From Piromyces finnis finn (taxonomy: Eukaryota; Fungi; Neocallimastigomycota): a stretch of DNA of 64,000 nucleotides. The stretch spans positions 1,426,001 to 1,490,000 of the forward strand of contig MCFH01000001.1 in the NCBI GenBank assembly GCA_002104945.1, in the 5' to 3' direction. A program made the translations under genes and the position numbers. Positions 1 through 64,000 of this stretch are shown here, one piece after another. The stretch's first letter is position 1; the number at the start of each line of letters is the position of its first letter. Under the pieces are notes generated by a model. It saw nothing but the letters and a program-made list of their open reading frames with translations. It had not been told where the DNA came from and ran no database searches.

Positions 1-987
1 TCTTCCTCATCTGCCATTTTTCCTTTTAATATATTTTTTAATTAATTATTGTATTTAGTGTATATTTATATTTAAATAAAATAGTATTCTAAATGTTGAT
101 GAAATGTCAAACTTATATATTAAAAAAAAAAAAAAAAAAAGTTATTGGTATATTTTGGTTGTTTCATCTATGATTAGATCTTATTAATAATAATAATAAT
201 TTAAAAATTACTTTAATGATTTAACTTAATTGAATTTTGGTAAGATGTTTTGTTTTTATTATAATTAAATCATTTATGATTTTTATTTTCTAATATGAAT
301 GTATTTCTTATTATCCCTTATAATTCAATGTAAATTTATAAATATTTTCTATAGGCAAAAATTTAAGGTATTTATTTTATAAATAAATAAAAATATATAA
401 AATAAAATACTGAAAAAAAAAAAGAAGAAAATGATATATTGGTTTTAAAGATTAAATATTCAATTTAAAACAAAATTAGTTAAAATGAAATCTTTCCTAA
501 ATTTTAACTATTTATTCTATAATTTTAAAATTTATTGTTAATATCTATAAAATAATTAAAAATATTATTTTCTTTTTTAAAATTTTATTTTTAAAAAAAA
601 AAAATCTCAATTATATTTTTTTATTTTTTTTATATTCATAATATATAATAATATATATATTTAATTAATATATATATATAAATTTAATTTATTCATAAAT
701 TAATTTTTTAAGAAGATATTTTATTTTTGAAATTTTTATTTTTTTATTTCTTTGTATATAATTATCTATTATAAATGTATTATGGAAAAAACATTATTAT
801 GATAGTTTTTATTATCTTATATAATTGTTATTATAATTATAATTACTGGAAAAGTAAAAAATTATAAAATATTTAAAATCATCTTTTATTTTTAAAAACA
901 TATTTCTTTAAGTAGCTAATTAAACTAATTAATTCACATTTTAATTATATATTAACTATTTGATTTTTCTTTAAAATCTAATTCATA

Positions 988-3900
988 TTAAGAATTCATT
1001 ATATATTCATTTGCAGATAAAAATGAACTGTTTCTTTTAATATTCACGGAAAACCGCTTTCCTAAAAACATATTCTTTTGCTTTCCATCAATATCCAATG
1101 ATGCTGTTGATAATTTTCTACTATGAGTGCCTACACTTGAAAATCTTCTTCCTGATGATTTTTCAAATAATGATGAAAAGAATTTCTTTTTTGTAGTACT
1201 TGCAACAGATTCAAATGAAGAATCTGAAATAGTAATACTTCCAGTATCGTCCTTTAATAAAATTGCTGGTTGATTTTTACTCATATATAAAGAGAGACAA
1301 AAACTTAATTTAAGTAATCCTATATTTTCAAGCCAATTTTTTTTATCAGTTCGTGATTTAGCTTTTAAAATATAAACATTATGCTGATTATATATTATTT
1401 TAATAATATTATCAAGATCTATATAAATATGAATACCATGATTAGTATATATTACTGAATATACAATATTTTTATATATTATTATCTCATTAATCTAAAT
1501 AATTACCAGATTCTGCTGTTTCGAAACAGTCAATAATATTACAACATTCATATGTAATTGGTGGAATACATAATATAGGAATATTCTTTCTCATTTTTAC
1601 AATCAAGATAAAATCAGTAAATGTATATGCTACAACTTCATTATTATGTCCATTTTTATCAATTAGTTGGAATTCTTGAATATTATATAATTTTCTTTTA
1701 TCACAAAATATATTAAATTTCTGTTATATTAAAAATATAATGTTTAATATTTAATAACAATAATATTAATACAAGAAATATCACAATTGCTTAATACATA
1801 CATAAAATACATTATTCCATTCAAGAATTTTTTCCAATTTTATGACTTTTTGTTTTGAATCCATTTCACCAACAGCTGTATTAACTTTTTTAGTTTCTTC
1901 ATCTATTTGAGATAAAAATGTGTTTATTGGATGTAATGGATAATTAATATATCCAGAAAGTCTTTTAAACAAAATTGAATATCTTGTAATTCTATGCATA
2001 GGTCTTTTTTAAGTAGATATATAAATTAAAAATTATAAAAATATAAGTATAAATAAATTATCATAATATTTATTTTATTAAATCATTATTTTTTATAAAT
2101 TTCTATAAGTAATTACTCTATTAATAAGTCTTTTAAGGTTAGTTTATCAAGGGCAACTTTGTTATTATTTTCACATTCAGTAATAAATTTTTTTGTTTTT
2201 GGATCTTCATTATATAAATTTAATAAGTATTCATCTCCAATTGCTCTATTTGAACAATAAACACAATATTCAGTTGAAATTTTTGGGAGCTTAAATAAAA
2301 AATTAAATAATAATAATAATAATTTTATTAATAAATATAATAATATTTTGCTTAATAATTTAATAAACTAAATAATTTTAAATTTCTTCACATTGTCAGT
2401 ATATATTTTAACTAATTCTTCTTCAAGTTCCATAACATCATCCATTTTTCTCCATAAATCATTAAGAGATTTAACCTATCATAATAATTATTTTTTTATT
2501 AATAAAAAAACAATTCTTTATATATATTATTTATATTAATATTATTTATTATATATACCATATTTTTATGTAACTCCAATATTTGTTTTATATTTACAAA
2601 TATTTTTTCAATATCTTCTTGTGAAAATATCTTTGATTCTATCATTGGCTCAATAAAAAACTTATAATAGTTAAATTAATGGTTATTTATAATATATTTT
2701 ATATATTTTAATTGAACAAATGATTAATATTATTTGTTATATCTACCACTCGTAATTGGAAAAGTTTTTGAAAGTAGTTTTCTTCCGTTTCATGTATTTC
2801 GTTAGCAACATTTAATCTTTTTTCAAAATTATACTTATTATCCTATATTTAATAAATTTCATTTTTATTATTATTATTGGCATTAGAAGTAGTAGTAGTA
2901 TATTAAGTATTAATATCAATATTATTAGTTTTATTTATTAATAACTTATGTTAGATATATACTCTATTGTTTCCTTTGCTTATATTTTTTAATATAAACT
3001 TGACTTTTTCATAATCGACATTTTTTAATGGACTTTCGGAATACATTAATTCTTTATTATTAATAAAAAAAAAATAATATTAATTAAATAAATATAATAA
3101 ATAATAAAAACTATTTTTATAACTACCAATTAAATTATTGTTTTTTGACAAATAATTCAAAGAATAATCATTATATAACCCTTTTATCTTCAAATTGTTT
3201 AATAGCATAATGATAACTTCACTTGTAGTATTGGATTCTTGAATTTTTATTTTTGTTTCAATAATTTTTCCCCCTTCATTAAATTCCACGAAAATTTCTT
3301 TTGATAATGAATCCTCAAGTTTCTAATAAAATTAAATTTCGAAAACATGTAAATATATATTAAATATTTAATATTATTATATTAATACATAATTCAATAT
3401 GTTGTACATTTTTTTCTATTAATTCATGTTTTTCTTTTAATTTTGCTTCAAATTTTTCAAGATAAATTCGATTATTGTTTAATTCAACTGTTAATACCGC
3501 CACTTTATTCATTGACTGCTCTAATAATATATTTGAATTTTGATTTGATGAATTATTACTACTATTAAATGATAATTCTATTACTTTCTTAGCACCTTCT
3601 TGTATTGATTTTTCTAATTTAATTTCAGTATTAATTGCTGCTATTCTTTCTTTAATTTTTGCAATTATTTCATCTTCATTTTCTCCCTATTTATATCATA
3701 TTAATTTTTATTAATTTATTTATATTAATATTATATTATTTTATTAAAATATTAAATAACTTATTACATCATATTGGTCATATATTGATTTTTTATTATC
3801 TACACAATCAAACTTAATCAGTTTTCTACAACATTTATGAACAATCATATTGCATTCTAATAATATATTGTTATTTTTATATGAAAATAATAATAAATTA

Positions 3901-6616
3901 AATGTTTTGGTATTATGATTATAATATTAATTGTTATTTATTCATTTTTTTTTACTTTCACATTGATATAAAGACTTTAAATCCTTTTTACTAATTTGTT
4001 TATTATCAAAGCAATATTCACAAATAGAAAATTTTTTATCAGTATATTTTACAAATACATGATCAACAGTTAATTTTTCTTCTGGATGATAGTTATAGCT
4101 CTAATGAAAATAAACAAATATTAATGAATTTCATATTTAATATTTTAAATAATTTGAAGTTAAAATTATTAAATTTCTATTAATTCTTAAAATAATTACT
4201 GTTTGAATTGGAATAATTTCACTTTTAGTATCGTCATCACATTCTTTAACATTTCCTCTTCCAGATTTTATATTTATAGATCTTGCTGAATTTGTCGATA
4301 AAGTCCTATCTATTTTAATTGAATTTCCTGATTCATTTCTACCAAAAATAGAGAGCATATCTGACTGTGTTCTTGAATGTTTTATTATCTATAGATTTTT
4401 AAAAATTAAAATATTATAAAAAATAAACTCCACGCTAATTATAAATAATATACCTGTTTAATCGACCCTTCTCTTGCTTTGTTTTTTATTTGTTGAATAA
4501 TCTTTGAGTTTGAAACCGTTTGTTTATCAACCCCTATCCTAACTAAAAACTTTGATATTTTCTTAATTAACATAGCTGAACTAAAATAAGTTATTGACAT
4601 ATTTAATATTCTTTCTGCAGCTCTTTTCATGTTTCTATTAATTCATAAATTGAAAATATTATATTAAAATATTATTAAATAAATATATATATCTATTTAT
4701 TTATCCAATGTATTTACGTTTGCGATGATACATAAGAACCAATTACTTATATAATTTATATTTTTTTTTATAAAAATAAATATTAGAATTAAATAAAAAT
4801 AATTTTTCATAAATTTGATATATATTAGTAATTACTCGAATCATTAACCATTTCTTGATAAAAAACACTATTTTCAAATGAATTAATTATAGGTGGACTA
4901 TTTAATGTTGAATTTTTATTTTTTTTCTCTTTCTCTTTTTTCACTTCATTTGAAAAAATGTCTTCACCATAAAAAGCTTTTTCCATCAACAACATAGCTA
5001 AAAAAAGGAAGTTACTATACATTTCACCTGTACCAAGATCTATCTGATTTTTCAAAATTTTCAATAATCTATTTACTGGTATATTATTCATAAAATATTT
5101 CCAATCTATATATGAATCTGATAAAGTAACAAAATAGTCTTCATATATCTTTAATGCTTGTTGTTTTCTAGCCAATGATCCTATATATGGGTAATTCATT
5201 CTAAAATTATCTCCATCAATATAAAATAACTTAAAAGGTAAAATTAATTAATTATTAATGATTAAACATAAATTTATAATAAATATTAAAAAATTTTTTA
5301 TTCTCTTACAAAAATATATGCAAGTTTTAGATCTTTATGAATTAAAAACATTAAAAAATATACTTGAGTTAAATTATTATTCCAAATAAGATCTAAAGTG
5401 ACTTTCTTTTTAATTACATTGATATATCCTGCATGAGACGTATAAAAAGATGAATCACTAATTTGTTCATTATCATTTAATTGTTTTGCTATAACACCAT
5501 TAGCAATAGTATAAAATGGCTTAAAAAGAAGAAAATTTTTTGAGTTTTCATCATCTGAAATTTCTTTATATGTTTGCAAATAATCTTTAGCTCTTTCAAA
5601 ATTCAATGTATAATCGAAATCATTATTGTAGCTATAATTAGTTTTTGATCTAGAAAAATCAATAGATTGTATAATAAATGCTTCATTACTAGTTTTTATA
5701 CTTTGATTATCATTTGGATTGTCATTTAATTCTAATTCATTATATTTAATAAAATTAATAAATAAATTAATATTATGTTAGAATAAAAAAGTTAAATATA
5801 TATTAAATTCTCAATATATATAATATATAATGTGAATTAACCTTTATTTAGAGAATATATGCTATTAATTGATTTATTATCAACCATTGATGTTGTTTCA
5901 AAATTGTAACTTTCATTATCGTTAAATTCTTTACTTATATTATTATCCCTTTTAAAAAATGTTAAACTTCCATTACTAAAATCATGCTTAAGCATACTTT
6001 CATTTTCTGGACTATTAACATACTTAATTTCATTATTATTTCTTTCATTTTCTAGGTCTCTTGAGAAATTAAGATTCATATTAAATGATTCATTTTCAAG
6101 TTCTTTTGAAATCTTGTTTTCTTTTGTTATTTTGTTCATATCATTTTCAATTGGTAATGAATTTTTGGAGACTTCATCACTTCCTTCATTACTAAAATCA
6201 TTATTTTTATTTTCTGATTCTTCAATTTCTGATTCTTCAGATATAACATTAATTTTATGCTTAAATTTTAATTCATTTTTTATTATTTTAAAAGAATTTT
6301 CAGATATATTTATATATGAATCATCAGATGTTGCAATGTAATTTTTATTTTCATTAGCATCATCATTTTTATAATCTAAAATAGTTTCATCACCATCATT
6401 TTTTATACTATTTTCATGATAAAGAAATAATTCATCATCTAAATGTATTAATTTATCAATATCTTCAGTTTCTAATTTCCTATTTTCACATTTGTTAATA
6501 TCATTTATATTGTTAACAACTGTATCATTTTTTATATAATTTTCTTCTTCATTAATTTTTATAGCCGTTTCATTGGTATTATTTTCTAATATAATAGAGG
6601 ATTCATTATTATCCAT
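988..6616 (-). CDS. Multi-exon Rho guanine nucleotide exchange factor; low-complexity N-terminus then RGS-like, C1, HR1, RA/ubiquitin-like, DH and PH domains
   Basis: Hand-spliced GT-AG exons give: RGS-like (LFYIDGDNFR...ARKQQALKIYEDYF...FENSVFYQEM, ~4830-5250), C1 finger (HVFVKY..CEYC...YQCE/KCNMIVHKCCRKLIKFDC, ~3795-4075), HR1 (IKERIAAINTEIKLEKSIQEGAKKV, ~3395-3690), RA-like (KIKIQESNTTSEVIIMLLNNL, ~3120-3320), DH (RLNVANEIHETEENYFQKL...KIFVNIKQILELHK...DLLI/RPMHRITRYSILFKRL, ~1810-2840) and PH (YILKAKSRTDKKNWLENI, ~1320-1725). Some internal exon boundaries are approximate. Confidence 0.85.
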
Positions 6617-7333
6617 ATTTTTAAATTTATATTATATTTTAAAAAAACTTATAAAATTATTGATATACTATATAATGAACTATTTATTTAAATATATATG
6701 ATCGTTTAATTTAATAATATTATTCATTTATCATTTTGTTCTATAATCTTTTCTTTAAATATATATAAATATACTAAAAAAAATCATAAAATAAAAGTCA
6801 TTATTTGAATTTTATTTTCTTAATTGTTTCTTTAATAAGAATAATAAAATATCTATTTATAGATTTAATTATTTCCATTAATATTTTTATCTTTCTATAT
6901 ATAATTAATAATGAATATAGTAGTTATTTCATTCGCTTATTTATATGTAATAATTAGAACTTTTTTTTTAAAAGTTTAAATATAATAATTGTTGGGACAA
7001 ATAATTTTTAAATCTGTATCCACATTTTCAGTAAAATTTTATTTCATATAAATCATAATTTCAAATGTAAGAAAATATATAAATTATATAAAATAATATA
7101 TTTATATATATTTATAATTATATATATGTATATTTAAAAAAAATAATTGTAATAAGAATTATGATTAAAATACACTTTTTATATGTATTTATATAGTTTG
7201 TATATAGTATGATTAAAATATCAATTAATTTAATAATAATATATTTTTGTGACACTCAATAATTCAACTACATCGTTACATTATTTATTATTTTAATGTA
7301 GTTAAAGTTGTATACAACATTATTTCTATTCAT

Positions 7334-7386
<53 letters not shown>

Positions 7387-7413
7387 CTGTAAATTAAATA
7401 TAATTAATATAAA

Positions 7414-8060
7414 ATGGTTGAAATAGAATCCTCTAATCTTGAAAAATTTGGACGTGGAGCTCTCTCAGTAATTATCATTAATTTTTTTCTTTATATTTAT
7501 ATATATATAACTAATAATTAATATTAAATAATACTAAATAAAAATAATTTAATAAATTTCTCAATATTAATAATTAAGGGTGCTTCTGTTGGTTTATGTA
7601 TTGGTTTTATTTATGGTACTTTTAATGTATTAAGGTATAACAAAATTATATATATTAATAATTATTAAATAATAAATATATTAAGATTTATAAAATATAA
7701 TTATTATTTATAAAGAATTGGACCAGGTAAAAAAATTATATAAATATTTATAATTATCATTTTTTATTGGTAATTGATAAAAATATATATATATTTAAAG
7801 GTAATGGTAGCATTACAGGAACTATAGCAAAATCAATGGGAGCTTCAGCTGCTTCCTTTGGTTTCTTCATGGGGTAATATATATTTATATTATTCAATAA
7901 ATAATTGTATAATTTAATTAATCTATTATTAAACATAATAAAATATAGGGTTGGTTCACTAATTAAATCTGAAGGTCGTAGATTACCAACAAATAATTTA
8001 CTAATTAATAATGGCAATTTTAGAAATTTAGAAATTAATTCCAAATATCTTTCCAAATAA
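7414..8060 (+). CDS. MGR2: Mgr2/ROMO1 family TIM23-complex subunit, 5 exons
   Basis: Exons 7414-7467, 7579-7634, 7716-7726, 7801-7873 and 7949-8060 splice in frame to MVEIESSNLEKFGRGALSGASVGLCIGFIYGTFNVLRIGPGNGSITGTIAKSMGASAASFGFFMGVGSLIKSEG... This matches the Mgr2 pattern (SNWDKFKMG...G...G..GPG.....SAGTFGLFMSIGSIIRS). Confidence 0.9.
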
Positions 8061-9222
8061 AAAATAAAATGAAATGAAATGAAAAAAAAAAAATTGCATT
8101 ATCATATACAAAAATTAAAATAATTATAACAATATTAACAATATTGATAGAAAAGGGGGGAAATAAAAATAAATAAAAGTATAATAATATAGATAATATA
8201 TTTTATAGAAAAAACTTTTTTTTTAAGTGTAATAATAAGATCTTTAAATAATAATTATTAATGTATATATATAATAAATATGTCATTTTTTTTAGTTCTT
8301 TTATTTCATTCTTATTGTTTTATAAAGGAATAAAGCATATAAAGCTATAAAATTTCATATAAATTAATATTGGTTACACTATTTAAATAAGATATGAAAA
8401 TTTTACAAGTATCGAAACTTTAAAATTTTTAATTTTATTTTTTATAAATAAAATAAATCAATGCATTAAAAAGAAATGATTTTATTATGAATAATGAAAA
8501 TTATTATTTTTTTTATTTCAAAAAAATTCTTTAAAATATTGTATATAGATAAGCTTTTCTAATCTTTACATATTAAAATTACTATTTCACTAAATATTTT
8601 AAGTTTATATATATTTTAAAATAATCAATTTTAAATAATAATTCAAATTCAATATATTTAAAAAAATATTATATATTATATTAATTTTTATATCTATTTT
8701 GACTTTTTACATATTATTTTTTTTTTTTTTTGTTTACTTTTACTGCTGTTATTTAATAGAAAAAACTTTGATCATTTGTTTTTTGTTTTTTTTTTACTTT
8801 AAATCATAAATTTTAAATTATAATTTTTAGTATAAAAATCTTATTTTAAAGTCTTTAATTATTAACAAAAAATGTATATATTATTTAATTTAATGAAATA
8901 AAACAACTCCCTTTTATATATTTAATATATATATTATTATTTAACTACTATAACATAATTATTATTATACTTAAAATTATAACTTCATCAGTGATTATAA
9001 TTTATAATATTATTCTATTATCCTCAATTTAATATCAATATTAAATGTATATATTTAAAGCATTTTAATTAAATATAAAAAAATATATATTTAAGTTAAA
9101 GAATTATATTTTGTATTTTGCAATGCTTATATATATTCTGTTTATTTATTAACCATTAATCATTAACCATTAGTATTAAAATATATATATATATATTCAA
9201 TTTTTTTTCGATAGCAAACCTG

Positions 9223-9418
<196 letters not shown>

Positions 9419-10420
9419 TTAGTTAATTTACAATGAAAAAGATATATTTTTAATAATTTAAAAATGCTTAGTCTTTATTGAAGAAATATATATTTTCTCA
9501 ATTAATCAATTCTTAATAGTTTAAAAAAGTATAATTAAAAAATTATCTTATTTATTATTAATATGAGTTTAATTTTTTTAATAATTAAATAAACTAAAAA
9601 AAAAACATAAATATAATATTTTCGATATTAATTATTAATTATAGTTTTTATAATTGAACAGTTTTTTATATATATATATTTTTTTTTATAATAATATTAT
9701 TATAACATTTATATAACTAATAAAATAATAAAATATAAATATAACTTTATTTAATAGTAAAATTAATATTTAATTTTATAACATTTTTAAGATTATGTTT
9801 TTATCAATTCTTTTTTAATAACAAAAATTTTTTAAAAAAAGAAATATAAAGTATACTGAAATTGGTATAATAACAATAATAAATATAATAATATTATTAT
9901 TAATAATGTTTAATGTTTGTTATATAGAAATTTAGGTTTATGATTATTTTAAAATTTTTTTAAACATAATGTGCAGTTGAATTGAATAGATATAATAAAA
10001 AAAATATTAGGATTTGTTTTTTTTTTTTTCATTTCTTTTTTTTTTATTGAATTTGATAATTGTAAATTAATATATTATTATTCTCGTTGGCATTATTATA
10101 GTTATTGCATTAGAAATCTATATATTAAATAAAAAAAAATTAAATATATATTATATAATTAATATGAGTTTATTATCACTAAAAGCTACATTGTTTTATT
10201 AGTATTTATTAGATAGTTTGTTAATAGATATTCATTTTATTAATATATAAATATATTTCGATAAATTATTATCGAAATAATTAGTAGTATATTTAAACTT
10301 GTAATAATTATAAAGAAACATCTATATTAATAAATTGAGACTTTTCATTCTTTTTTTTTTTTTTTTTTTTTTATTTTACTTTTTTAATTTAAACTTTATC
10401 AATTTTTAATTTTATAAATT

Positions 10421-13291
10421 ATGAATAATTACAATAATTTTTTTTCGTCTTCACAGTTCTTTAGCCATGATGACTTAAATTGGGCAACAACAGATCCATA
10501 TAATTTATTTGATGAAACAATGCTTGGATCAAGTATTTTTTATAATCCAATATATGGTTACGATAATCAATTATTACTTCAATCTTCATTTCCCTTTTAT
10601 GAGGATGATATAAATAAAGATGCTAATACAGCATCTACTGGAAATTACATCAAAGAAAAATCAATTCAAAAACCAGGAGCACCTATAGGTTATGTAAGTA
10701 ATAACAATTCAAATATGGAAGGATCATCAGCATCAACAATTAAATACAATCCAACCAACAATTTATATTGTCAACAACCCTCAACTTCAAAAAAAGTAAT
10801 TACTCAATCTCAGATACAATTACAACCACAACAATCACAATCACAATTTCAACAGCATCCACAACCACAATATATGCTAAGTCGCGCAAATTCTAACGAT
10901 ACTATTTTTTCATGTATTTCTCAAAGTAGTAGATATGATAGTACTGAACAATTACAACGAGGTGGTATGGTTCGTGCAGATCTATCACAATATGATTTAT
11001 TATATGATTCTGAAAGTAGTAGTAGTAAACATTATATTCCAACCGCAAATCCTAGAAATTGGTCAATTTTTGATCAACCTCGAGAAAACTTCTTTAATTC
11101 AATAGATTATGACTACAACTTAGGTGATAATTGTAATTCATTATCTTTTGGGATAGATAATTGCTGTAGTTTAAATAATACAATTAATAATTATAATATG
11201 CCATTGACTGTTGATCCATCAGCAATTATATGTAATAATAACAACATTAAATTAGATACAGAAGAAGACGACCCAATTATTAGAAGTATTCTATGTTCTG
11301 AATCGGAAGATGAAGAAGTATATGAAGGCAATAATGAAAAACAAAAACAATTACAGCAAATACAAAAAACTAGTTTGATTAAGTCAAATAAAATAGTATC
11401 AGATTCTGAAGACGATGATGATGATGATGTAGATTTTGATGAAAATTTAGAAGACGATACAATTACTTCATCATTGTATACAAAAAATCATAATAATATT
11501 TATAATAAAAATGTTTCAAATTTAGATTTAATAAACACTAATATCGCAAATAAAAAGAATGATTTAAGCATTTTTACTTATGAAGTAAATTATTCAAAAA
11601 ATAATGAAAATAAAGATAAACTATATAAAGACGATAATATTAAAAATGGTTATTATTATTATTGTTGTTATTATTATTATTATCATTTTATTATAATTAT
11701 TAAAGTTAATTATAAATAAGCTTTATTTAACATATTAAAAATTTAAATTTTAAAATTTATAAAATTTGTTATTCTTAATTTTTTAGAAATTGAAATCAAA
11801 AAAGAAATTAAAGAAGAAAATGCTACACTATCAAAAACTGATGAGAATAAAAATAAAGTTGAAAATATAGATGGTAATAATAAATCAAATAATAATATTA
11901 ATAAAAATGTAGTTAATATTAAAAATAAATATTCTATTATTATAGGACCAAAACGTGGAAGAAAAGCTTCAAAAATTAAAAATGAAACTATTTCTCAAGA
12001 TGAAAATAAAGATTTATCCTCTAATATTGGTGATCTATCTAATAATCCTCCATATACACAAACAAAAAGGAAGAGAAGACGCGGAAAAAATTCAGAAATT
12101 ACTGATACTATAATTTCAACAACTTCTTCCTCTTCTTCCTCAATGGTATATAAACTAAAAATAATAATATAATAAAAATATATGTGTGTATATATTAAAA
12201 TAAAGCTAAAAATTAATTATGTTAATATTTCTAAAGAATGAAATGTCAGGAAACACCATTTCAAAAAGGGGAAGAAAAGCAAATGTGAATAATTATGTTG
12301 ATAGTATTCCAAAAAAAACTGTAGAATATAATTATAATAAAAAGAGAATGATACATCAAAACTTACAAAATAATGAAACAAAAAGAAAAATAGGCCAACA
12401 ATATGGTATAAATTTTATAAATATATAATTATTTATATTATAAAGCTAATAGCTAAATTTAATATCTAATCTTTAAAATATTTTAAATAAAAATATTTTT
12501 TCAACTATGGCATTTAACTATAATTAAACATATAAAAATCAGTTGAAATAAATAATACCAATTATAATACAACCGCTGTCGTTCATCCAAATGAATATAA
12601 ATTCATTACTTTAGATAATCAAGGTTTATACATTAATGGAAAAATAAATGATAATTTACTACAAGATTCAAATATTTTAACAGTTGCTAACCCAAATAAC
12701 TCACTATCTCATATTGCCACTATAGATAATAATATGGTACTCCCAGTAAATACTAACAATCTAACTCCTTCAATAGGAAACAATAATTCAATAATATCTA
12801 TACAACATCAAGCTAATGTTCAGAAACCAACATCAATTGTACAAACAGTTAATAATACACCATTACCCCAAGCTAATTCAACAACAAGATCAACTTCAAA
12901 ATCAAACATTAATCATACCAAAAAAGCAATGAACGGGTCAAATACTAATAAACCAACAAAAAAACATTGTTCAAAAGCTTGCATTAATTGTAAGAGAGCC
13001 CATCTTGCATGTGATGCTTCTCGTCCATGTAAAAGATGTGTTAGTCAAGGAAGAACCGACTGTGTTAGTGTTGAACATAAAAAGAGAGGAAGACCAAAGT
13101 GTTCTCCTGATAAGAAAGCTGCTAATAATTTAGAAAAAAAGAAAACTAATGCAAAAAATACTAATGTTAATGTTAATAATAATTCTAGTAATAGCAATAA
13201 TAACAATAATTCAAATAGTGATAATAGTAACAGTACAACATATACCGAAATAAGTACAAATGTTACACTAACCTCATTCAGTAGTAATTAA
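10421..13291 (+). CDS. Zn(II)2Cys6 binuclear-cluster transcription factor with C-terminal DNA-binding domain
   Basis: Exons ~10421-11648, 11787-12145, 12237-12405 and 12543-13291 join in frame. The last exon has ACINCKRAHLACDASRPCKRCVSQGRTDC followed by KKRGRPK. The rest is Q/N/acidic low-complexity sequence. Confidence 0.88.
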
Positions 13292-13706
13292 TTAGAATAA
13301 TTAAATTTTATATGAAAATATCTTTTTGTTAAATTAATTTATATTTACATTAATAGAAAAAGGAATGGAAAAAATTTTTGGTATTTTTTTTTTTTTTTTT
13401 TTTTTTTTGGTTTTATCATTTATTTTTACTATAATAAATTAAAATAATAAATTTCATAGAATAGATTTTTTTATAGAATACAATTTAAAAAAAAAAAAAA
13501 AAAAAAAAAAAGATTAACAATAATTAATAATTAGTATATTTATAATGATTTAGAAAAAGATTCACGGTTTTTGGAGGGTCAGATCCGGATCCTGATGACC
13601 ATGATATTTTCTAAATCTGGTTATATTTATAAAACAAATCTATATAAATTTTTTATTATACAGACAGTTTTTATAAAATAAATAAATAAATAAATATAAA
13701 AAAAAA

Positions 13707-13746
<40 letters not shown>

Positions 13747-13847
13747 ATAAATGAATGAATAAATACTTTTTGTACTTAATATATTAATTTTATTTACAAC
13801 TTATATACAATTATTATTATTATTTATATTTCTATAAATTAAATAAA

Positions 13848-15361
13848 TTAATGTTTGTTTTTTCTTATTTTTTGCTTTTTAGCTTGAAGTTCACTCTGAA
13901 CTTGTAAATATAAATTATAATCTTTAGAAAATGATTCAATAATATCCTTTTGAATCTATTAATATTAAATATTATATTTTATATATTTTTTTAAAAATTA
14001 AAAAATTAATAATTTTTATGTTTATATATTATCATAACTTCAATAATAATAGTAATAATAATAATAACCTGAGTTGCACTACGTTTTGTTATTTTAATAT
14101 TTTTAGCACGATAGGATTTCCTTCTTCTTTTATAATCTCTTTGTTCTGCATAAAGTTGTGCTTTTGATTTTTCTGATTTCTCCATCTGAGCTATATATAT
14201 ATTTATAATTATTAATATTAATGTTTTTTTAAAAAATAATAATAAATATTATAATTTAACCTTTTCTTTCTTCAACTATATCCATTATTTCTTCAAAATT
14301 TGATACGTTTTTGTTTTTATCTATAAATTCACTTTCTATTTTTCTTGAAAGTGACAAATCGTTAATATATTCATTTAATCTTTCTTGAACTGTTTGTTCT
14401 TGCACTTCATTTTTAGATTTTAATGGGTTATTTATCTATAGGTTTTTCACAGAATAGATATAATGAATATATTAATTTTATAATAATAAAAGTTATTAAT
14501 TAATATTATTAATCTTATAATATGAATATCATTATTTTTTATAATCTATTATTACTTACATTGCATATTATATGTTTGTCATTTTCATATTTTTTAATAA
14601 CATATGATGGAATAATATCACTTGATTCATATTCTTTACGAAATTCTATATTTTTATCATTTTTATCCTTATTATCATTATTATCATCATCATTTATATC
14701 TAATATTCAATTAAGAAATTAATAAAGAATTGTTTAAGATTTATTATTAATAGATTAATAATAATTATAAATAATTATTACTTCTTGTTAATAAGGAAAT
14801 AGTATTTGTGTTTGAATAAAAAAATTGGGAACTTGGTGGATTTGGAAGCTTTTAAAATGAATTATTGTTATTCAAATATTAATAAAATATTTAATTACAA
14901 ATAATAAAATTATAAAAATATTATTATTTACTATTAAAACATTTTAAATACAAAATTTTTATAACAATAATAAATATATTGCTTAATAAAGAAAAAATCA
15001 TCTTTTCTTACGCTTAATTTTGTATTAATGCCCTTGGAAATTAGTTCACATCTTCTTCTATGTTTTTCATAGTTTTTCCTTGAAACAATATGCTTTTTAT
15101 TAAATGGACAAACAATTCTATCATCAATCTTAATATAAAATATTATTAAATATCATTCATTTAATACAACTAACGTTTGCTAATAGTATTTATACACACC
15201 TTACTTTGTTTATTCAATAATAAATTTATATTTAAATCATATTTATTTAACACATTTTCAAATTCTATTTCGAGATCATGAATTTGATTATTCAATTTTG
15301 AAATTTCGTTTCTTTTATTATTATTTATATTATCTTCTGAAGAAACAAAATTACTTAACAT
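13848..15361 (-). CDS. SNRNP48: U11/U12 small nuclear ribonucleoprotein 48 kDa protein (minor spliceosome, U11-48K)
   Basis: Seven hand-spliced exons. They contain a CHHC zinc finger (VCPFNKKHIVSRKNYEKHRRRC) followed by PNPPSSQFFYSNTNTISL, a central TVQERLNEY motif, and the family-diagnostic YAEQRDYKRRRKSYRAKNIKITKRSATQIQKDII (animal 48K: LAEVRDYKRRRQSYRAKNVHITKKSYTEVIRDVI). Confidence 0.9.
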
Positions 15362-15516
15362 TATCCAAAAAATATCATTTAACAAAATTTTATTTAGGAA
15401 TTATCATATAATGAAAAAATCGAAGATAATACATTTCATGAATTTATTTAAACCACCTAATAATAATACTATAATGAATTTAAATTATATTACTTATATT
15501 ACACAAACTTAAAATT

Positions 15517-15677
<161 letters not shown>

Positions 15678-15694
15678 ATCCTAAATATTTTGAA

Positions 15695-18600
15695 TTATTC
15701 ATATTTCTTTACTTTAACTAAATAATAAGGTTGACCTTTTTTTAAAGGGATTTCCTAAAGAAGAAAATAATAAAATTATTAATAGCTTTACAATAATATC
15801 TTGATTATAATATATTTTATTTACTTTTTCGTCCGATTTTTTAAGTTCCATAGATAATATATATGAGAGAAGATAGGGTGTACTTTATTAAAATAAAAAT
15901 ACTCAATTATTTTCAATACTTATCATAATAATAATAATATTATTATTAATATACCTATTTAATATATTTCTATGTTCGGATGTTTTTAAGAAATATGGTA
16001 TATCAGAAAAAGGTGAAAACATAGAATAATCTTTTTTAAGAAATGATAATAATTGATAATGTTAATATATATTCATTATATAAAATTATAAAATACTAGA
16101 AATAATTAATATATAATATACAATTTGGATCATTTGTTTTTGAAAAAAGAACTAAATCATTTATTTCAAAGCTGAAATAAAAACATTATATAATGTATAA
16201 TTATTAGATATTAAGTTTAACTAAATAATAATAATAATATTTATAATAAATTAAATAGTACTCATTAAATTTTAATTTATTAGCTTCATGTTCTGCTTTT
16301 ATATTGGTAGATATATATATAATATATATACATAATTAATTATTTTTAAGATTTAAAGAACTTTAAAAAATTATTTAAAGCATTATAAAGATATATACTT
16401 TTATTACTAGTACTGGATTTACTATCAAATAAAGATAGCATATCTAATTTATTTTTTAGAAATTTAAAACTTTTTAAATGGTTATTTTCTAATGTGGAAG
16501 ATATAAATTGAACATATTTAAAAAGATCTTGACAGCTTTCTGAATCAGGCTCCTCTTCAATATTTTGATTTAATAATTTACAAACATTCTTAAAATAAAA
16601 CATATTCAGTTAAAATTAAAAAGTTATTGATTCATAAAGTATTAATAAATAAAAAACTTACTTTATGATATATTATTAGCTGTTCTATACTATAATGACA
16701 TAATGAAATCCAATCCTCGAGCTAATATAAATATATATTTAAAAAAAAAAAAAAAAAAAAAAAATAACCGACCTGTTAATTACTGTATACAATATTTCCA
16801 TATACTTTTATATATCTGAGAAATAAATAATAAATATTCACCTCATTTGATATATTCATTGAATCATCTGACGTTACAATATTTGGATTTCCCTTATTAT
16901 GATTCTCTATTGTTAAGTTTAATTTATCAATTTCATTTTTTAGTTGATTAATTTCATTTTTAAATTGAATATTTTCATCATTTAATTTCTCTTTTTCATT
17001 TTCCAATTTTATGATTTTTTCTTTTTCTTGACCTAATGTATTACTTAACTCCAGATTTTCATTTTTCAACTTTTCAATTTCATTTATTAATGTTTTCTTT
17101 TCATTATCACTTATATGTTCTATTTGTTGGATCTTTTCATTTAATTGGAAATTTTGTAATTTTAATTCTTTTATTTGATTTTCATAATATTCAGGTGAGC
17201 TTAAATTATTATTTTGATTATTTTTATACACTTAACATTAAAATTGTTTGTAAAATATTAAAAATAAAAAAGATGAATTAGTATCTTTGTAAAAAAAAAA
17301 AAAAAGAAAAAAATTAAAATTTTAACTTTCTATATTTAAATAGAATACTATTATTTTCAAACTCAATAGCATCTTCTAATTCTTGAACATAAGTTTTCAT
17401 TTTCTCAATAATTGGATATAATGATGTTCCATGATTTTTATACTCCTCATGATTATAATTTAATATTATTTGATTTATTAAACTTTCATTTTCTTTAAAA
17501 TAAGTTAAATATATTTATTATTATAGGTTAACTATTGATTTATTTATAGTTTATATTATTTCATACTTTGGATATATTCCTTTATTGGAAAATTATCACA
17601 AAAGTTAAAAATGCTTGGGGTAAATGTAGATGTTTTATCATCTAGTTCTAAATAATAATAATAATATTTTATAAATACAATTTATAAATTTATATAAATC
17701 ATCTATATCTATCTAATTTTTAGTATTTGTTTACCAGATACATAATTTAAATTGAAAAATTGTTGAAATTGTCTATTATATTCATTTTTTCGTTTCTTTT
17801 CCTGATAATAAATTTGATCCTTAAAAACTGCAAATTTTAAATGAATTAAATTATTATATTGCTTTCTTCGTATAATTTCCAAAAGTGTAGCATACCAAAA
17901 TATAGGAATATTATGAAGATAGTCAAGTTGATTAAAATGAGTATCTATAGTTTTCATATATTTTATTAATTTGACCAAGTCCATATCGAAAATATATTTA
18001 TTATTAGATATTGTTTGAATTCGTTTTATTTTATCGATTAAAGTCGACATCATCTCAATCTACATAATTATAAAAGCATTATTAATAAATATAAAATAAA
18101 AATGACATTACTATAGCAAAATTTGTTAATATTAATATATCGATACACACCTTTGTATTGATTAAGGTATTATTTGACAGATGTTCTTATATTTATTAAT
18201 ATACCCACGAATATCATTATAAATTGATTAGTATTTTTTATTGACTTATATATAGAAATTATAAAATAATTTTGTAACAATACTAAATACCATTTTCGTA
18301 ATCAAGCTCTCTGTAATGTTTTATTTGTTTGTTATTAAATGATTTGTTTTTTTTTTTCGTTTGTTTGTTTGTTTGTTTGTTTGTTTGTTTGTTTGTTTGT
18401 TTGTTTGTTTGCATATAAAATAATTAGTATTAATTTATAATGAATATATTTTATTAAATAATATTACTCTATTAAAGGAATTGAAAATTCATTATTTGAA
18501 CTTTGATTTAAATTATTATACAAAATATTCAACTCTTCATAGACATTTGATATTTTAACTATTATATATAATTTTTATATAAATTAATTATATTGTTTAT

Positions 18601-20022
18601 TAATCATTATTATTTATTACTTATTAATATAATATTACAATATTCCTGATGACAACGAGTTTTCCATAAATCAATCTTTTCTTTCGGTATAGCATCGGAT
18701 ATTTGCTTACTATTAATTAGAGATGCTGGAAGCTCTTGTATGATTTTCATATCACTTTCATAACTAATAAAAAAAAAAAAGACAAAAATAAAAAATTGTT
18801 CATTTTGCCTATTTACATTTTTTATAATGAATAATTTTTTACCAATTTAATAAAAACTCAAATTTGAGAAAATACTCCTTTATTGATTTGTTATAACTAT
18901 TATATGTTTCTTGAGCTTCTCTATTTTATATAAGGATATTTTGAATTTAATAACATATAAAATCATTGCTATAATTAATATATAAATAATGAATAATACA
19001 TCAATTGTTCTCTTAAATGATTCGTTAACGCATTCCAAATTTCATGTTGATTTTTAATTTCTATATTGAAAAATTAAACATTTTAATAATATTAATATTT
19101 ATTAAAAATAAATAACTAGTCAATTAATTAACATAATTTAAATTTATTTTAATAATTATATAATTATATAATTTTAATAATACCTGATACTAATGTCTTT
19201 ATACAATAAATTTTTTTTGAAAGAAAGAAAAAGAAAGAAAAACATTTAAGATTTTAACATGAAATAAAAAAACAAAATAAACGCAGATATATTAAATACT
19301 ATTTGACTCACTTGAATATCTTTGTTATCTTTTCTAACATCTTTCAATATAAATATATATTATTAAATTAATAAAAATTAATTCAATTACACCTAATAAA
19401 AAATAAAAATTATAATTATTAAATTTAAATCACTATTGTTCTTAATATATAATACCGTTTAATAAATCGTTTGGTATGCCATTTTCCAGCATTGTTCTAT
19501 TGAATACAAATACTTTCTATGAATTTAAAAAGAAAAAAAAATAAGGAAGAATTTTAGAAATAAAAAGAAATTTTGTGTAAATTTCACATTTCAAATGTTT
19601 AATAATTTATATTCATATGTGAATAACGATTTTTACTTCTTTTTTAAAATAGCTTAATTTATTATTTCGTATTTCCTTCCCATCACTTAATAAATATATT
19701 TGGTCAGAAGAAGGATAAAGAATTACATTTTGAATTTCTTTTGGTATTAATTCACTGGATATACTTTTTAATATAAAATTTTTAAAATATTAACATATAA
19801 ATAGATTTAATAAAATCTTTTTTATTCTATAAATTGTATATTTATTTCTACTTATTATCAATAATGATAAATTTAAAAATATATGATAAATACAAAAGAA
19901 AAACTATTCTTTTCAATATTTTAAAAATTATATAATTACATAAATTGTAAATTTACGAATCAATTTCATTACTTTTCATTAATATGTATAATATGTCCAG
20001 TGATAGCTTCAATAAAAACCAT
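15695..20022 (-). CDS. ATG11: Autophagy scaffold Atg11/RB1CC1(FIP200)
   Basis: N-terminus MVFIEAITGH...DQIYLLSDGKEI...KVFVFNR, then YESDMKIIQELP...IDLWKTRC, the Atg17-like core IPIFWYATLLEIIRRKQY...EKKRKNEY, a long coiled coil (16776-17231), and the C-terminal Atg11/claw domain KLKFNDFEINDLVLF...PYFLK...PLKKGQPYYLVKV*. Confidence 0.85.
18359..18411. repeat. (TTTG)n microsatellite inside an ATG11 intron
   Basis: Directly visible. Confidence 0.95.
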
Positions 20023-20031
20023 ATACCTTCC

Positions 20032-20075
<44 letters not shown>

Positions 20076-21242
20076 AATTAAACTTATTAAATATTATTAG
20101 GAACAAATATTAATTATTAATATTAAAATAAAAAAGAGAATAAAAAAGAGTATAGTATGTTATATTTTGAAAAGTCAAAATATACTTTATATTTTAAATT
20201 AAATAATTTAATTAAAATTATTTTTAGAATGTAAAACTTTAATTTTTATTCTATTTATTATAAGATTAAAAAAATATATACGTTAATTAATCATATCCAA
20301 ATATTAAGATAAATATTTCTTAAATAAAAAAAAAAATGTATTGAATAGTAAATACTTTTTCATTGCTTTTAATAATAAAGATGTTTCTTTTTATTTTTTA
20401 TTTTATTTATATATATATAATTTATATAATTTAGAATAAATTTGTATTATTTCAAATTATATATATATTATTAATAAATAATAATAATAAAAACAACATT
20501 GTTTAAAAAATTAATAAAAAATAGATATGATGTAATGTAATAATTTAGGCATTGAATAATAAATTTTAAATTCTCTAATTTCTTACAAAAATATGATAAA
20601 TTTTCTTTTTTTTTTTTTTGTTGTTGTTGTTGTTATTGCTAATTTTTTATATTTGTATTTTACGATAATGTCATAATAAAATTTAAAATGTGTAAAAATA
20701 AGAAACAAGAAAACTATTTTATATAAAAATAATTATATAAACTATTAATGTGTTAAAAAACACACTTTAATATTTATATATATTTAATTTTCTTTTTCTT
20801 TACTATCTTTGATTTTGAAAATTATAACTAATAAATAATTTTATAGATTAATATAAATACATTTAGATAATTGTTTTTGAAAAATAATTTTATGATGTAT
20901 ACTATTTAATAATTATTATAAACTATGATTTTGCCGATTATATTAACTTTTTAGGTATTTGTATTAGGTATTTAAATAATTCAAAAAGAAAAATATAACT
21001 TTCTTCTATAGAATATGAAAATGAAATAAAATATGACTTAATATTATTTTTCAGATTTGTTGCTTTCTATATTACTCTTGGTTTACCCAAAAGTATAATA
21101 GAAATTATTAAAAAAAAATAATCATTTTCCTTTCTTCTCAGCGGTTAACTTTTCTTTCTTTTACTTCACACTTTATTATATAATAATAGAGAACTTTTTT
21201 TTTTTTGAGATAGAAAGATAAGAGTATATTAATCATATAAAT

Positions 21243-22766
21243 TTAAAGGGTATGATAAGCAGGTCCTTCTGTAACTAACGGAAGTTGAACAAAAGCAGGG
21301 TGTTGTATTTGTTGTTGTTGAAATTGGAACTGTTGTTGATACTGTTGTTGATATTGTTGTTGCTGTAATTGCATTTGTTGTTGCTGTTGAAATTGTATTT
21401 GTTGTTGTTGATACTGTTGTTGTTGAATTTGTTGTTGTTGATATTGTTGTTGCTGAAGTTGTTGTTGTTGTAATTGTTGCTGTTGTAATTGTTGCTGTTG
21501 TAATTGTTGTTGTATTCTATTTTGACCTTCGTCATCACTATTACTACTGTTAGTATTATTCGTTGGTACTATATTATGACTATGTTCTAAATGGTATTTT
21601 AAACCATTTGAATTTTTATAACGCTTATTACATCCTTTTACAGAACAAACAAATGGCTTACAAACTTCTAAATCAGCATAAAATTCCTCTTGTTGATGAC
21701 CATGTTGGGTATGATATTTTAATCCATTTCTATTCTTATAAGATTTTGTACATCCAGGATAAGGGCATCTAAATGGTTTACTATTAAAGTTTTGATCATA
21801 CATATCTAATGGATTCGAATTTGGTGATACAGGAATTGAACGTATTGTTGATTCACTATCTTGTTTATTTATATCATTTTTACTATAAGTATCACTACTA
21901 GAAGTACTTTCACTATTAACATTATCAGAAAAAGAATTATTTCCAGGATTATTAATTATAGTATTTGACGATGAATTGCTTTGATTTTGAGTTCTAGAAC
22001 CTTCATTTAACATAGTTATTGAAGGAAGTGTTATTCCTTGAGAGGAGCTTTGTGAAGCTGTACCATATTTATGTTTTTGTGGTGATTGAATAGGTGTTGG
22101 AATTTGTAAATTTTCATTAAGCATATAATCTGATTTATTGATATTTTGATGATAATATATCACTAAATATATAAGATTTTATTATTAGTAAATAAATAAT
22201 TTTTTTTAAAAATAAAGATTATAATAAAACCTACTTTGATGATTAGAAGGTAAATTTTGTTGTTGAATTGGAACAGAGTAAGTAGCAGTAGTACTTGGAG
22301 AAGTATACATTGTTGGGTATTTTGCATTAGAAGCAGAAGAAGAATGTATCTGTTGTTGTATTGATGCTATTTGTTGAGGATAGGTTACAATTTGTGTAGT
22401 AATCGAAGAAGGATTACTATTTTGATTCTGAAGATAATAATTTTGTTGAGCAATATAATTTGCAAATTTTTGTTGAGTTTGAGTATTTGAACTTGAAAAT
22501 TGAGAGTGAAATGAATTCGATCTACTTGATAATTGAGTTCTTGTAGAAGGAATTTGTTGTCTTGCTAAAAGATATGAGTTATTAGATAAAAAAGATTGAG
22601 CATTTGTAGTTTCATCCCATGGAGTTTGAGTAGAAGAAGGGTTTTGTGGACTATTAGTACTTCCAGATTGGTTCTGTCCATTTTGTTGATTTTGAATATA
22701 CATCGATGGGTATGCAGTACTCGTTGTGTCAACTAATTCATTATTTATTTGATATTGAGAAATCAT
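21243..22766 (-). CDS. SFP1: Sfp1/JAZF1-like C2H2 zinc-finger transcription factor with poly-Q tail
   Basis: Two exons joined at CAA A|gtaggt...ag|TG ATA. They encode KPFRCPYPGCTKSYKNRNGLKYHTQHGH and KPFVCSVKGCNKRYKNSNGLKYHLEHSH (the NGLKYH signature), with poly-Q at ~21300-21510. An upstream, possibly non-coding exon is suggested by a GTAAGT donor near 22955. Confidence 0.82.
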
Positions 22767-25700
22767 TTTTCTATAAAATTATATTATTTAAATAAAAAGT
22801 TTACACTATATATATAAAAAAAATTAATACTATTTTAAAAAATATATATATTACATAAGTAAATATAAAGGAAAATAATAAAAACTTTATAAATATTTAA
22901 TGTTTCATATTTTTAATATCAAATTTTATTGCCATAGGTCACTTTTAAATACTTACATATTCAAATATATTTTATAATAACTTATTATTTTCTTTCAGCT
23001 TCTAACTATGTAATTATTCCTTATTTTATTTTAATTACTTTAATTAGAACTTGTCTTTCTTTATTTATTTATATATAGTAAAATTTGGTGGTTGTTGTTG
23101 TTGTTGTTTTACTATTATCTATCAAAATATATTATTAAAAAGCTTTTCTATTAATGGATAGAAAAAAAAAACTTTTAATATTATATTAATTTCTTCTTTA
23201 GTCTTTTCTAAATTGCAGTAACACTGTTGAATTGATAAAAATTAATAGTAAATAATTATTTATCAAATTATTAAATAGCATATATTGCCTTATTTGTAAT
23301 AATTTTAGTGCTAATAAAAAAGATATTAATATTTATTAAATGTTTATAGTCAATGATATTCTCTTTTTTTTTAAGCACAAGTGTATTAATACATTGAATA
23401 TAAATTTTGATCTTTAATTCTACTTTTAATGTCCTTATATAAATATATATGTATTATATTTATGTATTGTATTTTCTTGGTGTTTTTTTTTTTTTTTTTT
23501 TTTGATAACTTTAAATAATATTAATTTTCCTTTTTCAAAAAAATGAAAAGAAAAAGTCTTGCTATTTTAATATTAATATTTTCTTTCAAAATATATAAAA
23601 AATAGTTAATATATTTTTAATGATTAAAAAAATTTTTTTTTAAAAAAAAAAGATAATTATTAATTTTTTTATACTATTTCATTTCCTAGTTTTTATAATA
23701 TATTTTTCATTTTTTAAATTTAATATATAATATAATTAAATATTATATTAAAATATTTTTTTACCTTATACTTTAAAAAACTAATTAAAAGAATATATAT
23801 AAAATTTAATTTATTTGAAAAATACATATATCATAATAGAATTATTAATATATTAAAATTAAATAACAACTATGTATAATAAATATAATCTTTAAAATTA
23901 ATTTATTACTTGAAATGAGCTTTTAAATAGTTAAATATATTTTATTTCAAATATCTCAATATATTGAAATATATAAAATGAAGAATATATTTACAATTTA
24001 TTTTGCAATATATAATCGTCATATTCACATTTATTTGAATATATTAATAATTTAAATTACTAGATAAATTTTAAGGATAATAAATATATTAATAACTGAA
24101 AATAGAATAATAGTAAATAAGGTTTATATATTATATAAAATATTTATAATATATTCTTTTATCTACTTTTATAATTATTCAATTGAATTAATAATTATAG
24201 TATTATGTGTATAATATATTTTGTATATTTTGTAAAATAATAATATATTATATTATCAATTTTACCAATACATCCCATTATATATAAGAATTTAAACTTC
24301 TTATAATAACTTTACTTGCCATAAAATGAATATATATTATTATATATTATAACTTAAAAGAATAATATCATAAACCTTATATGTTAATGAAATTATTTTA
24401 TTAGTCAATTCAATTATGTATAATGTATTTAATTTTACCATATATTTAGTACGTAATATACTATAATATATTTTATTATAATTAAAACCTTAATAAATAA
24501 GGATTACATTAATATATCTAATAAAAAAAGATACTCTACGATATAGATAATATATTATTCATTTTATAATATATAAATTAATAAAATTCACTATTTTTAT
24601 GATATATAAAAGGTACTTTAAAAATACACCCTTAATTTGATAATATATAGTTTTATATTAGAATTAACTAATTCAAATATTTTAAATATATAATGCATTT
24701 GATTAGTACATAATGATAAACAACCAACTCTACAAATATCATCCTATATTATTCAATCCAACTCCTATATCAAATATAAAGATTAAATAAAGTATTCATC
24801 ACATCCACTCCTATATATCTTTATAATTGATCAAATTTTTAGGTATTGGTAACTACCATGTTTAATTCAAAATTAAAAACAGAATAAAGAAAATAACAAT
24901 ACTTTTTTCCTATATAATTATTTATTTACAATTTTTGCTATTTGTTAAAATTCTTTGATTATTATTACGACTACAAGATTATTATTAAATATTATTAAAT
25001 AAGCTTTTGAAATATTTAAATATATATTTGATTATTGAATATTATAAAATATGTATAAAGACTTTTGAAAGATTAATAATGATAAATAAAATATAATTTA
25101 GTTAATTATTAAAATTAATAAGATCAATTTTGCATCATTTTACTTTTTTTTTATTATAAATCGTATATAATAATAATTTTTTTTTATTATTACTAAGCTT
25201 TTTTATTAGTTATTTGATCTACAAAATTATATTTATTTTATGGATTAAAGATAAAAAAGATTAATTTATTTTAATAATGGAATATACATTAAATATTTGT
25301 TGTGTTCAAATTTTAAGGAAATCAATAAATGTCCTTTTTCCTTAAAATATTTTTGTTTAAATTACACATATTATAAAAATTTTTAATTTTTATATATAAA
25401 AATAAAAAAAAAAACTTTATTCTCTTATTTTTAAGCAGCATGATTAAAACTTAAAGTTTGTTTTATTACTATCTTTTTAAATAGAGAATTAGACTCTCAT
25501 TTTTTCTATTATTTCAATAATATTACCTAGAATACACTAAAATACCACAATAGCCTATTGTAATTATTAGCGAAATAATAGTAAATAATACTTATTATGA
25601 AGTACTATTTCACTTGTATCCACGAATTATTATTTTTTTATTTTTAAATTTCACATTAATAATATATAATAATATATTAAAATTAAATTAAAATTGTTTT

Positions 25701-28700
25701 TTCCATATAAATGAATATATTATTTTTATTGCCGTTTTATAATAAAAATATATTAATGTATATTGACAAAAAAAAACAATATAAACTAAAAAAGGGGTAA
25801 AGAAAAAAATTAAATTCCATATTTAATATTTAAACAGAAAATTTTTCATATGATAAATATAATTATAATAGTAATACAAAGAATATCAAAAAGAAAAGGG
25901 AGTGTGTACAGATCAATTATATTTGTTATACTTAACAATGGCTATTTCATAAAAAAAAAATTTAATAAATATTATTATTTTCACCATTGATATTAGTTTG
26001 TTATTTTCTATATACTATATATAGGAAATAACATAAGAAATCATATTATATTTTAAAATAGTTACTACAGGAAATTTATAATATATGTATTTATTACCAT
26101 AAAACAAAACATAATAAATAAATATTTTTTTTACATATATAGATTAGATGTAACTATTTTAACAATTTTTTTGAAATAATCAAAATATACATATATATAT
26201 GTATATATAAATTAATAATTAAATTATTATTTGAAAGAAATTTTTTATTTATTTATTTATTTATTTATTTATTATAATTCATTATAATTTTATGTTTATT
26301 ACATTGTTCATAATGGATATAAATTATATTCTCTCATCATCGAAGATTATTGTATTTTCATTATTCTCAATATCAAAATAACATTAAAATGCATAATACA
26401 TAATAATAATATGAGAAAATATATATATTGATTTAATATATTAAATTAATATATCAATATTATTTTACTAATTTATTAAAGTTTAATACCTTTTTCACTT
26501 AACTATTTATAATAATTATATATATTATACTATTATAGGAAAAATTCATAGTTTAAATCTTATTACACATCTGAAACTATTGTTAAAATGAATATTATAT
26601 AATATTCAATAAAAATTATATAGGAATACATTTGAAAAAATAAATATGATATTTAGGCATTTTAATTTTTGGTAAAGTTTATTATTAAAAATAATATTAA
26701 ACCTATAAAAATAAAAGTGATATTATTAATTTTTACTTAAATGCTTTAATTGTTACTATCTCTATTATGAATTTTGTTCTGCATTTAATAAATATTCATT
26801 AAATTATTGTTGACTCTTTTTTTTTTATTATTATTATTATTCTTAATATATAAATAAATTATAAATTATAGATTGGCAGGTTTTCTTTTTATTCAAAACA
26901 TTTGTCTATATATCCAAATATCCAGAATTTAAATATTAAAAAAAATGTTATTTTTATACATAAAAAATATTTCTATCAAAAAAAGTAAAAATTTGTAGTG
27001 AAATAAAAAGGACCAAAGTTTTCATTAATATAATTAATATATTTTTTATAATTTTTTTTATTTATTTATTTTTGATTTAATTATTTAAAATAATATTAAT
27101 TAAGATTATATCCTCCAAAATTGATGATTATTTTTTGAGTTTATCTCATAATTCATTTTAAATTTTATAAATATTTAATAATATATATATTAATAATTTA
27201 TTTAAATATATTAAATTTATATTGATACTTTTTTTAAATATTTTAAATATGAAAAAAAATTTTATTCTTATAATTTTAATTTATAATGTACTCCATTTAA
27301 CATGAATATTTTCTTTCATATTTAAGTAATAAAGGAATATTATCATTCCTTTCTATATTAAAACTAACCATAAATTACTTAAAAAACTAAATATTTTTCT
27401 ATTTTAAGCAATAATAATTATTTATTTTTATGTTTTATATTTATTATGTTTAATATTATTTATTTATTTATTTATTTATTTATTCATTTATTCATTTATT
27501 CATTTATTTATTAAGTAATAATTAAATAATATAATAAATATTTTATTTCACAAAAAAAAAAAAAAGTTTTTTAAAGTATCTTCTTTTTAAAAGATTTTTA
27601 AAAAACGTTATTTTTAAATTTTTAATAATTTGGTACTTTTTTTAAAAATAGTTTTATTTTTTTGAAAATATATATTAAATATGATTAAATTAAATATAGT
27701 TTTTTTAGTTTAATGATGATGATGTAACATTAAAGTAAATTAAAAAAGAGAAAGATAGCTAATTAAAATAAAAGTGAATAACAAGAATAACAATTATTTA
27801 TTATATTTGTTTTTAGTGTGATATATTCTCTATAATTGGAGGTAAATAATTGTCATGAATCATGAATAGGACGATTCATTTTTTATTATAAAATTAAAAA
27901 AAAAATTAGTTTTACTTCTGATTATATTAATGAATTAATTTTTTCTAAATTTAGAAATCAATAATACCAAATTAATAAATTTTATTATATTTAATTTTAC
28001 TATAATTCATTAGTTAATGAATATAAATAATATAATTATACATCTTAAAATATACATATATAGGAAAATTAAATATTTAAAATTAGATATTAATAATAAA
28101 AATTAAAATAATAACTTAACAATTTATAAAATTAATTTTAATATAAATTTCATTTTTAAGCTTATTATACTTTAATGAATGAAAATTATAATACTAATAA
28201 AAATGTTAAAAGTCTTATTTAAAAAGTGTAATTTTTTTGTATATAAAAATAACTAATAATGATTTGAATAATAATAAGAAGAATTTAATAAGAAGCATAA
28301 ATGAAATTAATTTTATTTAAAATAATAACATATACTTTTAAACTGATATTTTATAATATAAAAATATTAACAATAAATATTAACAATATTGAATTGCTAC
28401 TTTCAATATTAGTTATTATATTTTTAATTCTAATTAAAATTAAAATGATAAAAAAAAAGGCATCTTATATTTCCGAAAATTATCATATTAATATTTAACA
28501 TAAATAATACGATGAATTCATCACTTTTTTTTATTATTATTTATTTAATACGAAAAATTAATTAAAAAAGCTTTTCACTTAGAAGAAAAATTAAATTGTT
28601 CTAATCTTTTTTAATTACTCAGTTGCTGAGAAAAATAAAAAAAAAGTAGTATCTAAATACATAATGGAGCTATTATTTTATGACTAATAAAATTAAGAAT

Positions 28701-31406
28701 ATCAAATTGATTTAGAATTAGAAATATAAAATATATATTTATAACGATTTGTAAAGAAAATAAATTATTTTATAATTAATATTATTTATTATTTAAACTA
28801 ATAAATATGAATGTAATATATTAAAAAAATGTATATAAAAGTCAAGTATTTTATTATAAAGGGAGAATAAGCTAAATATAAAATTCATAATAATTAAAAA
28901 GTAATACAAATTAATAATATATATTAAGCTTTATATTAACTAATGCTACATTAATTGTGATTCATAATACCTATAATATATAATGAAAAATTTTATAAAA
29001 TATGATTCGTTCATACCATAAAATAAAATTTTTTTAGTTTTAAATAAATTATAGTATAAATATATTGTTATATATTTCATTAAATTATTCTAATATACTA
29101 ATTGTTTAAAAAAAGTATATTATACATTTTATTAAATATAATTTTGTTATTGACTTTTTTATATTCATTTTTTAAGGAAATAAACTATACAGATCTATAT
29201 TTTTAACAACTCATAAATAATATTATTTCATAGGTTTATACTATACTATAACCATATATTAAATACCTTTTTATTAGTTCATTGTTTTTTAATTATTTTT
29301 AATCTTTATATCCTATTTTAAAAAATATATATCCATAAAATATAAAAAAGGCAAAATATGATTAATAATGATAATATAAATATTGATTAAACTCATTAAA
29401 CAATATTCCTTATATTTTATAAAATAAAACCTAGAAAGTTTAATTAGTTAAAATATAATTTTTTGTAATTTATTCATTTATTAGTTCTAATTAAAATATA
29501 TATATATATATATATAAATTTAGCAATATTAATTATATTTATTTCTTATTAAATAGCATTATGAAATTAAATATTCATTCTTTTCATACCTTCATAGTTT
29601 CTTAAATCCAATTTTGAATCCGTATAGTTAAATGCTGATGATCCAAACTTTTTTACAGACTACAACAACCCTTGGTTTTATATTAAAAAGGATTTTTATA
29701 TAATTTTATATAAAAGACTACTTCATTATTTTACTATAATATTTAGTATTAAACAAAATGTAAATAATATTTTATTTTGTATTTTTGCATAAAAAAAGTA
29801 ATATAATAAATGTTAAATGTTATAAAAAAAAAAAAAAAAGGCAATATAGCAAAGTTAAAATATATTTAATATTTAATTGCATTAGTCTAAATACTAATAA
29901 ATTAAATTAATGTAATTACTTTGAAAAAAATCAAGCTTTCATTAAATGAGCAATATAAAATGTTCATGTTTAACAAAAACTCAAATTTTTATTTTTTTTT
30001 TTTAGAATTTTCTAAGAAATATTGAAAAAAAAATTAATTTAAGAAAAAGAATTAAAATTAAAACCAAAAAATAAAGATAATAAAATTAGTAAATTTGTAA
30101 TTTGTTGCAAATCTGTTTCTTTCACTTTTTCAATATTCGTTTTTATAATAATTGAAATTCTATATCAAAAAGATTTATATCTACATTCCCTAGTGACTTT
30201 TACTTTAAATGATATTTTATAACAATAAATCGAGTATTATTTGAAAAATAAGGCTTTTCTATTAATTATAAGAAATAAATAATAGAAAAGCAATTATTGT
30301 TGATTTTCATAATAAAATAGTAAGATATAAAGTATACTAGCCTAAAATTATTCAAGAAATATTATAAATAAATTAATACACCTATTGCTTTTATTTTTAT
30401 GTTTATATACTATGTTCATTAATATACTCATATGAAATTGACCTTCATACATTTTTAAAATATCGAATACCAGTAATAAAATACTAATTACTAACAATTT
30501 ATAAATATAAAATTCAAAAAAGATATTTAACTATTTTAGTTTTAAATTTATTTAAAATATAATTATAATACAATGCAATATATGATATAATAAGAAATGA
30601 AAATAATTTTTTATTACTATATATATAAATATAAATAATATATAAAAAATAAAGAAAGATTTAACATTTATATTGTGAAACCTTCCTTTTTTAAATAAAA
30701 AATTAAAAATCTGGATTTGGTAATTTTTAATTTATTATATTAAAATTTTAAAGAAACTACTTTTCATTATAAAAATGAAAAGCAAATCTAATTTCCTAAA
30801 AAGGAATTATCTATATTAATTCTTTTTTTGAAAAATAAATAAAATATTATATAAAAAGATGGTTCATTAAAAGTATTTAAGATGATATAAATGTTTTTTG
30901 GTGAGTTCCTAATTACTAAATTCTATATGGCATAAAAAGTTAATAATGTAGTATTCCATTAACACTTTTATAGTATTTTTCATTAAAATAGTTTAAAGTA
31001 TATTAATTTATATAATTAAAATTGATTAAAAATAAATCTTATAATTTCAAGATTCAAGACTTTTCTATATATTTTTTATTTCTATAAACAATACCATTAT
31101 ATATTTTTAGTAATAATAGCTTTCTGTTTGATAAATTGATAAATAGTTTATATTTACATCTTTAAATAATTACAATGTTAAAAAAATTTTTTGATTCAAT
31201 TCTATATTTATTTTATTAATTAAAAGGTATACTCTTTTTTAAAAGACCAAATTATTTTAAAAAAATGACTTGGTTTTATTTTTCATCCAATAAAAAATAA
31301 TATAAAAAGTTGTATATATAATACAATAATACAATACCGATTGAAAGATTAACAAAAAAAAAAGATATATATACAAACATTATTCTAAACTATATAAACT
31401 GACATA

Positions 31407-31409
<3 letters not shown>

Positions 31410-31444
<35 letters not shown>

Positions 31445-31474
31445 TTCCGAGTGCATTTCTCCCATCGATCAGAG
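31410..31474 (-). mobile_element. Tiny 5'-truncated retroposon insertion (about 33 nt body plus poly(A)) with 14-bp TSD
   Basis: AAACTGACATAAGT occurs at 31396-31409 and 31475-31488, flanking a poly-T run and AACTTCCGAGTGCATTTCTCCCATCGATCAGAG. Confidence 0.8.
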
Positions 31475-34400
31475 AAACTGACATAAGTAGTTAGATTATT
31501 AAAAATCTTTGCTAAATAAATATTATAATTTATTAATTTTATTAATAGAATTTTCTAAATATTACATTTTAATTTCTTCAAATACTATACGCATAGGTTT
31601 AGGCAATTAAACTTTAGCATTCAAATAATTCAAAAATTATAATATTCATTAAATATAATAACTTCTAGTTCAATTAAATTAAATTTCAAGAACTCAAAAC
31701 AAGTTTAATATAAATTATTAATTATTAAATTTATTTATCTTAATTATAATATTTACAAATATGGCAATTTTATAATACCATAAAATTAATAATTATGATT
31801 TTTTAATTAAATATTATATTAGTTTATATTAGATTAAAATTTATTTTAATGATTTAAATAATCAATAATAAAAAATATTTTACTTTTCAAGTATTTTTTT
31901 TTTTTTTTTTTTTGCAACATTCTTATTTATTATTATTTGTCTTCGTAAATATTTAAATTTTTAATATTTAAAGATTTATGAATAATGGCATCAATAATAG
32001 AGCAATAAAAATTAATAAATACATTATGTATCGTTATATAGTCAATTATCTTACTCAAAAAATTTTACATAAAAATAATTACATTATTATTACTATAAAT
32101 GAATCTTTTTTTATTTGCATTTAATATATATTCAATTAAATAATATTATATTATATATATAATAATATTTTATTACATATATTTATTCTATAAAAATTAT
32201 ATTGATTAAACTATAATCATAAATAAAAATTGTAAAATTTGTTTATATAGTATATCTATATATTTTTAATTTATAATTTCAAACTCATCCAAATCAATAA
32301 TTATTCATTAATGAACATTTAAATTGCAATTAAAAAAGAAAAAAAAACTGTAAAACAGTATTCAAAAAGAGAAAAGAAAAAAAAAGATATTCAAAGTAAA
32401 AAAAAAAAAAAATAGATCTATACTTTTTAAAAAATAATTATTATTTAATTTTTGCAAAAAAAAAAAAAAAAAAAAAAAAAGATAAATTGTCAAAAAAAAA
32501 TTTTTTTTTAAAAAAAAGAGAAATAACTAATAATGGTAATATTTAGGAATAATATTTTAAAGAAAGAAAGAAAATAGTTATTATTATTTAAATTATAATT
32601 AAAAAAATAATAAAGTATAATTATAATTTTATTATTTTTAATTAAATATCAAGTTTAAACTTTAATAAAAAATTTTCATTATAAAAGATCATAATAAAAT
32701 GAAAAGTTTAATATCAAAATTTTGATTTTTATAGTTATTATCTAAAAATAAAATTTTAAACTCAATATAAAACTTAAATAGTTAAAAAAAAAGGGAATAA
32801 TTTTTTCATACCTCCATAAATCTTGTCAATATAATTTAAATATATGTTTTTTTTAATTGAAATGGAAACAATATTCTAATAATCATTCTTATCTTAATTT
32901 ATTAATGATTAGATTCTTATTATTTATTAGAATATACCTAATAGTTTTGATATTATTTTTAACACATTTACAATGGAAATATTTCAAATAGTAGCAATTG
33001 GTTTGCTATTATTTAATATGTAATTAACACAGTTTAATATTTTAATAAGCTTACAAACAATTAAACAACGACAGAAATTTATTTTCATTAAATTAAAATA
33101 AAATAATGAATTGATAAAAGTATTACATTCTATAATATATTAAATAATGATATATGAATAAATCAAATTTAGTATATATATACAATATGCAAAACTTAAA
33201 TTAATTTTAGAGGTTATAGAATTTCAAAAAGTATGTATTACTACTTTTTAATTAGTGATAAACATAATTAAAATTAATATATCATTTTAATTAAAATAAT
33301 ATGGATGACTAAGAAAAAATAATAAAATAAATATTTCCTAGTACTAATAATAAATATAAAAATAAATAAATAAATAAAAAGCTTATTACTAATGATGATA
33401 TATTATTATAGAAACTATTAAAATAAAATTATATTTAAAATTAGGAAAAAAAAAAAAAAGTAATTGTCAACTAATCACCATGAATGAAAATAAATTATAC
33501 TATTTTTCCGCCTTTTAAAAGAATAAAAAATAAAATATTAATAATAAAAACTATAAGAACAATATATAAATAATAATATAAAAGGAATCAATACAATTAA
33601 ACATTTTCATTCATTAATAAATTTACTTTCAATATCTTACATTAGTTATAATCCTTGTTTTATTTTTTATTGCTTAAATATGAACTAATTAATTTATTTT
33701 TAATATTCAATTATTTGTTCGTAATTCATCAAAATATATATATATGGGTAATTGAAGATTATAACATAAATATACTAAAATATTGATTTAATGCAGGTAA
33801 AATATTTTTGTTGACCATTAAATCAAGTTTTTGTCTATTCAATATGTTTATAAACTTTTTTATTGATCATTTTTTGAATAAATACATTAAATTAATAAGA
33901 AATAAAGAAGAAAAAATCAATTTTTAAACTATTTTATTACATTATTTTTATAGAATAAGTTTTTTTTTTATACTTTTTTATAAACCATTTATATATTACA
34001 TATATCAAAAAGAGAAAAAACAAAAAGTCATATTAAAATAAAAAAAAAAGTTAATTTCGTAATATTGGATAATAATCGAATAATTGATAAGAGTATTAAC
34101 CTACAGATTTTATATAATATTATTATTATGAGAAATTTTATTTAAATATTAATTTACATAATAATTATTATTATGATCCTTTTAATATATCTTCAATTTT
34201 TAAGATCTATTTCCCTATCCTATAAATTTTTTATTATCTTTTTTTTCTTTAAAATTAATAGCTTGATTGGATAAAAATAATAATATAGCAAAAATTCATT
34301 AATAATTAAACTTTTTCAAGCAATAAAGAAATATTCCTTGTAATATTATACAAATATATTAATTATAAATTAGCACTTTAGGATTAAATAAAAAATATTC

Positions 34401-37032
34401 CTATATTGTTCTAATATATAGTAATAAAAAAGAAAAATATTAAAAAAGTAATATATTAAGTTTAAATAGGGGAGATTCACCATTGAATATGGTAATACAA
34501 TAATGTGTAATAATAATTAGATATAAAAAAAAACTATATTTTTATACAATAAAAGAATTAATATTGTATATTTAAGATTAATATTAATAATAACTTAATG
34601 ATAATAACATCATAATTATTAATATTAGATACTAATATATTTAAAATAAGTTAAAAAAATAATTTCTTAATAAGAAAAAAAAATAATTTCTAGCATACAG
34701 TAAATAAAATATGTATTTGATTAACAAATAACAAAAATAATGTTAAGTACAATTTTTTTTTTCATTCCTTTTTTTTCTTCGGTAATAGATTTAAATTTGT
34801 CTCAGTTTCATAATTAATTAAAATAATATTAAATTTTTTAATCAATTATAAATTAAGATTTCAAAATTAAAAAAAAAAAAAAAAAAAAACTAAGCCTTTT
34901 TTAATTATTTATATTTTTAAATATAACTAAATACTAATATTAATTATAATAATAGGTTATATTAAGTAACAATGATAAACGGATAATTATTATTATTAAT
35001 AATAACGATTAATAACTTTTGTTATTATAGTAATTATATAATTAAAAAAACAATAAACTTAAAATTATATCTTATTTGTTACTACAATACATAAAAAAAA
35101 AAAAAAAAAGAATGTGATAATCACTTTTTTATGAACTAAAAGTTACTAATTTTAGATAATAAAGAAAATACAGAAATAAATAATTCCATCAAAAATACAC
35201 CAATAATATAATAATACATATATATAAATATAACAGGTCTAAAAAATATTATCAATATATATGACAAAATTATTGTACGATTTAAACATATAAATATTAC
35301 CAAAAAAGGATACAGTTCATTAATTAAATTGTTTTAAAATAAATTACAACTCTATTTAAATAGAATGCATATTTAATAATAGATATTATGCTTAAAATGA
35401 ATAAAATGACTTTCAATATGACAAATATAAAAATATATGACAGTAATATTTGCAGTAATATTTATTATTATATAAACTTTATTTAATTGATATTTTAATC
35501 TTCCTTGTTTCATTTTAATGTTACAAGGAAGATTAAATAATTAAAAATTAAAAGAAATATAAATAAATATATAATATTACTAAAAATGTATAATGGAATA
35601 CATAATAGTCATTAATAGTCAGTAAAAATGATCTAGAACTATAGCGTTCTATTAAGATCTATACCTTATTTCTAACACAAATAATTAAATTATCATTAAA
35701 AAAAGAATACTAAATTATTTAGGTACTCTATATTACAATAAAATAGTATATTGATAATATATAAAAGAAACTAAATATTAATTATTTTAATAAAAATATT
35801 TATATTGGTAAACAACCTTGCTCTATGTTATAACAGGGGCTTGAAGGTTATATATTTAATTAAATTATAATCATTGTTTTATTTCTGCAAAAAAAAAAAA
35901 AAGTATAATACATACCAATTAGAAAAGATAATAGAATTGTTTTCATAATAAATTGATTGTATTAATGGAAATTAAAAGTATTAATGGAATATTAATTGTT
36001 TTATTTTTTATTAAAATATTAATATAGTATATATAATTTAATTATGCAAATTATTATGGTATACTATTTAATTTAAAATTGGATAAAACGAAAGTTTAAA
36101 TTATATTACTTGTTTTATAAATATAAAAAATACACAAAAACAATAAATATTAATATGCTGATCAAATTCTTCTATTTCCCTTTAAATGTATTTTTTTTCA
36201 TATATTTTTATTTTTATAATGATTAAAATTAGTAATAGAATTATCCAATAGAATATTCTGATGTAACGTTAACTGTAACACAAGGAGTAAGAAAATGAAA
36301 TTATTAAATTAAATTATTAAAATGAAATTCAAAAAAGGAAATGGTAATTAAAGTAGAGTAAACAATAATAATAAATTAATATTATCATATAATAATAATA
36401 ATTAATCATAAAATAAATAACTCTAATGAATACATTTTAAGAAAAAGAAACGAAAAATAAATATATTAAAATATTAATGTGTAACTTTATAAAAAAATAT
36501 ATATAATTTAAATGTAATTATTACTTATCATTATGATTACATAATTTTTAAAATAATTAAAAGTATTATTGCTAAGGTCGTTAAGATTACTATTACTGTT
36601 TCTTTTATTGTTAAATGCGATTTTAATGTAAATTAAAAATTAATTATGTGATAATTGTTATATATAAATTTTATATGTAATTTTGGTAATTATCGAAATT
36701 AATATTATCTAAATATAATAGGATAAACTATTTATTATTAATATATAATTATAATAATATAAAATACCATAAATAATAGAGAACATTTATTTATTATTTA
36801 AAATTTCAGGTTTTCTTTTATTATTATTATTATTATTATTATTAAAGAATATAATTTAAATAATTATTAGGTTAGGTTTATATTTTTAAATTTACTAAAG
36901 GATTAGGTTTATAAAAGTAGAAGTTATAAATAACTTTGATTTATAAATATTAATATTCCTATTATAATAAAATATGTTATCAATTACTTATGAAATTAAA
37001 AGTGTTATTATACTTTTACTATTGTTGTTGTT

Positions 37033-37095
37033 ATTATTGTTTTTTAACTTTCGAGTGCATTTCTCCCATCAATCAAAGTAAACTCTAATGGTGGT
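37033..37095 (-). mobile_element. Second, older copy of the same tiny retroposon
   Basis: TTTTTAACTTTCGAGTGCATTTCTCCCATCAATCAAAG is nearly identical to the 31441-31474 body. It has a shortened T tail and a possible TATTGTTGTTGTT duplication at 37020-37032 and 37096-37108 (low complexity). Confidence 0.65.
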
Positions 37096-37953
37096 TATTG
37101 TTGTTGTTGTCACTTTTATTATTAGAAGAACGGAATACTTTTTAAAATAAAGAAAAAAGTATTGATTCTAAATTTAAATGTAACAGTACTAAATTTAATT
37201 ATTTTAATTGATATTTAATAATTTATTTTCTTTTAAAACCTAATAGGTTATTTAGAATATTTAATATTATTATTAGTTATTGGAATAAAAGATTAATTTC
37301 TAATTATTATTTTTCATTCTTTACTATTGATTTTATATATCAATATTACTTTTTATATAATAAAATATTAGAGTAATCTTTTAGGTATTTTAAATTATTT
37401 TTTATATTATATCAAATGATTATAATTTTATTTTAAATAAATTCATTATTTTAATACTGTAATTATATTTCATTACTTTTATTATTATTTATATGATTTA
37501 GAACGACAATAATGCCAAAAAATAAAATGAAAAAAATTAAATTTATTTAAAATTTTAAAAACGAGTTTATTTCAAAAATATTTAAATGTTGAAGTAAAAA
37601 TGTATAATAATATACTTAAAGTTAATGATTTAAAAAATAAAGAGTATCAAAAAAAAAAAAAAAAAGAAAATTTTTTTTCTTTTTGATATAATTATATAAA
37701 AGATCTTAATTTTAATTTTTGTATTTCTTCATTTAATGATGTATATATTTACAATAAATAATAAAACAATAAAACAGAATAGAACAATATATATATATAA
37801 TAGGACAAAAAAAAAATAAATGTTATAAAAAATATTAATTATTGTATTATGTCAATATAAATATGATACTAATTATAAAAAGGTATAGACTCTAGTAAAT
37901 TGTGCTATTTTGTTTTCTTATTGTTTCTCTTTGTTAAAGGCTTCATAAATTGC

Positions 37954-38080
37954 TTATTTATATATAAAACTAGAAAAAGTATTAGCTAATCTTTCTTTAA
38001 GATCATTTTCATATGGATTAATTTCAATATAAGTGTATCTACCATCTTCTTTATCTTTACCTATAAACAAAAATAATGAT

Positions 38081-38111
<31 letters not shown>

Positions 38112-39302
38112 TTGTTGTTTATTGTATATAAGAGATAAGAGTAACATAGTTATACTCACTGTAAGATGTTAAACCATACCAACGACATATTGAATGAACA
38201 ATAAGACGGTGAAATTCATCATCAATTTTCCATGAAACTATAAAATGTTTTTGATTTAAATTATTAAGAATGTTTTCAAAAACGGAAAGATTATTCTTTT
38301 TTTCTTTCTTAATTTTTTGACCTAATTGAATAAGTTTATCAGAGAGATTTTTTTTACTTTTTTTACTTTTACTATTTTTTAATGATTTAGAAGAAGATTC
38401 TTCTTCAACTTCTTTTACAATATCTTGAAATTCTTTTTTAATTTCTTCTTCTTCTTGTTGCTTTTTTTGATTTTCTTTCTGAATTTTTAATAGTATAAGC
38501 CTAATATTCTTTTCATAACTTTTAATAACTTTTTTATATTGTGGCTTTTTCATTAAATTTTGTTTGAGCTTACGGTCAATACGAATTAAATTATCTGGTC
38601 CATAAGAAGCTTTTATTAATCCATCTTTGTTAATAAAAGTATTTGTATATTTAGCAATACGTTTTAAGAATAAATATTGACGGTCATCGTTAATGTCAAT
38701 GAAACTTGAAATATTTATGCCATTTTGACATAAATTAACAAGTTTAGTAAATGGAGATGGTGACTTTACCGGATATTGTGCATTAATATCTTGTGCTTCA
38801 TAATGAATTTGTCTAGCAATAGGATGATTGATAAAATTATCTAGAATTTAAAATAAAATTTATTTATTAAAGAATTCATTAATTTCTTTTTCATTCCTTT
38901 TTTTTTTTTTATTTTTTTTTTTATTTATTTTAAAATAATTTATTAAAATAGATGAATAAAAATAATGATTATTAACCATTGATCCAACGATTTCTTTTTC
39001 TTGAACCCATTCTTTCATTTCTTTCTTCATAACCATAAATAGTATCAATTTTCGTTTTGATTTTTTCTTGTTGTCTAAGGGATTTTGTTATTTTTTTTAC
39101 ATTTTCTACTGTTTCCTTATCATTGGTAATAAAAAATGGTGCATTGTTATTACTACAAAAAAGAAACAAATCAATTAATTATTAATTAATAAAAAAAAAT
39201 ACCTTATATATATATATATATATAATAAGATAATTACTTGAATCTTTGAAAGGATTCTCCTTCATTACTAGTAGTATTATCCAAAACTTGTCCTCTTGCC
39301 AT
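37954..39302 (-). CDS. R3H-associated N-terminal domain plus R3H domain protein (R3HDM4-like nucleic-acid-binding protein)
   Basis: Spliced reading: MARGQVLD..., MGSRKRNRWIN/DNFINHP (R3H-associated motif), and IVSWKIDDEFHRLIVHSICRWYGLTSYSKDKEDGRYTYI (R-x3-H core). Confidence 0.82.
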
Positions 39303-40356
39303 TTTGAATTTTTAAAATTTTACTTTTAATATATTTTGTAGTAGTAATAGTAGAATTAAAAGATTTATTATTTATTTATATATATCAATAAAGCAATTCA
39401 TTAATGAAATTCTGTTTATAATAATAAATAATTTTATATTTCTTCTTTCATTCCTCCTTTTCTTTTTTTTTTTTCTACTATTTTTTACTTATATTTTCAT
39501 TTTTATTTTTTTCTTGCTTTTATTTGCTTTTATACTTAATAACCAATTCCATTCCACTTTTTTTTTTATGTTTATATATATATATATATAAAAATTATTT
39601 ATTTATATTACATTAGCTTCTTCTAAGGTATAAATTTAATATTTACTAATTGTTTTTATTCTTTTTTGCTAAAGATTTTTCGCTTTCCTTTTTTTTTTTT
39701 TTGTTATATATTTAAATATTGTGATATATTCTGAATAAGATCCTTTATTACTTTGTTTCAAAATTGTTTTGTGGATTAGTTATGTAACTGTGGCACTTAA
39801 ATTTTTGATAATAAATCTAATAATATTGTTTTTATTTATAACCTAACCATTCAATTATATATATAAAATGGATTTGATGATTAATCTGTCTATCGTCTTT
39901 TTTAGATGCTTAAACAATTATTCATGAATACTACTTTGATTTTAATAATAAAAAAGTTTTATTTTATTTTTTTTTTTTGCTATACTTATTTAAAGAGAGA
40001 TTATTTTTTATTTATATTTATAGTTTAATGAACTATTAAATATAATTATTTATACTAACTAGTTTTTCTCCTATTATTATTGACATATGATTTTTAGTAT
40101 AATACATGAAATAAATACATCAGGTGCAAATAATAATTTAATAAAAAGTTTTTAATTATATATTATTATTATAGATATTTTAATTTTTATTTATTTTATA
40201 AATTTATTTAGATTATTATTATTTCTATATATATAAATATTTATCAAAATTTTTATTTACAATATTTTTTTTTAAAAATAAGATGTTATTAAAGTTAAAT
40301 TAAGAATAAAGGAATAAATAAAAACAATAACTAAAAAGCTATTTAAATATATATTT

Positions 40357-40389
<33 letters not shown>

Positions 40390-40636
40390 AGGTTGATAAT
40401 GAATTACTAATTTATAATTTATATATTAGTTGTGGTATCTTTGAAATAATAAAATTTAAGTAATTATGGATATATAAAATTTTGATTTCTAAAACGTAAA
40501 ATTTAAAATTTAATTTGTTATTTTAGTATAGTTTTTCCAAAAAAAAAGAAAAAAAGAAGGATGCGCATTATATATATTAACGAATAATTATATAATAAAA
40601 TTATTATATTAAAAAAGAATTAAGGTAGTATTCCTT

Positions 40637-45170
<4,534 letters not shown>

Positions 45171-46894
45171 TTTATTATTTTAATCTAATCTTTTGTTATT
45201 GTATATACTTTGGTATAGAAATATATAAATAGGAAATTTTATTTTTTTTAAAAAAATATAGTGGAATATAATATTGCAATGAAATAATGCTTTTATAACT
45301 TTAATTATATATTATAATAAATATATTTTGGTTTTTGTAAAAAATAGTGTCATAAATTCATCTATCAAATCTAAATCCAAATTTAATTAATATTAATATA
45401 ATCCTTAAGGTATATTTATATATTTACAAATTAGTATTAATAAATATGATAATATTTATTTAAATATTTTTGAATGAAAATAAGTATCATCCATATAAAT
45501 ATTTAGTTGTATATTTTATCTTAAAAAATTTATTATAATTATTAATAAATAGTAAAAAATGAAATAAAGTTATTTACTACATATAGAGAAATACACAAAA
45601 AACTTTAATATCCTCATTAATTAAAAATGTTTCTCCAAATATAATAAGTAATTTAGATTAAAAATTTTAAAAAATTAATATAAATGATTATAGGGTTAGA
45701 AAACATCAAATAAATAAAAACAAATTTTAACAAGCAATAAAACGATAATCCTGTAATTTTTATATACAATATTTTTGAAAGAATTAAAAAAGTAGTTGTT
45801 AAATTTGTAATTGTTATTTTATTTAAAGACTTGTATTTATTTATATATTTTTATTATTTATTACTAATATATAAAGTGGCCATTAAAATAATAGTAATAA
45901 TTTTATACTTTAACAAAATGTTACATGATAAATAATGCTATTTTTTAAATTCTTTAATTCCAAATTATAAAATATTACTATTTCTTGTATATTATTATAC
46001 TTTTTATTTATTAGAGACTGGTAAATTCTATAATTAAAAGCATTTTTTTTATATTAAGTTTTAACATTTTCATTATCTTTTTGAATAATATTAAATTATA
46101 ATTTTGTAAATAATAAAAAGTTTCAATTTTTTATGGTTTGATTTTTATAATAATTTAATCCAATGATTGTGGTCCAGCGTTAGAAAAGTAATGCGTTATA
46201 TAAAATCATGATTATATTAAATAAAGTTTAAACTATTTAATTATATGTTTCATTATTCATTTGTATAAAAATAAAAAATATATTCTCCTATGTTTTTTTT
46301 TATAACAGTTATAGGCATTTATTAGGGCATGTAGATATGAGCAATTTGTTATAATACCTATAAATGATAAATTTTTATATTTAATATATAAATAGTTATA
46401 TACTTTTAAATTTATTATTTCATGTTTTATATAAAATAGATAAAACAGCTTAATACTATCTTTTTTTTTATATTTATTTTTCTCTTTAAATATAAATATT
46501 AACAAGGAATATTTTAACATTTTCTAATATATTGATTAATTAATGACCATATATTAAATTATATAGTTGAATTATTTTATATATATTGATATATACAATT
46601 TCCAATTTAACAAAATACATTATTTATTATATTAATAATTTGCTATTTTTATTATATAAATAATTCTAATATTAAAAAAATATAATAAAGAAGAAAAAAG
46701 ATACTTTATAAACTTATTTTCTTTTAATATTTTTTTTTCTTTAAATCTTGTTTTATATATATATTTAATAAATAATAATTTAAATTGAATTATATAATTA
46801 AATATAATTAAATAATAACAATAATAATAAAAAAAGAAGAAATAATATCTTGTTTTTTTTAGAAGAAAATTAAGGTAAATATTTTTGTACTTGC

Positions 46895-46927
<33 letters not shown>

Positions 46928-47248
46928 AAATTTGTCAATACTTATTAGTATAAACGAATTTCGATTAGTTGAAATTACTGATAATAGAATATTTATTATA
47001 TTACTTTTGAAATAAGCATGATAAATTTAATTAATGTATACTGAAATTGTATAAATTATTTTTCACTTATTTATTTTTTATATATAAATTTGAAACATTT
47101 CACATCCATTAGAAAACAAAAAAAGAAAAAAAAAAAAAGTTGAAATACTTTTAAAACAACGAAAAACAGACTCATATAATTTATATAGAGTTAATAAGAA
47201 AATATAATTATAATTTAAATATATATATAATAAAAAGAAAAAGAAAAA

Positions 47249-48376
47249 ATGCGTTACGCCTATAAAGGAATAACTTCATTATTTTTAGCATCTTTAGTTG
47301 CTGGAAAAGTTTATTTCAAAGAAACCTTTGACGATGATTCTTGGAAAACAAGATGGGTTCAAAATGAAGATTCTAAAACATATAAAGATTTTGAAGTAAA
47401 TACATAGCTATTTAATTAATAATTATTAATGAAGCATTATTTAAACATTTTATTATATAAAACATTATTTTATATATATTCAAATTAAATGTTTATCATA
47501 ATATACACAACTTATAAATATTATTAAAAAAATTAATAATTAAAATCTATAGACTGTAAGCGGTCTTTTCAATCCAAATCCATCAAACAAAGGTAATTAC
47601 AAATGAAATTATAATAAAAAATGATATTAATATTGATATATAAATATAATATTAATAATTAATATGATATGCTAATTTAATAATTTTAGGTTTACAAACA
47701 ACTGTTGATAATGCCTTTTATGCTATATCAGCTCCTCTTGATGAAATATTCTCAACTAAGGATAAAACATTAGTTATTCAATATACTATGAAGCAAGAAG
47801 ATAAATTTTCTTGTTCCTCAAATTATATTAAATTATTCCCTCGCAATTTGAAACAAAAAGAATTAAACTTTAGTTCTCATTTTAATCTTCTTTTTGGTCC
47901 AAATAAATGTAAAGCATTTAACCAAACACAAGCTTTCTTAACTTACAACCAAAAACAAAATTTACTTAAAAAGCAAGTTGATACAACTGCCGATCGTTTC
48001 ACCCATTTATACACTTTTATTGTTAAACCAGATCAATCTTATCAAATTTTAATTGATAATGAAGAAAAAGCCAGTGGTCATTTCTTTGATGATTGGAATT
48101 ATTTAGAACCAAAGATGGTAATTTTTTTATGTTGAATTCATATTGATTTAATAATAAAATATATTTTATTTAATTATTAAATATTGAATAACATTAATTG
48201 ATAATAGATTCCAGATCCAAAGATTAAAAAACCAATTAATTGGGTAGACGAAGAGTATATATTAAAATTTTCTCTATTATTGAAATATAAACAAAATATT
48301 ATTAAATGTTATTCCAATAATTATAATTGATTAACAAAAAAATATTATAACATTATTTATACATTTATAATTTATT

Positions 48377-48442
<66 letters not shown>

Positions 48443-49531
48443 ATATAAATTAAAAAAAGATTTATTGATGATCCTGAAGATAAAAGACCAGAAGGTTGGG
48501 ATGTTATTCCAAGATACATTCCAGAACCAGATTCAGTTAAACCAGATGATTGGGATGAAAGTAAGAACTTCAAAATTTAAAATTTGAAATATATATTATG
48601 AATAACTATTATTCATATAGATTAAATATTTTATTAATAATTATAGTTGAAAATGGTATGTGGATTCCTGTATTAAAGGAAAACCCGGAATTCCAAGAAT
48701 GGTATCCAAAGGTTTGTCTTTATATTAATACAAAATTAATTTGGAATACTATTAATATATTTATTAATATAAAATAAATTTATATTGATTCATCTATAGA
48801 CTATTAGAAACCCAGCTTACATGGGTCCATGGATTCATCCAAAGATTGACAATGTAAGAATATAATAAAATTATAATTAATGGATTTAAATAATTAACAA
48901 ATTATTTTATTTAATTTTCATTTTCTTTTACTTTTTATTTATAATATATATATATTTAATTTATAAATAATAATAAAATAATATAATTATATTACATTAA
49001 TAATTAAAAAACAAACAAACAAACAAATAACAAACATCAATAACAAAAAATTTAAATCAATAGCCGGATTACTATGAAGATAATGATATTTATGTTCAGG
49101 AACATGCCTATGTTGGTTTTGAATTTTATCAAGTAGATGGTCATACTATTTTTGATAATATTATCATTACTGATAGCATAGAAGAAGCTAAGGCTTTTGC
49201 TGAAGAGACCAAAGTTGACATCAATGTTGAAAAAGAATTATTAGAAAAGTATCTTAGCGAACAAGAACTTATTAAAAAACAACGTGAATATGATGAAGCT
49301 AAAAGAATGGAAGAAGAATTTAATTACGGTAATTATAAGGATGATGATCTTGAATTCTTAAACAATGAATCAAGTAGTGATGAAGAAAAAGAAAGTAGTA
49401 GTGATGATGAATATGAAGGTAGCAGTGATGATGAAGATGAAAATGATGATGATGATGATGAATTTGTTATTTATGATGATAAGAAAGATAAAAAGAAGAA
49501 AGAAAAAAAGAACAAAAAGGATGAATTATAA
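47249..49531 (+). CDS. CALR: Calreticulin (ER Ca2+-binding lectin chaperone family)
   Basis: Signal peptide, then VYFKETFDDDSWKTRWV, GLQTTVDNAFYAIS, TLVIQYTMK, HLYTFIVKPDQSYQILIDNEE, P-domain repeats (DPEDKRPEGWD, KPDDWDE, WIHPKIDNPDY), TIFDNIIITDS, an acidic C-domain and terminal KDEL. Confidence 0.95.
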
Positions 49532-50714
49532 GCATAAAACTTTTTATCTTATTTATTGTTTAATTTAATGCTATTTTTTTTTTTTTAAAAAATAAAGTAT
49601 TGTATTATTATGTTATAATTAATATAATAGTATCTTATATTTTAAGTTAAAAAGTAATTTACTAAATATTTTAAAAAATTAAAAAAAAAAAAAAATTAAA
49701 AAATTAAAATAAAAAATAAAATACAATATACAATTAAAAAAGTAATTACACTAATAATAATAATAATAATAATAATAAAATTATTATATATTATATATAA
49801 AAATAAAAAAAAAAATAAAAGATTCAAAATATAATTAGTAGAAAAAAGAGTTTTGTATATAATGATAAATCTTTAAAATAGTTTTTTAAAATTCTTTAAA
49901 GGACATTTATTATAACTAATTATAACTAATTAAAAAAAAAAAAAAAAAAAAAAATCAAAACGATAATTTATAAAGGAAATATAATTTTTAAATGTTTTAT
50001 TTTGTTTTTGTGTTTTTGTATTATTATTATTATTATTATTATTATTGACATATAATAAATCTTAAAAGTAATTTACAATAAAATATTTGATGGAAAGTTA
50101 ATTAAAATTTAATAATATTAAAAGTAAATTGATTATACATATTATAAGATTAATCAAATTTATAACTTTAATAACATCTATTGTTTAAGGAAATTTTTTT
50201 TTTTCATATATATAGTTAAATAATATGTAAAAGTTAAATATATATATTTTGTTCTATGTTTTATATTAATATTAAATTTTATTTTATTATTATTTTTTTT
50301 AAAAAATAAAATAATTAAAATTAATAATTTTAAAACTTAATATTTCAATATTATAGAATAAAATTATCGAAATATATATATATATAGCAATTTTTGTAAT
50401 ATATTTAATAGAGATTAACGACTACTAGAATTAGAATTCATATTTAAAATTCAAAATAAAATTATATTGATTTTAATAGTTTTATAATTTTTTTTATTTT
50501 TGTTTTTAATATTAAATCTCCATATTTTAATAATCAATTCATATATTTTATTTAATAAAATAGTAAATTAAAAATACAATTAAAATATTAGAGATAAGAA
50601 GAATAGTAATTGAAAATAAAGAAACAATAAAGGAAAAAAAAATATTTTAAAATTTAAGCGTCATCATTTAATTATTTTCCTCATTAATCGATTACTTATT
50701 TGAACATATAAAAA

Positions 50715-53700
50715 ATGGAAAATAAATTAGATGATGTATATTTTGGAAATAATAATATAAAAAATTTTCCAAGAACAATTGATACAATTATTTCAAAAAT
50801 ACGTTATCATGTGTTAATTCGCCGTGTAAGAATCTCAAATTTTTTTGAGGATTTTGATAAATTAAGATCAGGATATGTATCTGAAGATATTTTTAAAAGA
50901 TGTATCGATATGATTTTAGCTACAACAGCAACATGTAAGCTAAGTTCAGAAGAATATAATGAAATTACAAAATATTATTTTGATAGTGAGAAAAAAATGG
51001 TTGGATGGAAATCTTTTGTAGATGATATTGATGAAGGTTTTTATTATTACTATTATTATTTTAAATATCTTATTATTATTATTTGTTGTATTTGTATATT
51101 TAAATATAAATATACAATATATAAGTATTTAAATGCATATATAAGTAATTAATAATATATCTTAACATTTATTTTTTTATTAGTTTTTGGAAGAACAAAA
51201 CCATATCAACCATCCCCACAACCTCGTACACTTTTCCAACATATTTTACACATTTCAGATGACGAACGAGTTCAATTAGAAGAAATTATTAATATAATTA
51301 AAATATATTGTAATCATCATAATTGCAATGTCAATTTATGGTGTAGAGACTATGATTTTCATAATTCGGGTTATGTCTCAAGATATCAATTTATTAGAGC
51401 AATTCCACAAAATTTACTTACGAAGGCTCAATTAAATTTATTAATAATAGCATACACCGATCCTTTAGTTGGTCATATTAATTACAACAAAATCAATAAT
51501 GATGTTAATGTTATCTGTAATTACTATTAATAAAATTTTATATTTATAAAAATTTTTTTATTTTTCTTTAGAAATAATATATTACAAAATTTATATATTC
51601 ACATATATATTTATTTTTAATATATCCAGCAACAAAACAATTTATTAAACAATCTTTCCCTGTTATTCCTCATAACCAGATGGATAGAGTTCCAGATGGA
51701 ACTGAATATATTTTAAAATGCATTCCAAAACATATTCCAGCAGGAAACAAGAGTGTTTTGGAAATAGAAGATAAAATAAAAAAACGTATGTATTTATATT
51801 AAATTATTCTTTTATATCATCATCATCATCATTATCATTAATATTTATTTAATAATTTTACACAATAAACATTTATATGGATTCTATCTAATTAAATTCC
51901 AATAGAAATTTATGTCAATAGAATTAATCTTTTAAGTTTCTTTTCCGATTATGATCCTCTTAATCATGGAATTATTAGTGCTGAACAAGTATAAAAATTA
52001 AAAAAAAAATATATATAATATTAAGCAATATAAACATTTTAATTAATAAAATTATAATTTTATCGGAATATAAAAAGTTTTATGCTGGAATTAGTTTAAC
52101 AAGAATAGATATTAGTAATTGTGAATTGAGACGTGTTGCTGAAGCTTATGCTAATGCTCAAGGAAAAATTTATTACAAGTTATTTTGTAAAAATATTGAT
52201 ACAAGTAATTATTAATTAATTGATTAATTATTTATTATTATTATTATATAGTATTGTATATATTGTGGCTATATTTAATTAACTTTTATTTTTTAATTAC
52301 TAGTATTTACTGTTCATAATTTAGAAAATTACCCAACATGTAATGTGAAATACCCATCTTATGATTATTTAGTAAAGGTATATTAATAAATCACTTTTCA
52401 TATATTTATTAATTCATTTAAGAATATATATATTTTTATAAAATTATTTATTAAATTATATTTTAATATGAAAATTTTTAGACAACAAATAAACTTTCAC
52501 CACAAAAGGAAGAAAGACTTAAAGAAGTCTTAAAATTTATTAAACATGAAATTGATATACGTAAACTTTTATTAAGACCATATTTTACTGATTTTGACAA
52601 TTTTAGGGTTAATATAATATAATATAATATATTATGATATATTATAGAAAATAATAATTAATATTTTTTCTCTAAAATTAAACATTATTGTAGAGTACTT
52701 CAAGAACCGGAAAAGTTTTACGTTCTCAATTTCATAGAATACTTTCAACCATGAAAATTAATTTATCACAAGATGATTTATACCTTTTATATGAAAAATA
52801 TCAAGATCCAGAAACTGGTTTAATAAAGTATTTAAGCTTTGTTGATGAAGTTGATTTTCCTAAATGGAAACCTTCTGATGTTAGATTGACACCACGCACA
52901 CCATTACCATTTGATACTTATTCATCAAGTTCTGTTTCTAAAAGTGTTATTAATAAAGTGAAAGAAAAAATTAAAGATTCAAACTTAAATATTTTTGATT
53001 TATTTACAGCACATGATCTTGCTAGATCAGGAAATGTTTCGAGAAAAGAATTTATTGATGTTATTGAAAAATATGGTATAACATTAACCCCAGCTGAAGC
53101 TAATGCTATTACTAATAGATATTCATTATATACTGATTTTGGTAAATGTAATTGGAAACTATTTATTGATGATATTGAAGGTATATATATATATAATACT
53201 TTTTTTCAAAAAATAAAATACATAAATAATTATATATATATTTAGTAAATATAAGTCATAATAGTTTATTAATAATTCTTTAAATATTAAAACATTATTT
53301 TATTGTTTATAATATAATGTAATATAATATTATTATCAGATCAATCTATTAATATCAGTTCATTATTTTCAAAAGATAGAGAAAATACCTATTTATATAA
53401 TAATGACAATTTATTAGAATCTTCAACCCAAAAGAATATAAACTCAAATTCCTTAAAAAAACTTATTCAAAGAATGTATGAAATATATAAAAATGATCCA
53501 AAAATATTTAAACAAGTATTTGAAGATATAGATAGTAAGGGTCAAGGTGTCCTTGATCAGAAGCAAATGTGCCAAGCATTTGCTATACTTGACGTTAAAC
53601 TTACAAATGAAGAATGGCTTCTTCTTGCAAAATACTATTTCCGAGAAGTTGAATATTTAGATAATAAACTTCAAAAACCATTAGTCTTTTCTTATAAAGT

Positions 53701-54726
53701 ATTCTTAAAAGATATTGAAAAAGTTCCATTAAAAATACATGAAGATTATCATGTATATAGGACAAATGAAAACAATAGAAGAATTTATAATATGATGCTA
53801 AAAATCATTTACATAAACGTATGCATGATAATAATATATTATCATATTATTATATTTTTATTTTTATAATAATTTATTTTTATTATATTATAATAGTGTA
53901 AGGAAAATGGTGTTAATCTTAAATCTCTATTCCAAAAGAAAGATCCTCAAGATAGTGGATATATAAGGAGAGATTTATTACATTCAGTTATTTCTGCTCT
54001 TCAGTTGAATTTTTCGAAAGTATGCTTATAACTTTATTTTAATCTTTACAATTAATAAACATTAAATAATAATATCATATTTAACTTATTATTATTTTAA
54101 TTATTTGATATTATAAATAAATAATTAGTATGATACAAATATAATATTAGAACAAAATGTTGAAAAATATAATAAAAGCAAATTTAATTATGAAAACTTT
54201 GTTAACGAAGTTAAATCTGCTTTCATTGATGAATCGATAAATGAAAAGATTGCAACTGAAAATAAACCAAGAAAATTTTTATCAATATATAAACCAACAT
54301 TTAAAAATAAAGAAAATTGCGATAAAGTTATAAATGAAATAGCAAGTAAAACTAAATGTAATGCTATTGATATTTTTAAAGTTTTAAAATCTGATGATAT
54401 GTACAGTACAGGTAATATATATTCAATACTTTTTAATGTTATTTATTTATTTATTTATTTATATATTTTGTTATATATACTATAATAATACTAAATTACA
54501 ATAAAAATTATTATTAATAAAAGGTAAAATATCATTTGAAAAATTTAAGGAAGCACTAACACATATATGTTCCTTTGGAAATGAAATTAAAGTAAATGCT
54601 ACAAGTGATGTTACAAATTATTTGAGTGTTCTTATGGATAACTTTAATGTCAATCCATTAAAAGATATAGATTACTATTCATTCTACCTTAAATTATATG
54701 AATCTATAAGTCAAATTAAAAAATAA
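50715..54726 (+). CDS. Multi-EF-hand protein (EFCAB6-related, probably axonemal)
   Basis: About 12 exons with repeated EF-hand-pair modules: FFEDFDKLRSGYVSEDIFKRC, DYDFHNSGYVSRYQFIRAI, FFSDYDPLNHGII, LFTAHDLARSGNVSRKEFIDV, VFEDIDSKGQGVLDQKQM, FQKKDPQDSGYI, SDDMYSTGKISFEKF. Stop codon at 54724-54726. Confidence 0.8.
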
Positions 54727-55317
54727 ATATATTTATAATTTTTAAGTTTATTAAAATTTTACATAATTTCATATTTTATTCATATGATTTATTTACAATT
54801 TAAAAATTAAAATTATTTTATTTATTTAATATTTTATATGAATTAACACAATTCAGTAATTCAATAATTAAAATACATTTTTTATTTAGATGCATTTATA
54901 TTTAATTTGTATATAATAATTATTTAGTTTAAACATTTACATTTAATTCATATAATTCATGTACAATATTTTATTTCTAAATTTAATTTTAAATCAATAA
55001 TCTAAAATAAAAAAATTAAATATAAATATTTAAACCAATCATCACTATATAATAAAAACATACCAATCAAAGGTCTTTTATAATATTATATAAATAAAAT
55101 TTACTTTCAAAATTTTAAAATACCCTACTCGATTAAATAAAAAAAATAAATTAATTGAAAGTAAAAGGAAAATTTATTAGTATATATTAATATTTAATGA
55201 TTATTTAAATATTATAATATATTAATATAAATTCGAAGAAAAAATTGTCTTTGAAAATAAAAAGGTAAATATTATAAAATTAAATTAATTATATATAACG
55301 AATTATATTAAATATAA

Positions 55318-55388
55318 ATGATGCGAAGTTCCATACTGAACTATATATGACGACATTTGGTTATAAACCACGAATTCCTCGTTTCTGA
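55318..55388 (+). ncRNA. snR57: Box C/D snoRNA, snR57 homologue (guides 18S Gm1572, yeast numbering)
   Basis: C box ATGATGC (55318), D' CTGA (55336), C' ATGACGA (55347), D CTGA (55385). The guide GAATTCCTCGTT is complementary to 18S AACGAGGAAUUC, and the +5 rule lands on the G of AACG. Confidence 0.9.
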
Positions 55389-55506
55389 CTTTATTTAATA
55401 TAATTTATAAAAATTAATTAGATAATTGAATAAATAACTAATTTTATTATTTTAAAAATTAATAGGTAAATATTTTTGAGGGATATTACTTAATATTTTA
55501 TTTTAA

Positions 55507-55577
55507 GTGATGTGATTAATCCATATTTTTTAAACATGATTCCTGAGTGAAACAATGGAACATGCACCACCATCTGA
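55507..55577 (+). ncRNA. snR55: Box C/D snoRNA, snR55 homologue (guides 18S Um1269, yeast numbering)
   Basis: C box GTGATGT (55507), internal CTGA, D CTGA (55574). The guide CATGCACCACCA is complementary to 18S UGGUGGUGCAUG, and the +5 rule lands on the second U. Confidence 0.9.
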
Positions 55578-55740
55578 TAAAATATTAATTAAATGTTTGA
55601 TTGAAATAAATTTTATATAAAATAAATGCTAAAGTATTTAATTTTTATAAATATAGGTTTTTATTTATAAAAAATAAAATACTTGTAATAGAAGGTAAAT
55701 ACAATATTCAATTAATTAAAATAATATTCGTTGTTTTTAA

Positions 55741-55817
55741 ATGATGATTGGTATTTTGTCCAGTTCTGCTACTGAAAAAGCATGCTGAAATTTTACCCTT
55801 TGCTTACCTTTAACTGA
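55741..55817 (+). ncRNA. snR61: Box C/D snoRNA, snR61 homologue (guides 25S Am1133, yeast numbering)
   Basis: C box ATGATGA (55741), D' CTGA (55772) preceded by CCAGTTCTGCT (complementary to 25S AGCAGAACUGG, +5 rule on the A of GCA), C' ATGCTGA, D CTGA (55814). Confidence 0.9.
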
Positions 55818-56658
55818 TTAAAAACAATGAAATAAATTATTAATTATATATAATAAATCTTAAATTCTAAGGTCTAATTTATATTTTATTATATATAGAT
55901 TAAAATATGAAGAAATAACCTTTTTTATAAACGACACAATACAGTATTATTATTTCAGATTAAGTGGAATAATAATGATTCCCAGTGTCGAATAACAAAA
56001 GATGTTATTTTAATATATGTATTTCTTAATATAATAGAACTAATGTATGACAGGTAGCATCGAAATATTAAATAATCATAAAATTTAAGAAAAAATAGTT
56101 CAAATAATGCATTTCATTATTGAAATATATTTTTTTTTAAATAATGAAAAATAATAAGTAAATAAAGTTTTATTAAAAACAATATGGTAGAAATGTCAAA
56201 TATTGAAATTTGTGTAAAAATATAAATACTATTTTATAATAGCAATTTTGAAAGTAAGATTTTTTTGAAGTGTATAAATGGACAGTAATGTCATTCATTA
56301 TCTTAATAATGAATAAAGTTTATATATTAAGTGTGAATAATATTATTAAATTTAGATATTAAATGTATTTGTAGCCTAGTCCTTTTTAAAATAGAATGTT
56401 TAAATAGATAATATGATTTTTATATTTTTTATTATTTATTATATTAGAATATTAAGTTCATAAAATTAAATTAATATAAATATAAGAATATTCTCTTCCT
56501 AGTAATAATCATACGTTTTGTTACTGGCAAGCAATGAACAATGTTCCAAAAGGTTTGAAGCAACATTTAAGAACGTCAATACTAAAGAAACAGTAAGACA
56601 GGCTAGGGGTCCAGCTCAACCAATTGAGATCATAATTTTATCCCATGATAAAATTTTG

Positions 56659-57072
56659 GTATTCGATGCGGTTATGAAAATACTACCCGAATTGCTATTG
56701 CCAGTAATAGAGTTACTCCTGACTGCCCTCGTGTCTGTCCATTTGAAGCAACATCCAAGAGCGTCAATGCTGAAGAAACAGTAAGACAGGCCAGGAGGGC
56801 CAGCGCAACCAATGGAGATCATAATTTTGTTCCATGACAAAATTTTGATCTTTGGCTCGGTGTCCCATTGGAAGTCAAATACAATTATTATACTTTAGTA
56901 TGATAGTGGCTTTCTTACTTTAATTAAAATTACTAGAATACATTATACCCAATTTTTATTCATTTGTGTTTATTTAAACATATTTTTTTTATTTTTATTT
57001 TATTTTAATTTTTATATTTCATGTATTATAATTTTAATTAAATTAATAATAAAGTTTAAAATATTTGATGCC

Positions 57073-57111
<39 letters not shown>

Positions 57112-57760
57112 GTGTCTGTCCATATTGCGGATATGACGAACAATCTTTTTACCATTGGATATTAGAATGTTCTGCATTCTCTGAATACAGAGCTTCTTCA
57201 CTTAGCTTTCTTGACGATCTTTTTACCCTTTTTTACAATAAATATAAGAATCAGTTCATCACATACTTACTCCCCGAAACGGAAGTAAGAAAAACAATTT
57301 ATAACTATATTTTTACGTTCCTTCTTGGTGGAACTTTAGCTTATGATGAGCTACAAATCGATAAGGCGGAACAAAGACATTTGAATGAACAGCTTTACAG
57401 TTCATTGGGGTCTCATGTTCCATAGGTAGAGGGTCTCGCGGCTTTTCTTACTAAAACAATCCCTATCATTAGTAGCTCTATGAAGCTATTTTTTTGATAG
57501 GTTTAGTAAGACACCTAACGTAATCAAGAGCGCCGACGTCGTACCGATATGGCAAAGGAACATTTCCAATGTTCCGTACACAGGGTTCAATGTTAGTATT
57601 TCCTTAAATTCGAATGAAAACATTATGAATTCATGGGAGAGTTTAGTGGACACCACACTATCATACCTGATGTTACTTCTTTTTTTTTTATTTCATTTAA
57701 TTTATTAGGTAGGGACCAATCCCACACAGTACAAATTGCAGAGTTCATTGAACTTTTACG
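56659..57760 (+). mobile_element. 5'-truncated non-LTR retrotransposon (LINE) ORF2 C-terminus and 3' end, interrupted by a younger insertion
   Basis: Removing 56743-57123 restores GIRCGYENTTRIAIASNRVTPDCPRVCPYCGYDEQSFYHWILECSAFSEYR, a C-x2-C-x8-H-x4-C knuckle typical of LINE ORF2. There is an in-frame TAG at 57423, and local GC is well above background. Confidence 0.78.
56743..57109 (+). mobile_element. Retroposed 367-bp insertion with poly(A) tail and 14-bp target-site duplication
   Basis: TCGTGTCTGTCCAT occurs at 56729-56742 and 57110-57123, flanking an insert that ends AATAAA...GATGCCGTT plus about 34 A. Related partial copies lie at ~56554-56658 and ~57939-58201. Confidence 0.85.
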
Positions 57761-57938
57761 CAACTTAAATAATTATTTTATATTTTTTTATATTTATATT
57801 TTTATTTATATATATTTTATTATTTTTATTTATTATTTATTATATCAATATGTATTATCACCTAATATTATGTAATATCACTAATTAAATAAGTAAATAA
57901 ATAAAAGATGTGTATTCTCTTCCTAGTCTAAAAAAAAA

Positions 57939-58480
57939 ATGATAAAATTTTAATCATTGACTCTGTGTCTCATTGGAAGTCAAATACAATTGTTATACTT
58001 TAATATAATGGTGGCTTTCTTTCTTTAATTAAAATGACTCGAATATATTATACACAATTTTTATTCATTTGTGCTTATTTGAGCATATTTTTTTATTTTT
58101 ATTTTATATATATATATAATTTTTTATATAACATGTATTATAATTTTAATTAAATTAATAAAGTTTTAAAAAATATTTGATGCCATTAAAAAAAAAAAAA
58201 ATAGTAAGATACTTGACGTAATCAAGAGAGCCGATGTCGTACCGACATAGCAAAGAAACATTACAAATGTTCTGTACATAGGGTTAATGTTTATATTTCT
58301 TCGGATAAAAAACATAAAATTATGTGAGAGTTTAGTGAACATCCCCTTATCCTATCTAATATTCCATATCTTTTTTTATTTTATTCCATTTATTAGGGAC
58401 AGGAAATCAATTCCACAGTACAAATTACAGAGTTTATCGAACTTTTTTTTTTTTTTTGAAAACCTTACATAATTATCATT
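57939..58480 (+). mobile_element. Second, diverged copy of the poly(A) element followed by a second copy of the LINE 3' end
   Basis: 57939-58201 aligns by eye with 56834-57109 (CATTGGAAGTCAAATACAATT...ATATTTGATGCC.TTAAAAA). 58202-58480 aligns with ~57506-57770 (TAGTAAGA...CGTAATCAAGAG..CCGA.GTCGTACCGA...CACAGTACAAATT.CAGAGTT). Confidence 0.75.
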
Positions 58481-59205
58481 ATTATTATTTTTTATATCAT
58501 GTTTATATCTTTTATTTTTTATTTTATACTATTAGTAATATTAAAAAATTATAAAAAAAAATTTATATTATGAAAAGGATTCTTTAGATTAAGAGTATAT
58601 ATATATATATATATATATTTTTTAATAGTAATATTTAATTTTATTTATTGATATTTTGGTTTTAATTAAAAATAAAAATAAAATACTTTTATTTATGTCT
58701 CAAGTGTAATGAAACATCATATATGATGATGGACAAGATTTTTAATAAGAATATAATTTTTAAAAAAAAAGTATTTAATTCATAATTTATTTATTTATTT
58801 TTTTTTTATCATAAAATAATACCTTTTTAAACTTTTAGTTTTAATGAACATTAACAAATAATTCTAAAAAAATATACTATAATCATTATTAATCGTTATT
58901 AAATAAATTACATGAAATGGTTAAAATTTTCTTTTTAACAATCTATTTTAAAATCTTAATACATTTCAAATTTTATTATTTAATTGTTTATTTATTTTTT
59001 ATTTATTATTTTTTTTTTTTTTTAGATTTTATATATTTTTCAAGTTATTTTATTACTGTATTCATATTGTTTATTATTATTTAATATATTTATGATTAAA
59101 AGGTTTTATATTTATGAATTCTTAAATTATATTAATTATGAAAACTCAATTCTAAATATTAATATTTTTAAATATTTTTTATAATAAGAAAGATTTAATT
59201 ATTAT

Positions 59206-61267
59206 TTAATTATATATTCCTTTTTGTTTTTTAAGTGCACTTTGTCTTGCTACTTCTTTAGCATTATTAGTAGGCTCAGCATAATGAACTTTATAAGTTG
59301 TAGCTGTTAATTCATAATATGAGCCAGCTAAAAAAAAAAAAAAGAAAAAAAGAATTAAAATCATTATTTTGAAAGTGTTAATATATATTACAAGAATTCG
59401 TTTTTTATTTTTTTATTTTTTTTTCTATTTTAATGAAACAAACAAATAAATAAAAAAAAAAAAAAATACTTACTCATTGGAAGTTCTCCTAATACAGTAT
59501 TTCCAATATAATAATGATTTTCTTCATCTTCAATTGTGAAGTATTTTTGATCTTTTCCTTCTCCATAGGAAGTATAAATTAAATCAGGATTACTTAATAA
59601 TTCTCCAATTCTTAATTCCTCAGCTTCTTCTTTTGGATCTTGAGCAATTAAACTACCGTCAAGTCTACTAACATCTTCGTAATCAGTTGGAGTATAAAGA
59701 ATTTCATCATATTCATTTCTTTTGATTATTAATTATTTAATATAATTAATAAAATATTGATAAAGATATTTATAATTATAAATTTAATTAGACTTACGTA
59801 GCTCTCTTAAGGAACCATGTAGCAATATTAATAGCACTTCTGCCTAATCCTTGTTTCATTACATAATAAGCTCTCTTTTTATTATTACCAACGTTATTAC
59901 CTCTAATAGCTGGATAAAATACAACAGTTGGATATTCTAAATGGTGATTATTATTATTAATATTAAAATATATATATTTATAAATTTAAATATATTTAAG
60001 TTAATTTATATTATTATTTATATTATTTATTTATATTTCATTAAATCATTTTTAAATATTCACCAAGTAAATTTCTCCAAGGAGAAAAATCTGGAATATT
60101 TTGAGTTTCTGCTTCAAATTGACCTATGGTTAATTTATGACGTTGATCAATGTATCTCTTAGCTAAGACTTGGAATGATTTCATAACCTAGCGAAATACG
60201 AAATAGTTGAAATTATATGTATATTATTTTAATTAATAAATATATATTTCATGACTATTAATATAAATGAGATTTAAATAAAAAAAATTTATAATTTTAT
60301 TTACTTCTTGAGAGTATGGACAGTCACTTTTGTAATATAATACAAGAACATCAGTTTTTGGACTTAAAACAACACTTTCATAAATATTTGGTCTAACTTC
60401 AGTTACATAATCAGTAAATTCCCAGTTCATTTCTTCCGATCTCCATAAGAATTCTGGATCAATTAAAGAAGATTGATAACTTCTAATAAAATAATCAATA
60501 TTTTCGAAATTTATTTCATCTTCTGGTCCTAAAACAGCTTCTTGGCGATAGACGGATTGAATTGATTTAGAAACAATAATAAATTTTGATAATAATTCTG
60601 GATTATGCATATTTAATGGGTTTTCATTTAAATTAATATATTTAACATAAAATCCTGTGAAGTATTTAATAGCTAATTCTTGCATAAGTTGAATCTTTGC
60701 AATCTTATCATCTTCATCAGCATAGAAATATAAGATATAGTTGTAATTAAAATCAATAATATTACCCTCAAATTCATCAACATATGGTTTTAAAGCTTTT
60801 AAACATAATTTTCTAATGTTGAACATTCCCGAACCTTTAATTTTATCGAATGGAATTGGATAACTATGTCCTTGTTTATATAATACTATTCCTGGATTAT
60901 TAATTTGAGCACCAGATTTTTCAGTGGCCCATTTATTACTTTCTGGGTCGTTAGTATAAATGAAATTTAAATTAGATTCTGCTTGTAAAGATGTAGCAAG
61001 TCCATAGAAGTAACTATATTCTTTATTTTTATCATCATCTAAATAAGCAACAACAACAATCTCATTATTGTCAATGAAATCTTTAATTTCTTCAGAATTT
61101 AAATGTTTTACATATTCAGTTTTAATAGTTTGTTGTTCTTGTGGTGCTGTTTCAGTTACGTATTCAGTTACAACCTCATATTGAATTTCAGATACTTTTT
61201 CATCTTGGGAAAAAACAAATTGGAAAATGCAAAGAAATGCCAATATGGCAATATAAAATTTATTCAT
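59206..61267 (-). CDS. Secreted/ER protein disulfide isomerase-like thioredoxin-fold protein with a single CxxS motif
   Basis: Signal peptide MNKFYIAILAFLCIFQFVFS, b/b'-like domains (IKDFIDNNEIVVVAYL; PGIVLYK), then VLSPKTDVLVLYYKSDCPYSQE|VMKSFQVLAKRY...EYPTVVFYPA. Five exons; ends KKQKGIYN*. Confidence 0.8.
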
Positions 61268-61323
61268 TTTATCTTCTTATTCTTTTTATTAATATATCTT
61301 TTTTATTTTTGTTTATTTTATTA

Positions 61324-61354
<31 letters not shown>

Positions 61355-63481
61355 TTATTTTTATTCTTTCTTTTTTGATTATTTTTAAAATTTTATATTT
61401 TATTTCAATAACAATAAAAAGAAATTTACTTTATTATTAATGTTCTTATTAAATATTAATAGAAAAAAAAACCCAGTTTTTTTTTGTATTAAATATTTCT
61501 AGTATTATTGAATATAAAAAATAAAAAAAAATAAGTTAATTATATTTAATAATTATATATATATATATATAATTTAACATATACTTTTATAAAATTTAAA
61601 ATTTACTTTTATTGTTATTAACTATTTTTCGTTTTATATAGATAAATAAATGATATTTTATTATAAAAAATAAAATATTAAATTTTATTATTTTAAGAAT
61701 AAATTATAGTTAAAAAAAAAAAAAAATTTTTTATTTGTAAATTATTATTTATATGTAATATTCTTTATAAATTAATTAAAATAATACAAAATTTTTGTAT
61801 ATAAATATATAGCATATATAATCGTTTATTAATAAATAAAGTTTGTATTTAAGACATAATTGATATATTAAATTATTACAAAAAAATAAGAAATAAAACC
61901 CTTTGATAATGATATAATAAAAAAAATATTCAACTTTATTGATTACCTTTTTTTATTTTTAACCACTATATTGGATTTTAGAAGGCAGGCAACTACTGAA
62001 TAATAATACTTTTTAGTAATTATGGAGGTTTATATAATACTTATATTTATTGTTACATATCAATATTAAATTTGATATATTATAAAATATAGAATTATTT
62101 ATGAATAGCCAATCACTTGATTAGTTATTACTTATGTATTGTAAATTAATTCATAAATTTTCCAATAACAATATTAAAAAAATGAATTATACACAATCAT
62201 AATAATAATACTTTCTTTTTCTATGAAAATCAAATAAATTAATAAAATAATAATATTTTCATATTTTCATATTATTGATTATTAAAAATTTAGATTAAAT
62301 AATATGGATTTAAGTTACACAATGTTATTATAATTATAATTAAATAGAATTAGGTTTTTTTATTTGTATTATCAGTAAGAAAATGCCATATTTATAATGA
62401 TAGAAAAAGTATGATATAATGTGAAACACATTATTGTTTTAAAATATGTAATATTTAATTTACTATTGTAGTACATAGATATCATTATAATCAAAAAGAA
62501 TAATAATAAATAATATATAATTAATAATAATGTTATTCCTTTAAATATAAACAGTTTTTTATATTATTAATAATTTTTTTGGAAAACATTATAAGTAATA
62601 AATATATAATATCTTTTTTTAATTTTCTTTTATTTAAATAAAGAAAATTTTGAATTAAAATAAGAGAAAGAAGTAATGACTAGTTTTAATTTGTATTAAA
62701 GATTATGGTAATATTTCCATAAAAATTTTAATTTATAACCTAATATATACTTTGAAATGATTGGATGTGAAAGTTACACGAAATCGTAATACAAATTTTA
62801 AATATTAGTAAAATTATGATTTTACTTTTTACTTCATTTTACATTACTTCTTTATTGATAATAAAAGAATCTAACAAAAGTTAATGATTATTTTTATTTT
62901 TTTTTGTCGGTAGTTTAAATTGAAAATATTCAATTAATAAATTGTCATTATTATAATTTCTGCATATTAAAAATACCAACGTCTATTATATTTAATAATT
63001 GAATAAGAAATCTTTCAAATAATTATACTAAAATGTTTTTTTAAATATAATTATTTAATTATTTAAAAAAGAGTTACACGAGCGAAAATTTTATATAGTT
63101 TATCATAAATTGTTTTATTTGTTTCTTTATAAAAATATCAATTATTTTATGAAATAATGGTGAAGTATAATACTTTACATATTAAAAAGACTCACATTTT
63201 TATATTATAATCTTAATAAAACAAAGAGGAAATATCAATTATTTTCAGTAGATGAATTTATAGTGTCATATATAAATTTTTGAAAAAATCGGAAAATTTT
63301 TACATTTTAATATAATATAATATATTGTTAGAATTTTATATAAAAAAAAATAAGTTTTTTTTTTTTTTTTAAAAAAAAATTTGATTTAATATTAAAAGAA
63401 AAAATAAAAATAAAAAATAAAATAAAATCATATAGCAAATAAAGTTATTTTAATTAATTTCTAATATTATATATAAATGAA

Positions 63482-64000
63482 ATGTTAAATAAAAAGATAC
63501 TTATATTATATCAAATATTACAATGTGTAAATGCCATCTATGCAATAGTATGGGATAAACAAAAAGTGTTAGAAATTGATGTAGAGAAATATAGAGGTGT
63601 TGGTGTAGATGATTGTCCTGAATATAGTCAAGGCTATATATTTTCAAATGAATGGTGTAATTATAGCTTTTATTGTAAAGATGATCTTTGTGCAACAAGT
63701 AATAAAGACAATATAATTCAATTTAATAATAACAATAATAATAATACTATTCAAGAATATATAGTTGATGTGTGTGACCAAAATAATCCTGAGATTAATG
63801 AATGTTATCAAAAGGTTCCATGCAAATCTGATAATCATTGCCTTTCAAATAAATGTTTAAATTCAGTATGCATTGTAAATGATAATTCACCTGTAATTAA
63901 ATGTATGGACAATTATCGTTATGATTATTTTTCTTTCAAAGGTAGAGGAAAGATATATTGTGGTTTATCAGATGGTGAATATTGCAAAGAGAATCGTGAA
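63482..64000 (+). CDS. Cys-rich secreted protein of a gut-fungal expanded family (Dickkopf-N-like cysteine pattern), truncated by the window end
   Basis: Open 173-codon frame missed by the ORF track because it has no stop: MLNKKILILYQILQCVNAIYA (signal-like)...CPEYS...CNYSFYCKDDLC...CKSDNHCLSNKCLNSVCIVNDNSPVIKC...IYCGLSDGEYC. Confidence 0.8.
   Translation, partial: MLNKKILILYQILQCVNAIYAIVWDKQKVLEIDVEKYRGVGVDDCPEYSQGYIFSNEWCNYSFYCKDDLCATSNKDNIIQFNNNNNNNTIQEYIVDVCDQNNPEINECYQKVPCKSDNHCLSNKCLNSVCIVNDNSPVIKCMDNYRYDYFSFKGRGKIYCGLSDGEYCKENRE

Follow-up and report, generated by a model that had tools for sequence, protein, structure and literature searches.

Overall Organization of the snoRNA Cluster

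Within the window, which is the whole stretch of DNA analysed (64,000 nt), positions 55265–55898 hold three box C/D snoRNAs of the types snR57, snR55/U33, and snR61, each located in its own predicted intron. The features of the locus are as follows:

55200–55264, + strand: 3′ end of exon 1 of the predicted non-coding host, ending in ...AAAAG and lying directly 5′ of donor 1
55265–55465, + strand: predicted intron 1, 201 nt, containing the snR57-type snoRNA; GTAAAT donor, CTAAT at 55438–42, TAG at 55463–65
55301–55313, + strand: 5′ arm of the external stem of snoRNA 1, with the 3′ arm at 55393–55405; the arms are exact reverse complements, 13 bp
55318–55388, + strand: snoRNA 1, putatively snR57-type; box C ATGATGC, box D CTGA; D guide against 18S AAACGAGGAATTC
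55463–55471, + strand: composite TAG/GTAAAT (predicted zero-length exon); the acceptor at 55463–65 abuts the donor at 55466–71; kept in four species
55466–55656, + strand: predicted intron 2, 191 nt, containing the snR55/U33-type snoRNA; CTAAA at 55629–33, TAG at 55654–56
55500–55583, + strand: snoRNA 2, SNORD33/snR55 family (RF00133); D guide against 18S TGGTGGTGCATG
55657–55694, + strand: predicted internal exon, 38 nt, between acceptor 2 and donor 3
55695–55898, + strand: predicted intron 3, 204 nt, containing the snR61-type snoRNA; CTAAT at 55874–78, TAG at 55896–98
55736–55820, + strand: snoRNA 3, snR61/Z1/Z11 family (RF00476); D′ guide against 25S AGCAGAACTGG
55899–56125, + strand: start of the predicted last exon, with a two-hairpin element at 55932–56061 and a conserved hairpin at 56103–56121

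The motif GGTAAAT occurs at 55264–70, 55465–71, and 55694–700; the full 64 kb contains nine copies, all of them on the + strand, and three of the nine fall inside 431 nt of the cluster, whose donors read AAG/GTAAAT or TAG/GTAAAT. The distance from the GTAAAT donor to box C is 41–53 nt for all three snoRNAs, with box C starting at 55318, 55507, and 55741 and box D occupying 55385–88, 55574–77, and 55814–17 in snoRNAs 1, 2, and 3, respectively. The TAG acceptors end at 55465, 55656, and 55898, situated 77, 79, and 81 nt past box D of the corresponding snoRNA, and the branch motifs CTAAT, CTAAA, and CTAAT place the A 24, 24, and 21 nt from the acceptor end in introns 1, 2, and 3. At the end of intron 1, the branch motif and a YAG are followed without a gap by a GTRNGT-like donor (CTAAT, 24 nt, TAG/GTAAAT), which is the sequence signature of a zero-length exon. 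These donors, acceptors, and spacings, together with the 38-nt exon that follows intron 2, had been described in an earlier note on this DNA, and all of its coordinates prove correct on rechecking the sequence.

The three snoRNAs lie on one strand, within about 1 kb, and in the 5′-to-3′ order snR57, snR55, snR61, an arrangement that defines fungal snoRNA cluster II. From 53869 to 56518, the + strand lacks any ORF that reaches 40 aa. A search across the genome found no second copy of the cluster.

Identities of the snoRNAs and Their rRNA Targets

All three RNAs contain the boxes and a terminal stem, and a guide of at least 10 nt complementary to rRNA lies upstream of box D or D′, as expected of box C/D snoRNAs. 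The stems comprise the 13-bp external stem in snoRNA 1, 6 bp in snoRNA 2 (from the Rfam structure), and 7 bp in snoRNA 3. Box C of snoRNA 1 (AUGAUGC) and of snoRNA 2 (GUGAUGU) are minor variants of RUGAUGA.

In snoRNA 2, the assignment comes from a match to Rfam RF00133 (SNORD33) at 46.7 bits against a cut-off of 44, and the D guide forms 12 nt of exact pairing with 18S at TGGTGGTGCATG, satisfying the fifth-nucleotide rule. In snoRNA 3, the match to RF00476 (snR61) reaches 45.2 bits against a cut-off of 45; the D′ guide pairs exactly over 11 nt with 25S at AGCAGAACTGG, again satisfying the fifth-nucleotide rule, and the D guide TTGCTTACC pairs with the neighbouring GGTAAGCA. The orthologues of these two snoRNAs in Anaeromyces robustus and in the species represented by locus L089 obtain Rfam scores similar to those of the window. 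In the case of snoRNA 1, Rfam gives no match up to E = 5, and none to the snR57 family model. Over 13 nt, its D guide is exactly complementary to the 18S rRNA of this genome at AAACGAGGAATTC, the snR57-type site, with the target G pairing with the fifth nucleotide before box D. The snR57 assignment is accordingly a putative one, drawn from the conserved 18S target (AAC-G-AGGAATTC) and the position in the cluster. In a four-way alignment, the columns of the 13-bp external stem of snoRNA 1 are invariant across the four species compared below.

Conservation in Other Anaerobic Gut Fungi

Syntenic loci were retrieved via the flanking genes, namely the last-exon ORF of an EF-hand gene upstream (53474–53869) and a thioredoxin-like ORF downstream (60233–61267, − strand). 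The orthologous loci are L071–L080, from one species, L089/L091, from another, and L083 from A. robustus (GCA_002104895.1), in which the neighbouring proteins show 64%, 73–83%, and 54% identity to those of the window, respectively. The same three snoRNAs are present at the same syntenic place in all four species, the window included. On L083, the cluster lies within 13800–14750 on the − strand, with the AG of the composite at 14470–14469 and its GT at 14468–14467. The order snR57-snR55-snR61, which the earlier note had proposed for an early-branching fungus, is thereby upheld by synteny as well as by Rfam and the 18S and 25S guides.

The composite TAG/GTAA(A/T)T is present in four of the four species (window, L089, A. 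robustus L083, and L071), which is the outcome, within the anaerobic gut fungi, of the alignment of orthologues that the earlier note had proposed as a check. It lies 77 nt past box D1 in the window and 78, 92, and 76 nt past it in the other three species, and in three of the four species a CTAAT precedes it by 21–27 nt. On either side of the composite, the intron sequences align at 60–75% identity, compared with 62% in shuffled controls. When the inter-snoRNA segment is shuffled, AGGTA ending 70–95 nt after box D appears in 0.3–1% of trials per species, and the real sequences have it in all four. Between box D1 and box C2, the window contains a single GT, that of the composite, which leaves no other candidate for the intron 2 donor. 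L089 offers a single AG, that of the composite, between box D1 and the composite donor; provided that snoRNA 1 is intronic, intron 1 can end nowhere else.

The remaining splice sites are conserved in fewer species. The window, L089, and A. robustus retain donors 1 and 3 and acceptors 2 and 3, with constant box spacing, and the orthologues of the internal exon measure 38 nt (window), 35 nt (L089), and 45 nt (A. robustus), with unrelated sequences. In L071, GGAAAT stands at the aligned position of donor 1 and GATAAA at that of donor 3, and AG is absent at the aligned acceptors 2 and 3; the composite alone survives among the aligned splice sites, and the snoRNAs are intact. In this species, snoRNAs 1 and 3 may be exonic, the composite acting as a donor only. 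Because of these losses, independent support for the acceptor role of the composite comes from three species. A strong donor by itself would also have an AG before GTAAAT, and the conservation could in part stem from this donor function alone.

In L089 and L071, ORFs overlap the introns. Exact look-ups of the A. robustus last-exon ORFs matched no transcript contigs. When metagenome DNA was scanned with the guide and box D of snoRNA 2, the matches listed were all either unrelated U33-like genes of eukaryotes or chance matches in bacteria.

Splice-Site Rules in Other snoRNA Hosts of the Genome

Whole-genome pattern searches combined with Rfam reveal four more non-coding hosts that have a single C/D snoRNA in each intron: L021 (C152), L024 (C160), L034 (C167), and L052 (C156). 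Wherever a real exon (10–67 nt) follows the acceptor in these hosts, the acceptor is situated 79–85 nt past box D. The ordinary donors read AAG/ in 11 of the 11 cases having AG, whereas the acceptors and the composite sites all read TAG/; the composite site therefore bears the pyrimidine at −3 that is typical of a 3′ splice site. In addition, L024 contains a second internal composite TAG/GTAAAT, between a snoR38-like snoRNA and an RNA of approximately 340 nt with boxes C and D.

The donors of neighbouring coding genes vary (GTATAT, GTATGC, GTACGT, and GTAATA), which indicates that the uniform AAG/GTAAAT is a property of unconstrained snoRNA-host exons and not a genome-wide rule. A genome pattern census with GTAAGT or GTAATT donors showed no enrichment over the control and yielded no new host.

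Interpretation of the Composite Site

Judged from these sequence features, the locus is probably fungal snoRNA cluster II carried by a non-coding RNA polymerase II host, in which the predicted exon that would part introns 1 and 2 has dwindled to zero length. The abutment of the two introns without an exonic base, as the earlier note had it, is supported by the conservation in four species, the sole GT and AG, the T at −3, and the spacing from box D. It is highly improbable that a 44-nt exon (55422–55465) parts the two introns instead, with the AG at 55420–21 as the acceptor and the AG at 55464–65 as mere donor consensus. An AG does exist at 55420–21, and the ordinary donors of the hosts likewise have AG at −2/−1, but no branch motif or T-rich tract lies upstream of this AG, whereas CTAAT is located 24 nt before 55465. 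The composite AG at 77 nt past box D fits the acceptor spacing of 79–85 nt found for unambiguous acceptors, and the AG at 55420–21, only 33 nt past box D, does not. Moreover, the −3 position of the composite is T, as in acceptors, and not A, as in donors. This alternative, which the earlier note had itself raised, also fails across species: L089 has no AG anywhere from box D1 to the composite, and the upstream AGs of the other species do not align.

A composite whose two halves are not used as a pair is unlikely. In such a case, either 55265 to 55656 would be removed as a single 392-nt intron with two snoRNAs, or one donor would choose among several acceptors, each transcript releasing some of the snoRNAs. 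In the established processing of intronic snoRNAs, exonucleolytic trimming alone is not known to free both snoRNAs of one lariat. Furthermore, the YAG and GTAA halves are both kept in four species, whereas their flanks are randomised. The ESTs and RT-PCR of Luo et al. leave room for alternative acceptor usage (PMC3596301 section 8), but the zero-length exon of the Schizosaccharomyces pombe snoRNA61 host gave spliceosome cleavage peaks at the internal site (bioRxiv 10.1101/226894). Processing without any splicing, in which an endonuclease and exonucleases act on an unspliced polycistron as in Saccharomyces cerevisiae and the splice motifs are relics, deserves very little credence. It would accord with the largely decayed splice signals and intact snoRNAs of L071, but three species keep the composite, donors 1 and 3, and acceptors 2 and 3 at constant box spacing, and the same architecture recurs in the four other hosts of the genome.

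Proposed Splicing and Release of the snoRNAs

With introns 1 and 2 directly juxtaposed, the AG at 55464–65 would play a double role, forming the end of intron 1 and the −2/−1 bases of the intron 2 donor (GT at 55466–67). If intron 1 is removed before intron 2, ...AAAAG would be joined to GTAAAT, rebuilding a consensus donor from which intron 2 could then be spliced, a stepwise 5′-to-3′ recursive splicing. If intron 2 is removed first, ...TAATAG would be joined to GTTTTT and the acceptor would be kept, so either order is workable on paper. In the complex introns of Ascomycota, ESTs and RT-PCR give the 5′-to-3′ order only (PMC3596301), and both removal orders have been observed in Candida parapsilosis (PMC5033589).

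In either order, each lariat would contain one snoRNA, which would be released through debranching of the lariat and trimmed from it by exonucleases. Each snoRNA precedes the predicted branch point, by 53, 55, and 60 nt in introns 1, 2, and 3. Splicing-coupled snoRNP assembly is favoured when a box C/D snoRNA lies approximately 50 nt before the branch point (PMC8162545), and the spacing of about 53–60 nt here suggests that snoRNP assembly proceeds in step with splicing. The anatomy of the locus, the rRNA targets, and the conservation in four species are read directly from the sequences; the use of the splice sites, the order of removal, and the route of snoRNA release are what we infer from them.

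Comparison with Known Systems

Luo et al. 2013 (PMC3596301) defined cluster II as snR57-snR55-snR61 and found it to lie in introns in fungi that range from Ascomycota through Basidiomycota to Rhizopus. The same study describes “complex introns” that stand side by side without exons, with at least 61 exon losses in clusters I–III, and its Table S3 gives snR57...YAG/GT...snR55 in Clavispora lusitaniae, S. pombe, and Yarrowia lipolytica. Such complex or paratactic introns of cluster II in Ascomycota are documented by Mitrovich 2010 (as cited), Luo et al. 2013 (PMC3596301), and Donovan et al. 2016 (PMC5033589). In addition, spliceosome profiling of S. pombe has located a zero-length exon, conserved within the genus, in SPNCRNA.445, which hosts snoRNA61 (bioRxiv 10.1101/226894). 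The exon-loss list of Luo et al. covers Ascomycota only, and neither this list nor the fungal snoRNAome survey includes anaerobic gut fungi.

The locus in the window shares with cluster II of Ascomycota the three snoRNAs, their order, the non-coding host, and one snoRNA per intron, as well as the exon-less snR57/snR55 junction with a shared AG serving as the acceptor and as −2/−1 of the next donor. However, it belongs to Neocallimastigomycota, outside Dikarya, and its composite site is a predicted one; the signals also differ, with a GTAAAT donor and a CTAAT branch motif in the window as against GTATGT and TACTAAC. In Candida species, the 57/55 junction has an overlap of −1 and the 55/61 junction a 1-nt exon, compared with 0 and 38 nt in the window. 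A similar layout is found in the orthologous host SPNCRNA.445 of S. pombe, where an internal 3′ splice site adjoins a 5′ splice site inside an apparent intron of approximately 340 nt; there, the site has biochemical proof (5′-phosphate and 3′-hydroxyl peaks, and RT-PCR), whereas that of the window is predicted from sequence and conservation.

Outside the fungi, the ratchet points of Drosophila and the recursive-splice exons of vertebrates (PMC5126111) likewise utilize a composite of the (Y)nAG/GTAAGT type that remakes a 5′ splice site after the first ligation. The context differs, in that animal recursive splicing acts on introns of tens of kilobases in protein-coding genes (PMC5126111) and the halves here are about 200 nt long; the reason for the composite in the snoRNA host is likely to be that each snoRNA obtains its own lariat. 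Vertebrate hosts of the UHG/GAS5 type (PMC8162545) resemble the locus in having one snoRNA per intron, poorly conserved non-coding exons, and approximately 50 nt to the branch point, but in these hosts real exons remain between the introns.

The earlier note had regarded the junction as the limiting case of exon shrinkage. The exon-less state stands, but its novelty was overstated, because juxtaposed snR57/snR55 introns have already been published (PMC3596301 Table S3; PMC5033589; bioRxiv 10.1101/226894), the same junction being on record in three yeasts, and the gene order had already been followed as far as Rhizopus. What is new is the lineage, Neocallimastigomycota, the conservation within it, and the further AG/GTAA sites in other hosts of the genome. 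The locus opens no new mechanism; it would extend exon-less juxtaposed snoRNA-host introns from Ascomycota to an early-diverging phylum, with a junction held in at least four species. At the 57/55 junction, fission yeast, Yarrowia, Clavispora, and, by the present prediction, the gut fungi have no exon, but the surveyed Basidiomycota and Rhizopus reportedly do. This distribution makes the locus a clean case for deciding between ancient and repeated exon loss. Gene callers are unable to model zero-length exons, and such non-coding hosts are probably unannotated in the genomes of anaerobic fungi.

The Last Exon and Terminal Composite Sites

The element of approximately 130 nt at 55932–56061, in the predicted last exon, is 90–95% conserved in L089 and A. 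robustus and mostly deleted in L071. Present in a single copy, it forms two hairpins with an AUAACA hinge between them. This hairpin-hinge-hairpin form, with an ANANNA-like hinge and a spacing of 14–15 nt from the pocket to box H, recalls an H/ACA RNA; the ACA falls within a stem, and no Rfam match, covariation, or rRNA target was found for the element. An H/ACA-like nature is only a guess. The suggestion in the earlier note that the host may use recursive splicing only to release snoRNAs may be too narrow, given this conserved structured element.

In the four other hosts (L021, L034, L052, and L024), the acceptor of the last snoRNA intron directly precedes GTAA; L034 came from a search pattern requiring a terminal acceptor plus GTAA, and the other three did not. 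No canonical pair of branch motif and acceptor follows these terminal composites within 450 nt downstream in the four hosts. That AG/GTAA composites are a systematic design feature of the snoRNA hosts of gut fungi, going beyond an end point of exon decay, is very doubtful. If true, splicing of the last snoRNA intron would remake a strong dead-end 5′ splice site on the host RNA, and this site could hold U1, flagging the spliced host product for nuclear retention or decay. Many terminal acceptors in Table S3 of Luo et al. 2013 (PMC3596301) likewise precede GTA or GTT.

Predicted abutting splice sites and a micro-exon in other snoRNA hosts

In four other snoRNA hosts of the same genome (L021, L034, L052 and L024), the final snoRNA-bearing intron ends in an acceptor that directly abuts a donor-like GTAAAT, GTAAGG or GTAAGC, and no canonical branch-plus-acceptor pair is present within 450 nt downstream of these terminal sites.

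L021 about 860-870, minus strand: terminal acceptor and donor-like site
L034 about 1505-1512, minus strand: terminal acceptor and donor-like site
L052, after the second snoRNA copy, minus strand: terminal acceptor and donor-like site
L024 about 1100-1106, minus strand: terminal acceptor and donor-like site
L024 1551-1545 (G000:C160 about 522600-522660), minus strand: predicted second internal zero-length exon, TAG/GTAAAT
L021 about 1560-1551 (G000:C152), minus strand: 10-nt micro-exon gttatgaaag

The predicted internal zero-length exon of L024 is flanked on one side by a snoR38-like snoRNA and on the other by an RNA of ~340 nt, which starts with GTGATGA, ends with CTGA and has no Rfam match. 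The L021 host carries four snoRNAs, each in its own intron, and its micro-exon separates two introns with near-identical snR67-like snoRNAs.

Base-pairing of snoRNAs 1 and 3 in the window host

55301-55313 with 55393-55405, plus strand: perfect 13-bp external stem bracketing snoRNA 1
55797-55813, plus strand: D guide (TTGCTTACC) of the snR61-type snoRNA, compared with the rDNA locus L013 at about 3885-3893

The external stem is invariant in all four species, and because of it the first 20 nt past box D are conserved in intron 1 while the remainder is not. In snoRNA 3, which is of snR61 type, the D guide pairs with 25S GGTAAGCA, immediately 5' of the D' target; the distance to box D is too great for directing methylation, and the pairing therefore looks like accessory base-pairing.

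Conserved elements in and beyond the last exon

55932-56061, plus strand: two-hairpin element, ~130 nt, in the host's last exon
L089 9547-9415, minus strand: orthologue
L083 (Anaeromyces robustus) 13965-13834, minus strand: orthologue
56103-56121, plus strand: hairpin AATAATG-loop-CATTATT, 3' of the element
L071 5873-5879, plus strand: box C of the snR55-type snoRNA

The two hairpins are joined by an ANANNA-like hinge, AUAACA, and the element, which is single copy in the genome of the window, is 90-95% conserved across three species. It has no Rfam match and no covariation, and a search for an rRNA target found none; a fourth small RNA, perhaps H/ACA-like, is one possible identity. The element is mostly deleted in L071, where four of the five host splice signals are also lost and box C reads GTGAGGT in place of GTGATGT, with the snoRNAs intact. 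The downstream hairpin, kept in all four species with a variable loop, is a possible signal for 3'-end formation or processing.

Repeats and the 5S rRNA gene

56480-58000 (approximate), plus strand: repeat or transposon-like DNA downstream of the host
L034 about 950-1100, minus strand: resembling stretch downstream of the L034 host
L013 6514-6632, minus strand: 5S rRNA gene

The repeat-like DNA contains internal repeats (e.g., 56489 versus 57914 and 56866 versus 57972), and one similar stretch is common to the DNA 3' of the two hosts. The 5S rRNA gene lies within the rDNA repeat on the opposite strand, as in budding yeast.
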